Shown piece by piece: positions 1 through 64,000 of a stretch of 64,000 nucleotides of DNA; the first letter of the stretch is position 1, and every line of letters begins with the position of its first letter. The stretch spans positions 4,440-68,439 of the forward strand of contig CAMEJJ010000014.1 in the NCBI GenBank assembly GCA_945919795.1, in the 5' to 3' direction. A program made the translations under genes and the position numbers. This DNA is from an uncultured Lachnospiraceae bacterium. GTDB taxonomy: Bacteria > Bacillota > Clostridia > Lachnospirales > Lachnospiraceae. A model generated the notes under the pieces. That model had not been told where the DNA came from and did no database searches. It was given only the letters and a program-made list of their open reading frames with translations.

Positions 1-789
1 TGTTTTTACTTCCTTTGCCATCTGGCTGAGTGCAAGGCAAAGCTGAATGTATGCTTTAAGCTGTCCGGCATGGAGTCCGTTTCGCTTTCCGTCAGCAGGG
101 GCATCAAATTGGAAAAGTCTGAATTCAATGGTTCCCTTTGTAAAAGTCGCATGGTAGTTCAGCATATGGTATCGGCTGTCGTTGTAATGATGCGATCTTC
201 CGTAGTTGCAGTGCTGACTTCCGTACCAGATGTCTGCCAAGGCTGACATGGTCTTTGGCTTTTTCTTGTTGATCTGCTTTATGAATTCCGGATCAACAGT
301 TCTGCAGTATCTGCTTACCCTTCCCCTGTCAAGGTCAAGGGCATCTGCTATGAGGCTTTCGTGGCTTGCCATAATGTTTGCAAGGTTTCTCATGGTCTGT
401 GGTGTCTGCCCCTTGGCTCCGATGTGAATGTGTACTCCACATCCCCTTGTTGCATCACTCTTTGCGCCTGCGTGTCTTAACTGCCTTACAAGTTCCTGTA
501 ATGTTTCAATGTCTGTGTAGGTAAGAATCGGTGTTACCAGTTCGCATTTTTCGCTGTCGCATCCGGCAATGCTGACATCCTTTTGGAATTTCCATTCCCT
601 GCCCTGCTCATCCCATGCTGACCAAGTGTAGTATCCGTTCCGGCTTGCCGTGTTCTGAAATCTTCCTGTTCCAAAGTAGGTGGCTGCAATCTTTGCTGCC
701 TTATCCCTTGTGATATTGTTCATCTCGATTTCAACTCCAATGGTCTGCTTCTTCATTTCCTCAATCTGTCTTTCGATTTTCTCGTTCAT
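1..789 (-). CDS. Amidoligase_2-like protein (putative COOH-NH2 ligase), 3'-partial, runs off window start
   Basis: Absent from the ORF track because it is open at position 1. My translation from ATG 789..787 reads MNEKIERQIEEMKKQTIGVEIEMNNITRDKAAKIAATYFGTGRF...RGCGVHIHIGAKGQ...GTIEFRLFQFD, 263 codons without a stop. GGAG lies 8 nt upstream. The pattern matches amidoligase proteins of Firmicutes phages/ICEs (from memory, PF12224). Confidence 0.7.
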   Translation of the reverse strand, partial: MNEKIERQIEEMKKQTIGVEIEMNNITRDKAAKIAATYFGTGRFQNTASRNGYYTWSAWDEQGREWKFQKDVSIAGCDSEKCELVTPILTYTDIETLQELVRQLRHAGAKSDATRGCGVHIHIGAKGQTPQTMRNLANIMASHESLIADALDLDRGRVSRYCRTVDPEFIKQINKKKPKTMSALADIWYGSQHCNYGRSHHYNDSRYHMLNYHATFTKGTIEFRLFQFDAPADGKRNGLHAGQLKAYIQLCLALSQMAKEVKT

Positions 790-825
790 TCTATGCACTC
801 CTTTTGGCTTGTTTTCCTTTCGGTA

Positions 826-844
826 GTACATATATCACTCTAAA
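826..844 (-). promoter_or_regulatory. Copy 1 of a 19-nt repeat (minus strand TTTAGAGTGATATATGTAC), promoter-like with extended -10 TGATATAT
   Basis: Identical 19-mer also at 2015..2033. Both copies lie 30-40 nt upstream of a minus-strand start codon and are followed by similar leaders (..ACC.AAAG.AAA..GGAG..CATAG.ATG). Confidence 0.45.
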
Positions 845-911
845 GCACATATATTGGAATACCATTACTGGACAAAGATACACATTAATTTTTGTGTATC
901 TTTCCAGATGT

Positions 912-1304
912 CTACTCTTCATCGGTACAAATATCCATGCCCATTGCAAGATCTGCCAGTATCCTTTTATACCTCTCACACTCTGCGCCTTCACTTCCTG
1001 CAACCGCCTGTAGGAAAAATGCAACTGCATCTTCTTTACAGTCCCATGTTTCTTCCTTCCCGTAGCAGATGGTCTTTATTGTATGTAGCTTTCTGCATGA
1101 ATCCTCGCCATAGACAACTCCGAGGTGGCACCCGTTATCCCATGCCACATGAATCGTACCTGTATCATCCACACAGTCAACGGTTCCCCTTGTGCCTGTC
1201 GGCATATCTCTGTAAGGGTCATTCATGGATACAAGTTCAACCCTTGTACCCGATGGATATTCTTTTTTTACCGAGTCAACGATATCTCTTGATGGAAAGA
1301 ACAT
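912..1304 (-). CDS. Conserved MGE protein, DUF4314-like N-terminus
   Basis: 130-aa ORF (VELVSMNDPYRDMPTGTRGTVDCVDDTGTIHVAWDNG) tightly packed with its neighbours. The family name is recalled from memory only. Confidence 0.5.
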   Translation of the reverse strand: MFFPSRDIVDSVKKEYPSGTRVELVSMNDPYRDMPTGTRGTVDCVDDTGTIHVAWDNGCHLGVVYGEDSCRKLHTIKTICYGKEETWDCKEDAVAFFLQAVAGSEGAECERYKRILADLAMGMDICTDEE

Positions 1305-1987
1305 TACTGCTCGCCCCCTTTCTTGGCTCCAGACTTAAATGCTGATGAGCCGTTCAGTTTGGAAAGCAGCAGCTTTCTGTCGGCTTTGTACTCATCCCCG
1401 ATAAACCCAAGTCGGAGGAGAAAGCATCGGAATGCATATTTCTCATTTTCGTTTTCCTTTGGCTTGGCTGTAACTCGCTTTTGCTTCATTGTCATCTCGC
1501 AGATTGCTGTAATGAATTTCGTGTAGGTCATTGCCTCTTCCGGCTTAACATTTGAAAACCAAGGAAATGAAACAGAATCCTCACTCATTTCAAACCGCAG
1601 GTCTGTAATTCCAAGGGCATCCTTTATAAGGCTCCCTTTTGCCTCAAGCAGGCTTGTAAGATTTCCAACATTCACCTTTGTAAATGGGATGGTAACTGTA
1701 AGTTCCATCGCACCTTCCGTTTCTGTTTCTTCAGCATCTCTGTTTTCTTCCCATTCTGCCGGGGTGATTCCTGTTGCCATGACGCAGGCATCAACGATTG
1801 GTGCAACCTCATCAATGTCATCGAAATCTCCGAATTCAAGTTCCCCGTTTCTGCCTACCGTGTAGTTTCCAATCTCGTATGCGCAGGATGGAACTCCAAG
1901 GTATCTTGCCTTCCCACCTATTTCTTTTTCAATGGCCTTAACCATTGCCTTCCGGCTTTCGCCTTTCACATTAAAATGTAGTACCAT
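1304..1987 (-). CDS. Conserved phage/ICE protein of unknown function (often found next to amidoligase genes)
   Basis: ORF-track ORF 1304..2020 trimmed to ATG 1987 (MVLHFNVKGESRK...), which has GGGAGG 8 nt upstream. Confidence 0.6.
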   Translation of the reverse strand: MVLHFNVKGESRKAMVKAIEKEIGGKARYLGVPSCAYEIGNYTVGRNGELEFGDFDDIDEVAPIVDACVMATGITPAEWEENRDAEETETEGAMELTVTIPFTKVNVGNLTSLLEAKGSLIKDALGITDLRFEMSEDSVSFPWFSNVKPEEAMTYTKFITAICEMTMKQKRVTAKPKENENEKYAFRCFLLRLGFIGDEYKADRKLLLSKLNGSSAFKSGAKKGGEQ

Positions 1988-2014
1988 GCTATGTACCTCC
2001 CTTTCTTTTGGTAT

Positions 2015-2033
2015 GTACATATATCACTCTAAA
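2015..2033 (-). promoter_or_regulatory. Copy 2 of the 19-nt promoter-like repeat
   Basis: Identical to 826..844. It lies between a hairpin (CCCCTGT..ACAGGGG, 2034..2070) after the C5 MTase stop and the start codon at 1987. Confidence 0.45.
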
Positions 2034-2086
2034 CCCCTGTAAAAGCAACGATTATGTGCATTCACAGGGGTACAAATATACTGCCT

Positions 2087-3934
2087 TTATGTGGCAGATT
2101 CTTGTGCATAGTACATAATGCCGGACAGTACAAAATAAACATTCGGTAATGCCACTCCGTTTCCCCACATCTTATATTCAGCAGAATCAGACCTTGGATT
2201 CTGTAACCACTTTCTGATCTGGTTGTCCGTCTTTGGCTTTGTGGTCTTTCCCATTGCCTTGGCATGGGTATCAAAGATTTCTCTCCACTTGGCAATATCC
2301 TCATCGGTTGGTTCTGCAACAGCAAGTCCGTCACACCACCAGTCTGGGAATCCCTGCAGTCTTGCACATTCCGTAGGTGTGAGCCTTCGTACTATATAGT
2401 CTGTGTTCTCTCCGTCGTTCACAATCGGAGGATCCTTATAATCTGTAGCAACTAAGGTATTGGCACATTCTTCATTTGCCTCGGTAAAGAACGATGCCTT
2501 GGATGAAGAAAATCTCGTATGAGCCACACCGCTTGCTCCGGCTGCAACAAGTGTCGGTTCTACTTCCTCTTCAATTTGGAAACTGAACTTCGCATTGTAT
2601 CCCTGATTCATTGCAGGTCTGCCAATGCCATAGGATGGTTCTCCGACAAAGTTCTCTTCCGGGTTCTTCATCATCTGACTGGATGGACCCTTGGGACCAT
2701 CATTTGCAGAAAGTGTGGCATGAACATCTGCGAAGGCTACTGCGTGTTGCTCCGTTGCATTTAAGGTGTACATGATATCCGATTCCTTATATCCATCTCC
2801 TTTGTGGGAAGGTCGGCTGCCATTGCCTTCAAGCACAGCAATACCGCCCTGGTTACAGGTAGGATTCCCACCATTCGCATCAAGGGTTCTGGATGTCTCT
2901 GTTTCATAAAATCCGCTGTTCGGATTATCTGACTTCATGGAGTTGCTGTTCTTTGCACACACACCGAATGCCCTCGGCTGGAATAATGTCTGATCATTAT
3001 TTGTTCCAAGGGTTGCTGACAGGTCATCCTGTATCAGTGCACCCTTGCCACCGCCCTCACAGCCACATCTGATTTTCAGAGTTTTTGGTGTCTGCAATAC
3101 AAACGGCTGATTATTTCCACCTGTTCCGTAGGTGGATGAAACTGTCTGTGCCACAGCAAGTGGTCCCCGGTATCTTGTATCCTGTGAGTGGTTTTCAAAC
3201 ATTAAGCTATCTGAGCCTGCTTCTCCAACGCTTTCTGTAATACCATTGGCAGCATCTTGCCACGACTTGAAGCCCTGCGCAGAATACCCAGACAGGCCTT
3301 CTGACTCAAATAATATTTTTCCGGCACTCCCTCCATCAAAATCTGCGACAAGGTAGATACGTTGTCTTCTCTGGGGAACACCCCAATACTGAGCATCGAG
3401 GAGTCTCCATGCGATACTGAAGCCTTCTCCCATGATGCGTCCTGCATTTTCCCATTTTGCAGGTTTAGGTACAGACACACACTCTTCTTTGACTTTGCAG
3501 ATTTCGGTAAGGACTGCCCTGAAGTCCTCGCCCTTGTTTGACGAGAATGCTCCGGGAACATTTTCCCAAACGATGTATCTTGGATATTTTCCATTGGTAG
3601 CCTCCCTCATTTCCTTTATGATTCTGATTGCCTCGTAAAAAAGACTTGAACGATTACCGCCCAAGCCTTCTCTTTTCCCTGCCACGCTCATATCCTGACA
3701 GGGACTTCCAAATGTGATGATATCAACGGGTTCAATCTCTGCCCCGCTGATCTCACTTATATTTCCAAGGTGTGTCATATTGGGAAAACGGACTGATGTA
3801 ACCCTTATGGGAAATGGCTCAATCTCTGCTGCCCACTTTGGTGTGATTCCTGCAATGACTCCACCCAATGGAAAACCCCCGGAACCGTCAAAAAGACTGC
3901 CGAGGGTTAATGACATTTTATTCTGTTGTTCCAT
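2087..3934 (-). CDS. DNA (cytosine-5) methyltransferase with unusually long variable region
   Basis: Motifs FDGSGG (I), GSPCQDMS (IV), ENVPG (VI), QRRQRIYL (VIII), RRLTPTECARLQGFP and GNGVALP (IX-X). Start moved to ATG 3934 (GGAGG 6 nt upstream). About 290 aa lie between motif VIII and the C-terminal motifs. Confidence 0.9.
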   Translation of the reverse strand: MEQQNKMSLTLGSLFDGSGGFPLGGVIAGITPKWAAEIEPFPIRVTSVRFPNMTHLGNISEISGAEIEPVDIITFGSPCQDMSVAGKREGLGGNRSSLFYEAIRIIKEMREATNGKYPRYIVWENVPGAFSSNKGEDFRAVLTEICKVKEECVSVPKPAKWENAGRIMGEGFSIAWRLLDAQYWGVPQRRQRIYLVADFDGGSAGKILFESEGLSGYSAQGFKSWQDAANGITESVGEAGSDSLMFENHSQDTRYRGPLAVAQTVSSTYGTGGNNQPFVLQTPKTLKIRCGCEGGGKGALIQDDLSATLGTNNDQTLFQPRAFGVCAKNSNSMKSDNPNSGFYETETSRTLDANGGNPTCNQGGIAVLEGNGSRPSHKGDGYKESDIMYTLNATEQHAVAFADVHATLSANDGPKGPSSQMMKNPEENFVGEPSYGIGRPAMNQGYNAKFSFQIEEEVEPTLVAAGASGVAHTRFSSSKASFFTEANEECANTLVATDYKDPPIVNDGENTDYIVRRLTPTECARLQGFPDWWCDGLAVAEPTDEDIAKWREIFDTHAKAMGKTTKPKTDNQIRKWLQNPRSDSAEYKMWGNGVALPNVYFVLSGIMYYAQESAT

Positions 3935-5198
3935 CGGCATCCTCCATTCCTGCAACTGCATCTTCGTAACTGATCTTCCCACCATTACGCATGACATACA
4001 CATCCGTGCTGTCACCATTCTTATATTCGAGGTATCTCTTTACCGCCACATCCACAAATTTCGGTTCAAGTTCCACACCATAACAGATACGGTCAAGCTG
4101 CTCACAAGCCATAAGCGTGGATGCAGAACCTAAGAATCCGTCAAGGACGATGCCGTTTGCCTGTGTACACTGCTTGATAAGATATGCAATCAGTGGAACC
4201 GGCTTACTGGATGGATGTCCAAATCCATCTTCCTTGGAGTTCTTGATACCATCAAATTCAAATACGGATTTCTGTTTCTGGTCACCATACCATTTATGCT
4301 TTCCATCTTTTCTCCAGCCCCAGATGATTGGTTCCATGTTGAACTTCCAGTCCGTTCTCATAAGCGGAGCTCTTGGCTTTTTCCATATAAGACCTGCACC
4401 GACCTTAAAGCCTGCATCTTCATATGCATCATAAAATACACGAGCCTTCATGGTCGCATAGAATACATAGATGGATGCATCAATGGACATAACATTATGA
4501 AAATTGGTAAAGGCCTTCATAAGGAATTCATATCCATCCTTATCGTTTAAGTCATCATTGGCAATCTTGCCGGATGCATTCTCAAGTGCTACAAAGTACG
4601 GTGGGTCCGTGCATACAAGATTACATTTCTTATCCTCGAAAAGCTGTGTATAGGTATCTTCCTGTGTGGAATCACCACAGATGACTTTGTGTTTTCCAAT
4701 ATGCCAGATATCTCCTGTCTTAGAAAAGCACGGTTTCTGTAATTCTTCCTCAACATCGAAATCATCTTCTTTTGCATCATCAGCATCCCCTGCAAGAAGG
4801 TCTGCAATCTCCTGTTCATCAAAGCCTGTGAATGATACATCAAAGTCCATTCCCTCCAAGGCTTCAATCTCAACCTTTAACATCTCCTCGTCCCATCCGG
4901 CATCCTGTGCATATCGGTTGTCGGCAAGGATATATGCTTTCTTCTGTGCCTCCGTTAGATAATCAACGAACACACACGGAACTTCCTCAATGCCTTCTTC
5001 CTTTGCAGCCATAAGCCTTCCGTGTCCGGCAATGACGTTATAGTCTGCATCAATAATAACAGGATTGATGAATCCAAATTCACGGAGAGAACCTCGCAGC
5101 TTATTGACCTGCTCCTGAGAATGGGTTCGTGCGTTATTTACATATGGTATCAATTTAGAAGTCTGTACCATTTTCATTTCTGTAGTATGCTTCGCCAT
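3918..5198 (-). CDS. ParB-like nuclease domain fused to N6-adenine/N4-cytosine DNA methyltransferase
   Basis: N-terminus LIPYVNNARTH...GHGRLMAA (ParB-like). C-terminus CTDPPYF plus LDGFLGSAST (PF01555-type). Start at MAKHTTE (5198), with GGGGG 8 nt upstream and a TAATG overlap with the upstream stop. Confidence 0.85.
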   Translation of the reverse strand: MAKHTTEMKMVQTSKLIPYVNNARTHSQEQVNKLRGSLREFGFINPVIIDADYNVIAGHGRLMAAKEEGIEEVPCVFVDYLTEAQKKAYILADNRYAQDAGWDEEMLKVEIEALEGMDFDVSFTGFDEQEIADLLAGDADDAKEDDFDVEEELQKPCFSKTGDIWHIGKHKVICGDSTQEDTYTQLFEDKKCNLVCTDPPYFVALENASGKIANDDLNDKDGYEFLMKAFTNFHNVMSIDASIYVFYATMKARVFYDAYEDAGFKVGAGLIWKKPRAPLMRTDWKFNMEPIIWGWRKDGKHKWYGDQKQKSVFEFDGIKNSKEDGFGHPSSKPVPLIAYLIKQCTQANGIVLDGFLGSASTLMACEQLDRICYGVELEPKFVDVAVKRYLEYKNGDSTDVYVMRNGGKISYEDAVAGMEDADGTTE

Positions 5199-5980
5199 TA
5201 AAATAACCCCCATTCTGCAAATTTCTCAAATCCGCCAACTGACTGAATGTACACTCTTGCCATCTGCACGATTTCTGCATAAGGCTTTCCATCCACCATC
5301 TCATCACCGATTGCACAGCAGAGTGTGACTGGCATTCCTGTTTCCTGTGCCTTAAGGAATGCATAAATATTTACGGATACATCTGCCTTGGATAAATCCT
5401 TGCCATGCAGTCCTCCGCCTGTAACAGAATCAGCCATATCGGAACCAAGTTTTCTGTTGGTTGCTCCTGTATCTACATCTGTACCACCTGCCCAGGCACC
5501 AAGCGGATTGACCTCTGCACCTGGGTAATGTTTCTCCAGTTCCTCTTTGTCTGCATTGCTCTGGCAGATGATGAGCCTTACCCCATCAAGAATGTATTTT
5601 CCGTCTGTGGGATATTTCCTGTAAATGTCCCTTGCAATCTGTGAAAGTTCTTTCTGTTCTCCGGTAAGTGGCATTCCTTTAAAGATGCCGTTATCCCCAC
5701 ATCTCACATTGCCTTTCTGATTTTCAGATAAGTGAATGTCCTGTGGGACAATAACAATATCTGCCTGCACATCTCCGGCAATTCTGAAAATGGCATCCGC
5801 AATATCTCTTTCATCAAGTATTGCTGTTGTTTCAACAATCGCATGGCACACGCCATGTCCAATCAGAACTTCTGCTGCAATCTTTGGATTTTCTTCAGAT
5901 GCGTAAGCCATATCAACGATTGCACCTGCAATTCGGTCTGCAACCTTATCCGGGTGCATCGGATTTACTTTTTCAATCAT
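5198..5980 (-). CDS. Compact MetK-like S-adenosylmethionine synthetase (260 aa)
   Basis: MHPDKVADRIAGAIVD matches MetK GHPDKIADQISD; CGDNGIFKG matches GAGDQG; NPLGAWAGGTDVDTGATNRKLG..TGGGLHGKDLSKAD matches NPTGRF..GDCGLTGRKI..HGGGAFSGKDPSKVD. The protein is about 120 aa shorter than bacterial MetK. Confidence 0.75.
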   Translation of the reverse strand: MIEKVNPMHPDKVADRIAGAIVDMAYASEENPKIAAEVLIGHGVCHAIVETTAILDERDIADAIFRIAGDVQADIVIVPQDIHLSENQKGNVRCGDNGIFKGMPLTGEQKELSQIARDIYRKYPTDGKYILDGVRLIICQSNADKEELEKHYPGAEVNPLGAWAGGTDVDTGATNRKLGSDMADSVTGGGLHGKDLSKADVSVNIYAFLKAQETGMPVTLCCAIGDEMVDGKPYAEIVQMARVYIQSVGGFEKFAEWGLF

Positions 5981-5989
5981 GTGTTTCTC

Positions 5990-6532
5990 CTATCCTCTAC
6001 TCCGTAGCAGAAGTTCCATTGGATCGGACTCATCTGGGTTATAATCCTTCGAGCAGTTCTCCCTTACCACTTGGAAAATCTGATACCATATTGTGTTTAC
6101 CTGTTTCTGGTAGTTTTGAGCCATAGCGACAAATGGACTTGCACAGGCAGCTCCTGTGGTCGGATGCTTGGAAAGGAATCCGTATTCTGAGATCGCCTCT
6201 TCACACTGCATCAATCGAGACACACTCATTGCATACTGCTCCACCAGATGCTTACTCACAAGCTTGTCGCATCCTTTATCCTTCAGGTACAGATAAATGT
6301 ATCTATAAATATGTTCTGCATCGAACTCTCCCACAGCCTTCTGCTTGGACTTAATGTATGAACTTGGTTCTGGGATATCCTCCCCTTCAAGTTCTGCTCC
6401 ATCCGGCAAGTCAATAATCTTCAGCTTTCTTCCACTAGGATTGCCAGCAGCCATCTTCTCAGCTAAAGCCTTGGATTTTCTTCCGGCATTGACCTTGATA
6501 TTTGAGCCACGGGCAGTTCCATCTCTTGCCAT
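5990..6532 (-). CDS. Phage terminase small subunit, P27 family
   Basis: 180 aa starting MARDGTARGS..GRKSK, then ..LVEQYAMSVSRLMQCEEAISEYGFL. The position directly after an HNH gene is typical of HNH/P27 cos phages. Confidence 0.8.
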   Translation of the reverse strand: MARDGTARGSNIKVNAGRKSKALAEKMAAGNPSGRKLKIIDLPDGAELEGEDIPEPSSYIKSKQKAVGEFDAEHIYRYIYLYLKDKGCDKLVSKHLVEQYAMSVSRLMQCEEAISEYGFLSKHPTTGAACASPFVAMAQNYQKQVNTIWYQIFQVVRENCSKDYNPDESDPMELLLRSRG

Positions 6533-6736
6533 ACCATCAACTCCTCATATAAAAAATAACGATAGGGTGCTTAATACCCCGTTCAAATACGCAAAAAGTA
6601 CACACGAAGGGGCGGCACCGTTGCCCTGTGGCTTTGCCCACAGAGATTCTGACCACCCCTACCTTTTGGAAATGACCGTCATGACCATCACAGAAAAAAT
6701 ATAATAAAATATTTTTATATATGATTAGCACGACCG

Positions 6737-7114
6737 TCACTCGTATGAATCACTCTTTCTTCCGTGCCAACGGTCACCTCTCTCTGCGTGGATTCTTGCG
6801 TGACAAGACTTGCACAAAGAGATGAGGTTCTCTCTGTCATGAGTACCACCCTCTGATAAAGGTATCTTGTGGTGTACCTCTTCTACCTCTACCAACACTC
6901 CCTTCTCATAACACAACTCACAGAAGGGATGCTGTTTCACATAGCTGTCACGGATGCGTTTCCACGCTCGTCCGTACCTCTTGCGTGTTGCAGGGTCTCG
7001 TCCGTACTTCTCGTAACGCTTGTTCTCTTCCTTCTGGTGTTCCTCACAAAATCTTCCCTCTGTTAGCTTAGGACAGCCGGGATGGTGGCAGGGGTGTTTA
7101 GCTTTTCTTGGCAT
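6737..7114 (-). CDS. HNH endonuclease (phage packaging-associated type)
   Basis: FCELCYEKG...VHHKIPLSEGGTHDRENLISLCKSCHARIH: an HNH motif with Cys pairs. Confidence 0.9.
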   Translation of the reverse strand: MPRKAKHPCHHPGCPKLTEGRFCEEHQKEENKRYEKYGRDPATRKRYGRAWKRIRDSYVKQHPFCELCYEKGVLVEVEEVHHKIPLSEGGTHDRENLISLCKSCHARIHAERGDRWHGRKSDSYE

Positions 7115-7221
7115 TGTGCTTACACCTCCATTTCTTGAATTGGTAACAGAGGATGTACCAACATTGCTCCAAGTAGGAAACCTTGCGATAACCCACTGTT
7201 TCCACCTCCTTCATTTCAGGC

Positions 7222-7263
7222 ATAATAAAAGCCCTCACAGTGGAGTTGCCACCATGAAGGCTC
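7222..7263 (-). terminator. Rho-independent terminator after the DUF1492-type regulator gene
   Basis: Minus-strand hairpin AGCCUUCAUGGUGG-CAACU-CCACUGUGAGGGCU followed by UUUUAUUAU. The arm mismatches are G-U pairs only on the minus-strand RNA. Confidence 0.6.
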
Positions 7264-7352
7264 TAGTGCCTGTTAGCATCTTTATCTTATTTGCTGATTA
7301 TACAATATCACAAAGTACACCATTGCAAACCATTGCAAACCATTGCAACTTT

Positions 7353-7784
7353 TTATTTTTTCAGATTAATTGCATCATCCGGGAGTTCAATCTTTGCAAT
7401 AGCTTTATTATGCCAACGCTGAACCGTAACGGTATCGGCACAAAGTTCTTCTCCTATCTTTGGCCATGACATATTGTGGATATATCTGCATCTTAAAATC
7501 ATCTGCTGCTCTGGCTTATCAACTTGACCGATTACTTCTCGTATCTGCTCCTTTAACTCTAATAGCAGATTCATTTCTGTCATTATCTTGGATTCCATAT
7601 CAAACATTTTTTCCAATGTTCGTATGTAGGGTGCATCCGTATTTTTTGATGCATTATAATGCTCCTCAAATCCGGGAGATGAAATTGTCTGCGACATCAT
7701 ACGCAATTCTTCCAATTCCATTGTGTCAGACTTAATTCTCTTATCAAGAAGGTAAGCTTGACCCAAATATTCCTTAACTGTCAT
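7353..7784 (-). CDS. Phage transcriptional regulator, DUF1492 / sigma-70 region-4-like
   Basis: Trimmed to MTVKEYLGQAYLLDKRI (GGAGG 6 nt upstream). The C-terminus EQQMILRCRYIHNMSWPKIGEELCADTVTVQRWHNKAI is HTH region-4-like. Confidence 0.7.
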   Translation of the reverse strand: MTVKEYLGQAYLLDKRIKSDTMELEELRMMSQTISSPGFEEHYNASKNTDAPYIRTLEKMFDMESKIMTEMNLLLELKEQIREVIGQVDKPEQQMILRCRYIHNMSWPKIGEELCADTVTVQRWHNKAIAKIELPDDAINLKK

Positions 7785-8016
7785 ACTCTGCCTCCTTTTC
7801 AAGCTGTGAGAGAAGAACTTTTCCATCAAGTTCTGTGAAAATATTGAAATGACCCGATTTGAAAAATCTCTCACACTCATTTTTCATCTGCTCTGCTGCA
7901 GTATTGGTTTTTCCACGAGATAATTTCTTCACTGCATCTCGATAATCTCTTACAGCTTGCAATACTACTGCATTTGCCAATTCCTGATATGGATCCATGC
8001 TACTTGCTGTACTCAT
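7774..8016 (-). CDS. Hypothetical phage protein
   Basis: 80-aa ORF overlapping the downstream gene by 11 nt, with GGAGG upstream. Confidence 0.55.
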   Translation of the reverse strand: MSTASSMDPYQELANAVVLQAVRDYRDAVKKLSRGKTNTAAEQMKNECERFFKSGHFNIFTELDGKVLLSQLEKEAEYDS

Positions 8017-8090
8017 AGGCTTTTACCTCCGAAATAAAAATTTTTATTCCCTTGGATTGACCATGATTGACATATTTTTACTATGATTGA

Positions 8091-9449
8091 CTATATTTCC
8101 GCTTTGACGGCATCAATGAGAGACGCTTGGGTATTATCCTTTTCCGATAATGCCTTCATAATCTTTTCATCGATAGTTCCCTTTGAAATCAGATGGATAA
8201 TGGTAACTGTTCCCTCTGTCTGCCCTTGCCTGTACAATCTGCAGACACATTGCTGATACAATTCGAGTGACCAGGTAATTCCGAACCACACCATCGTGTT
8301 TCCACCCTGCTGAAGATTTAATCCGTGACCTGCAGATGCCGGGTGGATTAAAGCAACAGGGATTTCTCTGTTATTCCATTTGGTAATGCTCTCATCAGAA
8401 TCAATCTTCATATACTTGACTCCGATTTGGTTTAGTCTTGCTACGATTCTTTGGTAATCGTGCTTGAACCAATATGCCACAAGTATTGGTTTTCCATTAG
8501 CAGATTCAATGATATCCTCCAACGCATCCAGCTTTTTGTCATGGAAAGTAATTATGTTTTCATCATCTGTATAAACTGCTCCGTTAGCCATCTGTGACAG
8601 CTTGTTTACAAGAGATGCTGCATTTGTAGCTGTTACCTCATGTTCTGGAGTAGAAAGAATCAAATCCTTTTTCAGACTTTCATACTTGTCCATCTCAGTT
8701 TCATCCAGATACACGGGATATTCATTACTTATCAGTTCTGGCATATCCAGAAAATCAACTGCTTTCATGGAAATTGTGATGTCCTGAATCTTCTCATAAA
8801 TCTTCTCTTCTGCTCCCGGCAGTAACTTGTAACTGTAAACAATATTGCCGTTGACCTTATCTGGTCTGAAATAATTAAGTCTGTACTGACCAATAAACCT
8901 TCCAAGTCTCTGCCCCATATCAAGCACCTTAAATTCTGCAAAAAGGTCCATCAACCCTTGGCTTGCAGGTGTGCCTGTAAGACCTACGATTCTCTGAATC
9001 TGTGAACGAACTTTCATCAATGCTTTGTGTCTTGCCGTCTGATGGTTTTTGAAGGATGATAATTCATCAATCACAACCATATCAAACGAAAATGGAACTC
9101 CACTCCTATCTACAAGCCACGGAACATTTTCACGGTTTATGATGTAGATATCTGCATCTGCTGCCAGTGCCTTCTTTCTCTGCGTGGCAGTTCCTGTCAC
9201 AATGGAATAACTAAGGCCTTGTAACTGTTCCCACTTCTGTATCTCATCTCTCCATGTCCTTGTGACACGAAGGGGACAGATTACAAGCACCTTCGAAACT
9301 TCAAAAGTCTCATACATCAGATACTGAATTGCCATAAGTGTTATGGCTGTCTTTCCCATTCCCATATCAAGCAGAATGGCTGCAATGGGATTATTGGTTA
9401 TGAAATCTATCGCAAACTGCTGATAGTTATGTGGTTTGAATCTCATCAA
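8091..9449 (-). CDS. SNF2-family DEAD/DEAH helicase
   Basis: Walker A LDMGMGKT, DELSSF box, and the helicase C region QQCVCRLYRQGQ. Confidence 0.9.
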   Translation of the reverse strand: MMRFKPHNYQQFAIDFITNNPIAAILLDMGMGKTAITLMAIQYLMYETFEVSKVLVICPLRVTRTWRDEIQKWEQLQGLSYSIVTGTATQRKKALAADADIYIINRENVPWLVDRSGVPFSFDMVVIDELSSFKNHQTARHKALMKVRSQIQRIVGLTGTPASQGLMDLFAEFKVLDMGQRLGRFIGQYRLNYFRPDKVNGNIVYSYKLLPGAEEKIYEKIQDITISMKAVDFLDMPELISNEYPVYLDETEMDKYESLKKDLILSTPEHEVTATNAASLVNKLSQMANGAVYTDDENIITFHDKKLDALEDIIESANGKPILVAYWFKHDYQRIVARLNQIGVKYMKIDSDESITKWNNREIPVALIHPASAGHGLNLQQGGNTMVWFGITWSLELYQQCVCRLYRQGQTEGTVTIIHLISKGTIDEKIMKALSEKDNTQASLIDAVKAEI

Positions 9450-9708
9450 GGATACCTCCTATATCTTCTATGGCATCAAGGACATACACCTTAAAGCCTA
9501 ATTTCTGTAACAACTTGTGTCTGGACACCTGCAAAGGTCTCGGTTTCTCGCCCGGTGCTTTCACCTCCACCATCCCGAAATGCCTACCCGGTAAAAATAC
9601 CAATCTGTCTGGCATCCCATCAAAGGATGGGCAGACCCACTTAGGGCAGATGCCCCCTCGCTTTTTAACTTCACTCACTAATTTCTGTTCTATGGTCTTT
9701 TCTCTCAC
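9427..9708 (-). CDS. VRR-NUC domain nuclease
   Basis: GMPDRLVFLPGRHFGMVEVKAPGEKP (D..E.K). GTG start with GGGAGG upstream. Confidence 0.8.
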   Translation of the reverse strand: MREKTIEQKLVSEVKKRGGICPKWVCPSFDGMPDRLVFLPGRHFGMVEVKAPGEKPRPLQVSRHKLLQKLGFKVYVLDAIEDIGGILDEIQTT

Positions 9709-9925
9709 TGCGACCCTCCCATCAAAAATTCCAAGGAGTGACGGTCAAGAACCTCGTTTCCTAAACCTCTCTTATATAAAAATTTTTCTATTTTATCTCT
9801 ATAGAAAACTTTAGGAATAGACTATAACGACCATCACAAATGGCTTAAAATAAGGATTTGTGCAAATGCAAGCCAAACACAGAAAAGTTTGTATTTGACT
9901 TGCACCGACCTGCACCAACACAGGG

Positions 9926-12211
9926 TTAAATGAAATCACTTCCTGTTTTGAGTTTCACGCCATGCACAATTACACCTTTATTAGTTTTGCGTCTGTTATA
10001 TCCAGCCTTGTCCACTGCTGCATAAAAGTCTGTGGTGCTACGAATATACTCTCCATTCTGAATACAGTAAGCACGGTACTGCTGATAGAACTCTCCTGAC
10101 TTTTCCTCAAAGGAATCATCCACTTCACAACAGTCTGCAATGAAATGTCCGAGCCAGTCATTGTCCTCACGATAAGCTGCCACTGCATCCTTTACGCATT
10201 TAGGGTCATCTACCTTGTGGTCTGTTTTGCTTACTTTCTCTGCTCCCTCAATAATCCATTTCATGATTGCCGAGCCAGCTTTCTCATAAAGGTAATCTGC
10301 GTAGTTCTTAATATCAGAATTGCCTTTAATCTTAGCGTTGAATGGGATAACCTTTAATCTTCTCCAGATACCATCATCATTCGCCCCGACCTTTGGAAGG
10401 TGGTTCGTGTAAAGAACCACTTGATGAGACGGCACAAAGTGGAATGGGTCCTTGTACTTCTTACAGGCCTGTATTTCATCCGTGGAACAGAGCTGCTTTA
10501 CCATTGCCGTGTTAAGACGCACACCTTCCTGCATCTCGGATGCAATGATGAGTCTCTTTCCCTTAAGTTCTGCCATCTCCGGTTGGGCATTTACCTTGTT
10601 ACCCATCGTGAGAATATCCGATGAAATCTTACCGCTGTATGTACCGAGGACTCTTGCCACGGTATTCCAGAAGGTAGACTTTCCGTTTGCACCGTCACCA
10701 TATGCAATAATGATGAACTCCTCATACACCTTGCCAATGGCTGCAAGACCGATGACCTTCTGTACATATTCAATAAGTTCTGCATCTCCACAGAAGAAGG
10801 TATCAAGTGCTTCAAGCCAGATATCCATACCTTCATCTCCCGGCGAACATTCCGTGATTTTTGTAATAAGGTCAAGTGGGTCATGTGGCTGTTCTCCTGC
10901 TACTCCCTTTTCCAAGTTGTAGGTTGCTCTTGGTGTATTAAGAAGAACCGGGTCTTTATCAAGATCTGACACTCTGATGGTAAGCATTGACTTTGCAACA
11001 TTAAGTGCCGAAGTAATGTACTTGTAATCTCTGCGTTTCATGGAAAAAGCAAGATACTTTTCTGCCCCGACCAACATATAGAAGATGCCGAGATGCTCTG
11101 CCTTGATATCCTTTGCGATTGCCTTTGAACCCTGCTTAACAGCTGATTCATCATATCCGGCTTTCACTAGAGCCTTCTGTGCTTCTTCGATACAGTCCTT
11201 TGCATCCTGTAACTGCAAATCCAAAAACTCCACACAAGCACCAACAGCCATCTGCTTATCTTCCACCCACACTTCTCCGTCAAAGCGAATGAAGTCGGTC
11301 GCAGCTGTAAACTTAAGTTCATCTCCATACTCACGGGATAGCACTTTGGCTTGTCCGACATCTGAATAATCTTCTGGTTTCAGTGACCCCGGACCATCTC
11401 CAAAATCATTATTGTACTGGTCTGGCGGTACATAACCACTTCCGTTTGATACCTTATTTCTAAAAAACTTCAGAGCCGAGAACCATATGGTCTTTAACTC
11501 TGCATCCTCAAGAGGAGGGTCACACTTTGCTGCCTGTTCCAGGAAAACTTCATGTGCCTTATCACACTCGCCATATCTCTTAAGCACCTTACCTGCAAAA
11601 CGGGATAACGTATTGTTACGGCTACCTTCTGTAATGGGACCGTGGATTGAGCCTCTATCAAGTTCTTCATCATCTGCAGAAGTATCTTCTATATCAATGT
11701 CATCTGTAATTAGCATCCAGCCTTCATGCCATACAATCTCATCCGTTGTTGCACCGAAAAGAAATCTCGCCGCATCAAGGGCATTATCATCAAAGAACGA
11801 ATATGCTTTCTGAAGTGCCACCTTCATGGCTGTATATACCTTTGGGTCCTTACATACTTCAATAGGAAAGTACACATGGTATCTTGGTCTGGCTGACTTA
11901 CCGTCCTTTTCGAGCATATGATGACGACTTGGCACTAAAACATAATCGATACTACCGAAAAGTTCATCCATCTTATCCTCTGTAATCCAATCTGCAGGAT
12001 TTTCACTATGGTCGTTATCAATATCCATAGGAATAACATCTGACATTTGGAAGTTATCAATGTTTCTATAATTATTTTTGTATGTGGCACACACATGGTC
12101 ATGTGCAACTGCACCTTCCATTGTCATGGCATCGTCTACCAAAACCTTATGTGGATAGGAGCAATTGGCAGCCTTGCCAATACAATCTGCACTAAATAAT
12201 GTGAATTGCAT
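9926..12211 (-). CDS. Phage/plasmid primase-helicase, P4 family (primase-polymerase N-terminus plus D5-like ATPase)
   Basis: 761 aa with Walker A GDGANGKSTFWN and a C-terminal helicase/DNA-binding region typical of P4/D5 primases. Confidence 0.85.
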   Translation of the reverse strand: MQFTLFSADCIGKAANCSYPHKVLVDDAMTMEGAVAHDHVCATYKNNYRNIDNFQMSDVIPMDIDNDHSENPADWITEDKMDELFGSIDYVLVPSRHHMLEKDGKSARPRYHVYFPIEVCKDPKVYTAMKVALQKAYSFFDDNALDAARFLFGATTDEIVWHEGWMLITDDIDIEDTSADDEELDRGSIHGPITEGSRNNTLSRFAGKVLKRYGECDKAHEVFLEQAAKCDPPLEDAELKTIWFSALKFFRNKVSNGSGYVPPDQYNNDFGDGPGSLKPEDYSDVGQAKVLSREYGDELKFTAATDFIRFDGEVWVEDKQMAVGACVEFLDLQLQDAKDCIEEAQKALVKAGYDESAVKQGSKAIAKDIKAEHLGIFYMLVGAEKYLAFSMKRRDYKYITSALNVAKSMLTIRVSDLDKDPVLLNTPRATYNLEKGVAGEQPHDPLDLITKITECSPGDEGMDIWLEALDTFFCGDAELIEYVQKVIGLAAIGKVYEEFIIIAYGDGANGKSTFWNTVARVLGTYSGKISSDILTMGNKVNAQPEMAELKGKRLIIASEMQEGVRLNTAMVKQLCSTDEIQACKKYKDPFHFVPSHQVVLYTNHLPKVGANDDGIWRRLKVIPFNAKIKGNSDIKNYADYLYEKAGSAIMKWIIEGAEKVSKTDHKVDDPKCVKDAVAAYREDNDWLGHFIADCCEVDDSFEEKSGEFYQQYRAYCIQNGEYIRSTTDFYAAVDKAGYNRRKTNKGVIVHGVKLKTGSDFI

Positions 12212-12616
12212 CTATTTCTCCTCCTTCATGTCTTCACTAAAGTATTTAATTGTCATCTCTTTGCGTTCTGCATAAGCAATCTCACTTTGCATTCCGGCTG
12301 TCGGTTCTCCGAACACCCACAACTCCTTACATTTAGAAAGAATTGCTATATCCATGAACATTGCTAGGTCACGCTCTGTCTCTTCCTCCATAAATTGAGG
12401 AAGCAATAAATGTGGTGCTATAGGGATTGTTCCCTGATCCACGGCATATCTGCTATACTGCCTGGCTTTCTCTGTATTCCCTTCCACATCACCACTGTAA
12501 GGAGAACAGATATACACAATCGGTCTGTATCTTTTCTGCTCTCTTTCTATATTAGAAATTGCCTGGTATGGGACCGAGTCAGCATAGCCTTCTGGATTCG
12601 TATAAGCCACTCCCAT
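12212..12616 (-). CDS. Nucleoside 2-deoxyribosyltransferase-like superfamily protein (DUF4406/DUF1937-like)
   Basis: VYICSPYSGD..IPIAPHLL..CKELWVFGEPTAGMQSEI. It is the first gene of the leftward replication operon, with AGGAG 8 nt upstream. Confidence 0.5.
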   Translation of the reverse strand: MGVAYTNPEGYADSVPYQAISNIEREQKRYRPIVYICSPYSGDVEGNTEKARQYSRYAVDQGTIPIAPHLLLPQFMEEETERDLAMFMDIAILSKCKELWVFGEPTAGMQSEIAYAERKEMTIKYFSEDMKEEK

Positions 12617-12660
12617 AAGAACTGCTCCTTTCGTTAAATGGTAGGGATGAGTTTTCTATC

Positions 12661-12730
12661 CCTTCACAATCCAATGGACATATATTCATAAAATGGGCGG
12701 TATCTTTTTCAAAAAAATTGTTTCTTCCTA
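12661..12730 (-). repeat. Inverted copy of the ~72-bp promoter/operator-like repeat
   Basis: CCTTCACAATCCAATGGACAT..GGGCGG..TTTTTCAAAAAAATTGTTTCTTCC is the reverse complement of the unit repeated at 12903..13100. Confidence 0.8.
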
Positions 12731-12902
12731 TTAATAGTGAAAACAACATCCCTATGTAGCAAATAACATTCCATGTGCATTCCCACCTCCCTCACATTGC
12801 AATGTGGACTGCAACATAAAGCGACATCTGCAACATACCAAGCTTGCAGATGTCGTTTCTTCTATATAAATGAAAAATCCCTCCATAAATTTCTTCACTA
12901 TT

Positions 12903-13100
12903 TCCCCGCCCATTTCTCTTATCTGTGTCCATTGGTTAGTGAAAGACAAAAGGAACAGAAAAAGATTTTTCAAAAAGTTCCGCCCAAAACTGAAAATCAT
13001 GTCCATTGGATAGTGAAGGACAAAGGAACAGAAAAAAATTTCAAAAAGTTCCCGCCCAAAACTAAAAACCATGTCCATTGGTAAGTGAAAGGGCAAAAGA
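12903..13100 (+). repeat. Three tandem direct copies (periods 74 and 72 bp) of the promoter/operator-like repeat
   Basis: GTCCATTGG recurs at 12927, 13001 and 13073. Each is preceded by CCGCCCA(A/T)..  and followed by (T/A)(T/A)AGTGAA(A/G)G; GGAACAGAAAAA..TTCAAAAAGTTCC lies between units. Confidence 0.85.
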
Positions 13101-13124
13101 GTCATTCAGAAAGGAGTGTTAACG

Positions 13125-13325
13125 ATGGCAACAGCAAGAACTACTGACACTGATGCAATCAGAGATACGGATCTGGATAAGGAACTTGCAGATGTCCTTA
13201 TTGCAATAAGTGTCATCACAAGACAGCTTGCAAAGAAAATCAATGTAAATCTCATGAAAAAGGAGGACAACAAAGATGTACAAGCATTACGGACTGACGG
13301 GAGAGACCGTCAAAGTGAAACTTAA
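13125..13325 (+). CDS. Hypothetical phage protein
   Basis: MATARTTDTD..., with AAAGGAG 8 nt upstream. First gene of the rightward operon. Confidence 0.5.
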   Translation: MATARTTDTDAIRDTDLDKELADVLIAISVITRQLAKKINVNLMKKEDNKDVQALRTDGRDRQSET

Positions 13326-13530
13326 GAATGGTGATTCGGATAGATATCCGTGGCAAGGAATGACAGTTCCGGTGCTAATCACAGGCGAATATGAGAATTT
13401 TCTTGTTGGAGAGGTTCTTCCTCACTACGCACCACATGGCTTTGGATTATCTCATCCTTATCCAATAACCATCTGTAAGCATGACATACAGATTGGAGAA
13501 ATGATTATAAACGGAGGGTCAATCAGATGA
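13276..13530 (+). CDS. Hypothetical phage protein
   Basis: 84-aa ORF with AAGGAGG 9 nt upstream. It overlaps the previous ORF by 50 nt. Confidence 0.55.
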   Translation: MYKHYGLTGETVKVKLKNGDSDRYPWQGMTVPVLITGEYENFLVGEVLPHYAPHGFGLSHPYPITICKHDIQIGEMIINGGSIR

Positions 13531-13901
13531 AAAACACAGAAGTAGCATCATTATTCAAGACAATCGCAGACAGCTTTATGGCATTAAGCGAAATCTACTC
13601 TTCTGCTACAGAACAGACTGAGCAGCCTAAAGCTACAGCAAAGAAAGAAAAGCCTGTAAAAGTAAGTGAGCCAGCGCCTGCCACAGATACTCCGGCAGAG
13701 CCAGTAACCGAAGAAAAGACGTATAGCAAGGAAGATGTCAGAGCAATGCTCTCTCAGAAAGCCAAGATTGATGGCTGTAAGTACAAGGTAGAGGTTAAGG
13801 AACTCGTGGCCAAGTATTCTTCTGACGGTACGCTCACCAAGGTTCCAGAAGATAAGTATTCGAAACTTATGGCAGAGTTGGAGGTGGTCGGTAATGCCTA
13901 A
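13527..13901 (+). CDS. Hypothetical phage protein
   Basis: 124-aa ORF with an ATGA overlap with the upstream gene. Confidence 0.6.
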   Translation: MKNTEVASLFKTIADSFMALSEIYSSATEQTEQPKATAKKEKPVKVSEPAPATDTPAEPVTEEKTYSKEDVRAMLSQKAKIDGCKYKVEVKELVAKYSSDGTLTKVPEDKYSKLMAELEVVGNA

Positions 13902-15015
13902 ACACGCACTACTCTCTGCCTCGGCAAGTAAGCAATGGCTTAACTGCCCACCATCTGCCAAGTTATGTGCAGAACAGGAAGACCGGGCAAGTCCATATGC
14001 ACAGCAGGGAACGGATGCACATGAACTTTGTGAATATAAGGTTCTGTCTGCACTCGGGAAATCCGAGCGTGACCCGACTGAGAATCTCGAATTCTATGAT
14101 GCAGAAATGGAAAACTGCACGGAGGAATATCGCAACTTCGTATTAGAACAGCTTGAGGATGCCAAGAAACTCTGCAAAGACCCTATTGTCCTTGTGGAAC
14201 AGAGATTGGATTTTTCCAAATGGGTGCCAGAGGGTTTTGGAACCGGGGACTGTCTCATCGTTGCAGATGATGTTCTTCATATCATAGATTTCAAGTACGG
14301 ACTCGGTGTCTTGGTAGAGGCTGAACACAATCCACAGATGATGTGCTACGCACTCGGAGCCCTTGATATCTACGATGGCATTTATGATATCAAGATAGTC
14401 AAGATGACCATCTTTCAGCCAAGAAGGGACAATGTCTCTACTTGCACAATGGAAAAGGAAACACTCCTCACTTGGGCAGATACAATTCTTGCACCAACCG
14501 CCAAGTTAGCATATGCAGGCGAGGGAGAATTCAAAGCCGGGGACCATTGTACATTCTGCAAGGTCAAAGCTACCTGCCGTAAGCGAGCAGAATATAATCT
14601 TGAACTTGCTAAATATGATTTTGAGATGCCTGCCAACCTTGAAGATACAGAAATCGCAGCAATCCTGCCTAGAGTCGATAACCTTGTATCCTGGGTGAAT
14701 GACATCAAGGAATATGCACTTCAGAAAGCCTTAAGTGGTACGAAGTATGACGGCTACAAAGTAGTTGAGGGTAAATCAAACCGTAAGTACACGGACGAAG
14801 GTGCCGTTGCGTCAGCAGTAACAGATGCTGGGTTTGACCCCTATGAGAAGAAACTTCTCGGTATCACAGCAATGACTTCTCTTCTCGGAAAGACGAAGTT
14901 CAATGAACTCCTCGGTGACTTAATCGAAAAGCCACAGGGAAAACCAACACTTGTGCCAGAGACCGATAAACGTCCGGCACTCAACACAGCCAAAGATGAT
15001 TTCAAAGAAGAATAA
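13894..15015 (+). CDS. DUF2800-family PD-(D/E)XK (Cas4-like) nuclease
   Basis: LSASASKQWLNCPPSA N-terminus, DFKYG core and a C-terminal Cys cluster HCTFCKVKATCRKRA. Confidence 0.8.
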   Translation: MPKHALLSASASKQWLNCPPSAKLCAEQEDRASPYAQQGTDAHELCEYKVLSALGKSERDPTENLEFYDAEMENCTEEYRNFVLEQLEDAKKLCKDPIVLVEQRLDFSKWVPEGFGTGDCLIVADDVLHIIDFKYGLGVLVEAEHNPQMMCYALGALDIYDGIYDIKIVKMTIFQPRRDNVSTCTMEKETLLTWADTILAPTAKLAYAGEGEFKAGDHCTFCKVKATCRKRAEYNLELAKYDFEMPANLEDTEIAAILPRVDNLVSWVNDIKEYALQKALSGTKYDGYKVVEGKSNRKYTDEGAVASAVTDAGFDPYEKKLLGITAMTSLLGKTKFNELLGDLIEKPQGKPTLVPETDKRPALNTAKDDFKEE

Positions 15016-15028
15016 GGAGGACAAAATC

Positions 15029-15592
15029 ATGGCAATTATCACAAACCCTACTAAAGTTATCACAGGTGTTAACACAAGATGGTCTTACGCAAATGTGTGG
15101 GATCCAAAGGCAATCGATGGTGGAAAGCCTAAGTATTCGGTTTCCCTCATCATTCCGAAAGACGATGAAGTAACAGTCAACAAGATTAAGGCAGCCATTC
15201 AGGCAGCATACGAGGAAGGACAGTCAAAGCTTAAGGGCAACGGCAAGTCAGTACCACCTCTTTCTGCAATCAAGAACCCTTTGAGAGATGGGGATATCGA
15301 AAAGCCTGACGATGAGGCATACGCAGGTGCATACTTCGTAAATGCCAACTCCGCTACTGCTCCTGGTGTTGTGGATGCAGACAGACAGCCTATCATCGAG
15401 CGTTCAGAGGTTTACTCTGGTGTTTACGGCAGAGCATCCATCAACTTCTACGCATTCAATGTGAATGGCAACAGAGGAATTGCCTGTGGTCTCAATAATC
15501 TTCAGAAGATTAGAGATGGCGAGCCTCTTGGTGGTAAGGCAAGTGCAGAGTCTGATTTCGCAACAGAGGATGATGACGATTTCCTTTCTTAA
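15029..15592 (+). CDS. DUF2815-family ssDNA-binding protein
   Basis: Trimmed to MAIITNPTKVITG (AAGGAGG 8 nt upstream), with the acidic tail EDDDDFLS typical of SSBs. Confidence 0.75.
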   Translation: MAIITNPTKVITGVNTRWSYANVWDPKAIDGGKPKYSVSLIIPKDDEVTVNKIKAAIQAAYEEGQSKLKGNGKSVPPLSAIKNPLRDGDIEKPDDEAYAGAYFVNANSATAPGVVDADRQPIIERSEVYSGVYGRASINFYAFNVNGNRGIACGLNNLQKIRDGEPLGGKASAESDFATEDDDDFLS

Positions 15593-15663
15593 TCTGTAAC
15601 CATTAACCCGACTGGCAGTGGAATAACTGCTGCCAGTCACTTTTATGAAATGAGGAAAATCTA

Positions 15664-15840
15664 ATGACAAATATTGAACATTTAATGTTAACGATGTGCT
15701 TTGGCATGAATTTCGGATGGATGCTAGGTAGTGTCATAATCATAGTCACTGACGGTATCAAAGCCCTAAACAAAAAGCACAAAATCAAAAAAGAACAAAA
15801 AATCAATGAATACAAAGAAAGGATAGGTGACAATCTATGA
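15664..15840 (+). CDS. Small membrane protein (58 aa)
   Basis: Below the ORF-track size cut-off. My translation is MTNIEHLMLTMCFGMNFGWMLGSVIIIVTDGIKALNKKHKIKKEQKINEYKERIGDNL, with GAGGA 7 nt upstream. Confidence 0.5.
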   Translation: MTNIEHLMLTMCFGMNFGWMLGSVIIIVTDGIKALNKKHKIKKEQKINEYKERIGDNL

Positions 15841-16034
15841 CAATGGACATAATAAACACATTCATTAACCAAGCAATAGAATTTACATTATCAGCAGTCG
15901 TACTGATACTCTGTATCTTTGCTCTAGTAGCAGTATGGAAATGGCTTATTGGATTGTGTATCAAATTTATCCATTGGCTATGTCCAGGATTAAAAAAACA
16001 TAAACAAAATGACTCTTCAAACAAAGAGGAGTAA
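15837..16034 (+). CDS. Small membrane protein (65 aa)
   Basis: ATGA overlap with the previous small ORF. Hydrophobic core LSAVVLILCIFALVAVWKWLIGL. Confidence 0.5.
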   Translation: MTMDIINTFINQAIEFTLSAVVLILCIFALVAVWKWLIGLCIKFIHWLCPGLKKHKQNDSSNKEE

Positions 16035-16087
16035 CAATCAATGTGGCAGGTGTCTTATCTGCCACTTCTTTATAAAGGAGACAAAAA

Positions 16088-18085
16088 ATGCAAATTCCAG
16101 AAGTTATTAAAACAATATCTATTGACCTTGAAACATATTCAAGTGTTCCAATCAAAAACGGTGTGTATCCTTATGCAGAATCCTCCGATTCGGAAATCCT
16201 GCTGTTTGCCTACTCCATCAACAGTGAACCTGTCATTGTAATTGATGTGGCAAATGGCGAAGTAATCCCGGATTATATTCTCAGAGCACTTACGGATGAT
16301 ACCGTGGAAAAATGGGCATTCAATGCTGCTTTTGAAAGAATATTCTTATCCTATTGGCTTAAACGAAATCACCCGGAGTATTTTAAATTCTACAGTATCC
16401 CAGAAGATTCCGTTGGCAACTATCTCGACCCTTCATCATGGAAATGCTCTATGATATGGTCTGCCTACATGGGGCTACCACTCTCTCTTGAAGGTGTTGG
16501 TGCTGTTCTTGGTCTTGAAGAACAGAAACTCAAAGAAGGCAAAGACCTCATCCGTTACTTCTGTGTTCCATGTAAACCCACAAAAGCCAACGGTGGAAGA
16601 ACAAGAAATATGCCCTCTGATGCACCTGAAAAATGGGAACTCTTCAAGAAATATAATAAAAGGGATGTCGAGGTCGAAATGTCCATTCAGCATAAATTAT
16701 CCCGTTTTCCTGTGCCGGATAGTGTGTGGGATGAATACCATATAGACCAGGAAATCAATGACCGTGGCATTATGCTTGATATGGATGTTGTAAAAAACGC
16801 AATCAAATTTGATGCTTTCAGCAAAGCAAGACTTATAGGAACATTAAAAGATAAGACAGAACTTGAGAACCCTAATTCTGTAGTACAGATGAAGGACTGG
16901 CTCTCATCAAAGGGTATCGAAACAGACTCCCTTGATAAGAAAGCCATTGTAGATTTACTAAAAACTGTACCGTCTGATGTTGCAGACGTACTTAAACTCC
17001 GTCAGCAGCTTGCCAAGTCATCCGTTAAGAAATATCAGGCAATGGAAGGTTCTGTTTGTGCCGATGGTCGTGCAAGAGGTATGTTTCAGTTCTACGGTGC
17101 AAACAGGTCGGGAAGATGGGCTGGACGCATAATTCAGTTGCAGAACCTTCCACAGAACCATATGCCTGATTTGGAAGAAGCCCGAGACATTGTCAAATCC
17201 GGTGATTATGAATTTATGAATATCCTTTATGATGATGTTCCCGATGCACTCTCCCAGCTTATCCGTACAGCATTTATTCCAAAACCGGGATACAAATTCT
17301 GTGTAGCTGACTTCTCAGCCATTGAAGCGAGGGTCATTGCATTTTTAGCAAAGGAAAACTGGCGAATGGAAGTCTTCAGAAATAATGGAGATATCTACTG
17401 TGCGTCAGCCAGTGCAATGTTCCATGTCCCTGTTGAAAAGCATGGGCAGAACGCTCACCTTCGTCAAAAAGGCAAGATTGCAGAATTAGCACTCGGCTAT
17501 GGTGGATCCGTTGGAGCCCTTACAAGTATGGGGGCTTTGGATATGGGACTTACTGAAGAAGAGTTACAGCCTCTTGTAAATTCATGGAGGTCAGCCAATC
17601 CTAATATTGTCCAGTTATGGTGGGATGTTGACGATGCTGTAAAGATGGCAATAAAGCAGAGAACTGCCACTGAAACCCACGGTATCAGATTTGTGTATCA
17701 GAGTGGAATGTTGTTCATTGCTCTTCCATCCGGCAGAAGGCTCTGCTATGTGAAACCTAAGATTGGCGAGAACAAGTTTGGTGGCGAATCGGTCACCTAC
17801 GAAGGTGTCGGAACAAATAAAAAATGGGAACGCATCGAATCATATGGTCCCAAGTTTGTGGAAAATATCGTGCAGGCAATCAGCCGGGATATTTTGTGCC
17901 ATGCTATGCGTACCCTCTCCCATTGTTTTATTGTTGGTCATGTACATGACGAACTCATCATTGAGACTCCTATGGACACAGACCTTACGGCTATCTGCGA
18001 ACAGATGGGAAGAACTCCTGAATGGATTGACGGATTGTTCTTAAGAGCAGACGGCTACGAAACAAATTTTTATAAGAAAGATTAA
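16088..18085 (+). CDS. Family A DNA polymerase with 3'-5' exonuclease domain
   Basis: Exo I SIDLETYS, pol motif A VADFSAIEARV, motif B KGKIAELALGYGG, motif C VGHVHDELIIE. Confidence 0.9.
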   Translation: MQIPEVIKTISIDLETYSSVPIKNGVYPYAESSDSEILLFAYSINSEPVIVIDVANGEVIPDYILRALTDDTVEKWAFNAAFERIFLSYWLKRNHPEYFKFYSIPEDSVGNYLDPSSWKCSMIWSAYMGLPLSLEGVGAVLGLEEQKLKEGKDLIRYFCVPCKPTKANGGRTRNMPSDAPEKWELFKKYNKRDVEVEMSIQHKLSRFPVPDSVWDEYHIDQEINDRGIMLDMDVVKNAIKFDAFSKARLIGTLKDKTELENPNSVVQMKDWLSSKGIETDSLDKKAIVDLLKTVPSDVADVLKLRQQLAKSSVKKYQAMEGSVCADGRARGMFQFYGANRSGRWAGRIIQLQNLPQNHMPDLEEARDIVKSGDYEFMNILYDDVPDALSQLIRTAFIPKPGYKFCVADFSAIEARVIAFLAKENWRMEVFRNNGDIYCASASAMFHVPVEKHGQNAHLRQKGKIAELALGYGGSVGALTSMGALDMGLTEEELQPLVNSWRSANPNIVQLWWDVDDAVKMAIKQRTATETHGIRFVYQSGMLFIALPSGRRLCYVKPKIGENKFGGESVTYEGVGTNKKWERIESYGPKFVENIVQAISRDILCHAMRTLSHCFIVGHVHDELIIETPMDTDLTAICEQMGRTPEWIDGLFLRADGYETNFYKKD

Positions 18086-18091
18086 AGACAA

Positions 18092-18133
18092 GAACCCCAA
18101 TGGCATCGTGCTACCATCGGGGTTCCTTTTTTT
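18092..18133. terminator. Hairpin terminator between convergent PolA and regulator genes
   Basis: GAACCCCAATGG-loop-CCATCGGGGTTC followed by CTTTTTTT on the plus strand. Confidence 0.7.
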
Positions 18134-18689
18134 ACTTATAATCTTTTAATTTTTCACTAAGTTCTTTCATTGCACTATCCTTACGGTCTCTCAAAGTTCT
18201 TCTTGAGATACCAAGTTCTTCTGCAACTTCACGCTGTGACTCTCTGTTGGCTACCATCTTGCAAGCACGGAGTTTTTCGTCTGTAAGCTCGTCCAACGCA
18301 TTTGTAAGAGCATTAATCACGGTCTTGTATGCGATAATTTCCTCTGGATTATTGGTATCATCCTTTGCATCATATCCGTTTTCGACCAACACATCATAAG
18401 ATGATTCGTACTCTTCCTGTGATGCTTTTGCACGTGCAGCCTTTTTTTCCCAATTATTATATGTACGATTCATCAAGTCTGCATATTCCTGTGTATCAGC
18501 ATTAAATACAGCGTAATAATGTTTCATGCGACCAGGAAGTGCAATATGTGCTACTGGCACATCATTTCTCTTATAAAACTTTATTGTTTCCTCATCACCA
18601 TCATCAATTGGTACGAAGTAAGGATGTGGATAATTAAGAGTTGAAGGGTTAACAGTTGCTACATTACTTAAATTTACATTCTTTGCCAT
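18132..18689 (-). CDS. Sigma-70 region-4-like HTH regulator
   Basis: Trimmed to MAKNVNLSNV. C-terminus LTDEKLRACKMVANRESQREVAEELGISRRTLRDRKDSAMKEL. Confidence 0.65.
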   Translation of the reverse strand: MAKNVNLSNVATVNPSTLNYPHPYFVPIDDGDEETIKFYKRNDVPVAHIALPGRMKHYYAVFNADTQEYADLMNRTYNNWEKKAARAKASQEEYESSYDVLVENGYDAKDDTNNPEEIIAYKTVINALTNALDELTDEKLRACKMVANRESQREVAEELGISRRTLRDRKDSAMKELSEKLKDYK

Positions 18690-19247
18690 AATTTGTCCTC
18701 TTTCCGCCTTTGCAACCGCAATGGGCGAGGACAATTCGTCTGATGGCACGACAACAAGACGAGACACCATAAAATTTTTGAAATACCCTTTATCGGTAAA
18801 TCATCAATTTTATGTATCCTCGCCCAATGTCGGCCGCCATTTGGCTTAAAATATTTTTTTATGAACACATTTGGGTGTTCAGATGGCATCACAGATTACT
18901 GTGAAGTCATCTCAAAATCCAAAGTGTTAGCTGCTTGTATTTGTATATTCTCCTTTAACTTTTCAACTTCACATGAAATTACACACAGTCAAATGGAGAA
19001 TAATATAAAAAAGACTTTTTATGGTTCATGGCTCATATTAGCCATAAATGTTTCATAGTTAGGAATCTTTACAATCATAAATTGAATATCATCAACCAAA
19101 AGAGCATCTATGATTGTCCGTTTTTCAGAAGCATCCTTGTAAGTGTAAGCTAGTCAATCACTTGCATAAGATGTGTTTTGCTTTTCTGTAATTTCATTTT
19201 ATCTTGGATTTGAAATAACACCATGAAGTGGGACTTTAAGCCAAAAA

Positions 19248-19306
19248 AGGCACAAAAAATAAGGGCTCCCACGATTTTGTTATTTTTCAAAATCGTGAGA
19301 GCCCTT
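19248..19306 (-). terminator. Rho-independent terminator after the ImmA/IrrE-HTH gene
   Basis: 19-bp stem AAGGGCTC(C/T)CACGATTTTG / CAAAATCGTG(A/G)GAGCCCTT, followed on the minus strand by ATTTTTTGTG. Confidence 0.8.
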
Positions 19307-19354
19307 ATAGTTTCGTTCCAAACTTAAAGTCGCACTTTAAAAATTTCTTATTTT

Positions 19355-21250
19355 TTAACAAGGTAATTGTAAATTTACATGAGCATCATCAATCTTTCTC
19401 TGCCACTCTTCGACAGAATCATCTGGATGCCCCCATATAAGCTGTTTGATAAAGAATGTGGCTTGATTCCACTTTCCATCAAAGCCTGCTTTTGAAAGAA
19501 GATCCTCAAAAAACACAGGATGCAAACATAATGCCTTACATACAGCCACAACATTTGCATACTTTCTATCGGCACCATTATCATTAATATATTTGCTTAA
19601 TGTCTGAACAGATAGGTGGCATCTGCCACTTAATTCTTCTTCATTTACATCCAGACGTTTCATGTGATATTTTAATGTTCCACCAAAACTAGCAGGAAGT
19701 TCACCCATAATATCCGACAAATCCCCAGAAACATTTGCTATCTGCTCTAAGTTTTTACATCTTTCGCTCCTGCTCTGATTGTCTTTATGTTCAGGATTAT
19801 AACTGGCTTCAATAAATGTATCCGAAACAACATCCCTGCATAAGAAGCATCTACGATAAAAGGTGTCACTGTACTGCTGACTTGCACTTATTTTTCTATC
19901 AAAAATGAAACAGCACTCATCTACGTGTTCCAACGCATATTCAGTAAGGATAAGCATTCCCTGTTCATTTGTTTCTATATATTCAGGTGCATTTATACAT
20001 ATCATGCTGTTCGCATAGACGATTTTATTCTCAAAGAAAAACTGCCTTAACACAGGATCCATGAACATCACATACAATGCATTCTGCTCATCAATCACAA
20101 ATGTTTGGTTTTTCCCAATAGCATCTTTCTTAAATGCAAAAGGTGGTAGATATCGACCTTCTGTATATACAAAAGTTCCCTGCACTTTCTCATACCCAAG
20201 TTCTATCAATCTTAACTTAGCTGCGAAAATAGATACCCGAAAATAATCAGCTACTCGTTCTACTGTTTCCTGCACCAATTCAGCATATCGTCTCTGAGGA
20301 TTTGCTGTATATAAATCCGCCAAAACCTTATCATATACACGCTTTGTCATCTTTGCAGGCATAAGGATTCTCGGTGCTAACTGGTTAGCCTGCCACTCCA
20401 TCCATTTGATTGATGGCGCATCATCTGGAATGCCTTCATATGTATCAACGATTTCACAAGAAATATGGTTACAATCACCTGTCAACAGCTTTTGCAATTC
20501 AAATGCCTTACGATGCCTGTCCCAATGAACACATTCATGTATGATGGTGTTGTTGGCAGTTCCAACATTACGCATAAAATATACATTGGGATTTATAAGC
20601 ATTGTTCCCGGCTGAGTCATAATTTCAACTTTTTCTTTAAGTGTATTATCCGTATAAACAGTTACTTTTTCTATACCAAAGTATGTCTTTCCAAACACAG
20701 TGTCTCCCAATGGAGCATAATACACACTCATTCCCATGCTCTGTGCCACTTCAAATACTGGCAATGCCATCGGCTGCAATAATGCTTTTTGATAATGTCT
20801 GCTCAAAAAATCTTCAGCGTTTTTCTCAACAGCATCTTCATACAAATACGGGACAAGATCCTGGCTCAAGCTTTTGTCCTTTTCAAACTTTGCCGGATTA
20901 TACTCCTCCGCATTTGTAATTCTTACCTGCTGCAGTCCGTTTTCAAGTTTGGCACTAAAGAATATATTATATGAACCATTATCAGCTATTTCGTCATATC
21001 CGTATCTTGTTTTTCCCTTCACAGAGATATCTGCATCCACAGAAACTCTTATTTCCAATAATCCGTCATCTTGCTCTTTGAAGGTAACACCGCTGACATG
21101 AATATCATCTGGTTCTGCATATGAAACCGAATAAACAATATCACTTTCAAAGGAATCTTTGTGCGCAATGACCATGCCTTTAACCCTGTTAAAGATTTCA
21201 TCATAATACACATCTTCCATATATTCCTTGAAGTTATTATATTTTTTCAT
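19355..21250 (-). CDS. ImmA/IrrE (M78) zinc metallopeptidase fused to a C-terminal XRE-type HTH, with extra N-terminal and middle domains (631 aa)
   Basis: HEXXH in NNTIIHECVHWDRH, downstream MEWQANQLAPRILMP (typical E..AN.FA..LLMP), and a C-terminal HTH LKYHMKRLDVNEEELSGRCHLSVQTLSKYIN. A candidate extended -10 promoter TGATATAAT lies on the minus strand at 21301..21310. Confidence 0.75.
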   Translation of the reverse strand: MKKYNNFKEYMEDVYYDEIFNRVKGMVIAHKDSFESDIVYSVSYAEPDDIHVSGVTFKEQDDGLLEIRVSVDADISVKGKTRYGYDEIADNGSYNIFFSAKLENGLQQVRITNAEEYNPAKFEKDKSLSQDLVPYLYEDAVEKNAEDFLSRHYQKALLQPMALPVFEVAQSMGMSVYYAPLGDTVFGKTYFGIEKVTVYTDNTLKEKVEIMTQPGTMLINPNVYFMRNVGTANNTIIHECVHWDRHRKAFELQKLLTGDCNHISCEIVDTYEGIPDDAPSIKWMEWQANQLAPRILMPAKMTKRVYDKVLADLYTANPQRRYAELVQETVERVADYFRVSIFAAKLRLIELGYEKVQGTFVYTEGRYLPPFAFKKDAIGKNQTFVIDEQNALYVMFMDPVLRQFFFENKIVYANSMICINAPEYIETNEQGMLILTEYALEHVDECCFIFDRKISASQQYSDTFYRRCFLCRDVVSDTFIEASYNPEHKDNQSRSERCKNLEQIANVSGDLSDIMGELPASFGGTLKYHMKRLDVNEEELSGRCHLSVQTLSKYINDNGADRKYANVVAVCKALCLHPVFFEDLLSKAGFDGKWNQATFFIKQLIWGHPDDSVEEWQRKIDDAHVNLQLPC

Positions 21251-21318
21251 GTAACGGCACCCCCTTTAGCAAAAATAAACTTCATATGCTCACTTTACAA
21301 TATTATATCACTGAATAT

Positions 21319-21963
21319 TTATTTGAACGGTGAAAAATATCCAGGAAAATCTTCAATTGACATATTATACTTTTGTAAAATTCCTTCTGTACTGTACATT
21401 TTAGAATTATCGTAATTCAAGAAAAAATCATCACTGCACAAATCTAATGGTGTACCAGTCCAATAATATAATGCTAATGCCAATATACTAATCGTCTTTA
21501 TTTTTATTCCCAGTATATTATATACATCGGTAATTACATTCCAATAATCCGTTCGATGATTTGGAAGATCCCAGCAAACAACAAGTGGTACTATTTTGTT
21601 CACATCTTCACCTTTTCTACAATGCACGACAGCATAGTCATCTAAAAGATTTCTAGGTGCATCCAAAATTTCTGTAGAAGGTATTTCTATCTCTGTAACA
21701 ACTTTGTATTCTGGAAATGTTATAGTTGCATCAAATCGTTCACTATTATCACCTTTGCGCGGGAAATAAACATCTCCTCCTAAACCAGAAAACAATAAAT
21801 TAATCAACTCATTTTCTCCATTAGGAGCTAATTTAACTGTAGATATTGACTTACGCAATTTTTCCAGTTTATCCGTTAAACTCAAGTCATTATTAACAAT
21901 TAATTCTATTTCTGAGACATTTGCCGATTTCGCACTGTCTTGTATACTTTCAAATATTCTCAA
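21319..21963 (-). CDS. Small subunit of a two-subunit type IIS restriction endonuclease (paralog of the large-subunit catalytic domain)
   Basis: ELINLLFSG..RFDATITFPEYKVVTEIEIPS and DLPNHRTDYWNVITDVYNILGIKIKTISILAL align by eye with the large-subunit segments DLIGYIFN..RYDVMIPDDDYSIPVEVKS and KLPNDRSDVYKLIEEVYETYKINIAILDMNTL. There is a 14-nt overlap with the upstream gene. Confidence 0.6.
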   Translation of the reverse strand: MRIFESIQDSAKSANVSEIELIVNNDLSLTDKLEKLRKSISTVKLAPNGENELINLLFSGLGGDVYFPRKGDNSERFDATITFPEYKVVTEIEIPSTEILDAPRNLLDDYAVVHCRKGEDVNKIVPLVVCWDLPNHRTDYWNVITDVYNILGIKIKTISILALALYYWTGTPLDLCSDDFFLNYDNSKMYSTEGILQKYNMSIEDFPGYFSPFK

Positions 21964-23644
21964 ATCTAATTACACCTCTTTTTCCTATAAATTCAGAGAC
22001 ATCATAATATGTTTTATTCTGAGCACAATAAAAAGACGCCCTAATAAGTGTGTTCATGTCCAATATTGCAATGTTGATTTTATAAGTTTCATATACCTCC
22101 TCAATCAACTTGTAAACATCAGATCTGTCATTCGGTAATTTATAACCACAAGCAAAAGAACTCACATCAAAAGTGGTTTTATATGGTTTTCTTGCTAACA
22201 ATAATACTTTATTTTCTGTTGCCTGACGGATTGCCTTTACAGATAACATTTCTTCCTCAGTTGGCGATTTTACCTCAACTGGTATTGAATAATCGTCATC
22301 AGGAATCATAACATCATATCTCATATTATTATTTCCCGCTGAAGGAGCAAAAGCAGGTCTGTTAAAAATATAACCTATTAAATCTGCTACTAGCGGATAA
22401 AATTCTGTTTGTTTCATATTTACAATGTCATTCATAAATCTATTAATAGCATTATTTAAATTACCTCTTTCACTTGCGATTCTCTTCAACAGCATTTTGT
22501 TTATCTGTTCATTCTTTGACATTTTAGACTCTTTTGCTTCTACAAATGCTTCTGATTTAGATGACAAAATATTTATGTTTGTATCAACTTCTGTATTTCT
22601 ATGCTCTGTTCCTGTTTGCAAAGCATTATTAGGTAACACAATTTCCAATTCTGACCCAGAAAAATATTGATATGGCGAAAAAATAATGTCCATCTTCCCC
22701 TCTGTAGCAAGCATTTTTTGTAATTCCGAATCGTATTTTTTTATTTCCTCATCAACATCAAAATCTGCTCTTCTAAACATACATAATAAAGATAATTCTG
22801 ATATAATCTTTGTTTCCGGGTCGTTTATATCAAGAGTATCTCCTTTAATTACAAGAGAATTTTTTATCTGATCTACAACTCTTTTTCCCTTTTCGGTCAG
22901 AATTAGAAATGGACTTGATTTCCCATATAATTTCAAATTTTTCTTTTCAAACCATCCAGTAAACTCTAATGCTGAATTCACAAATCTAGTAAGATTCCTT
23001 ACAGAATTTGCCTGCATATCATTTAAGTCCGCTAATTTTTCTATTTCATCATTTAATGAATTCATATTTTTTGTTGCTCTTAGCTTTTTTAAATAAGAAA
23101 TTTTATTCTTCTTTTCATTTTCTGAATATCCATCTAACAAATTCATAGCACCTAGCAAAATCTCATCCCTATGAATTTTTCCATCTAATTGCTCTGCAAA
23201 TAATAACATATTTACAAATGGTCTGTTTCTATCTGGAAATTTCACATTTAAAATATGATTCTGATATTCCACGCCTAACAAACATTGTTCAAAGAGAGAT
23301 TTAGATCCACTCCCAGAAAGAGCGACATGAAGTCCTAAATATGTAAAATTAAAATTTAGTGCCTTTTTCCCAGATGTTATCCATCCCAAAATGCGAAACC
23401 ACTCAGAATAACTTTTGGCTTGCATTTTCATAGATTTTCTTGAATCATCTTTAACCAAATATGATCTTCTAAGTGCTTCATCTCCAGTATACCCTGATGA
23501 ACTAGCAATTTTCTCTCTTGCAAAGAATTCTGCAATATTATCAAGATCAAAATAATCCATATTTGAAAATTCAATATACATCTTTTTAAAGTTTTCAATA
23601 AACACATTTATATCAGAAACCGGATTTCTAAAACGAATCATCAA
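21950..23644 (-). CDS. AlwI/N.BstNBI/BspD6I-family type IIS restriction (nicking) endonuclease, large subunit
   Basis: 564 aa. PD-(D/E)XK region AGNNNMRYDVMIPDDDYSIPVEVKS resembles the AGNQPDMEII..GEVTTSK region of N.BstNBI as I recall it. It lies directly downstream of two MTase genes. Confidence 0.6.
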   Translation of the reverse strand: MMIRFRNPVSDINVFIENFKKMYIEFSNMDYFDLDNIAEFFAREKIASSSGYTGDEALRRSYLVKDDSRKSMKMQAKSYSEWFRILGWITSGKKALNFNFTYLGLHVALSGSGSKSLFEQCLLGVEYQNHILNVKFPDRNRPFVNMLLFAEQLDGKIHRDEILLGAMNLLDGYSENEKKNKISYLKKLRATKNMNSLNDEIEKLADLNDMQANSVRNLTRFVNSALEFTGWFEKKNLKLYGKSSPFLILTEKGKRVVDQIKNSLVIKGDTLDINDPETKIISELSLLCMFRRADFDVDEEIKKYDSELQKMLATEGKMDIIFSPYQYFSGSELEIVLPNNALQTGTEHRNTEVDTNINILSSKSEAFVEAKESKMSKNEQINKMLLKRIASERGNLNNAINRFMNDIVNMKQTEFYPLVADLIGYIFNRPAFAPSAGNNNMRYDVMIPDDDYSIPVEVKSPTEEEMLSVKAIRQATENKVLLLARKPYKTTFDVSSFACGYKLPNDRSDVYKLIEEVYETYKINIAILDMNTLIRASFYCAQNKTYYDVSEFIGKRGVIRFENI

Positions 23645-23751
23645 TATTCCTCCTTTTTGTACGAGATAGACACCTCGTCATTTTTCATAACGGGTGTCAT
23701 CTTCTTATTTTTATTATATTCAATACTTACAAGTGATGGCATAAATGCGTT

Positions 23752-24564
23752 TTAAATCTTTGAAAGCCTTTCATTTGCGACATCACACCAACGTTGTTCC
23801 AATTCAATCCCTACCCATTTAATATGGTGTCCCTGCTTATTGAGTTTTTCGCAACATACGCCTAATGTTCCAGAACCATGGAACGGATCCAATATTGTAC
23901 CTTCATATAAGCCATCATTATTTTTAGGACAATAAGCTTTTATTAATTCTGTAATTAGAGCCTCTGGTTTTTGTGTAGGGTGTTCTGTTTTTTCTTTAGC
24001 ATAAGCTTTTCCAGCTAATGTAGGAAAAGCCCACACATCACCTCTCATAGCTCCATTAGGGTTTGGTGTCCACATTTTTTTCTCACCATTCTTCCCCTTA
24101 TAATACACTGGTGTCTTTAGTCTTTCTGTACTTTTATATGGCACTCTTACATCATCAACATTATATGTCCATTTCGATTTAGCCTTCGAAAACCATAAAA
24201 ATGGTTCATACTGAGTCAATGGAGCCTTTGAACTTCTTGAGAATCCATTTTCGTAATACCAGATATTCATTCTTCTATAATATAATCCTGCATTATACAT
24301 TATTGTTTGAATAAAACCTATATAATGATGAATTCCAAACCAAAGAATACTTCCTGTTGGAGTCAATAATTCTTTACAAAGCTCTATCCTTCTTTGCGTA
24401 ACCTTTAAGAAATCATCCAATTCCAACTTATCACTGTCATTTCCAAAATCTTTATTCAAATTATATGGGGGGTCTGTGCATATTAAATCAAACTGCAATC
24501 CCTCATCAACAAATTTCTGTAATATTTCATCACTGTTGCCTCTAATAACACAATTATAATCCAT
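23752..24564 (-). CDS. DNA methyltransferase, beta class, DPPY motif (probably N6-adenine)
   Basis: CTDPPYNL near the N-terminus, EHPTQKPEAL, and LDPFHGSGTLG near the C-terminus (PF01555 order). Confidence 0.85.
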   Translation of the reverse strand: MDYNCVIRGNSDEILQKFVDEGLQFDLICTDPPYNLNKDFGNDSDKLELDDFLKVTQRRIELCKELLTPTGSILWFGIHHYIGFIQTIMYNAGLYYRRMNIWYYENGFSRSSKAPLTQYEPFLWFSKAKSKWTYNVDDVRVPYKSTERLKTPVYYKGKNGEKKMWTPNPNGAMRGDVWAFPTLAGKAYAKEKTEHPTQKPEALITELIKAYCPKNNDGLYEGTILDPFHGSGTLGVCCEKLNKQGHHIKWVGIELEQRWCDVANERLSKI

Positions 24565-24566
24565 TT

Positions 24567-25673
24567 TTACTTCTTTCCTTGCTTCTCTTTTTTTAATATC
24601 AAAACATACTGGTGATGTATATTTTCTACATATGCGAATGGGTATCCATAAGGTAACAAACTCTTATGGTTTTGGAGAAGAATCTTTGTCCCCTGTAATT
24701 TTAGGATTCCTCCCTCCGGTATTTCCGCCTTATTTAATTCATGTATTAAATCGCTATGAAAACTAATGTAGTCAGATTTATCTCTGAAATCTGAAACAAC
24801 AATTGCCATATACTTTCCATATTTTAAGGTTCTTGCACATTGTAAAAAAATTTTATTCACCAATATATCAATGAACTGGTCGTAATTTTCAACATTTCCT
24901 AAATCTTTTTCGCTCTCAGAATATTTTGTTTCTAGATTATTAGCCACTCTGTTCTTCTTAACTTTCTGATCCTGTTTATTTAGTATGCCCCAGTATGGAG
25001 GACTCGTTACCACAAAATCTATTGACTCAGTAGGTATTTTTATAAGTTCATCGCATGAATCACCATTTATAAAATTATGTTTTTCACTTGTTCCTTGTCC
25101 TACTTCTTCTTCAAGTCGCTTTATTGATAATTCATGCCAAACTGGTGATAATTCTATACTAGTACATTTTCGTCCATTTATCTCACAAGCTTTTGCTGTT
25201 GAACCCACTCCTCCAAATGGATCTAACACCATCATCCCACGTTTAGTAAAGAAATTTACTAGATGTCCAATATCTTGAAACGAATATGGCGCCGGATGCA
25301 ATTTTTCAATTTGTGCTTCAGGATGGTTTGCACCAAGTCCTTTCTGATAGAAAAAGCTTTTTGTTTCCGGCAACCAGTCCTTCCCTGTCAAATCATTCAG
25401 ATTATTCCTTGGATCCACCGTTCCATTTGCTAATTCATCATATCTATCAGTTTTCATGAATTTTTTTATGTCATCTACATTGTATAATTTTTTCTTCTCA
25501 TCATAAACTGGACTTAACAAACCTTCTTGTATTACTTTTTCAAAATTATGTCGAGATATTTCTAAAATTTTCATAGCCTTTGCTGCACTAACTAATATCT
25601 CGTCATTATTTTCTATTTTAGTCTCATTATCATCAAATGATAATTCTAATTGATTATTCACATTAGCCTCCAT
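24567..25673 (-). CDS. DNA methyltransferase with SPPY motif (probably N4-cytosine), permuted motif order, N-terminal HTH-like extension
   Basis: HPAPYSFQD and LDPFGGVGST precede VVTSPPYWG. The N-terminal ~100 aa include SAAKAMKILEISRHNFEKVIQEGLL. Confidence 0.8.
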   Translation of the reverse strand: MEANVNNQLELSFDDNETKIENNDEILVSAAKAMKILEISRHNFEKVIQEGLLSPVYDEKKKLYNVDDIKKFMKTDRYDELANGTVDPRNNLNDLTGKDWLPETKSFFYQKGLGANHPEAQIEKLHPAPYSFQDIGHLVNFFTKRGMMVLDPFGGVGSTAKACEINGRKCTSIELSPVWHELSIKRLEEEVGQGTSEKHNFINGDSCDELIKIPTESIDFVVTSPPYWGILNKQDQKVKKNRVANNLETKYSESEKDLGNVENYDQFIDILVNKIFLQCARTLKYGKYMAIVVSDFRDKSDYISFHSDLIHELNKAEIPEGGILKLQGTKILLQNHKSLLPYGYPFAYVENIHHQYVLILKKEKQGKK

Positions 25674-25688
25674 TCTGTTACCCCTAAT

Positions 25689-25895
25689 TTACTTTTCATC
25701 AATAAATTCCATTACATCTCCAATATTGCAGTGTAAAGCTTTACATACTTTTTCAATTGTATCCATCGAAACAGCCTCATTTTTTCCAAGCTTTGCAACT
25801 GCATTCGTACTAATCCCTGCTTTTTCTTTTAGCTGAGTCTTATTCAAGTTTTGATCAATCATTCTTTTCCATAACTTATTGTAACTAATTAACAC
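25689..25895 (-). CDS. XRE/Cro-C1-type HTH protein, candidate R-M controller (C) protein
   Basis: ISYNKLWKRMIDQNLNKTQLKEKAGISTNAVAKLGKNEAVSMDTIEKVCKALHC. I prefer the GTG start at 25895 (AGGAGG 10 nt upstream); an alternative ATG lies at 25925. Confidence 0.65.
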   Translation of the reverse strand: MLISYNKLWKRMIDQNLNKTQLKEKAGISTNAVAKLGKNEAVSMDTIEKVCKALHCNIGDVMEFIDEK

Positions 25896-25952
25896 GGAAT
25901 TATATCCTCCTTGAATCCTCTTCATTATTTTTATTATACTCCTTTTCTATAT

Positions 25953-25984
25953 AACTATCAAGCATATATTGATATATATCAAGA
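25953..25984. promoter_or_regulatory. Candidate C-box/operator upstream of the C gene
   Basis: CTATCAAGCATATATTGATATATATCAAGAT contains the perfect 14-bp palindrome TTGATATATATCAA (25969..25982) and a second TATCAAG half-site. Confidence 0.45.
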
Positions 25985-26032
25985 TTTTCTTGTTTTTTCT
26001 ACACTTCAATCATGTGATTTCTTACTCCACAA

Positions 26033-26224
26033 TTACTTCATCTGCTCATCTGCTCTGGTAATCACAAGCTTTCCTCCATCGCACTCGACCCTTATAGGAG
26101 TTCCCGGCTCAAAGCCTAATGTTTCAAGCCATGCTCCCTTCAATATGATGGTGGCTGTGTCCTTATACCGATACCCTGACTGTGCATATACCTTCATTTT
26201 GCGTTCTTTTTTAAATACTGCCAT
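26033..26224 (-). CDS. SymE-like (AbrB/SpoVT-fold) toxin-family protein
   Basis: IILKGAWLETLGFEPGTPIRVECDGGKLVIT parallels E. coli SymE [31 protein letters not shown]. Confidence 0.7.
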   Translation of the reverse strand: MAVFKKERKMKVYAQSGYRYKDTATIILKGAWLETLGFEPGTPIRVECDGGKLVITRADEQMK

Positions 26225-26531
26225 AGTTAACCCTTCCTTTCTGTTTCATCCATCTGATGGTTTTTCCGTTTTCAATTACATATGTATCGTGATTCTTTAT
26301 GCTCTCCACAGCCTTGGCAACCGTCCAGGTTTCCCAATGCTTGTGGTAATACTTTGTATCTGCCGTATGCTTATGATACAAGGTCACAGGCTTATTTGAA
26401 TCAACTGACTTCTTGAAAATAATCCATTGGTGTTTTGTATTATTACTTCTGACTTCAATAAACTTCTCTTCCTCCCGGATGATGGTAAAGTACCCTCCAC
26501 CGAGCATTTGTTTTTCTTTCTTCGTGAACAA
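26211..26531 (-). CDS. Hypothetical protein co-transcribed with the SymE-like gene
   Basis: 106-aa ORF with a 14-nt overlap with the SymE-like ORF. I recognise no motif. Confidence 0.5.
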   Translation of the reverse strand: MFTKKEKQMLGGGYFTIIREEEKFIEVRSNNTKHQWIIFKKSVDSNKPVTLYHKHTADTKYYHKHWETWTVAKAVESIKNHDTYVIENGKTIRWMKQKGRVNYGSI

Positions 26532-26545
26532 TAGGCAGTTCCTCC

Positions 26546-27874
26546 TTATAATGTTATTTTCATTCGTGCCCCATCAATAAGTTCAATTTTTAATATTCCG
26601 TTTGGAAAAACTGTAGCCGAACTGACCACAATAGAAATGTCTTGAATATCCTTGACATAAGACTTTTTAAATGTGACCTCGGCTGCAATACCGAGATTAA
26701 GGAATATGTTTTGTAATACTATTTTGATTTGAGGATATTTTTTGAAAATCCTCCTAGCTATCTCTATATAGATATTAGGCAGCTCACTTTGAAGAATCCG
26801 AGTGTTCTTGCAATAAAGCGGAGTTTTAAATCTATTTCGGCACATCATAACAATCTTGCGATATTTATCATTGGAGTGTTCTGGTTTTGGTCCATACCAT
26901 GTACCACAGACGCCGCATCTTAAAAGTGAAGATGCGGGGGTAATTCCACTATACTTTTCTCTCCCTGATGAGGTTCTGGATGAAATCAGAGTTTGTGTGT
27001 AATCGAACACCACCTCATCAACAATAGGCTCATGCCCTTCATGAACATAATATTGTGGTAATTCTCCTTCATTCTTCTTGGCCTTCTTAGTAAGAAAGTC
27101 TACAGTAAATGTTTTCTGAAGCAAAGCGTCCCCCTTATATTTTTCATTTTTAAGAATGCTAAGGACAGAACTCGGATGCCACCTGTCTTTTCCTGCGGGG
27201 GACTTGACTTCCCATCTTTGTAAGAACTGAGAGATTTTATAAGTCGAATAACCTTGAATGTACATTCTGAAAATTAGTCTGACAAATACCGCCTGTTCTT
27301 CATTTATCTCAAACCCGGCATTGTATCCCAAAAAACTTTTATAGCCCACAGAATATTTCCCATCAGCAAATCTCTTACGAAGCCCCCATGCAGTATTTTC
27401 TGAAATCGACCGCGCCTCTTCCTGTGCAAGCGAAGTGAGTAAAGTAATCAGGAATTCACCCTTGGAATCAAGAGTCCATACATTTTCTCTCTCGAAGAAT
27501 ACTCCAACTCCGATTTCCTTTAATTCTCTTATAACATTCAGAGCATCCACAGTATTCCTTGCAAATCTACTAACTGATTTAGTTAGTACCATATCTATCT
27601 TTCCTTGTTTACAGTCTTCAATCATCCTCTGAAATTCTGCACGATGACGATAAGAAGTCCCTGTTATACCTTCATCAACATATATCCCAACGAGCACCCA
27701 TGATGGGGCTTCTTCTATCTTTTTCTCATAATAGTCTTTTTGCGCCTCAAGGCTATTTAGCTGTTCATCGTTATATGTAGATACCCTTGCGTATGCTGCT
27801 ACCTTTTTTATTGATGTTTTCTGCATTGGAAGTGCTACAATACTTATCGGTTCAATCTTTGTAACCCTACTCAT
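26546..27874 (-). CDS. Large serine recombinase (phage integrase)
   Basis: VAAYARVSTYNDEQLNSLEAQ (catalytic Ser), VLTKSVSRFARN, a recombinase domain and a Cys-rich zinc-ribbon region CGVCGTWYG..CRN. Trimmed to MSRVTKIEP (GGAGG 9 nt upstream). Confidence 0.9.
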   Translation of the reverse strand: MSRVTKIEPISIVALPMQKTSIKKVAAYARVSTYNDEQLNSLEAQKDYYEKKIEEAPSWVLVGIYVDEGITGTSYRHRAEFQRMIEDCKQGKIDMVLTKSVSRFARNTVDALNVIRELKEIGVGVFFERENVWTLDSKGEFLITLLTSLAQEEARSISENTAWGLRKRFADGKYSVGYKSFLGYNAGFEINEEQAVFVRLIFRMYIQGYSTYKISQFLQRWEVKSPAGKDRWHPSSVLSILKNEKYKGDALLQKTFTVDFLTKKAKKNEGELPQYYVHEGHEPIVDEVVFDYTQTLISSRTSSGREKYSGITPASSLLRCGVCGTWYGPKPEHSNDKYRKIVMMCRNRFKTPLYCKNTRILQSELPNIYIEIARRIFKKYPQIKIVLQNIFLNLGIAAEVTFKKSYVKDIQDISIVVSSATVFPNGILKIELIDGARMKITL

Positions 27875-28058
27875 CCTCAAAAACCTCCTGAACGTAAAAT
27901 CCCGGTGTTTCAATCGATTTTAAAGGTGGGTCAAAATCGACCAGAAGTTGCTTATGGATTTCTTCGTATTCCTTTATAGTAATTTCATTAGAATGTAGCA
28001 TATTGGTTATCAGCCACTTGGCACATCTGTACTGCACTTCTCTATCTTGATGTTCCAT
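27867..28058 (-). CDS. Hypothetical small protein, first gene of the recombinase operon
   Basis: 63-aa ORF with GGAGG 7 nt upstream and an 8-nt overlap with the recombinase start. Confidence 0.5.
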   Translation of the reverse strand: MEHQDREVQYRCAKWLITNMLHSNEITIKEYEEIHKQLLVDFDPPLKSIETPGFYVQEVFEDE

Positions 28059-28070
28059 ATCGGATTCCTC

Positions 28071-28266
28071 CTATCGTTAAAGATAGTAAAAGTAACCCTC
28101 TTTATTTGAGATAAGTCAAGTAATATATAACTTTTAACGATATCACACATTTTAACGATAATAATTCCTATCGTTAAAAGGGTTTCATTTAAGAGATTTA
28201 GGATTTTCCCTGTGTTGCGATATCAGGACTTCAAATAGCATAACCCGGTGTTTTCTATCGTAAAAA
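28071..28266. promoter_or_regulatory. Cluster of TATCGTTAA(AA) motifs between the recombinase operon and the phage-host junction
   Basis: Copies at 28072..28080 (+), 28132..28143 (inverted), 28151..28160 (inverted), 28169..28180 (+), and a degenerate one at 28256..28266. The middle pair forms TTTTAACGATA-N8-TATCGTTAAAA. Confidence 0.5.
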
Positions 28267-28286
28267 AGCCTTATTTCAAGGGATTT

Positions 28287-30647
28287 CTACATCCATGCTT
28301 GTATCAATTTCGTAGTAGGGTTGTTATCAGCACCGGCTGAAACAAGGCCAATCTTTGGCATAAAGTTTTCCAAAAAAGCTTCCGAAGAAGAAAAACGAGA
28401 GCCATGATGTCCAAGTTTTAACAGACTGATGCTGCTATTTCGTAAATATGGTGATTTCATAATTTCATTTTCATATGCGGCTGTTAAATCCCCCATGAAC
28501 AATAATTTCTGTTTTTGGCATTCCAAAAGTAAAACCATAGAGCGGTCATTTTCATCCGGATTTATTATTGATGTTATTTTGTTATTATCTTTTCCCTGAT
28601 TTCCATTTATCCCACCATTATCATCCTTTCCTTTTCCACTCGCTTTTCCCGGATACAAACATGTCAGCATAAAATCATTCCCCTCGATATGATCTCCTTC
28701 TGAAAAATACAACACCTGCGTCCCCGATTTCTGTGCAGCAGATAAAATCGTTTGATATGCTTCATTTTCTTTTGCATAATCCGTAAGCACAAGGTAACGA
28801 ATGGAAATCCGGTTACTCTTTGGGTTCTCTAACAATTCCAAAACACCGTTCGTATGATCTTTATCCGCATGTGTCAAAAACACAAAATCCACAGTCTGAA
28901 TGCCATGACTTCTCAAAAAAGGAGAAATCCTGTATTTCCCAACATCAGAAACCGAACTGCTGCCACCGTCAATCATCATACATAAGCCACCTATTTCCTC
29001 TAAAACAAAACAGTCTCCCTGCCCGACATCTAACATAGTCAGCGTTGTATCATTTACACTATGAACGCATAATAAAATGGAATTCAGCAAAAGGAGCAAA
29101 CCCGCTAAAAATGCACGGTACTTTTCTACATTCACAACAATTCGTCTTCCGTATTTCGGGATGATTTCTGTTAATCGTTTTTTTCCTTTTTTCATCCAAC
29201 GCTTTCCACAATCGCTACTACACAAACAAAGAAGAAAAAGTACGCAGTAATAGATTACTATTTTATGAATTTCCGGTTTTGCAATCACCGGATGAGCAAA
29301 AGGTAATTCATCAAAAAGCAGACATAGTTTCTCATATCCGCTCAAGATTAAATGACAAAACCATAAAATACCTTTTCCCATACCGGGCATTATGACACCA
29401 ATTACAGCGCCTGCCATTCCTACAACCATCAAAATACCAACAAAAGGTGTTATCAATATATTTAAAATCAAAGAATAAATGGAAAACGTGTAAAAGAAAT
29501 AGATTTGAATGGGAAGTGTGGATATAAGAACACTGAGACTTACACGAAAAGAAGATACAATAAACTTTTTTATTTTTTTGATTATTTTCCCAACTATTGT
29601 ATCTTTTTTAAGAACCATGGCATCAATCAGTTTTTGCTGTTTCGATAAACCGGTGATAAAAGGAAGAATAAATGCAATTCCTGCGACGGCGCTAAACGAG
29701 AGCAAAAAACCACTATAGTATGCATACAATGGATTCCAAAACAAAAGAAGCGCGGCAGATAATGACATTGCTGTCATCAAATCATATGTCCTATGGACAA
29801 CCTCTGAAAACAGAAATAAGGAAAACATGATAATACTTCGAACTGCAGATGCCTGTGAACCGGTCAATAAACCATACATAACAACAAACAAAAACGAAAC
29901 AGAGTTAGCAACAGATAACGGAATGCGTATCTTTCTCAACAACCGGCACAATCCCATTCCCCAGAGTGTAATGTGCAGTCCCGATACCGCGATGATATGA
30001 GCAATTCCATTTCTTTGGTAAAGCTCCTTTATCTCTTCATCCATTCCGGTTTTATCTCCAAACAGCATGGCTTTTAACACCCCTGCATCTTCTTTGGACA
30101 TGGAGACATCTAAAACATTTGACAGGCTGTTTTTTATCACATACAGTCCATGTCGTACCGGCCAATAAGTTTCTGATACGATTTCATAGCTACACCCTGT
30201 CATGGAAAAGTCCATTCCCATAATGGCATAGTATTCTTTCATATCAAACTGTCCATCGTTTGTGGCAGATTCAAACTGACGCACTTTCCCCTGTACAACC
30301 ACGGTGTTACCGATTTTCAATTTTTTCCCGATTGAATTTTTAGATGTATATTCTGACAGACAATCTGATGCGTTTTCAGACAGATTTTTAGATGTATCTT
30401 CAGAATCATATTGAGATGTGTTTTCCAGATTCTCAGATAAATAACAGATCACAGAAATATCTTTCTTCGAATTTTTCAGATATATAACCGTATGATTATT
30501 TTTTACTCCCATGTTATAAACCTTACCGCAAAACCGGACATTTTGATCATTATCCTGTCTATCTTCCGGTTTCTGCGACATAAATGTCATACATAACATG
30601 ATTAAAAACACATAAATCAGGCAGAGCAGACATAGCGGTCTTCTCAT
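28287..30647 (-). CDS. comEC: ComEC/Rec2 DNA internalization channel protein, C-terminus truncated/replaced at the prophage junction
   Basis: Competence domain, many TM segments, metallo-beta-lactamase motifs LTHADKDHTNG, MGDL and LGHHGS. It ends ..SAGADNNPTTKLIQAWM, lacking the expected YGHP and the distal ~40-60 aa. Confidence 0.85.
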   Translation of the reverse strand: MRRPLCLLCLIYVFLIMLCMTFMSQKPEDRQDNDQNVRFCGKVYNMGVKNNHTVIYLKNSKKDISVICYLSENLENTSQYDSEDTSKNLSENASDCLSEYTSKNSIGKKLKIGNTVVVQGKVRQFESATNDGQFDMKEYYAIMGMDFSMTGCSYEIVSETYWPVRHGLYVIKNSLSNVLDVSMSKEDAGVLKAMLFGDKTGMDEEIKELYQRNGIAHIIAVSGLHITLWGMGLCRLLRKIRIPLSVANSVSFLFVVMYGLLTGSQASAVRSIIMFSLFLFSEVVHRTYDLMTAMSLSAALLLFWNPLYAYYSGFLLSFSAVAGIAFILPFITGLSKQQKLIDAMVLKKDTIVGKIIKKIKKFIVSSFRVSLSVLISTLPIQIYFFYTFSIYSLILNILITPFVGILMVVGMAGAVIGVIMPGMGKGILWFCHLILSGYEKLCLLFDELPFAHPVIAKPEIHKIVIYYCVLFLLCLCSSDCGKRWMKKGKKRLTEIIPKYGRRIVVNVEKYRAFLAGLLLLLNSILLCVHSVNDTTLTMLDVGQGDCFVLEEIGGLCMMIDGGSSSVSDVGKYRISPFLRSHGIQTVDFVFLTHADKDHTNGVLELLENPKSNRISIRYLVLTDYAKENEAYQTILSAAQKSGTQVLYFSEGDHIEGNDFMLTCLYPGKASGKGKDDNGGINGNQGKDNNKITSIINPDENDRSMVLLLECQKQKLLFMGDLTAAYENEIMKSPYLRNSSISLLKLGHHGSRFSSSEAFLENFMPKIGLVSAGADNNPTTKLIQAWM

Positions 30648-30655
30648 AAACCTCC

Positions 30656-31585
30656 TTACTGTGCATTATCTATAATCTCCATATTTCTTTCGAACGGTTG
30701 TAACAGTGAGATTTTTTCCATGTAATTCAAATCACTGTTTCCTTCGATTGAAAGCTGCACACGATTCACACCCGGCAGTTCAGTCAAAGAATTCACAATG
30801 GAATATACAGCAACCTCCGGTGTCACATTTCCCTGTCGAACCAAAAAGCCTCCATTTAAATTCACATAGCATACGCCATCCTGTGTCGTAACACTCAAAA
30901 TCTGTGTGTCACTGCTTATGGTTGCAAAACCGTTTTCCACATTGTCCCCGTCTTCCGGTCCTGCAATTAATCGCTCGACAACTAACTTATCCAGTGAAAT
31001 ATTACTGTTATAAATACATTCTACAGTTTTCGGTTGCAATAAATTTCCGGATTCATCTGCAAAATACAAGGTCAGATCTGCTTTTTCCATCGAATTGATT
31101 TCATCCCCTGCATTATCCACAAACTGATCTTGTGACATCAATCCGACTAAATATCCGTTAGCATTTGCATACGGTTCACCCTCAATTTTAAATGAGACAA
31201 AACGGATTCCTTCAACCTGACAAAGCGTCCGTACAATAGCTGCCCTCGAAAGCACTTCCAGAATCGGATTCATATCCCGGTAATTCACATTAAAATCCAA
31301 AGTCAGCTGATCTTCATGTAAAGAAAAACCTATGATTTCAACACCTTCCGGAATGGCACTTTTGGAACTTGCACTTTCCGGACTTTTCTGAAGTTCTCGA
31401 AATAGAATCTGCAAAACCTCTTTTATCTCGGTCTCTTCCACATCAATGGAATAACTGTCAACTTTATTCTCATCTTTATCAACCGTATAAATCAAATATT
31501 CTTTTGATAAGCTTTGTTTCTGACTGCTGCAACCTGCCAAAATCAACATAAGAAAAAGCAGGGCAGCCCATTTCATTTTATTCAT
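30656..31585 (-). CDS. gerM: GerM domain lipoprotein
   Basis: Lipobox LILAGCSS after MNKMKWAALLF, followed by two GerM-like repeats. Start trimmed to ATG 31585 (AAGGA 7 nt upstream). Confidence 0.65.
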   Translation of the reverse strand: MNKMKWAALLFLMLILAGCSSQKQSLSKEYLIYTVDKDENKVDSYSIDVEETEIKEVLQILFRELQKSPESASSKSAIPEGVEIIGFSLHEDQLTLDFNVNYRDMNPILEVLSRAAIVRTLCQVEGIRFVSFKIEGEPYANANGYLVGLMSQDQFVDNAGDEINSMEKADLTLYFADESGNLLQPKTVECIYNSNISLDKLVVERLIAGPEDGDNVENGFATISSDTQILSVTTQDGVCYVNLNGGFLVRQGNVTPEVAVYSIVNSLTELPGVNRVQLSIEGNSDLNYMEKISLLQPFERNMEIIDNAQ

Positions 31586-31633
31586 ATGAATATCCTTTAC
31601 AAACATGGTAAACCGGATACAGCCGTAAATGTA

Positions 31634-33133
31634 CTATTTGGATACATAAGTCAACGGTATTTTTACCGAAAATGTCGTTCCGCTTTCCGGTTTGCTCTCC
31701 ACTTTGATAGCACCCCTGTGCATCAGAATGGCATTTCTGGTAATGGCAAGACCAAGTCCGGTTCCACCGATTTTTTTGGAATGTGATTTATCAACACGGT
31801 AAAATCTTTCAAAAATATGTTCAATAGCCTCTTGTGGAATACCGATTCCGTTATCTTCCACATCGATTGTAAAAAACTGATGATCGGCATCCAGCCTTAC
31901 TTTTACATAACCGTGCTCTTTATTATATTTAATCCCGTTTTCAACAAGATTGGATATAGCAAGTGTCAGCTTCACTTCATCCACTTCCGCATTTACTTCT
32001 CTGACACTCTCATAAATCAAGTCAATATCCTTCTGATCGGCAATTGGTTTTAGGCGTTTTAGAATCGCTTCAATCATCTGGTTGATGTCCACGGATTCTA
32101 CATTTAAATCCGATGAGGTTTTATCCATTTTTACCAAAGAAAGTAAGTCATTGATAATTTTATTTTCACGATCAATCTCATCTGCTATATCCAGCATAAA
32201 TTCCTGATACAGCTCCACCGGAACATCTTCCTGGGCTTTTAAGGAATCTGCCAATACCTTCATGGAAGTCAATGGCGTCTTTAATTCGTGTGACACATTG
32301 GAAACAAATTCCTGTCTGGACTCATCTAAAACCTTCATTCTCTTTAATACTTCATTGAACGCATGAATAATATGCTCTGTCTCAACATAATCCGGAACAT
32401 CTGATATCTCACTTTCAAATCCGTCCTTTACCTCTCCGATTGCAGAAGTCACCTTATCAAAAGGTTTCATTAAAAGCTTGGATGCAAACCAGGAAAGACA
32501 AATTACCAGAATCATCATCAAAAGCTGTAAAGTCTGAGCCTTTTCATCCAAAACCTGGATATTGGTATTAATATTGTCCGTCGAAACGCTGATTAGCATT
32601 ACACCAATGGTCTGATTTTCTGTTTCTGCAATTTTACCAATACCCGTTTCGTTGCCGACCTCTGCAGTTAATGTAATGGGAGTTGTAATCTCAATATAAT
32701 GGTTGTGACTGTCATAATGATTGGAATTTTTACCTTTAAAACAAAGAATGACTTCTTCCGAAATAATCGTTTTCCCCTCACTAATGCCATAAGTATCTTT
32801 TACAGCAGTAAAATTTTGATCAATCACAATGACTCTTCCGTCATATAGCGTGGAGAGCTGCAATAATTCGGCATTTATGGTATCCAAATTGGGATTTTGT
32901 AAATAGTTGTTGACCACTAAGTGATTAGCAAGAATCTTTGCCTGATTTTCAACCTCAGCAATTCGCAAAGAAACTGCACGATTCTCATAGTTCTGCAAAA
33001 TTCCGTATCGCATCATCAGTGTCGGAACATAGCTGACCACAATGATAATCATAAAGATACGGAAGCGCAGACTTTTCACAAAATGCAAACGAGATATGAT
33101 TTTTTGAAATATTGATAGTAATGTTGTTTTCAA
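31634..33133 (-). CDS. Sensor histidine kinase
   Basis: Two TM segments, HisKA SHELKTPLTS, HATPase N/G boxes (ENGIKYN, DNGIGIP, GGTGLGLAI). TTG start 12 nt after the regulator's stop. Confidence 0.85.
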   Translation of the reverse strand: MKTTLLSIFQKIISRLHFVKSLRFRIFMIIIVVSYVPTLMMRYGILQNYENRAVSLRIAEVENQAKILANHLVVNNYLQNPNLDTINAELLQLSTLYDGRVIVIDQNFTAVKDTYGISEGKTIISEEVILCFKGKNSNHYDSHNHYIEITTPITLTAEVGNETGIGKIAETENQTIGVMLISVSTDNINTNIQVLDEKAQTLQLLMMILVICLSWFASKLLMKPFDKVTSAIGEVKDGFESEISDVPDYVETEHIIHAFNEVLKRMKVLDESRQEFVSNVSHELKTPLTSMKVLADSLKAQEDVPVELYQEFMLDIADEIDRENKIINDLLSLVKMDKTSSDLNVESVDINQMIEAILKRLKPIADQKDIDLIYESVREVNAEVDEVKLTLAISNLVENGIKYNKEHGYVKVRLDADHQFFTIDVEDNGIGIPQEAIEHIFERFYRVDKSHSKKIGGTGLGLAITRNAILMHRGAIKVESKPESGTTFSVKIPLTYVSK

Positions 33134-33145
33134 GCTTTTATCCTG

Positions 33146-33835
33146 CTATTTGAAATAATATCCCACACCCCATTTAGTATGAACATATTTGGGTTCACTG
33201 GGGTTTTCTTCGGTCTTTTCACGCAATCGTCTGATATGTACATCCACAGTCCTAACATCGCCGGGATAGTCTTCGCCCCACACCAGAGTCAATAATTTTT
33301 CCCGACTGTATACTTTATTGGGATTCATCATCAGAAGTTCCAAAACATCAAATTCCTTGGCGGTCAGATTGATTTCGCGTCCTTCAATATATACACGCCG
33401 GCTTTCTCTGTCAATTTTGATATCGCCTCTTTCCAGAATTGCATCTTCCGGCTTTTTCTCTTTGGAATCGGAACCGGATCTGCGCATAATTGCTTTGATG
33501 CGAGCCTTTACCTCTAAGATATTAAAAGGTTTTGTAATATAATCATCCGCGCCATATTCCAGACCCAGGATTTTATCCATATCATCACCCTTTGCCGTCA
33601 GCATAATGATCGGAACATTGGAAAAATCACGGATCTGCTGACAAACTTCAAAACCGGTCAGTCCGGGTAACATGACGTCCAAAAGAATAATATCGAATTT
33701 TTCAGCTTTTGCCAATGCCAGTGCCTCTTCTCCATCATAAGCACAGGAAACTTCCATTCCATCCTGTTCCAGGCTGAAACGAATTCCTTTTACAATTAAT
33801 TTCTCATCATCCACAACCAATACTTTTTTTGACAT
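33146..33835 (-). CDS. OmpR-family response regulator
   Basis: MSKKVLVVDDE, DVMLPG, MLTAKG, C-terminal winged helix ..WGVGYYFK. Start trimmed to ATG 33835. Confidence 0.9.
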   Translation of the reverse strand: MSKKVLVVDDEKLIVKGIRFSLEQDGMEVSCAYDGEEALALAKAEKFDIILLDVMLPGLTGFEVCQQIRDFSNVPIIMLTAKGDDMDKILGLEYGADDYITKPFNILEVKARIKAIMRRSGSDSKEKKPEDAILERGDIKIDRESRRVYIEGREINLTAKEFDVLELLMMNPNKVYSREKLLTLVWGEDYPGDVRTVDVHIRRLREKTEENPSEPKYVHTKWGVGYYFK

Positions 33836-33884
33836 ATTAACTCCATTCAATCCGGCACATCAGACATTGTAAAGTCTGTTCTGC

Positions 33885-34568
33885 CTAGTTTACCTTAATC
33901 AGGTCCTTTATTTTTTCATACGTTCCGCTTTTGATTCCCGAAACATTTTGTATCTCCTCAATGGTTGCAAAACCACCCTGTTCTTCCCGATAAGCAATAA
34001 TTGCCTGCGCTCTGGTAGCACCTATTCCGGGAAGTGTACATAATTCACTCTCGGATGCATCATTTAAATTAACCAGTCCGTCATCCGTTTCTGTTTTCAT
34101 CTGCAAGATGCCATCCGTTTTCTGCTGTTCCCATTCGATTTCATTCAGAATATATATTTTTTGACCGTCAGAAACACTCTCCGCACGGTTTACAGATTCT
34201 AAACACGCATCATCCGTCAATCCTCCTGCGGCGGTAATCACCTCAAATACTCGTGCTCCTTCATGAAAAGAATATACACCCGGATTGTTTACGGCTCCAC
34301 AGATATCAACATAGATCAAATGATTTCCATCTTCCACGTCCTGTTTGGCATTTGCCGTATTCGAAATTTGTTCCGTTTCTATATCAGAATCATTTTCGGC
34401 ATCCTTTTTACTATCCGAATCCTCTTCCGTCAAAAGCACATATCCGCTATCATCATCCGATAAAACATAATCCTTTTGAGCAGAACATCCGGAAAGAAAA
34501 ATGACAACGACAGATAAAAGAATTGCCGTACATGGATAACACAATAGAAAACATAATCGTTTTTTCAT
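33885..34568 (-). CDS. comEA: ComEA-family DNA receptor (SLBB plus helix-hairpin-helix)
   Basis: LNDASESELCTLPGIGATRAQAIIAYREEQGGFATIEEIQNVSGI. Start trimmed to MKKRL (AGGAGG 7 nt upstream). Confidence 0.85.
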   Translation of the reverse strand: MKKRLCFLLCYPCTAILLSVVVIFLSGCSAQKDYVLSDDDSGYVLLTEEDSDSKKDAENDSDIETEQISNTANAKQDVEDGNHLIYVDICGAVNNPGVYSFHEGARVFEVITAAGGLTDDACLESVNRAESVSDGQKIYILNEIEWEQQKTDGILQMKTETDDGLVNLNDASESELCTLPGIGATRAQAIIAYREEQGGFATIEEIQNVSGIKSGTYEKIKDLIKVN

Positions 34569-34718
34569 TAACATACCTCCTATTTTTCAACAGAAGGTCC
34601 TTCTATGCTAATCGTGTCTTATATTTTATTCCAAAGATTTGAACTTTACAAGATAGTTTTTACAGAATTGTTACAAAATGCAAAAAACTCATCGTTCATT
34701 TATTCAAATCACAACATT

Positions 34719-35156
34719 TTATGCACTTTCCCACTTAAAAATGACAATTCCGATAATGGCAATCAGCATCCCTAACACTTTTTTCATCGATATAGGCTGC
34801 CTTGTTATGCCGAACAAGCCCAACAATTCAATTAAATAAGCAACGATTAACTGCGCAATGACAATATACATAGCCGCTTTTGCAGGACCGAGTTTGTTAA
34901 CGCTTACCACAACCGTATATGTGATAAAAGCTCCGATTGCTCCACCCAAAAGCATATACTTGGAATCTACATGAAATACATTTAACAAATTGGTTCTGTC
35001 GGTAATAGCCCAGACAAAAAGGCAGACAAGCAATGCACTGAACTGGACAAATGCACTGGCGCTCCAAACCGATGAAGCCTTTGTTACTCCCGTGTTGAAC
35101 ACTCCCTGTATTCCCATCAGTGCACCTGATATAATTGCAATAAAAAAACCGAGCAT
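34719..35156 (-). CDS. DMT-superfamily small transporter (YdcZ/DUF606-like)
   Basis: Five hydrophobic segments, ISGALMGIQGVFNTG. Start trimmed to MLGFF. Confidence 0.6.
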   Translation of the reverse strand: MLGFFIAIISGALMGIQGVFNTGVTKASSVWSASAFVQFSALLVCLFVWAITDRTNLLNVFHVDSKYMLLGGAIGAFITYTVVVSVNKLGPAKAAMYIVIAQLIVAYLIELLGLFGITRQPISMKKVLGMLIAIIGIVIFKWESA

Positions 35157-35251
35157 GAAAAACTCTCCTTTCATCTTCCTGACTGCAGATCGCAGTCCAT
35201 ATGGTTAGTTTTTCCTTGCCCGGCTTTATTTATTCATAAGCAAGTCTTTGC

Positions 35252-36694
35252 TTACTCCGTTCCGGCAATCTGGTTCTTAACCGTCTGATCCAAATTCAGC
35301 AAAACGGTATTCACATCTTCTCCATCCCATATCTTGGTAAAAGCAATTTCAAGCTGTGCCCAGAAACTGGAAGTCCGCATCAGTTTTGGCATGGGAATGG
35401 ATATGGCATATTCATCCAAAGCCGCATAAATTGCAGTATTCTCATACAGAATATCTGTTTTCGCAGGAATTTTATCTGTCAGTGTATAAAAGTCTTCTCC
35501 CTGATTTGCAATCAGATAAGAAGCAAATCGGTTTGCAGCCTCTTCCGATTCACTGTATCCATTGATAACAACAGCATCTGTCACAGAAAGGCTTCTGGAT
35601 GCGAGCGTATCGCTTACCTGCGGTATCGCGGTAATGGCATACTCATATTGAAACTCGCCCTTTTCTTTTGCCTGTTTCAAGCGGTTGATGGCATCCGTAG
35701 TTGCAACCGTAAATACAATCTTTCCATCCATAAAATCCTGTAATACTTCTTCATAAGAAACCGAAGCACTATCAATGGAGAAAAACTGATTCAATTCCTG
35801 ATACCGTGACAGACAGTCAATCGCGGTCTGATTGTAAATATCGATCTGATTGAAATCATCTCCGTTTTCTCCACCGATACTGATACTGTCTCCTATAATA
35901 AAGTAATTATAAAAAATATCCGACACATCCCATTTAAAGACGGCCTCAACATTTTCCGGTGCATCATAGTATTCCGCAAAAGATAAAATCCGGTCAATCG
36001 AAACCGGCACCAGTTCCATTTCTTTATTCAGGATTTCATCTTCCGTAAGAGTAGTTTCAGCTGTTGCATCGGCTGTTGTATCAGCGGTTGCTAACATCTC
36101 CAGTTCCTCTACAGATTGTGCAGCATCAACCATTTCCTGTGCAGCTTCACCTTCAGCCGCATTTCTTTCTGCTTCAATGGTAGCAACAGCCATATCGTGC
36201 AAATAAGTCTCATTATAAATAAATAACGAAGTTTCAAAATACAACGGATAACCTAAAAGCTTATCCTGATATGTAACAGCAGACAATGCGGCCTTAGAAA
36301 AATGCTGTTCATTTACCAGTCCCTGCTCGTCCATAATGGGTGATGCCATGCCGGACAGATATGCCTTTTGTAACATGTCGTTGCTGACAATGTATAAATC
36401 CGGAGCGTTTTCCCCGCGAATCTGTGCATTATTAATCTGTTCAAGATATTGGACGCCGGAAACATAAGTTGGTATAACCCTCACGCCCTCATCTTCATAA
36501 TACTGCAATGCTGCTCTTGCCAGATAGTCTCCCAAAGCCTCATCCGTATACCAGATTTCTATATTCTCTTTTTTATGAAACAGTCCTTCATCCACAACAA
36601 CTACAGGTCCTGCATCCTGATTAACATATCCGGTCACTGCCGTAAATACTGTCATGAGTATAACCAGCAGAACGGAATAAATTCTTTTTGTCAT
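35252..36694 (-). CDS. Extracellular solute-binding protein (ABC-type, carbohydrate family-like), no adjacent permease genes
   Basis: 480 aa with an N-terminal signal anchor MTKRIYSVLLVILMTVFTAV and an SBP_bac_1-like length and pattern. Confidence 0.6.
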   Translation of the reverse strand: MTKRIYSVLLVILMTVFTAVTGYVNQDAGPVVVVDEGLFHKKENIEIWYTDEALGDYLARAALQYYEDEGVRVIPTYVSGVQYLEQINNAQIRGENAPDLYIVSNDMLQKAYLSGMASPIMDEQGLVNEQHFSKAALSAVTYQDKLLGYPLYFETSLFIYNETYLHDMAVATIEAERNAAEGEAAQEMVDAAQSVEELEMLATADTTADATAETTLTEDEILNKEMELVPVSIDRILSFAEYYDAPENVEAVFKWDVSDIFYNYFIIGDSISIGGENGDDFNQIDIYNQTAIDCLSRYQELNQFFSIDSASVSYEEVLQDFMDGKIVFTVATTDAINRLKQAKEKGEFQYEYAITAIPQVSDTLASRSLSVTDAVVINGYSESEEAANRFASYLIANQGEDFYTLTDKIPAKTDILYENTAIYAALDEYAISIPMPKLMRTSSFWAQLEIAFTKIWDGEDVNTVLLNLDQTVKNQIAGTE

Positions 36695-36786
36695 AGTATT
36701 TCCCAGTTCTATTTTTCTCTTTCAAGCGATATATTGTACTTTTATCACGAAAACATTTTTATCATGGAATCATTCCGACGATATTT

Positions 36787-36815
36787 CAACGGACAACTTC
36801 ACACTTTGTGCTCTC
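36787..36815 (+). repeat. Diverged fourth copy (opposite orientation) of the short dispersed repeat CAACGGA..CACTTTGTGCTCTC
   Basis: CAACGGACAACTTCACACTTTGTGCTCTC, compared with the minus-strand reading of 39163..39192, CAACGGACTGCTACGCACTTTGTGCTCTC. Confidence 0.6.
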
Positions 36816-36836
36816 ACGATCTGAATATCTTTACAA

Positions 36837-38027
36837 TCATAAACATGTTTTCAATATCGCAATCATTTCATCTACATGATTCTTGTTAATAATAAGCGGG
36901 GGTACAAACCGAATAATATTGGTTCCCGCATTAATCAAAATCAGACCACGGTCGAGTGCCTTTGTAATAATATCCCCTACCGGCTTTTTAAACACAAGTC
37001 CCTGCATCAGACCGCTTCCTCTGCGGGTTTCGACATCTTCACAACCTGCTGCCACTTCATCCAGTTTTCCTTCCAGATACGCGGATACTTCTCTGACATT
37101 TTCTAAAACATTCTGTTTTTCAAATAATTCAAAAACTTTACAGATGGCTGCACATGCCAAAGGATTTCCACCATATGTGGTACCGTGGTCTCCGGCAGTA
37201 AGCGATGCCTGTCCGACTTTTTCATTTAATAAAAACGCACCCACAGGAACGCCGCAGCCAAGTGCTTTTGCCGTCGTCATAATATCCGGTTTTACACCGT
37301 ATTTCTGCCATGCATACATATATCCGGTTCGTCCCATACCACACTGGATTTCATCCAATATCAATAAAATATCTTTTTCATCACAGATAGCACGAACGCC
37401 TTTTAAAAATTCTTCTTCTACCGGATAGATTCCGCCCTCGCCCTGAACGGTTTCAAAAATGATTGCACAGGTCTTATCCGTAATCTGTGCTTTCACACTT
37501 TCCAGATCATTAAAATCCGCAAACCGGATATTTCCGATCATGGGCTCAAAAGCCTCTCGATAATGTGGATTGCCTGTGACAGACAAAGCTCCCATGGTAC
37601 GACCATGAAAGGAATGATTCATGGCAATGATTTCATGATCCGTCTTTCCATCTTTTAAAAAGGCATATTTTCTTGCCGCTTTGATTGCACCCTCGATTGC
37701 CTCCGCGCCAGAATTGGTAAAGAAGACCCGGTCAAGTCCCGATACCTCTTTCATCTTTTTGGCAGCTTCAATCGCCGGTGCATTGTAATAATAATTGGAA
37801 GTATGAATCACTTTATCAATCTGATCTTTCAATGCCTGATTATATTCTTCGTTGCCATAACCAAGCGCAAAAACAGCAATACCGGACACAAAATCCAGAT
37901 ATTCCTTTCCATCCATATCATATAAATGAACATCTTTTCCATGATCCAAAACAATCTGATAACGATTGTATGTATGCAAAAGTGCACTTTCCGCTTCCTC
38001 TATGTAAGCTCGCATTTTTTCACTCAT
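36837..38027 (-). CDS. argD: Acetylornithine aminotransferase
   Basis: Class III aminotransferase pattern SGAEAIEGAIKAARKY, DEIQCGMGRTG, TTAKALG; adjacent to argB. Confidence 0.85.
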   Translation of the reverse strand: MSEKMRAYIEEAESALLHTYNRYQIVLDHGKDVHLYDMDGKEYLDFVSGIAVFALGYGNEEYNQALKDQIDKVIHTSNYYYNAPAIEAAKKMKEVSGLDRVFFTNSGAEAIEGAIKAARKYAFLKDGKTDHEIIAMNHSFHGRTMGALSVTGNPHYREAFEPMIGNIRFADFNDLESVKAQITDKTCAIIFETVQGEGGIYPVEEEFLKGVRAICDEKDILLILDEIQCGMGRTGYMYAWQKYGVKPDIMTTAKALGCGVPVGAFLLNEKVGQASLTAGDHGTTYGGNPLACAAICKVFELFEKQNVLENVREVSAYLEGKLDEVAAGCEDVETRRGSGLMQGLVFKKPVGDIITKALDRGLILINAGTNIIRFVPPLIINKNHVDEMIAILKTCL

Positions 38028-38177
38028 TGTATTATCTCCTCACGTCACAATCCTTATACGTATTCTAGTGCAATGGTTTCTAAATTGCTATAATAACTTC
38101 TTCCGTTTACTGCATTATCTTCGGTCAACACTAACGCCGATCATTTATCATTTGTTTCCATAACGCATCAATATAAT

Positions 38178-39110
38178 TTACAGACCGTGCTCCGGGCAGA
38201 ACTTATCGCGCTGAATCCCCTTGGCAAGATTATCATCATCCGATAAAATGGCAGTTCCGATACCTTGTTTAGTAAAGATTTCCAAAAGGAGACAATGCGG
38301 AACTCTTCCGTCTAAGATATGAACCCGTGATACGCCGCATTTAATTGCAGAAGTACAGTTATTTAACTTCGGCAGCATACCTCCGCCGATTACACCGCTG
38401 TCAATCAACTCATCCGCTTCCGATGCAGTCAGTCTGGAGATAAATGTACTCTTATCATTAATATCACGATATAGGCCTTCGATATCCGTTAAGAATACCA
38501 GTTTATCTGCACCTACGGCTTTTGCGATAGCACAGGCGGCATCATCAGCATTGATATTGTAGGTCTCATAATTATCATCCAGTCCGATCGGAGCTACGAT
38601 GGGGAGGAAATCATTATCTAAAAGATCATATAAAATCTTACTGTCTACTTCTTTGATATTGCCAACGTAACCAATATCCTTTCCGTCGGAATATTTTTTT
38701 TCAACCTTTAATAAACCGCCATCTTTTCCACTGATTCCTACGGCCTTCACACCCAGCTCCTGAACCATGGTAACCAGACTTTTATTGACACGGGAAAGAA
38801 CCATTTCTGCAATTTCCATGGTCTCTGCGTCTGTCACACGAAGTCCGTTGATAAACTCAGCCTCTTTTCCGACTTTTCCAACCCATTTACTAATGGCTTT
38901 TCCACCACCATGCACAATAATCGGTTTAAATCCGACAAGTTTCAGCAAGGTAACATCTTTGATGACATTTTTTTGTAATTCCTCATCACTCATAGCACTT
39001 CCGCCATATTTAACCACAATGATTTTTCGGTTAAATCTCTGAATATAAGGTAATGCCTCTATTAAAACCTCTGCTTTCTGCATGATTTTTTCCATTTCTC
39101 TTTGTTCCAT
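38178..39110 (-). CDS. argB: Acetylglutamate kinase
   Basis: [15 protein letters not shown], and the pattern [13 protein letters not shown]. Confidence 0.9.
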
Positions 39111-39170
39111 GATAATTGCCTCTTTCTACTGTCTTTTTATCGTTTTACAATTATGATACCGGGGAGAGCA

Positions 39171-39192
39171 CAAAGTGCGTAGCAGTCCGTTG
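39171..39192 (-). repeat. Short dispersed repeat, copy upstream of argB
   Basis: Plus strand CAAAGTGCGTAGCAGTCCGTTG. The same 22-mer, with one mismatch, occurs at 46672..46693 and 63122..63143. Confidence 0.7.
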
Positions 39193-39231
39193 ATTTCTGA
39201 CTTTTGCCTCTTACCGGATTACAAACTACTT

Positions 39232-39675
39232 CTATTGATTAAATGCCTCAATATTAGCCGTATTTAATGTAAAATCATAATAGTTCAAATCTTTTCGGCC
39301 GGTCCAGCCAATCTCTTTCCAAAATGCATTTCCAACATCATTTTTCGTAAATGCAATCAGGGAAACTTTGTTTATTTTCTCTTTCCGCAGAGCTTCCATG
39401 GCAAACACAACCATGCTTTTCCCGATTCCCTTCAAACGATACTCAGGATCTACACATACATGATACATACAGCCTCTTCTGCCGTCATGCCCGCAAAGAA
39501 TGGCTCCTACAATCTTCCCGTCTTCTTCCGCCACCACACTGATGCCCGGATTTCTATTTAAAAAGCGCTCCACACCTTCTTTGGAATCATCAATGCTGCG
39601 AATTGCAAAGCCCTTGATTTTCATCCATAATGCATGAACGTTTTCATAATCTTCCAATGTCATTGCTCGAATCAT
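39232..39675 (-). CDS. GNAT-family N-acetyltransferase
   Basis: 147 aa, HVCVDPEYRLKGIGKSMV (acetyl-CoA binding motif A). Confidence 0.8.
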   Translation of the reverse strand: MIRAMTLEDYENVHALWMKIKGFAIRSIDDSKEGVERFLNRNPGISVVAEEDGKIVGAILCGHDGRRGCMYHVCVDPEYRLKGIGKSMVVFAMEALRKEKINKVSLIAFTKNDVGNAFWKEIGWTGRKDLNYYDFTLNTANIEAFNQ

Positions 39676-39687
39676 TTGTTTTCTCCT

Positions 39688-39864
39688 CTACATCTGATGC
39701 CGTACAATCAGATATTCATCATCCAGCTGATAATAGGGACATTCCTTATAATTGCCGCTTAAAAACCTGCTCATTTCATCTTCATCCAGATCACAGTCAC
39801 AGCAATAACATTCATAATCTTCATCATATATGTAATTGACACATGTGTCACAACTGTCTGCCAT
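39688..39864 (-). CDS. Small Cys-rich protein (DUF6472-like, 58 aa)
   Basis: Trimmed to MADSCDTCVNYIYDEDYECYCCDCDLDEDEM..CPYY, with GGGAGG upstream. Confidence 0.55.
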   Translation of the reverse strand: MADSCDTCVNYIYDEDYECYCCDCDLDEDEMSRFLSGNYKECPYYQLDDEYLIVRHQM

Positions 39865-40139
39865 AACCTTTTCCTCCCAACCATAATGCAACACTCTTGC
39901 TATATGATACTGAATGACCTTGTGAAATTCAAGATATTGTAAGTATAAACTCAATCTTTTCGCAATATTTTCATATTAAGTAAGTGCCAAAAGTATAATT
40001 TGCAATGTGCTTGCACAAATAGAGGCAATGATATACATCAATAAAGTGGCAAAATTTGCTTTTGACACTCACATATCATATACCTTATTGTAAGCAAAAG
40101 CAAATTCTGCCATTTCAAGCATATCATCATATCATGTTC

Positions 40140-41315
40140 TTATATGTCTTTTTCCAGGGAAGCAAATAATCCTTCCAGATATTCTCTTGCCGCCTTTACA
40201 CCACCACAGCATTTAAATCCTTTTGAAATGTCTTTTGCTGCCGACTTGTAATTTTCATTGTCAAGCACTTCTTCTATCGTCTGGCGTATAACATCCTTCT
40301 CTGTAGACGGCAATTTCACGCCGGCACCAAGCTCTTCTACCCTCTTTGCAACTGCGCCCTGCTCGGGTGTCTGTGGAAATAAGATAAGTGGCACTTCATA
40401 ATATAAAGCTTCTGAAGTTGAATTCATTCCACAGTGCGTCAGAAATATATCTGCAATGGACAGCACAGCCATTTGATCTACGGAATCATACACTTTAATA
40501 TGATTGGGCAAATCCACATACTCTTCCACATTTTCACCTAAAGAAATAATTACCTGATAGTCGGTATCCCGAAGTGCATCCACGCAATTTTTGTAAATTT
40601 CTTTATTCTTCATTACCGTTCCCATGGATATATATATGGTCTTTTTGGCCGTCTTCTCCATTGGACTTAAAACCGGTCTGATGGAAGGACCAATAAAACA
40701 ATATTTATCCGAAAATGTATCCGCACATGGCTGGAATTCCTTCGAAGTATATACAATCGTATTGGTTTCATTATCATTTTTTACGACTTCCAAAATGCTT
40801 TTTACAGGATATCCTTTCTCCTGTAATTTTTTCATTTCCTTATTAATTTTAGGCATGGAAAACAGCATTTTAAACAATTCGCCAATTCCCTGATTCATGT
40901 ACCTTGAAGAATGGTCATTGAACGCAAAGGTTGTTGTCGATGAAACATATGGAATATGATACTTCATTGCTATAAGCTTTCCCCAGTATGCAACTGAATC
41001 GGATACAATCAAATCCGGTTTAATCTCTGCAACTTTTTTTGCAACCATATCATCCAAAGCCAATGTTGAGCGCACCAGAAGTTTCGTGGCAAAAACCATA
41101 TCCTTCCCTACGCGGTCTCCATTTTCCTTATCTTCCATTTCAAAATCATATCCATCACAAGGTACGAACTCAGCCCCGGCATTTTCAATTTTTTCACGGA
41201 ACTGTTCAAAAGAAAAGTAAACAATTTCATGACCGGCTGCTGTCATTTCTTTTACCAGCCCCAATGTCGGATTCGTATGTCCATGAGCCGGAATACAAAA
41301 CCATGCTATTTTCAT
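40140..41315 (-). CDS. Macrolide-glycosyltransferase (MGT) family UDP-glycosyltransferase
   Basis: MKIAWFCIPAHGHTNPTLGLVKEM and the C-terminal THCGMNSTSEALYYEVP signature. Confidence 0.8.
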   Translation of the reverse strand: MKIAWFCIPAHGHTNPTLGLVKEMTAAGHEIVYFSFEQFREKIENAGAEFVPCDGYDFEMEDKENGDRVGKDMVFATKLLVRSTLALDDMVAKKVAEIKPDLIVSDSVAYWGKLIAMKYHIPYVSSTTTFAFNDHSSRYMNQGIGELFKMLFSMPKINKEMKKLQEKGYPVKSILEVVKNDNETNTIVYTSKEFQPCADTFSDKYCFIGPSIRPVLSPMEKTAKKTIYISMGTVMKNKEIYKNCVDALRDTDYQVIISLGENVEEYVDLPNHIKVYDSVDQMAVLSIADIFLTHCGMNSTSEALYYEVPLILFPQTPEQGAVAKRVEELGAGVKLPSTEKDVIRQTIEEVLDNENYKSAAKDISKGFKCCGGVKAAREYLEGLFASLEKDI

Positions 41316-41359
41316 CTCTTATGCCTTCCTTTTATACCTTTCTTTTCGCTTTTTCTTTG

Positions 41360-41701
41360 CTATTTTTTTAGATAGGTTTTCATCAATTTATGATGATACC
41401 AAATCATAATTGGTATAGGAATTATGATTCCGCCACACATGGGAATCACACACCAGACTGTGTCGCCCATCATGGCGCCTATCCCATAGGATACCATAAT
41501 AATTACACTGTAAAACAGCCACATCAGTCCATGCTTTTTATTCCATGCCTTTACATCAGACAGTTCATCTTCTCTTGGTGGCTTCTCGCCGGAATAAAAT
41601 CCTACCGGAGATTTGCTTTTCAATTGAAAAATTCCAATTCCTGCCATAAACATGGCCACCATCAGATATATTACAAAACCAAAGACATTTTCTGCATTCA
41701 T
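41360..41701 (-). CDS. Small membrane protein
   Basis: Three hydrophobic segments. Start trimmed to ATG 41701 (GGAG 6 nt upstream). Confidence 0.55.
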   Translation of the reverse strand: MNAENVFGFVIYLMVAMFMAGIGIFQLKSKSPVGFYSGEKPPREDELSDVKAWNKKHGLMWLFYSVIIMVSYGIGAMMGDTVWCVIPMCGGIIIPIPIMIWYHHKLMKTYLKK

Positions 41702-41710
41702 ACGCAACTC

Positions 41711-42772
41711 CTACGGAAACATCGGTACAAGATCCAGTCCTTCATCTTCGGGAAGATCAAATAACAGATTCATGTTCTGAACTGCCTGTCCGGCAGCACC
41801 CTTTACCAGATTATCGATGGCACCCATCATAATGATGCGACCGGTACGTTCATCAATCTTAAAGTTGATGTCCACATAATTACTTCCTTCCACCCATTTG
41901 GTTTCCGGATAAACACCCTTTTCCAGCACACGGACAAACTTCTCATTTGCATAGTATTTATCATAGGCTGCCTTGATTTCCTCATAGGTCGGTAGGCTGC
42001 CGTCGGCTTTTCTCTTAAGCATTGCATATTCTGTAGCCAGAATACCTCTGTTCATGGGTACAAGGTGCGGAGTGAAATTGATGAAGATAGGTTCACCTGC
42101 CGCATACCCCAACTGTTCCTCAATCTCCGGAGTATGACGATGGGTTGCCACTCCATAAGCCTTGATATTCTCATTCACTTCACAATAAAGGTTATTGACT
42201 TTTGCACCTCTGCCGGCTCCGGAAGTGCCGGATTTAGCATCCACGATCAGTGTATGAACATCAATGAGACCTTCCTTGACAAGCGGATATGCAGTCAGAA
42301 TGGAACAGGTCGTATAGCAACCGGGATTTGCCACCAAACGTGCTTTTTTCACATCTTCTCTGTTAATCTCACAAAGACCATAAACAGCCTCCTCGATATA
42401 CTGCGGAGATTTATGCTCGATACCATACCACTTTTCATATACAGAGACATCTTTAATTCTGAAATCCGCACTCAAGTCCACAATCTTTACTTTGCTTAAA
42501 ATGTTTTCATTGACTAAGGATGCACACAGCCCCTGAGGTGTCGCCGTAAAAATCACATCCACCTGATCGGCAAGCTGCTCCATGTTGTCATCCATACATT
42601 TATCATCTACTATCTGAAACATATTTCCGTAAACAGAAGAATACTTTTGGTCTATATAACTTCTGGAGCCATACCAAACAATTTCCGCATCCTTGTGTTG
42701 CGTTAAAAGTCTTACCAATTCGCCTCCCGCATAGCCTGTTGCTCCGATAATTCCTACTTTAATCATTTTCAT
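41711..42772 (-). CDS. argC: N-acetyl-gamma-glutamyl-phosphate reductase
   Basis: VGIIGATGYAGGELVRLL, catalytic NPGCYTT. Confidence 0.9.
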   Translation of the reverse strand: MKMIKVGIIGATGYAGGELVRLLTQHKDAEIVWYGSRSYIDQKYSSVYGNMFQIVDDKCMDDNMEQLADQVDVIFTATPQGLCASLVNENILSKVKIVDLSADFRIKDVSVYEKWYGIEHKSPQYIEEAVYGLCEINREDVKKARLVANPGCYTTCSILTAYPLVKEGLIDVHTLIVDAKSGTSGAGRGAKVNNLYCEVNENIKAYGVATHRHTPEIEEQLGYAAGEPIFINFTPHLVPMNRGILATEYAMLKRKADGSLPTYEEIKAAYDKYYANEKFVRVLEKGVYPETKWVEGSNYVDINFKIDERTGRIIMMGAIDNLVKGAAGQAVQNMNLLFDLPEDEGLDLVPMFP

Positions 42773-43075
42773 TCGTCCTTTCTTGCTGCGAAACTACGCA
42801 TACATTGTTATTTTACTAAACCATGATTGTAAATTCAAGGATATTAGAGTTACGTCTGGTAAAAACTGCATAATTTATCTCAATCATAGATTTGTGAATT
42901 ATGTGGCAGCCTTTACAATTTTGTGATATTTTAGATGTAAAGGTCGAAAAGTCAAATACCGTTCCTGCTTGCAGGAAAAGGGATTTGAATTACGAAAGTT
43001 GCAAAGCAACGGAGCAATTCGTTTATATCGTTTATATTGTAAACGACGATAAGGGATTTGAAGGAGCGTATTAGC

Positions 43076-43369
43076 GTGAATGTCATTATGGTCATTGCAT
43101 CATATTTAATCTTTTTTAATCTGTTAGGTTTGATTTTAATGGGAATCGATAAACATAATGCCAGAAAAAAAATTTGGCGTATTCCTGAGTCAACTCTCTT
43201 TTCTGTTGCATTTTTCGGTGGCAGTCTGGGTACCACAATTGGCATGTTTTTATTTCACCATAAAACAAGACATTGGTATTTTTTATATGGAATGCCACTG
43301 ATTTTATTTCTACAACTGGCACTTTGTTACTATTTAACGCATGCATCATTAAACATCACCATACTATAA
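43076..43369 (+). CDS. DUF1294-family membrane protein
   Basis: GIDKHNARKKIWRIPESTLF..FGGSLGTTIGMFLFHHKTRH. GTG start with GGAG 9 nt upstream. Confidence 0.7.
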   Translation: MNVIMVIASYLIFFNLLGLILMGIDKHNARKKIWRIPESTLFSVAFFGGSLGTTIGMFLFHHKTRHWYFLYGMPLILFLQLALCYYLTHASLNITIL

Positions 43370-43390
43370 TGTAAAGGGGAGGTAATCAAA

Positions 43391-44080
43391 ATGTATATTG
43401 CTGTACTTGCAGATAATATTGCAGACCGCAAACAGACGGAAAGACTTTTGGGACGTGCCAATGATGTCCTGTCAAATGAGACCGGAACTTTATATATCGA
43501 TTCTTATGGAGATTCCCAAAGTCTGATGCGTGCCCCCATGAAATATGAGCTCTTTTTTCTGGATATCTATGAAACCGAGGATCATGGCAGATCTGTTATA
43601 GATGCATTAAAAAGTGCTAATGTTCCCGGTAAAATTGCATTAATTCTGCCGGAAGACATTCCTTTTTCCTATCAAAATGTCATCGAAGGACTACTAACCA
43701 TTCAAAAACCCCTAATTGCAGCAACACTTCACCAGCTAATCAAAGACGCGCATAAAGAACAAATGCAAACTATCGTTCCGAAAGTAGAGATTCGAAGTGA
43801 AAATGAAACTTACTATGTTCCTTTGGAGCAGATAATTTATGCCCAGGAAATCAATCACTTTGTTTATGTACATTTAGACAACGGTTCTACTCTCACCATG
43901 CTTGGGGAAATCAGGGATTTTTATCGCTGGGTAAATAACCATAAAGAATTTGTCCTGATAAAAAAAGACACGGTTCTAAATCTAAACCATGTCATTTCTT
44001 CATCCAAAAAGGAATATCATATGTCAAATGGCGAGGTTATCACACTTCCCCGCTTTTCATTCCTCAAACCGCAACAATAA
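43391..44080 (+). CDS. LytTR-family DNA-binding regulator with receiver-like N-terminus
   Basis: The C-terminal ~100 aa (YYVPLEQIIYAQEINHFVYVHLDNGSTL...) are LytTR-like. The N-terminal CheY-like region is atypical. Confidence 0.65.
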   Translation: MYIAVLADNIADRKQTERLLGRANDVLSNETGTLYIDSYGDSQSLMRAPMKYELFFLDIYETEDHGRSVIDALKSANVPGKIALILPEDIPFSYQNVIEGLLTIQKPLIAATLHQLIKDAHKEQMQTIVPKVEIRSENETYYVPLEQIIYAQEINHFVYVHLDNGSTLTMLGEIRDFYRWVNNHKEFVLIKKDTVLNLNHVISSSKKEYHMSNGEVITLPRFSFLKPQQ

Positions 44081-44897
44081 TGCCGCCATCATTGGCATAC
44101 ATACTACTGATACCTCTCGTATCTAAAATATTAATTGAGGCAAACAAGCCGGTCTTTTCTAATATGTCCTTTACATATAAAGCTCTTTTTTTTGCATTGC
44201 AATGTGAAATCATCAAATCTCTGCCGGGGGTAATCTGCTTATCTTTTACGATTTCTTCACACATACTGATCAAAGCTTTTCGCACTCCGATTTTTTGTCC
44301 TAACTGGGTAATCGTTCCCGTATTATCCGCACTCATAACAGGTTTGATATTTAATGTAGATGCCACAATTGACTTAATTCCGGTCAGTCTTCCGTTTTTG
44401 CGCAGAGTATCCAGATTATCAAGAACAAAATATGTGGTCTGATCATCTTTATACTGCTCGCCCTGAATTACAACCTGTTCAAAATCAAGTCCTGATTCCT
44501 TCAATTCAAAAATTTTCAATCCAAGTAAAGTTTCCCCAATAGAGGCAGAACAAGAATCAAACACATGAATTTTGGCATCCTCATGATCTTCATAATACAT
44601 TTCCATAGCTGTCCTTGCACTGTTATAGCTTCCACTCAGACTACCGGACAATGTCACGATATATACTTCATCACAACCATCAAAATGCTCCATATATTGC
44701 TCCGGCGAAGGACATGCCGATTTCGGGCAGGCATCCGTACGAGTTAATATATCTAAAAACTCTGCCTGATTGAAGGTTTCGTCATCAACCTGATGCCATT
44801 CCCCAACCTGCAACTTTAAAGAAACATGCTGAAAAACAGGATTTTCTTCCATTTCCTTAGTAAATTCACCGCAGCTATCAATTAATATTTTGTACAT
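44064..44897 (-). CDS. DegV-family fatty-acid-binding protein
   Basis: Trimmed to MYKILIDSCGEF; PKSACPSPEQY, TLSGSLSGSYNSA. Confidence 0.85.
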   Translation of the reverse strand: MYKILIDSCGEFTKEMEENPVFQHVSLKLQVGEWHQVDDETFNQAEFLDILTRTDACPKSACPSPEQYMEHFDGCDEVYIVTLSGSLSGSYNSARTAMEMYYEDHEDAKIHVFDSCSASIGETLLGLKIFELKESGLDFEQVVIQGEQYKDDQTTYFVLDNLDTLRKNGRLTGIKSIVASTLNIKPVMSADNTGTITQLGQKIGVRKALISMCEEIVKDKQITPGRDLMISHCNAKKRALYVKDILEKTGLFASINILDTRGISSMYANDGGIIVAV

Positions 44898-44968
44898 AAC
44901 AATCTCCGTATACTTCGATGTAGTTTTAATTACTACATATAATAGCACATAATAATACATTTGAAAAG

Positions 44969-45021
44969 ATAAATATTGAAAATTGTTGTGAAGCTATAAA
45001 TATCGAAAATTGTTGTGAAGC
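44969..45021. repeat. Two tandem ~26-bp repeats in the degV / 45156 divergent intergenic region
   Basis: ATAAATATTGAAAATTGTTGTGAAGC followed by TATAAATATCGAAAATTGTTGTGAAGC. Confidence 0.8.
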
Positions 45022-45155
45022 GGAAATAACTTTTACTTTCTTTGCATAAAAGACCACATTGGCTTCATTGCCATTATGGAAAGACTGGAAAGCATCTCTA
45101 AAATATGCTAAGCTAATACCGTCGAAAGTAATCTATATATAACTTGGGAGGCAAT

Positions 45156-45665
45156 ATGATTTCAATTGAAATAACCGGAATCAAAGATTTTATGAATAAA
45201 CTGCTTGGCAGTGAGGCATTTGACAGTTTTTGTCTGGAAGAAGCCACTATTGTCACCTTCAACACTTTCGTCATCGACGGCCACACTGTTAATTCTTTTT
45301 TTAAAGGCACTGATAATGCCGGAAATCCCATGGAAATTCCCGGCCCCTTTTCTTCCTGGAAACAGATGCGCCCCATCTGCTTTTCCCTGATTAAAGGAAA
45401 TCGTTCACCGGTATCTTTTAAATTAGTTCTTCATGCCGGAGACCATTATCTGGAACGGTTAAAATCTAATTCACAGACATATCCCAATGCATCACATATC
45501 AAATCGCTTGCAGTCAATATCCGTTTTGAAAACGGCTCTTTAAAATGCATTACAGGTACTTCCTATGATACCTTCATCATGGACAAAACCATTGATAATG
45601 TCTGGGACGGAGACTTTGTGTCCTCCCTTACCGCCATGGGCATCCAATTTAAGCTACTGTCATAA
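45156..45665 (+). CDS. Conserved hypothetical protein
   Basis: MISIEITGIKDFMNKLL..., with GGGAGG 6 nt upstream. Confidence 0.6.
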   Translation: MISIEITGIKDFMNKLLGSEAFDSFCLEEATIVTFNTFVIDGHTVNSFFKGTDNAGNPMEIPGPFSSWKQMRPICFSLIKGNRSPVSFKLVLHAGDHYLERLKSNSQTYPNASHIKSLAVNIRFENGSLKCITGTSYDTFIMDKTIDNVWDGDFVSSLTAMGIQFKLLS

Positions 45666-45723
45666 ACATTGGCGGCTTTTGTTATCATAAACAGAAACCA
45701 CTATATCAGGATGCTTTCAGATA

Positions 45724-46080
45724 TTACTTTCTGATTTTCGGTTTGGAAATCAAGGATACCAGATAGGAAAAAATCAGCGCACTGCTGCATCCTGCTGCTC
45801 CGGCTTTAAATCCACCCTTAAAGATACCGATAAATCCTTCTGAATCCACAGCCTCTTTTACACCTTTCATTAAAACATGTCCAAATCCGGTCAGAGGTAC
45901 ACTTGCGCCGGCCCCCGCAAAATCCGCAAAAGGTTGATAGAGCCCGATAAAACTTAAAAAAGCTCCCAGGCAGACTAATAGAACCATAATTCTGCCGGGA
46001 AGCATTTTTGTTTTTTCCATTAAAATTTGTACGAGCGCACATATTACGCCACCAACTAAAAAAGCTGTAATATAACTCAT
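45724..46080 (-). CDS. spoVAE: Stage V sporulation protein AE (SpoVAE/SpoVAEB-like)
   Basis: 118 aa, FLVGGVICALVQIL..ASVPLTGFGH..GGFKAGAAG. Confidence 0.75.
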   Translation of the reverse strand: MSYITAFLVGGVICALVQILMEKTKMLPGRIMVLLVCLGAFLSFIGLYQPFADFAGAGASVPLTGFGHVLMKGVKEAVDSEGFIGIFKGGFKAGAAGCSSALIFSYLVSLISKPKIRK

Positions 46081-46199
46081 CTTTTTTCTCCATTCTATTC
46101 AAATTTTAATGCTGTGAATATCAAATATTAATTTGCCACTCACCGTTGCATTTGTTGTATCAATAAGAATAGAATAACCGAAAAGTCAGATGTTATACT

Positions 46200-46580
46200 T
46201 TATTTTTTTAAATATGCAATCACTTCGACTTCACAAAGTACATTTTTGGGCAATGTTTTTACGGCAACGCAGCTTCTGGCCGGAAGTGTATTGACAAAAA
46301 ACTGTCCATATACCTCATTAAATGCCGCAAAATCATTCATGTCAGCCAGAAAACAAGTGGTTTTTACGACATTATCATAACTTCCACCCGCTTCCTTTAA
46401 GATTTCTCCGACATTTTTTAAAGCCTGTTCTGCCTGAACAGTAATATCACCTTCCGCTATCATTCCTGTTTCCGGAATAATCGGAATCTGACCGGATGCA
46501 AATAAAAAATCTCCTGCAATAATTCCCTGTGAATAAGGCCCGATTGCTGCGGGTGCTTTGTCTGTACTGATTTTTTTCAT
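46200..46580 (-). CDS. ridA: RidA/YjgF-family reactive intermediate deaminase
   Basis: APAAIGPYSQG...TTCFLADMNDFAAFNEVY..PARSCVAVKTLPKNVLCEVE. Confidence 0.9.
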   Translation of the reverse strand: MKKISTDKAPAAIGPYSQGIIAGDFLFASGQIPIIPETGMIAEGDITVQAEQALKNVGEILKEAGGSYDNVVKTTCFLADMNDFAAFNEVYGQFFVNTLPARSCVAVKTLPKNVLCEVEVIAYLKK

Positions 46581-46671
46581 CTTATTTCCTCCTCGTGTTT
46601 CCTACTTTTATAGGTTATGAATTACCATCTATAAAATGATACCAGGGTCAAAAGGTCATACTACGAGAGCA

Positions 46672-46693
46672 CAAAGTGCGTAGCAATCCGTTG
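46672..46693 (-). repeat. Short dispersed repeat, copy upstream of ridA
   Basis: CAAAGTGCGTAGCAATCCGTTG, flanked by the inverted GATACC..GGTATC pair (46638..46700). Confidence 0.7.
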
Positions 46694-46729
46694 GTATCAT
46701 GGATTCAAAATACCATTAGTAATAATTTC

Positions 46730-46963
46730 TTACCCTTCCGCAAAATTGACTGTGACATAAAAACCTCTTGCATTTTCCACAATATCAACCACAGTCCCCT
46801 CTTTTACCATCAAACGCTCACGAAAAGGAATATTGCCCGACATGGCTAAGGATGGATCAATGGTATAATAATAACAACTCGGCAAAAGTCCCTCGGTTAC
46901 TGTAACCTTATCTCCCACCGCAAGCAATCCTTCCCGCTCCATTTTAAATTCCATCTCTCGCAT
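46730..46963 (-). CDS. Hypothetical small protein
   Basis: Trimmed to MREMEFKMEREG (GGAG 6 nt upstream), 77 aa. Confidence 0.5.
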   Translation of the reverse strand: MREMEFKMEREGLLAVGDKVTVTEGLLPSCYYYTIDPSLAMSGNIPFRERLMVKEGTVVDIVENARGFYVTVNFAEG

Positions 46964-47028
46964 GATTAACTCCATCTTCTTTCTTGCGTTTTACATTTTT
47001 CTTTTCTATTACACTTTTGCTTGGAGTA

Positions 47029-49113
47029 TCAGTTAGCCGCAGCTTCCCGTGCTTTTTGTATTTTGGGCAGTTCCTCTTCCTCCAACAATCTGGTAAATAC
47101 TTCTATAATGTGAGGATCAAACTGTGTTCCCGCACATCGGCGCAATTCCTTAATGGCATCCTCCTCCGGCATGGCATGATGATAAGGTCTATCATGTACC
47201 ATAACATCGTGGGAATCAACTGCTGAAATAATACGTGCTAAAAGTGGAATATCTTCCCCTTTTAATTTGTTCGGATAACCTGTTCCATCCCATTTTTCAT
47301 GATGTGAAAGGATACAGTCCGCGATGCCGGATAACTCCGGTGATGCATTTGCAATTCGATATCCCTTGATGGTGTGCTGTTTCATGATTTCGAATTCTTC
47401 ATCACTCAGCTTGCCTTTTTTAAGTAAAACCTGATGAGGGATCGCAACTTTTCCAATATCATGCATAATGGCCAAAAGCTCCAGCTTACCGATATCCGTA
47501 TCGGAAAGATTCAAGGCTTTACCAAGTCGGGAGGACATCTCTCTGGTTCTTTCCACATGTTCTTCTGTTTCATAATCGCTTTCACTCAGTGTCTGTTTTA
47601 AAGAATCAACTAAAGAACTACTCATGGAGTTGTCTCGGAGCATCTTTTTATTCTGCATACTGCTCTTTGCTTCCCCGAGAATCTGTTCCATTGTCGTAAT
47701 AGCATCTTCCTTAACCGCAACTCCATATTCAAGATGGATCAAAACATCTCGCCCATAAAATCCTTCTAAATCCTTTTTTATATCTTCACAAATCTCGACA
47801 GTCTCGTTATGGGTAGTTTCTTCCAATACAGCGAGAATATCTCCGCCTTCTAGCTTAGCAACATAGGCATCTTCACCGGCATGCATCTTTACAAAATACG
47901 CGAGCTGCTTCATGACTGCATCACCATATTCCGTGCCGTATTGGTCATTAATTCGTTTCAAACCATTGATATTGCAAACAGCTACCGCAACCGGCCAGTA
48001 ACGCTTATTATCCCATTGTGGTATCTGCTGAAGATAACTCTGCTTATTGTACAAGCCCGTGAGTGGATCATACAACAGGGATTTCTCCAAATTAAAGTAT
48101 GTATCACGCATGGAAGTAATATCATGAAAAACAAAAATCTTACCAAGGCTCCTGCCTTTGGCATCTGTCATACAACGATATTTAATACTGTATGTATAAT
48201 CCTCTCCGCCGATTCTGGTGGTCCAGTCAAAATCCTGATCCGTATCGACCGGTCGGAAACCGATAAAATTGCCGCTGTTTACAAATTCGTCAATCGTCAT
48301 GGAACCGATATTAAAATGGGCATTGGGCATTACCTTTAAAATAGATTTACTAAAATCTGTCAGCCATCCGTCATAGTCAAACAAAATTACCGGCTCACTC
48401 AGATAGTTCAAAATCATCCGTCTGGTAATATTCATGGTAACCGCAGGCAGATACCGGAAAGTATTGTAATACATTAACATACCAATAAAACAGTATAAAA
48501 CCGATGATAAATCCAGAACAAAAAAATCAGCCTGATACAAATTCATCAAATTGACCGCAACCGCCAGTAAAATACCGAAAATCAACATATAATATCGTTT
48601 CCAGTATACCCTTGGTGTTTCCCCACACTTTAAAACCAGTAATGCCGCAACAATCATAACCATGACGACAACAAAAAATGTGTGATAATAAAATGGGGGA
48701 TTCGGTATATAAGTCAGGACATGCGTATCAACAAACGTCGAATCAATATACGATACCGTCATCTGATTATATGGATTCAGCAAAAAGAACACCATATCAA
48801 TTCCGGCACCAATATACATACAATATAATACTGCCTTCGGAACCTTTTTGTTCCAGCTGATAAACTCCAAAATATAATCATAAAACAAGATCAGCATAAC
48901 GTCTGTAGCAATAAAAAACATACTCATTGCAAAAGAACGTATCGTGCTGTTCTCCACCGTTAACTGGAATGAATAAAAAACAACCAGCAAAAAAGTGGCA
49001 AGCATTACCTTGCCAATTTTTTTACCGATTGTAGTTCCTTTTTTATAAGCATTTAATAAAATCAGCGCAGCTATCAATGCGACTAAATAATACAACAGCG
49101 CTATGATTGACAT
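47029..49113 (-). CDS. Membrane signalling protein: 7TM N-terminus, degenerate GGDEF domain, HD-GYP domain
   Basis: DPLTGLYNK..EGGDILAV (GGDEF position reads GGDIL), then HDIGKVAIP..HHEKWDGTGYP. Confidence 0.8.
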   Translation of the reverse strand: MSIIALLYYLVALIAALILLNAYKKGTTIGKKIGKVMLATFLLVVFYSFQLTVENSTIRSFAMSMFFIATDVMLILFYDYILEFISWNKKVPKAVLYCMYIGAGIDMVFFLLNPYNQMTVSYIDSTFVDTHVLTYIPNPPFYYHTFFVVVMVMIVAALLVLKCGETPRVYWKRYYMLIFGILLAVAVNLMNLYQADFFVLDLSSVLYCFIGMLMYYNTFRYLPAVTMNITRRMILNYLSEPVILFDYDGWLTDFSKSILKVMPNAHFNIGSMTIDEFVNSGNFIGFRPVDTDQDFDWTTRIGGEDYTYSIKYRCMTDAKGRSLGKIFVFHDITSMRDTYFNLEKSLLYDPLTGLYNKQSYLQQIPQWDNKRYWPVAVAVCNINGLKRINDQYGTEYGDAVMKQLAYFVKMHAGEDAYVAKLEGGDILAVLEETTHNETVEICEDIKKDLEGFYGRDVLIHLEYGVAVKEDAITTMEQILGEAKSSMQNKKMLRDNSMSSSLVDSLKQTLSESDYETEEHVERTREMSSRLGKALNLSDTDIGKLELLAIMHDIGKVAIPHQVLLKKGKLSDEEFEIMKQHTIKGYRIANASPELSGIADCILSHHEKWDGTGYPNKLKGEDIPLLARIISAVDSHDVMVHDRPYHHAMPEEDAIKELRRCAGTQFDPHIIEVFTRLLEEEELPKIQKAREAAAN

Positions 49114-49154
49114 GTCAGTTCCCCCCAGTACACAGTATCTTATTTATGCAATAT

Positions 49155-50657
49155 TTACTGCTGTTTTGCCAATTCCTCAGCCTGATCACTTAATGAAGAA
49201 ACAATGTCAATTACCTGAGATACAATCTCCGTATTCTTTTCACTACTTGCATATGTTTCATGTGCATGAGCTGATACTTCTTCTGTAATAGCTGAAATAT
49301 TCTGAATACTTTCCACAATGCCAGCGTTTGCATCTGCTAACTGGGAAATGCTACCATTTAATTCTGCAGAACTGTCTTCAATAAAGGCAGCACTCTTTTC
49401 AATCTTACCAAAACTGTCGGCCGCATTTCCGGCACTCTCATTTTGCTGGCGATTCATGGAAATCAGATTATTAATCGCGGCAACCACCTCACTAAGTTCT
49501 TCAGAAATATTGTTAATCAACGTCTCAATCTCTTCCGTAGCTTCCTGTGTCTGGGCTGCCAAAGATGAAATCTCGGATGCAACGACAGCAAAACCTTTTC
49601 CGGCTTCACCGGCTCTTGCAGCTTCAATGCTGGCATTTAATGACAATAGAGATGTCTGATCCGCAACGTTGTTGATTAATTCCACGATGGAATGCATCTG
49701 GTTAGTATATTCATCAAGCTCTGATAATTCTGTTTTTACATGATTACCGGAGGCTTCTGTTGCAGCAACCTGCGAAATCAGCAATTCGATATCCGCATTA
49801 CCTTTTTGAATTGCAACTTTAGTATTGGCAATATTCTCTACAATTTCGTCCGCGGCCCTCTGAACATCGGAAATATGATTTTGAATCTCTTCTGTTTTTA
49901 ATAACTGTGTCTGAACTGATTCTGCAGTTTCTGTACTGCCGGCGCTAACCTCTTCCATTGCCCCCAGAGTATTGGAAACCGATTCTCCAAGCTCTGTCAT
50001 TTTGCCGCTGACAGTAAAAATACCTTTGGTAATGACTTTGGAAACAAACATGATATGTTCCAAAAGCTTCGCTGTCTTTTCCTGCTCCGTTTCAACCTTT
50101 TCAACCTTTTCTTTATTGCTGATATTGGCAGAACGGTTTGCAATTATGGAATAAATCATAATAAACAGCAAAATAATAATCTGAATCTCAGCATCTGCCA
50201 TATCCTTTGCACTTATGCCGCCATTTTTTACTACAGAAACAATTACTTGTATGACATTGAGTAAAATCGCTGCAACACCCGAAAGAATAGATAACTGTAC
50301 TGAATTATACATGATAATTGCCAGCATAATCGGCATGGCATAAGTAAATGCCAGCTTAGACGTGGTAGTAAAAATTACAAACGCATATAAAACTCCAAAC
50401 AATGCTACCAGCCACGAACGGAAATAACGATATTCGGCATCCTTCTTTAAGAATAAAAACAAAACCGTTGCCGGGACAATAATCGTCAAAGCCGTCAGCA
50501 AAAAATAGCCAAATGTTCTGCTGCCTTTAATCACTTCCAAAAGATAAGTCAAAAAGATTACAGTAACTTCCATCAAGAAACACAAATAGACCGTGCGATT
50601 GATTCTTGCTGCTTCACTTTCGTCCTTATTTCCTTTAATAACCCCCAATAGTTTCAC
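49155..50657 (-). CDS. Methyl-accepting chemotaxis protein
   Basis: Multi-TM N-terminus and the conserved signalling hairpin [31 protein letters not shown]. Confidence 0.9.
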
Positions 50658-50778
50658 TTTCGTACCTCCGGAATATTATTAATCTGATAGTATAATACCC
50701 TAAAAAACAATCTAATCCAGTATCATTCCATACTATATCGCCTATTATAACATAATTAAAAAAAAATAAGAATATTTT

Positions 50779-51855
50779 TTACGAAAAAAATACAGAACTT
50801 TCCAAACTTTCCAAAACAATTGCATGGGCAATCCCCAAAATAGGCTGTCCCTCATTGTAGCTGGTTTTATTTAATAACGCGCCGGTCGGAACGAACAGCA
50901 CTCTGTTCCATTCTTTTTTTTGCAATTTGGGCAGAATATATGCAGAAAGAACTGATGCCGCACATCCGCATCCGCTACCGCCGGATTCGGTTCCCGCCTG
51001 TGACGGATCGAACATTTCCATTCCGCAATCGGTATGTTTTTGTGAAATATCATACCCTTTTTCCTCCAAAAGATGGAATAAAGCCTCCTGTCCCACCTTA
51101 CCTAAATCTCCGGTAATAATCTTGTCATAATCTTTGGGCGAACGCTGAAAATCCTTAAAGTTAGCCTCTATTACATCGGCAGCTGCCGGTGCCATACAAC
51201 ATCCCATATTAAAGGTATCTTTCATGTTCATGTCGACAATTTTTCCGACTGTAATCCCGCTGATACAGGCATAAGGATGTTCTCCTTTCTTAAGGGATAC
51301 CAAAAAAGCCCCGCTCCCGGTTACAGTTCTGGTATAGCATGGTGGTCTCTGTCCACCGTATTCCATTGGGAAGCGGAATTCTTTTTCTGCACTTCCAAAA
51401 TGACTGGACGTCACACAGATCACGTTTTCTGCAAATCCGCCACCCAAAATCATACTAGCCAGAGCAAGTGCTTCGCCACTTGTTGAACAGGCACCGAATA
51501 AGCCAAAAAACGGGATATCCAATTCTTTAATACCAAAGGAAGATGCAATAGTCTGTCCAAGCAAATCACCAGCCAGCAAAAAATGAATATTCTCTTGCTC
51601 TTCCTTCGCCTTTCCAAGCACCAGTGACACTGCTTCTTTTTGCAGGGTACTTTCGGCTTCTTCCCAGGTCTTGCATCCGAACATTTCATCTTCTCCAACC
51701 ATGTCAAAAAGCTCTCCCAAAGGACCGCTTCCTTCTTTTTGTCCCACAATGGATGCACATTCGCGGATATACACAGGTCTTGGCATCTTTGCACTCTGAC
51801 TTCCGATTGCATGCATTGCATAATCCATTGCCTCTGTCGTTTGTTGATTATCCAT
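50779..51855 (-). CDS. spoVAD: Stage V sporulation protein AD
   Basis: Thiolase-like fold pattern GLFGACSTSGEALALA. Trimmed to MDNQQTTEAM (GAAGGTG upstream). Confidence 0.8.
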   Translation of the reverse strand: MDNQQTTEAMDYAMHAIGSQSAKMPRPVYIRECASIVGQKEGSGPLGELFDMVGEDEMFGCKTWEEAESTLQKEAVSLVLGKAKEEQENIHFLLAGDLLGQTIASSFGIKELDIPFFGLFGACSTSGEALALASMILGGGFAENVICVTSSHFGSAEKEFRFPMEYGGQRPPCYTRTVTGSGAFLVSLKKGEHPYACISGITVGKIVDMNMKDTFNMGCCMAPAAADVIEANFKDFQRSPKDYDKIITGDLGKVGQEALFHLLEEKGYDISQKHTDCGMEMFDPSQAGTESGGSGCGCAASVLSAYILPKLQKKEWNRVLFVPTGALLNKTSYNEGQPILGIAHAIVLESLESSVFFS

Positions 51856-51929
51856 ATCAAAACACCTTCCAAATCTTTTTTTAATATAGTATCTCAATCC
51901 ACAGAAAGAACTATTCATGCAAAAACATT

Positions 51930-52097
51930 TTCTTAGCGGCATAAGCGAACAAAAATAATGCCCGGTTTCAACTGTCCGAAGACGAAGTCTGAGTTTTGAA
52001 ACCGGGCATTTATTAAATTTTTGTGAGCATGCCGCTTAGAAAAGCTAAAAACCGAAGTATGAGGCGGCAACGATATATATTTTTTGTAAGGACGACT
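51930..52097. repeat. MITE-like palindromic repeat, left-truncated copy
   Basis: About 168 bp, nearly identical to 53727..53893. The central 15-bp stem AATGCCCGGTTTCAA/TTGAAACCGGGCATT is followed on the minus strand by a U-tract, so it may terminate the kinase transcript (51945..52010). Confidence 0.8.
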
Positions 52098-52143
52098 GTA
52101 TCCTCAAAAGGCTACGAATAATAAAAAGCGCGAAAAGTTGCGA

Positions 52144-53511
52144 CTATTGCTCAGAAATGGCGGTTCCCATTTCCGTCATAATATCATCAATCAACTGACT
52201 TTCATGAATATTCGGATATTTGGAAGCCTTATATGCACGAACAACTTCTTTTATTTTTTGATATTCAAGCTGACGCAAGTACTCCGGATCTTCTTTTACG
52301 AAACGATCGTAAGCAGCTTTGTATTCCGGACTTTCTTTATACTGTCTGACTACATCCATAACCGCAACATGTTCATCATCATACTGTGATGCATCCACGA
52401 ACAGAGCCGGACTGGCATTGGCATTGGTCTGCCGCTTAATAGCCTCTTTTACCTTGTCTTTGGTATCGCCCTGCTTTTTGTAATTGCGTACCGCTTCAAT
52501 TACTTTGGTATATTCTTCGGTACTGACATTTTGCCATGCATCGGTCTTGTAAATAGCATCATACAATTCGTCCATGCTCTGGAAACGGTCTTCATTATGA
52601 ATCTCCAGACCTTTCATAATTGCATCTTCAATGGCAGGAGCAATCTTAATCCCGTATTCGCTCGGCTTATGTAAGACCTCGCCAAATAAGCGATCCGTAA
52701 CATCTAACGGCTTAGCACCGACAATACAACGATAAATGGTTGCGCACAATGCATAAATATCCGTCCACGGTCCCTGATTTCCTTTGGTCCGTAACTGCTC
52801 CGGAGGTGTATAGCCGGATTTTTTGAATACGGATATTGTCTTTTCGGATTCGGATGAATTGGTACGTGCTGTACCGAAATCAATCAGATAAACACGGTTG
52901 TTTTCATTAGAAATCATGATATTATCCGGACTGATATCGCGATGAATAAAGCCACTGTCATGAATCTCTTTTAGAGCCAGCATAATCGGCTCAATGATTT
53001 TTAAAGTCTCTTCCACCGTAATCTTTCCGTCTGAATAATCCAACAATCTGCGAAGAGTCATCCCGTCGATGTAATTCATAACCAAATATGCAGTTCCATT
53101 GTCCTTAAAGAAATCCAGCACGGAAACAACTGCCGGTGTATTGCGGAATTTGGCCAGACGCTTTGCCTCACCCAAAAAACGGTCTCTTTGTTTAATAAAG
53201 AAATCCTCAGCATCTCCTTCATGCGGAATGACATTGGGACCGGCTTTTTCACGGCTTGCAAAATTGCTGGGAAAGAATTCCTTAATCGCAACCTGTGCAT
53301 CCAGATTAATATCATAACCAATATATGTAATGCCAAAGCCCCCTTCGCCGAGAACTTTGCCCATTAGGTATTTTTCTCTTAAAAAACTGCCGACCGGTAA
53401 ATAGCGCTCACTAAGCTTGATATCCGAAAACTGCTTTCCACAGCAATTACAGACACCCTCTTCATTTACTTCACCTTTCATACAGTTAAAACATATCTTA
53501 CTAATGTCCAT
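52144..53511 (-). CDS. Ser/Thr protein kinase with N-terminal zinc ribbon and three C-terminal repeats
   Basis: CFNCMKG..CNCCG; kinase motifs GEGGFGITY, AIKEF, HRDISPDNIM, DFGTA; repeats VIEAVRNYKK / VMDVVRQYKE / IKEVVRAYKA. Confidence 0.9.
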   Translation of the reverse strand: MDISKICFNCMKGEVNEEGVCNCCGKQFSDIKLSERYLPVGSFLREKYLMGKVLGEGGFGITYIGYDINLDAQVAIKEFFPSNFASREKAGPNVIPHEGDAEDFFIKQRDRFLGEAKRLAKFRNTPAVVSVLDFFKDNGTAYLVMNYIDGMTLRRLLDYSDGKITVEETLKIIEPIMLALKEIHDSGFIHRDISPDNIMISNENNRVYLIDFGTARTNSSESEKTISVFKKSGYTPPEQLRTKGNQGPWTDIYALCATIYRCIVGAKPLDVTDRLFGEVLHKPSEYGIKIAPAIEDAIMKGLEIHNEDRFQSMDELYDAIYKTDAWQNVSTEEYTKVIEAVRNYKKQGDTKDKVKEAIKRQTNANASPALFVDASQYDDEHVAVMDVVRQYKESPEYKAAYDRFVKEDPEYLRQLEYQKIKEVVRAYKASKYPNIHESQLIDDIMTEMGTAISEQ

Positions 53512-53666
53512 GGCATACTCCTACAGACTAATCTGATACTATTATACCATAGCATTTTTTTTTTGCCACACTTTTTGTAATATCTTTTGCAATAATCTTT
53601 TTTATATTCTTTTTCTTCCTTTCCGGTTTTTTTTCTTGCATGTACCAATCAAAAATGCAATAGCAA

Positions 53667-53893
53667 GTCGTCCTTACAGAAAATGATATATCTTTGTCCG
53701 CCGGCTTTTACGAGGTTTTGTGCCATTCTTAGCAGCATAAGCGAACAAAAAGAATGCCCGGTTTCAACTGTCCGAAGACGAAGTCTGAGTTTTGAAACCG
53801 GGCATTTAATCATACTTTGTGAGCATGCCGCTTAGAAGGGCTAAAAACCGAAGTATGAAGCGGCAAAGATATATCATTTTCTGTAAGGACGAC
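53667..53893. mobile_element. MITE-like imperfect palindromic element (227 bp) with ~34-bp terminal inverted repeats
   Basis: Left end GTCGTCCTTACAGAAAATGATATATCTTTGTCCG and right end CGGCAAAGATATATCATTTTCTGTAAGGACGAC. The arms pair along most of their length and the central hairpin is at 53753..53806. No coding capacity. Confidence 0.75.
53741..53806 (-). terminator. Probable intrinsic terminator of glpK, provided by the MITE central hairpin
   Basis: 15-bp stem followed on the minus strand by CUUUUUGUU. Confidence 0.55.
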
Positions 53894-53914
53894 GTACATC
53901 CCATAAAATTCAGC

Positions 53915-55408
<1,494 letters not shown>

Positions 55409-55496
55409 CTAACTAAATTTGTTCTCATGTTTATGCGACAAAAGACATTTTCCACATGGCGCCTGCGCATTATCCGCACTATATGACATTAATTCA

Positions 55497-56558
55497 TCAA
55501 TTTATTTCAAACTGCTTTGAATCATCGCCGACCGAATCATACAAAGTTTCTAATTCAGGACGGCATTTTAAAAACATCTTTCCAAGCTTTGGATCAAAAT
55601 GTGTTCCAATCGATTCCTCGATTATCGAAAAGGCCTTATCGTAAGTATAAGCTTCCTTATAACACCGTATGCTGACAAGTGCATCAAACACATCCGCAAG
55701 CGCCATTATCCTTGCTTCAATTGGTATTTCTTCTCCTGACAACCCATCCGGATACCCTGAGCCATCCCACTTTTCATGGTGATAATGAGCAACATTTTCG
55801 GCAACTTTTACAAAATCAGCTTCCTCGATATCTTCCAAAATCTGCTTAACAATTTTAGCTCCCTCAGCAGAATGTTTTTTCATCTCAGCATATTCCTCAG
55901 GTGTAAATCTTCCCTGCTTGCGAAGAATTCTGTCATTGACTGCAATCTTTCCCAAATCATGCATTGGCGCAGCTCTGACAACCATATCAAGAAAGCTGTT
56001 CGATAATCCATCCTGTTCATTCGAAAGTCTTTCTGCAAAGATTCTCACGACCATACTTGTCCGCTTGATATGTCCGCCTGTGGAAAGGTCCCGGCTCTCT
56101 ACCATTGCTGCCATACCCAAAACCATCATTTCCTGAATTTGCTTTATATGCATGGTACGAGCTTCCAACTGTCCCGCAAGATCACGGCGGAGCGCTTCCA
56201 ATTCAAGAGCATGACCGATTCTCGAAAGCATAACATTCAGCACAAAGGGCTTCGTAATAAAATCCATGGCTCCTTCTTTAAGGCAACGACTTTCAATCTG
56301 CGGATCATTGTCAGCAGTAAGAAAAATAATCGGAATTTCCGCAAGTTCCGGATTTTCCCGTATTTTCTCCATAACCTCAAATCCATCCATTTCCGGCATA
56401 TTGATGTCTAACAGAATAAGATCACAACTCATTTTTTTCAAAAAATCCAATGCTTGTTCGCCTGATGTTACAGCAGTGATTTTATAATAATCCGATAGTG
56501 CTCTTTTTGCTGTAGAAAGGTTTATTTTATCGTCATCAACAATTAACAAGTGGTACAT
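55497..56558 (-). CDS. Response regulator with HD-GYP output domain (RpfG-like)
   Basis: MYHLLIVDDD, LLDINMPEMDG, then HDLGKIAV..HHEKWDGSGYP. Start trimmed (AGGAGG 5 nt upstream). Confidence 0.85.
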   Translation of the reverse strand: MYHLLIVDDDKINLSTAKRALSDYYKITAVTSGEQALDFLKKMSCDLILLDINMPEMDGFEVMEKIRENPELAEIPIIFLTADNDPQIESRCLKEGAMDFITKPFVLNVMLSRIGHALELEALRRDLAGQLEARTMHIKQIQEMMVLGMAAMVESRDLSTGGHIKRTSMVVRIFAERLSNEQDGLSNSFLDMVVRAAPMHDLGKIAVNDRILRKQGRFTPEEYAEMKKHSAEGAKIVKQILEDIEEADFVKVAENVAHYHHEKWDGSGYPDGLSGEEIPIEARIMALADVFDALVSIRCYKEAYTYDKAFSIIEESIGTHFDPKLGKMFLKCRPELETLYDSVGDDSKQFEIN

Positions 56559-56627
56559 ATCGTCCTCCTGAATCATTCAAACTCAAATCGTATATCGAAA
56601 AAGGTCATCTCAAAAAAATCACATATT

Positions 56628-57434
56628 TCACACCTGATCAGAAACAGTTTCTGCCTTCGATGCAAATTTTATCATAAATAGCATTGACAAAACAACAATC
56701 ACTATCCCAACAATACTCCCAATCATTATCATCGCTTCGTAATTCTTCCATGTCACCATAGACATAGCAACATACATAAAAGTCACGATCAAATGAACCA
56801 TAAAACACAGCTTCAAATCTTCGAATTTGTAGCGGATAAAAATCAGAACTGCACCAAATAAGACAGAATAGCCTTTCACATAATCCCAATGCCACAGGGC
56901 ATATGTGACCGTAATAATAACAGCACCAACCCAGACCGGAAATCGCATTTCAAACGTTTTGGTCATGAGCCCTCTGAAAACAAATTCCTCTACAAAACAC
57001 TCCGTCAAATAAGCTATTGCTGTGATGACGATCATGAAACCGGCCGTTTCCTGCACTGCTTCCACCACATTTTCTCCTGTAACCTTTACAAAAAGCATCT
57101 CTGCAAGTTTTAAAACAAAAAATAAACCTAACGCGAAGAATACTGCTAAAAGATAAACCCTTCCATTTTGTCTGACAGGTGAAATATCCCTGAATTTAAA
57201 TCGATGTATTTTCATTTCAGCAAAAGCTGCCAGAAAGCATATGGTATATACTACAATCGTAATGAATAGCTCACTTCCGACAGAAATTGTTTCCAGAATA
57301 CTCGAACTCGCTGCTATTTCTATGGCTAGTGCAGTAAACATACCTAATAGTGCAACGACAAACTGCACTCCCACATAAACAAAAAATGGAACCATTGCCA
57401 CAAAAAAGTCGCCTATTTTCTTAAGTACTTTCAT
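56628..57434 (-). CDS. CPBP-family intramembrane metalloprotease (CAAX protease/bacteriocin-processing family)
   Basis: Multi-TM protein with EEFVFRG and HW motifs. Confidence 0.75.
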   Translation of the reverse strand: MKVLKKIGDFFVAMVPFFVYVGVQFVVALLGMFTALAIEIAASSSILETISVGSELFITIVVYTICFLAAFAEMKIHRFKFRDISPVRQNGRVYLLAVFFALGLFFVLKLAEMLFVKVTGENVVEAVQETAGFMIVITAIAYLTECFVEEFVFRGLMTKTFEMRFPVWVGAVIITVTYALWHWDYVKGYSVLFGAVLIFIRYKFEDLKLCFMVHLIVTFMYVAMSMVTWKNYEAMIMIGSIVGIVIVVLSMLFMIKFASKAETVSDQV

Positions 57435-57486
57435 TTTTTCTCGTTCACTCCTCGAAATACTATGTTATCTTCTCGAAATCCTTCGT

Positions 57487-60400
57487 TCACTCCGCAAAAA
57501 GCATGTCAGCATATTTCTGTGCCATATCTACGGCCTCTTCGTATTCAAAATCCTCTACCAATGCAACAATTTCATCAAGTTGAGGTTTCAAAGACTGACC
57601 ATTTAGCGAATACCCGGACATCTTTTCACATAATCTTTCAATTTCATCGAAATCATAAACAAGACAAGCTGCTCTGACCGCAAGAAAGCATTCCTTTGCC
57701 ACCTCAGCCGAAACCTCTTCAAGCTGTTCATTTTCAGGTTGTTCCTCGCTCTCTGGTTTATTCGATACCTCAAGATATTCTTTTCCCAACTCTGCAACCT
57801 TTCCATAAAGAGCAAGTAACTCAGCATTCTTTTCTTTAATCACATCATAATTGCCTGCCTTGCCGGAAAGCTCAAGCGTTTTTGCCAGCTCGGAAAGTTG
57901 CTTAGAACCAATCGTAAGAGATGAGCTTTTTAGAGCATGGACTTCTATTACATAATTTTTCCAATTTTCTTCATGAAAAAGCTGTTCAATATGCTGCGAA
58001 AGTTCGGGAGCCTTTCGGACAAAAAGCGCAAGAATACTGTTATAAGCCTCATTATCCCCACCCATATATTTCAACCCGGCTTCGGGACTAAAAAGCGTAT
58101 CCGTTTCATCGGTCTTTTGAACAGTTTCTTCCGCTTTTTCTTCTGCAATTTGCACTTCTTTCTGCTTAGGTTCATTATTCGCATTACCTGTGTCTATTTG
58201 CACTTCTTCTTCACAAAGGCTTGATGGAATGTGTTCAAAAAGACACTTTTCAATATCCACGCCTGTAAACGGCTTTGAAAGATAATCATCAAAGCCGGCA
58301 TCGAGGTAACTTTGTCTTGCTCCATGAATCGCATTTGCAGTAAGTGCAATAAAACAGGTGTCAGGAGCAAGATTTTCCTCTTTAATTTTTTTGAGTGTCT
58401 CGATACCATCCATTTCCGGCATCATATGATCCAGAAAAACAATGTGATAATTCTTGGTTTTCAGCATCCCAATGCACTTCGCACCACTTGTGGCTATATC
58501 AAGATGAACCTTCGTACGTTTAAGCAGGCTTTTTGCAACCAGCAGATTTGTCTCATTATCATCAACAACCAACACTCTTGCATTTGGTGCAATACGGCCA
58601 GTTCCATCAAAAGTATGCTCTGCTGTTGCCGCTTTAAAGCGTTGCTCAAAATCTCCGATAGGCTCAGCATTTACGATTTGCTGCTCAAGTTCAAAGGAGA
58701 AGGTAGAACCGGAACTGTAAACACTTGTAACCTTTAGTTCGCTTCCCATCATTCCCAGCAGACGCTGCACGATAGACATTCCCAATCCCGTACCTTCAAT
58801 ACTTCGGTTTTTCTCCTGATCAAGACGTTGGAAAGAAGCAAAAAGCTTATCCATATCCTCTTCCTTAATACCGATTCCCGTATCCGTTACACTGACCTCA
58901 AGTCTTACCATTCCACTCTCGATTTGCAATACCTTCATTCTCAACCGGACATAGCCCTCAGGAGTATATTTAACCGCATTGGTAAGAATATTGGTGATAA
59001 CCTGTCTGATTCTTACATCATCACCATAAAGGACCGACGGAATCTCCTCATCAATTTCGTAGATAAATTTGAGTTTTTTCTTCTCAGCCCTTATCCGAAT
59101 CATATTAACCATATCATAAATAAGTGAGCTTACATCATATGAAACGGGCACAATCTCCATTTTGCCCGATTCAATCTTAGAGAAATCCAAAATATCATTG
59201 ATAATGGAAAGAAGCGTTCTGCCTGAACTCTGAATATTTGTGGCATATTCCACGATATTCTTTTCATCCGATTCACGCATAATCATTTCGTTCATACCAA
59301 GAACAGCATTAATCGGAGTTCTGATTTCATGACTCATATTGGCAAGGAAATCATTTTTGGCCTTACCTGCACTGATTGCCTTATCGGCAGCTTCTTTTAA
59401 TTCCCTGTTGACCCTTGCCTGCCATATTGTAATACCATACATAATAACATTTACAATAATGATACATACCGCAAATACAACAAAATATATCAGATTTGAG
59501 TAAATTGCAGCGCCAATAAAATCAAAAAGATCTCTTACAACAAAAACATTGAAACCCGAAATATCTTCCTGCATTGCATAGCACGCTTTTTGCACACCGT
59601 CATAGTCCGTAAACAATACATAGTCACTGCCAATCTCTGAAAGGGCAGTTCTGTAACAGATATCTGCAACATTTACCGAATAGCCGGGCTTCATCTGATA
59701 TTCCTCATTGGGATGATTGAGAATATTTCCTTCCACATCAGTCAGAAAAGCATAACCTGTATCGGTATAGCTTTCTCCAAGGATACCAATCAGTTTGTCA
59801 AGATAATAGTCAATTCCTAAAACACCAATAAAATTTCCTTTTTCGTCATAAACAATCTTGCTAAGTGTCGTACAGTAAAGACCTGTCTGTTCATCCAGAT
59901 AAGGTGCAGAAACATTGAAATTATCCTTAGCCGCTATGGTATCAATATACCACTGTCGTTCTTCAACGTGCCAGTTAGCATCGGGTTCCCAACCGTTATT
60001 CATAAGCACCGTATGTTCCCACTCAGGATTGCATATGTATGCTACGGATATATCATCATATTGCGATATAACCCGATCAAGATATGCAATCGCAGAATCA
60101 TAATCATCCGCAAATCCGGGCTGTGCTGCAATACTTTCTGAAACCACATCCAGAACCGTTTTATTTTGCAGAGCCCATTCCTTGACCTGATCACGATAAA
60201 CTTCCGTTTCCTGTTCCATCTTATTTCTCCCAAGTTTCGCCTGGACCTTGGAATTGGAAACAAATGCAAAAATACCTGTTGCAAGAAGAACGATCGTGAC
60301 AAGTACAATCCATATCACATGATTGACAGAATCCTTCCCCAATTTTTTCCGTTCTTTCTTTTGCTCCGAGCCATTATAACTTTCGGACTCTATCATAAAG

Positions 60401-61542
60401 TTGTCCAACAAATGTTCCATTTCTTTTGCAGAATCATTGATTTCTTCGCCCGCATCTAAGACATCGTTTCCCGAACTACTGAGAATATCAGCACGATTCA
60501 GTATCTTTGAAAGCGGACGCTTTAACTCATGGCTCATTTTGCTCAGATACTCATCCTTTGCAGCCAATGATCTTTCCGCCTTCAACTTTTCACAAAAGAT
60601 ATGAACACAGAATATCACAATGGCAGCTGCAATCATTATCATGAATACAAAAATATACAACATATTGCCTTTGAGCAAGGAATTATCTTCCCCATATTCC
60701 ACGCATACCACAAGATACCATCCGTAATTGGTCTTATCAGAAAAGACATTGTATTTTGCGCCATCTGCCTTGAAATCAAAAGGATTGCCGTAAAGCATAA
60801 AGACCTTGTTGACAAGCTCATTATAAAAATCCAGTTTTCTGTAATCTCTGCCCACATATTCCGGCTGAGAATGTCCCACTATCATACCGTTGGAATCTAC
60901 AATAAAGCTTGTCCCGGTGTTTTGTGAATTCATCTCCTCAATATACTGTTGAAGCTCACTCATATTAAAATCGAGCCCTACAATGGTCGAGCCATCCGAA
61001 AGCATTTTGGAAATGCTGTAACACATTTCGCCCGTACTTGCATCAATATACGGCTCGGTAATATGAACCGAACCCATACTTTTTTTCGCTCCGATATACC
61101 ACGCACGCTCTTCAAGCACGAAATTCTCGTCCGGCACAAAATCGTTTATATAAAGTTCATCATTATATGCGGCATAAGCACTAAAACAATTTCCGTCAGA
61201 TTTGTTCTTTATTTCTTCTATTGTTGCGGTACAGAAATAATCATCCAGAAGTTTTGATACATCTCCATCCATTTCAATTAACTGCTCAATTTGCATTGCC
61301 ACACTGTCAAGCAGACATTCAGAGCGGTAAAGACTTTTGTCTACCCGTCCGGAAATGCTGCCAAGACGCATCTGTCCTTCAGCCTCCACTCTCTTTGTTT
61401 CAGCACGACTTACCAATGCAATATTCATAATGCTCCCGGCTAAGAGTGCAAATATAATAATAAATAAAATTGCCAGATAACTGCCGCTTATTTTCAGATT
61501 GTTTTTCTTCAATGAATTAAGCCCCTTTACATAGATTTTCAT
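57487..61542 (-). CDS. Hybrid sensor histidine kinase/response regulator with two Cache-type extracellular modules, REC and HPt domains
   Basis: First module is followed by a lone HisKA-like KMSHELKRPL. The second is followed by NMSHEIRTPINAV, HATPase (NAVKYTP, DTGIGI, GTGLGMSIV), REC (VLVVDDN..FLDHMMPEMDG) and a C-terminal HPt (HALKSSS). Confidence 0.9.
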   Translation of the reverse strand: MKIYVKGLNSLKKNNLKISGSYLAILFIIIFALLAGSIMNIALVSRAETKRVEAEGQMRLGSISGRVDKSLYRSECLLDSVAMQIEQLIEMDGDVSKLLDDYFCTATIEEIKNKSDGNCFSAYAAYNDELYINDFVPDENFVLEERAWYIGAKKSMGSVHITEPYIDASTGEMCYSISKMLSDGSTIVGLDFNMSELQQYIEEMNSQNTGTSFIVDSNGMIVGHSQPEYVGRDYRKLDFYNELVNKVFMLYGNPFDFKADGAKYNVFSDKTNYGWYLVVCVEYGEDNSLLKGNMLYIFVFMIMIAAAIVIFCVHIFCEKLKAERSLAAKDEYLSKMSHELKRPLSKILNRADILSSSGNDVLDAGEEINDSAKEMEHLLDNFMIESESYNGSEQKKERKKLGKDSVNHVIWIVLVTIVLLATGIFAFVSNSKVQAKLGRNKMEQETEVYRDQVKEWALQNKTVLDVVSESIAAQPGFADDYDSAIAYLDRVISQYDDISVAYICNPEWEHTVLMNNGWEPDANWHVEERQWYIDTIAAKDNFNVSAPYLDEQTGLYCTTLSKIVYDEKGNFIGVLGIDYYLDKLIGILGESYTDTGYAFLTDVEGNILNHPNEEYQMKPGYSVNVADICYRTALSEIGSDYVLFTDYDGVQKACYAMQEDISGFNVFVVRDLFDFIGAAIYSNLIYFVVFAVCIIIVNVIMYGITIWQARVNRELKEAADKAISAGKAKNDFLANMSHEIRTPINAVLGMNEMIMRESDEKNIVEYATNIQSSGRTLLSIINDILDFSKIESGKMEIVPVSYDVSSLIYDMVNMIRIRAEKKKLKFIYEIDEEIPSVLYGDDVRIRQVITNILTNAVKYTPEGYVRLRMKVLQIESGMVRLEVSVTDTGIGIKEEDMDKLFASFQRLDQEKNRSIEGTGLGMSIVQRLLGMMGSELKVTSVYSSGSTFSFELEQQIVNAEPIGDFEQRFKAATAEHTFDGTGRIAPNARVLVVDDNETNLLVAKSLLKRTKVHLDIATSGAKCIGMLKTKNYHIVFLDHMMPEMDGIETLKKIKEENLAPDTCFIALTANAIHGARQSYLDAGFDDYLSKPFTGVDIEKCLFEHIPSSLCEEEVQIDTGNANNEPKQKEVQIAEEKAEETVQKTDETDTLFSPEAGLKYMGGDNEAYNSILALFVRKAPELSQHIEQLFHEENWKNYVIEVHALKSSSLTIGSKQLSELAKTLELSGKAGNYDVIKEKNAELLALYGKVAELGKEYLEVSNKPESEEQPENEQLEEVSAEVAKECFLAVRAACLVYDFDEIERLCEKMSGYSLNGQSLKPQLDEIVALVEDFEYEEAVDMAQKYADMLFAE

Positions 61543-61696
61543 ATCTTTTCCGAATGTTTGCCTTAAATGCTATTGAGATTACAATGCTATTGAGATTGCG
61601 ACAAAACACATAGTAATTCATAAAGTATTCATATATTTTATGGAATTCAAAACACCGTTAAATCCAATGTAGCATAATTTGTCTAAAACAACAAGA

Positions 61697-61820
61697 ATTG
61701 CCAAAATGGAAATGTCGGATATTGCCAAAATGAAAATGTTGGATATTTCAAAAATGGGAATGTCGAAAAATTGCAAAAAATGAATATATCAGGCATTACA
61801 AAAAATGGAAATATCAAAAA
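61697..61820. repeat. Five degenerate tandem repeats of 24-26 bp
   Basis: ATTGCCAAAATGGAAATGTCGGAT / ATTGCCAAAATGAAAATGTTGGAT / ATTTCAAAAATGGGAATGTCGAAAA / ATTGCAAAAAATGAATATATCAGGC / ATTACAAAAAATGGAAATATCAAAAA. Confidence 0.85.
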
Positions 61821-61860
61821 TAATAATTCGCACCGAATTAATAAAAATCCGATGCGAATT
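61812..61860 (-). terminator. Probable terminator after pncB
   Basis: AATTCGCA..TGCGAATT stem followed on the minus strand by ATTATTATTTTTG. Confidence 0.45.
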
Positions 61861-61876
61861 GTATTACTTTATCTTT

Positions 61877-63076
61877 TTATTCATTTTCCATACGCCAGTC
61901 AATACACCTTTGTAAATAATGTACATAATCCGGATTTTTGCACATACCCTTGCCCGGAGTATCAGAAATCTTGGCAACATCCATGCCGTTACATGCGGTT
62001 GTTTTCATAACGATATTGAGAGCCGGAACTTCCGTATCATTTGCAATATAGGTTCCGATTCCAAAAGCAACCTTTGCTTTATCTTTAAAGTAACGATACA
62101 GTTTGTCAGCTTTTTCAAAGTTTAAGCTGTCACTAAATAAAAGTGTCTTGGTCTTCGGATCAATTTCCAGTTCTTTATAATGTTCAATCATCTTATCACC
62201 CCATTCAAACGGATCGCCACTGTCATGACGAAGACCACTGAATAAGGTTGCATAGGTCAATTGAAAATCTTTTAAGAAACAGTCAGTTGTAATGGCATCG
62301 GTAAGTGCAGTTCCGTTTAAAACACCATATTCTTTTACCCATGCATCAAGCGCATACCAGTTGGAATATGCCGGGTTGTGCTTGTGATTCCCCTGTCCGA
62401 CACACATAATCCATTCATGCGCCATGGTTCCTACCGGTGTCAGACCAAATTTCTTAGCCAGATAAACATTGGATGTTCCAACAAATTTAGAATACGGATA
62501 GTTAGCCTTTGCTAATTCTTGTATTGCAAGTTCCTGGGCTTCCGCTGACAGTCTTCTGCGCAGACCAAATTCACTGAAAGCTCCCAACTGATATGTTCCG
62601 TCTGTTAAAAGCTGTATCTTTTTTTGTAATCTTTCTTTAAAACTCTGCATTAATTTTTCATAATCATATGCCATCCTGAAATATACTTCATTGACGATTG
62701 CCAAAGTCGGGATTTCATACATGGAAGTATTGAGCCAGGTTCCCTTTGTTTCGATTGCCAGACCGCATTCGGCATTGGTCGTAATTTCAAAATCTTCATA
62801 ACGCGGTTTCCACAATCTTAAGAAATCAACATAGGAACCTTTGATCCATTTGATATTATTCAGATACTCCAGTTCATCCTCCGTAAATCTCAGATTGCAG
62901 TATAACTGGATCTGTCTCTTAATTTCCGCAACCATCTCATCTGTAAAATGTACATCTTTGTTGCGGCATTTAAAGCTCCATGTTGTTTTGTAATCACTAA
63001 ATTGATGATAAATTGCCTGTCCCATAGACATTTTATACATGTCTGTTTCCAATAAACTTACAATAATCTGCTCCAT
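61877..63076 (-). CDS. pncB: Nicotinate phosphoribosyltransferase
   Basis: 399 aa: LLETDMYKMSMGQAIYHQF, GTSNVYLAKKFGLTPVGTMAHEW, PGKG. Confidence 0.9.
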   Translation of the reverse strand: MEQIIVSLLETDMYKMSMGQAIYHQFSDYKTTWSFKCRNKDVHFTDEMVAEIKRQIQLYCNLRFTEDELEYLNNIKWIKGSYVDFLRLWKPRYEDFEITTNAECGLAIETKGTWLNTSMYEIPTLAIVNEVYFRMAYDYEKLMQSFKERLQKKIQLLTDGTYQLGAFSEFGLRRRLSAEAQELAIQELAKANYPYSKFVGTSNVYLAKKFGLTPVGTMAHEWIMCVGQGNHKHNPAYSNWYALDAWVKEYGVLNGTALTDAITTDCFLKDFQLTYATLFSGLRHDSGDPFEWGDKMIEHYKELEIDPKTKTLLFSDSLNFEKADKLYRYFKDKAKVAFGIGTYIANDTEVPALNIVMKTTACNGMDVAKISDTPGKGMCKNPDYVHYLQRCIDWRMENE

Positions 63077-63121
63077 TGTTTTACTCCTTTTGTATTAGTA
63101 TGTTATCAGGTGCCCGGGTCC

Positions 63122-63143
63122 CAAAGTGCGTAGCAATCCGTTG
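63122..63143 (-). repeat. Short dispersed repeat, copy upstream of pncB
   Basis: CAAAGTGCGTAGCAATCCGTTG, flanked by GGTGCC..GGCATC. Confidence 0.7.
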
Positions 63144-63163
63144 GCATCATCTTTAGCGTCGTC

Positions 63164-64000
63164 TTACCACTCCGTCTTTAAGCCCAAACGTTCTTCAATG
63201 ACTTTTTTAGATTTATCAAATCGGTCGCAATAAGAGCCACTGATTTTATAGTATTCAACCTGATATTTTTTCAAAAGTGTTTCAATCTGATTGCTATATT
63301 TTTCTCTGTCCGCTTTTATTGCTTCATTTCGGGTTCCATCCTGTACAAAATCGACATCCGGTTCTAAAAACAGCACCAGATCCCAGTCATTTATCGCATG
63401 GATAGCCTCCGCTAACTTTTCGCATCTTTCCTGTTCCAAAGAATGATCAGCCAAGAGAAAATTTGCATAGAACAAAGTTGTCAGAGCATCTGTATCAACA
63501 AACAGGATGCGATTACTTTGCTTTTGGGCATCCATCACATTGATTTTCTGTCGCAGGAGGTTTTCATACAAATCATCTGCAATCATATACTCTTCGCCAC
63601 CCGCATACTCACAGGTATCTCTTCCGACTTCGCTTACATAATTTGTATTATATGCCAGTGCCAGATTTACGGCAAGCGTAGACTTTCCTGTACTTTCACC
63701 GCCTAACAACAAAACCTTACATGTATAATACGGTTTACAGACATTCGGGATATAATCCCAGTGGGACAGTGCCCACTCCCGAATTTCCGTAGAACTAATC
63801 GGAACTTCCTTCCGGTCAAAATAATGAACAACACTTTCCGGACAGTAAAGACTTTCAAATCGATTTGTACCAAGATAATCCGTGCCACAAAATACAATAT
63901 CAATCGGTTTTCCTATCGCAGCCTTGATATCCTTTGCACCGTTTTCCCAAAAGTAGTCTGTATCATATTCTTCTTTGGATACCGCTTCATCTTCAATCAA
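63164..64000 (-). CDS. nadR: NadR-type bifunctional NMN adenylyltransferase/ribosylnicotinamide kinase, 5'-partial (continues beyond window end)
   Basis: Walker A LLLGGESTGKSTLAVNLA, FVDTDALTT, and DGTRNEAIKADREKY in the kinase half. The nucleotidyltransferase half is truncated by the window edge. Confidence 0.65.
   Translation of the reverse strand: MIEDEAVSKEEYDTDYFWENGAKDIKAAIGKPIDIVFCGTDYLGTNRFESLYCPESVVHYFDRKEVPISSTEIREWALSHWDYIPNVCKPYYTCKVLLLGGESTGKSTLAVNLALAYNTNYVSEVGRDTCEYAGGEEYMIADDLYENLLRQKINVMDAQKQSNRILFVDTDALTTLFYANFLLADHSLEQERCEKLAEAIHAINDWDLVLFLEPDVDFVQDGTRNEAIKADREKYSNQIETLLKKYQVEYYKISGSYCDRFDKSKKVIEERLGLKTEW

Follow-up and report, generated by a model that had tools for sequence, protein, structure and literature searches.

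Does a prophage interrupt the competence gene comEC in this uncultured Lachnospiraceae bacterium, and if so, could excision of the element give the gene back to its host? The question is raised by an open reading frame on the minus strand (28287-30647) of the 64,000-nucleotide stretch of DNA that was analysed here, referred to as the window. Its product of 786 amino acids is a ComEC protein (Pfam Competence 5e-54, Lactamase_B 8e-11) that contains all three motifs named for it in a preceding sequence-only reading (LTHADKDHTNG, MGDL and LGHHGS). Codons 1-775 are of host origin, while the last 11 codons and the stop (28287-28322) are phage-encoded, such that the truncated protein terminates with ...KIGLVSAGADNNPTTKLIQAWM before the stop codon.

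The same reading had proposed that a prophage, with a large serine recombinase operon at its edge, is inserted within the 3' terminus of comEC, and empty-site alleles and an exact breakpoint bear this out. The conspecific alleles P0002-P0004 comprise 819 amino acids, are 100% identical to the window ComEC up to N775 and continue past GADN as -SYGHPHSETLERLAKIGTIVYRTDELGATKICLKEGKIEIVEYY; hence, these intact proteins do not end with ...NNPTTKLIQAWM, an ending that, in prophage-free relatives, would have spoken against the insertion. The insertion swaps 44 C-terminal residues for 11 phage-encoded ones, within the 40-60 residues by which ComEC proteins had been expected to extend beyond the break. 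On the nucleotide level, intact comEC is present on four contigs (L001-L004), each from a different sample, that match the window with 99.5-99.98% identity in blastn, and 4/4 alignments stop at window position 28324, which reveals an empty-site (attB) allele with a sharp breakpoint among conspecifics. The junction proposed from the sequence alone is thus real, but its position is not at 28,314-28,319: the actual break lies between 28323 and 28324, 5-10 bp further to the right. Relative to the intact alleles, the 775 host codons display no extra damage. The comEC 3' fragment is absent from the window according to tblastn, whose sole match corresponds to 12 residues before the junction. An assembly chimera can be ruled out, because independent assemblies join the same phage arm to the ComEC of other hosts at the same codon.

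The lost tail forms part of the metallo-β-lactamase nuclease domain and is among the conserved portions of this transformation gene. A [YFH]GHP motif occurs within the last 80 residues of 116/118 full-length homologues, with the window protein as one of the two exceptions, and Y777, H779, P780, H781, T798 and G802 are invariant across 42 sequences, so that the missing segment carries 6/56 invariant columns of the ComEC family. In an AF2 model (pLDDT 82.5), residues 776-819, a stretch also spanned by solved ComEC structures, fold into a helix (782-790) and three strands (794-797, 804-809 and 812-817). With the tail, the domain thus loses one helix, its three terminal strands and the YGHPH motif, which is invariant. 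Transformation of B. subtilis requires the ComEC nuclease domain, and nuclease-dead ComEC is severely impaired in this organism (PMC8579336), and there are ComEC proteins that have no MBL domain by nature (PMC8579336, PMC12455585). Judged from conservation and the structural model, the nuclease domain is probably disabled for as long as the prophage is resident, and transformation would consequently be disabled as well. To our knowledge, natural competence has not been demonstrated in this host group.

Alignment with prophage-free comEC, which had been recommended for defining attB and the crossover dinucleotide, yielded AA as the core (28324-28325, minus strand), based on comparison of the attB at 12300-12350 of L001, gctgatAAttcttatgg, with the window junction, gctgatAAcaaccctac, and on the end of the blastn alignments at 28324. 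The attL of relatives reads ccaacgAAttcttatgg, which gives gatAAttc for attB, gatAAcaa for the window junction and acgAAttc for the relatives' attL around the core. These 2 bp are the sole identity common to attB, attP, attL and attR, where attL and the left arm of attP were taken from related lysogens rather than from the window genome. Comparison of the arms over 16 junctions delimits the hybrid attachment site on the comEC 5' side (28299-28350, minus strand), which is composed of a phage half-site (28299-28323, minus strand) whose distal motif TGATACAA occupies 28299-28306 and a host half-site (28326-28350, minus strand) with TGAAACAA at 28338-28345. Within the relatives' left arm, an inverted TTGTATCA is located 17-24 nt from the core, and TGATACAA follows to the right of AA at a distance of 18-25 nt. 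The reconstructed attP, TTGTATCATTTTTTTGTCCCAACGAACAACCCTACTACGAAATTGATACAAGC, is hence an imperfect inverted repeat of the form TTGTATCA-N16-AA-N17-TGATACAA. An attachment site of the tRNA type is excluded, since the window harbors no tRNA gene and positions 25500-28600 gave no Rfam match.

At the other junction, related lysogens with a prophage of this lineage (L090/L178 and L177) keep a comEC 3' remnant that starts at exactly the nucleotide at which the window gene breaks off. Lysogens other than the present one possess attL ORFs in which phage-encoded HFFVPTN is joined to host-encoded SYGHP... across the same AA core. In L189, the left arm adjoins an apparently decayed remnant (N*YRHPVGETLIQ*). 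The junction of phage left arm and comEC 3' part in the window genome is predicted as ...GTCCCAACGAA|TTCTTATGGACATCC..., and also as GTCCCAACGAA|TTCTTATGGACATCCTCATAGTGAAACC. As recombination was conservative and relatives retain the 3' remnant, precise excision would rebuild comEC; we thus infer from the intact attB alleles and the remnants of related lysogens that the gene may be restorable. Scanning IMG/VR and JGI metagenomes with the reconstructed attP returned no free attP, and scans of IMG/VR with the comEC 3' DNA and with the phage right arm gave no matches. The ComEC C-terminus retrieved only other species with at most 90% identity from GTDB genomes, and exact-protein look-ups with ComEC (P0001) and left-end phage proteins led to no record or to contigs of 1-2 kb only.

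The visible prophage occupies positions 1-28323 according to Pfam and PHROGs and continues past the left window edge, up to which phage DNA extends, as had been anticipated. It encodes methylases, low-GC cargo, a DNA polymerase A, a DUF2800 nuclease, an Enc34 single-strand binding protein (SSB), a D5-type primase, an SNF2 helicase, a regulator, an HNH protein, a small terminase, a SAM-synthetase-like protein and more methylases. The visible phage ORFs are without exception long and open; near the junction the DNA is 92-95% identical to that of relatives. The element is a temperate phage, Phi1207.3/Phi-m46.1-like and with an approximate size of 50-60 kb, and belongs to a family of full-size, lytic-capable phages that have lysis and structural genes. 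On the host side, comEA (33885-34574, minus strand; SLBB and HHH_3 domains in Pfam) lies upstream as a further competence gene. Its previously noted distance of 5.5 kb holds when counted from the break and shrinks to about 3.2 kb when counted from the comEC start; the comEA/comEC synteny matches that of the prophage-free contig L001.

At the edge of the element, an operon begins 265 nt from the breakpoint with a small SHOCT_2 ORF of 63 amino acids (27867-28058, minus strand; PF20612 3.3e-07, phrog_2996) that overlaps the start of a large serine recombinase gene (26546-27874, minus strand). The longest recombinase ORF reaches to 27913 (Resolvase 2.6e-33, Recombinase 4.3e-18 and Zn_ribbon_recom 1e-05 on 26546-27913), and homologues start at its M14, which results in a protein of 442 amino acids. 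This operon, which the earlier reading had put 230 bp from the edge of the phage-type DNA, shares its strand with the truncated comEC, and 228 nt separate it from the upstream comEC stop. The SHOCT_2 ORF accompanies the recombinase in every relative, and L177 carries a second SHOCT_2 ORF ahead of a far-end recombinase pair. Downstream of the recombinase, a trio of a 106-aa ORF, a SymE/AbrB-like 63-aa ORF and an HTH_26 regulator (25689-26531, minus strand; Pfam) follows in an order that is unchanged in L167, L169, L174 and L176. Because the far end carries another two serine recombinases in tandem in the relatives L009 and L177, the 442-aa enzyme is only a candidate integrase, namely the nearest one, and the far-end tandem pair, of 502 and 524 amino acids, would be equally plausible. 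For Phi1207.3, the far-end pair has been proposed to integrate and excise the phage (PMC4260502).

The short region between comEC and this operon contains two features of possible regulatory relevance. RNA folding predicts a weak hairpin with a U-run just after the new comEC stop (28262-28289, minus strand), the sequence of which is kept in the related phages L167, L168, L174 and L175. It may act as a partial terminator, while a terminator scan called none between comEC and the recombinase operon. Over the promoter and ribosome binding site region of the operon, four exact TTAACGATA sites form two inverted pairs (28072-28177). These are all matches in the window, for which 0.5 would be expected in its entire length; the cluster includes the inverted repeats I1-I4 and is kept in L007 and L167-L175. 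Such an arrangement suggests an operator-like function.

The same phage arm recurs, together with a recombinase of 93-96% identity, at this very codon in at least eight other ComEC/MBL genes. Counting the window, the arm follows ...N| in nine such genes (L174, L175, L168, L180/184, L182, L183/187, L185 and L186 being the others). Full-length ComEC proteins are hit in no fewer than four hosts (the window and L184, L186 and L187), in addition to further ComEC-type MBL ends, and stand-alone MBL genes that do not encode ComEC are hit in L168 and L182. In three further cases (L167, L181 and L188), the same arm resides in comM at the site AAMN|PCPCG, and sister lineages at 82-85% (L169/L170 and L007) are likewise inserted in comM. 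The lineage thus inserts recurrently in competence genes. Identity among its recombinase/attP members is 93% or higher, and only three group-specific residues separate the comM-inserted copy from the comEC-inserted ones, so that recombinase sequence does not explain the choice between comM and comEC. The left half-sites of the two targets are partly alike, albeit only in T-20, A-18, T-17 and Gs near -9, and no convincing similarity is apparent between comEC and comM attB in their right half-sites. The occurrence of one recombinase and arm in comM and stand-alone MBL genes points to either a short conserved DNA site or a general sabotage of competence; as these targets are shared, site choice seems to follow a DNA motif rather than a host circuit.

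Taken together, the most satisfactory account is that of a temperate phage that recombined its attP with the comEC attB at AA, with loss of ComEC function that excision could reverse and without a host-controlled switch, and we regard this account as a whole as probable. A serine recombinase joined attP (TTGTATCA-N16-AA-N17-TGATACAA) conservatively to an attB within the codons for ...SAGADN|SYGHP..., with crossover at the 2-bp core, whereupon the ComEC of the lysogen gave up its 44 terminal residues and gained 11 from the phage. The same phage lineage uses this codon in the ComEC/MBL genes of many hosts, with comM as its second site. The nuclease domain, and hence transformation, would presumably be off during prophage residence, and precise excision would yield intact comEC. 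According to this account, either a very conserved DNA site is simply used, or the phage gains from the transformation block, as has been proposed before for serine-recombinase elements.

A host-controlled switch is not the most likely biological meaning of this arrangement. Active lysogeny, in which host-conditioned, non-lytic excision would rebuild comEC and permit DNA uptake after the models of comK, skin/sigK and SPbeta/spsM, is in our view very unlikely. It would accord with conservative recombination, the 3' remnants of related lysogens and the undamaged 775 host codons, although a recent insertion would account just as well for a 5' part identical to intact alleles. Read-through from comEC is conceivable, since only a weak hairpin separates it from the recombinase operon 228 nt downstream on the same strand, and the operator-like site cluster suggests regulated recombinase expression. 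Yet, regulated excision has left no sign so far and no recombination directionality factor was identified, while the same recombinase and arm occupy comM and stand-alone MBL genes of various hosts, the element's family comprises full-size phages that carry structural and lysis genes, and the left arm of L189 abuts an apparently decayed remnant. This last case shows that remnants may decay, which would fit a defective, immobile element that no longer excises and leaves comEC as a permanent pseudogene in the strain. Only 28 kb of the element are visible, and a defective derivative of the left end of Phi1207.3, Tn1207.1, occupies the same site (PMC4260502). Such a fate is nevertheless improbable for the window prophage in view of its long, open and well-matched phage ORFs and the undamaged comEC 5' part.

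More weight can be given to the proposal that competence is sabotaged by selection, as a block of transformation would shield the prophage from deletion by incoming homologous DNA. One recombinase/arm lineage in two non-homologous competence genes, distant Streptococcus relatives in comEC at a different position and with different recombinases, and the overrepresentation of competence genes among serine-recombinase targets reported in PMC10083194 all favor this conflict hypothesis, which is discussed in PMC11472951. We hold it only tentatively, given that non-ComEC stand-alone MBL genes (L168, L182) are targets as well and that both sites are very conserved motifs whose partly alike left half-sites could alone explain the choice. 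A stronger version, in which one recombinase/attP lineage has been selected to shut off DNA uptake or recombination and its dual targeting of ComEC (N|xYGHP) and comM (AAMN|PCPCG) has evolved, in some hosts even into a reversible switch, instead of reflecting an accident of look-alike motifs, appears doubtful. Conversely, the phage may merely choose YGHP-coding DNA that is conserved across hosts, with little consequence, if truncated ComEC is adequate or competence is unused. That no fewer than nine divergent ComEC/MBL genes are hit at an identical codon position and that ComEC proteins naturally without MBL domain exist (PMC8579336, PMC12455585) would fit. A neutral choice is still unlikely, considering that the lost segment holds 6/56 invariant columns and three core strands, that loss of nuclease activity severely impairs ComEC in B. 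subtilis (PMC8579336) and that conspecifics maintain intact alleles.

That serine-recombinase prophages reside in comEC and that integrases are enriched in competence genes is already published (Phi1207.3/Tn1207.1; Durrant 2022). The present locus extends comEC-splitting prophages of this kind from streptococci to gut and rumen Lachnospiraceae and pins down an exact attachment site (N|xYGHP, core AA) that is highly conserved and occupied naturally in many hosts. A single recombinase/arm lineage in two different competence-related genes also provides natural material for studying how attB half-sites are read by large serine recombinases, which is equally suited for testing whether mobile elements silence transformation. 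Should excision prove to be regulated, comEC would be a second competence gene under phage control after Listeria comK.

Among the known intervening elements, skin (sigK) and SPbeta (spsM) of Bacillus likewise interrupt a gene by means of a large serine recombinase and rebuild it by precise excision, which is tied to the mother-cell sporulation programme; skin is degenerate. In contrast, the target in the window has no part in sporulation, the element yielded no sign of a developmental promoter, and it looks like a member of a complete phage family. The comK prophages of Listeria monocytogenes (A118/phi10403S) are closer in that a large serine recombinase phage also splits a competence gene; excision restores the comK reading frame, and the A118 Int is similar in size to the window recombinase. 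For the Listeria comK prophage, regulated non-lytic excision during infection has been demonstrated experimentally, whereas the window case is known from its anatomy alone and concerns a gene for the DNA channel/nuclease instead of a regulator.

In a broader context, Durrant 2022 (PMC10083194) states that Mg-chelatase (ComM/YifB) genes are targeted by 12.4% of site-specific serine integrases and that the enriched targets also include "Competence proteins" as well as ComK and ComG genes, and together with its Supplementary Note 1 it concludes that "disrupting competence is a common strategy". The portions of the paper considered here contain neither this lineage nor its N|xYGHP site nor a recombinase/arm set of at least 93% identity that alternates between comM and ComEC-type MBL genes.

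The nearest relatives in architecture are the streptococcal phages. Phi1207.3, Tn1207.1 and Phi10394.4 sit in comEC/celB (PMC4260502), and these elements and phi-SsuHCJ31_comEC of S. suis (MN270268) are prophages of ~52-58 kb that serine recombinases have inserted into comEC (celB) at a 2-bp core. The S. suis phage has the same gene order as the window phage and is 64-68% identical to it on the nucleotide level in the replication module (pol A, DUF2800/SSB, primase and helicase). The common order runs from the recombinase by the comEC 5' part via methylases/cargo, an inverted DNA polymerase A, primase, helicase, SAM synthetase, HNH and methylases to the terminase. Of the three serine recombinases typical for the Phi1207.3 family (one left, a tandem pair right), the window shows the left one, and L009 and L177 show the pair. 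Despite this shared plan, the window phage inhabits Lachnospiraceae and the Phi1207.3-type phages Streptococcus, their recombinases are just 40-53% identical, and mef/msr cargo as in the streptococcal phages is not seen in the window. The streptococcal comEC attachment site is not shared either: the S. pyogenes core is GA (PMC4260502) rather than AA, and comEC is split into 559 + 184 amino acids in S. suis, compared with 775 + 44 at N|SYGHP with core AA in the window. Finally, unlike the streptococcal comEC phages, the lineage of the window phage uses comM as well.

The ComEC open reading frame of the window (28287-30647, minus strand), which matches Pfam Competence (5e-54) and Lactamase_B (8e-11), ends in KIGLVSAGADNNPTTKLIQAWM followed by a stop codon. 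A search of 5.8 billion proteins retrieved three proteins of 819 aa, which match it at 100% identity across the shared part and run on past the break as GADN-SYGHPHSETLERLAKIGTIVYRTDELGATKICLKEGKIEIVEYY. Intact comEC is found on four contigs, each from a separate sample, which have the upstream GerM-like gene, two-component system and comEA in common with the window; their nucleotide identity to it is 99.5-99.98%, and all four alignments stop at 28324. Comparison of the attB sequence of the intact allele, gccggtgctgatAAttcttatggacat, with the window junction, gccggtgctgatAAcaaccctactacg, together with these alignment ends places the host/phage break between 28323 and 28324. In the lysogen, ComEC has lost 44 residues and gained eleven phage-encoded ones. 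The sequence-only reading had correctly recognized the comEC gene and the prophage in its 3' end, while its estimate of the break fell a few bases too far left.

Of 118 full-length homologues, 116 have the motif [YFH]GHP within their last 80 residues; one of the two that lack it there is the window protein. In a 42-sequence alignment, Y777, H779, P780, H781, T798 and G802 of the lost tail are invariant. In an AlphaFold2 model of intact ComEC (mean pLDDT 82.5, pTM 0.81), residues 776-819 form the YGHPH loop, a helix (782-790) and strands (794-797, 804-809, 812-817) of the metallo-beta-lactamase (MBL) domain; the solved structures 9vc6 and 9ic4 align over this stretch. Taken together with the importance of the MBL-domain nuclease activity for transformation in B. 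subtilis (PMC8579336), tail conservation and the model strongly suggest that ComEC function would be lost in the lysogen.

Positions 1-28323 are phage-type DNA throughout, the element continues beyond the left edge, and no comEC 3' fragment was found in the whole 64,000 nt. The far junction was seen in relatives. Contig L090 from another Lachnospiraceae MAG starts with 174 nt of foreign DNA, followed by ttgtatcatttttttgtcccaacgAA joined to ttcttatggacgccctcat, and its comEC 3' fragment begins at the exact nucleotide of the window break. A chimeric peptide query consisting of phage-derived MVQSLRLYHFFVPTN and the lost 44 residues yielded five small proteins, four of which display the phage-plus-remnant architecture, with remnants that come from three or more different ComEC or MBL genes; the match P0243 was rejected as an ordinary comEC C-terminal fragment. 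The junction of L090 recurs on two of the chimeric-protein contigs, L177 and L178. The attP pieced together from the window junction and those of L090, L177 and L178 reads TTGTATCATTTT(T/C)TTTGTCCCAACG-AA-CAACCCTACTACGAAATTGATACAAGC, an imperfect inverted repeat that is identical to attB only in the AA core. This combination is the hallmark of large serine recombinases. A free attP was not found in IMG/VR or JGI metagenomes.

Some further loci touch on this junction. In L189 (IMGVR_UViG_2884859028_000001), the sequence adjoining the phage left arm is TTAGTATAGACATCCAGTGGGAGAAACACTTATTCAGTAA. It translates as N-stop-YRHPVGETLIQ-stop and appears to be a comEC-type remnant, either decayed or pseudo. 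MAG089 (JAEDFR01) holds both an intact-comEC contig (L088) and the attL-type contig L090 with a different 3'-fragment allele, and this bin probably mixes lysogenic and non-lysogenic strains. Just 3' of intact comEC, contig L001 carries a tandem array (12555-12802; 52-bp unit, at least 4.8 copies, 89% matches) with a GC-rich hairpin, GGCGGGG...CCCCGCC, in each unit. The contigs of all four intact-comEC samples end 140-340 bp past comEC, apparently inside this array, which in the lysogen should lie beyond the far prophage end.

The nearest relatives of the 442-aa recombinase encoded beside the window junction, and metagenomes scanned with the phage arm, yielded 15 further junctions. The insertion is real, precise and recurrent. 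In eight other hosts, the right arm is joined after the same N to ComEC or ComEC-type MBL genes: L174 (recombinase 96% identical, same NPTTKLIQAWM-stop tail), L175, L180/184, L182, L183/187, L185, L186 and L168, with full-length ComEC in L184, L186 and L187 and MBL proteins without channel domain in L182 and L168. In L167, L181 and L188, the arm instead follows AAMN of the Mg-chelatase gene comM/YifB. The L167 recombinase is 95% identical to the window enzyme, and comM also houses sister lineages (L169/L170, L007) whose recombinases are 82-85% identical. The comM-inserted recombinase differs from the MBL-inserted ones at just three group-specific positions, and each of both arm variants occurs with both target classes. 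The left half-sites of both classes have few common positions (T-20, A-18, T-17 and Gs near -9); a comparison of the right half-sites revealed no resemblance. In L179 (OMAG01003484.1, ~1030 nt into the oriented locus), a right arm of the CGAAAGG variant is joined via a GA rather than AA core to a non-coding palindromic left side ending in AAAAGTATACTTTTAA. This left side is different from comEC, from comM and from the usual attP left arm, and may represent a secondary site or rearrangement. An intact Oscillospiraceae comM (L103, ~6250-6300) encodes WYGHP, the peptide motif that also follows the comEC site, five codons after its target AMN/PCRCG; this is probably coincidence, L135 ComM having YYGD there.

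From the junction, the prophage encodes a SHOCT_2 small ORF, the large serine recombinase, an AbrB/SymE-like ORF and an HTH protein, then two N6/N4 methylases and low-GC cargo, DNA polymerase A, a DUF2800 nuclease and an Enc34-type SSB, a D5-type primase, an SNF2 helicase and a regulator, and finally an HNH endonuclease, a small terminase, a SAM-synthetase-like protein and two more methylases. The segment 19000-26000 (31-35% GC vs 38-46% in its flanks) includes the two N6/N4 methylases, a 631-aa protein (phrog_4031, weak CapP-like match, 5e-09) and 564-aa and 214-aa proteins without Pfam, PHROG or PADLOC match. Since L167, L169, L175 and L176 have other genes there, the segment probably serves as a variable slot for cargo or defence genes. 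The short SAM-synthetase-like protein, whose match is limited to the N-terminal domain (phrog_1569), and an amidoligase-like protein (5198-5980 and 1304-2020) accompany the four DNA methylases, a set also present in Phi1207.3-type phages that hints at an extensive DNA-modification module.

There is more than one candidate for the integrating enzyme. In L177, which covers the far end of a lysogen of the comEC type, the order is HTH_38, SHOCT_2, tandem 502-aa and 524-aa recombinases, ~6 kb of cargo and attL, and the comM-type phage L009 carries the same pair. As this pair mirrors orf56/orf57 of Phi1207.3, proposed to be integration and excision enzymes (PMC4260502), the 442-aa enzyme is only a candidate integrase; the recombinase sets are 38-54% identical to one another. 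A SHOCT_2 ORF precedes both the 442-aa recombinase (27867-28058) and the far-end pair (L177, 482-682), and these proteins, dissimilar in sequence, might have an accessory role or act as directionality factors. The promoter/RBS region of the SHOCT-recombinase operon contains four exact TTAACGATA sites, arranged as inverted pairs in a stretch of 106 bp (28072-28177; 0.5 expected in the whole window) and kept in all related phages seen. This looks like an operator cluster, which suggests phage-controlled recombinase expression. A TTAACGAT copy is also present close to the other phage end, ~30 nt from the left arm in L090/L178. The new comEC stop codon is directly followed by a hairpin plus U-run, weak but conserved, which the terminator scan did not call; read-through from comEC into the operon is conceivable.

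The sequence-only reading had also proposed that excision gates competence. For the Listeria comK prophage, regulated, non-lytic excision has reportedly been shown. Gating, while possible in principle, is unsupported and somewhat disfavoured here: the lineage uses comM and MBL sites promiscuously, its family consists of full phages, the left arm in L189 adjoins an apparently decayed remnant, and the responsible recombinase is uncertain.

Disruption of competence by such elements has precedent. In a systematic survey, Mg-chelatase (ComM) genes are the target of 12.4% of site-specific large serine recombinases (PMC10083194); 'Competence proteins', ComK and ComG genes are likewise enriched, and its authors conclude that competence disruption is a common strategy (PMC10083194, Supplementary Note 1). 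The underlying conflict is discussed elsewhere (PMC11472951). Serine-recombinase prophages in streptococcal comEC are already published, with phages of the Phi1207.3/Phi-m46.1 family entering comEC (celB) at a GA dinucleotide (PMC4260502). The one moderately novel detail is that a single lineage of recombinase and arm targets both comEC and comM. The family member phi-SsuHCJ31_comEC of Streptococcus suis has the same gene order as the window prophage and 64-68% nucleotide identity in the replication module, yet the site differs, since S. suis comEC is split into 559 + 184 aa and the window prophage lies elsewhere in the gene.
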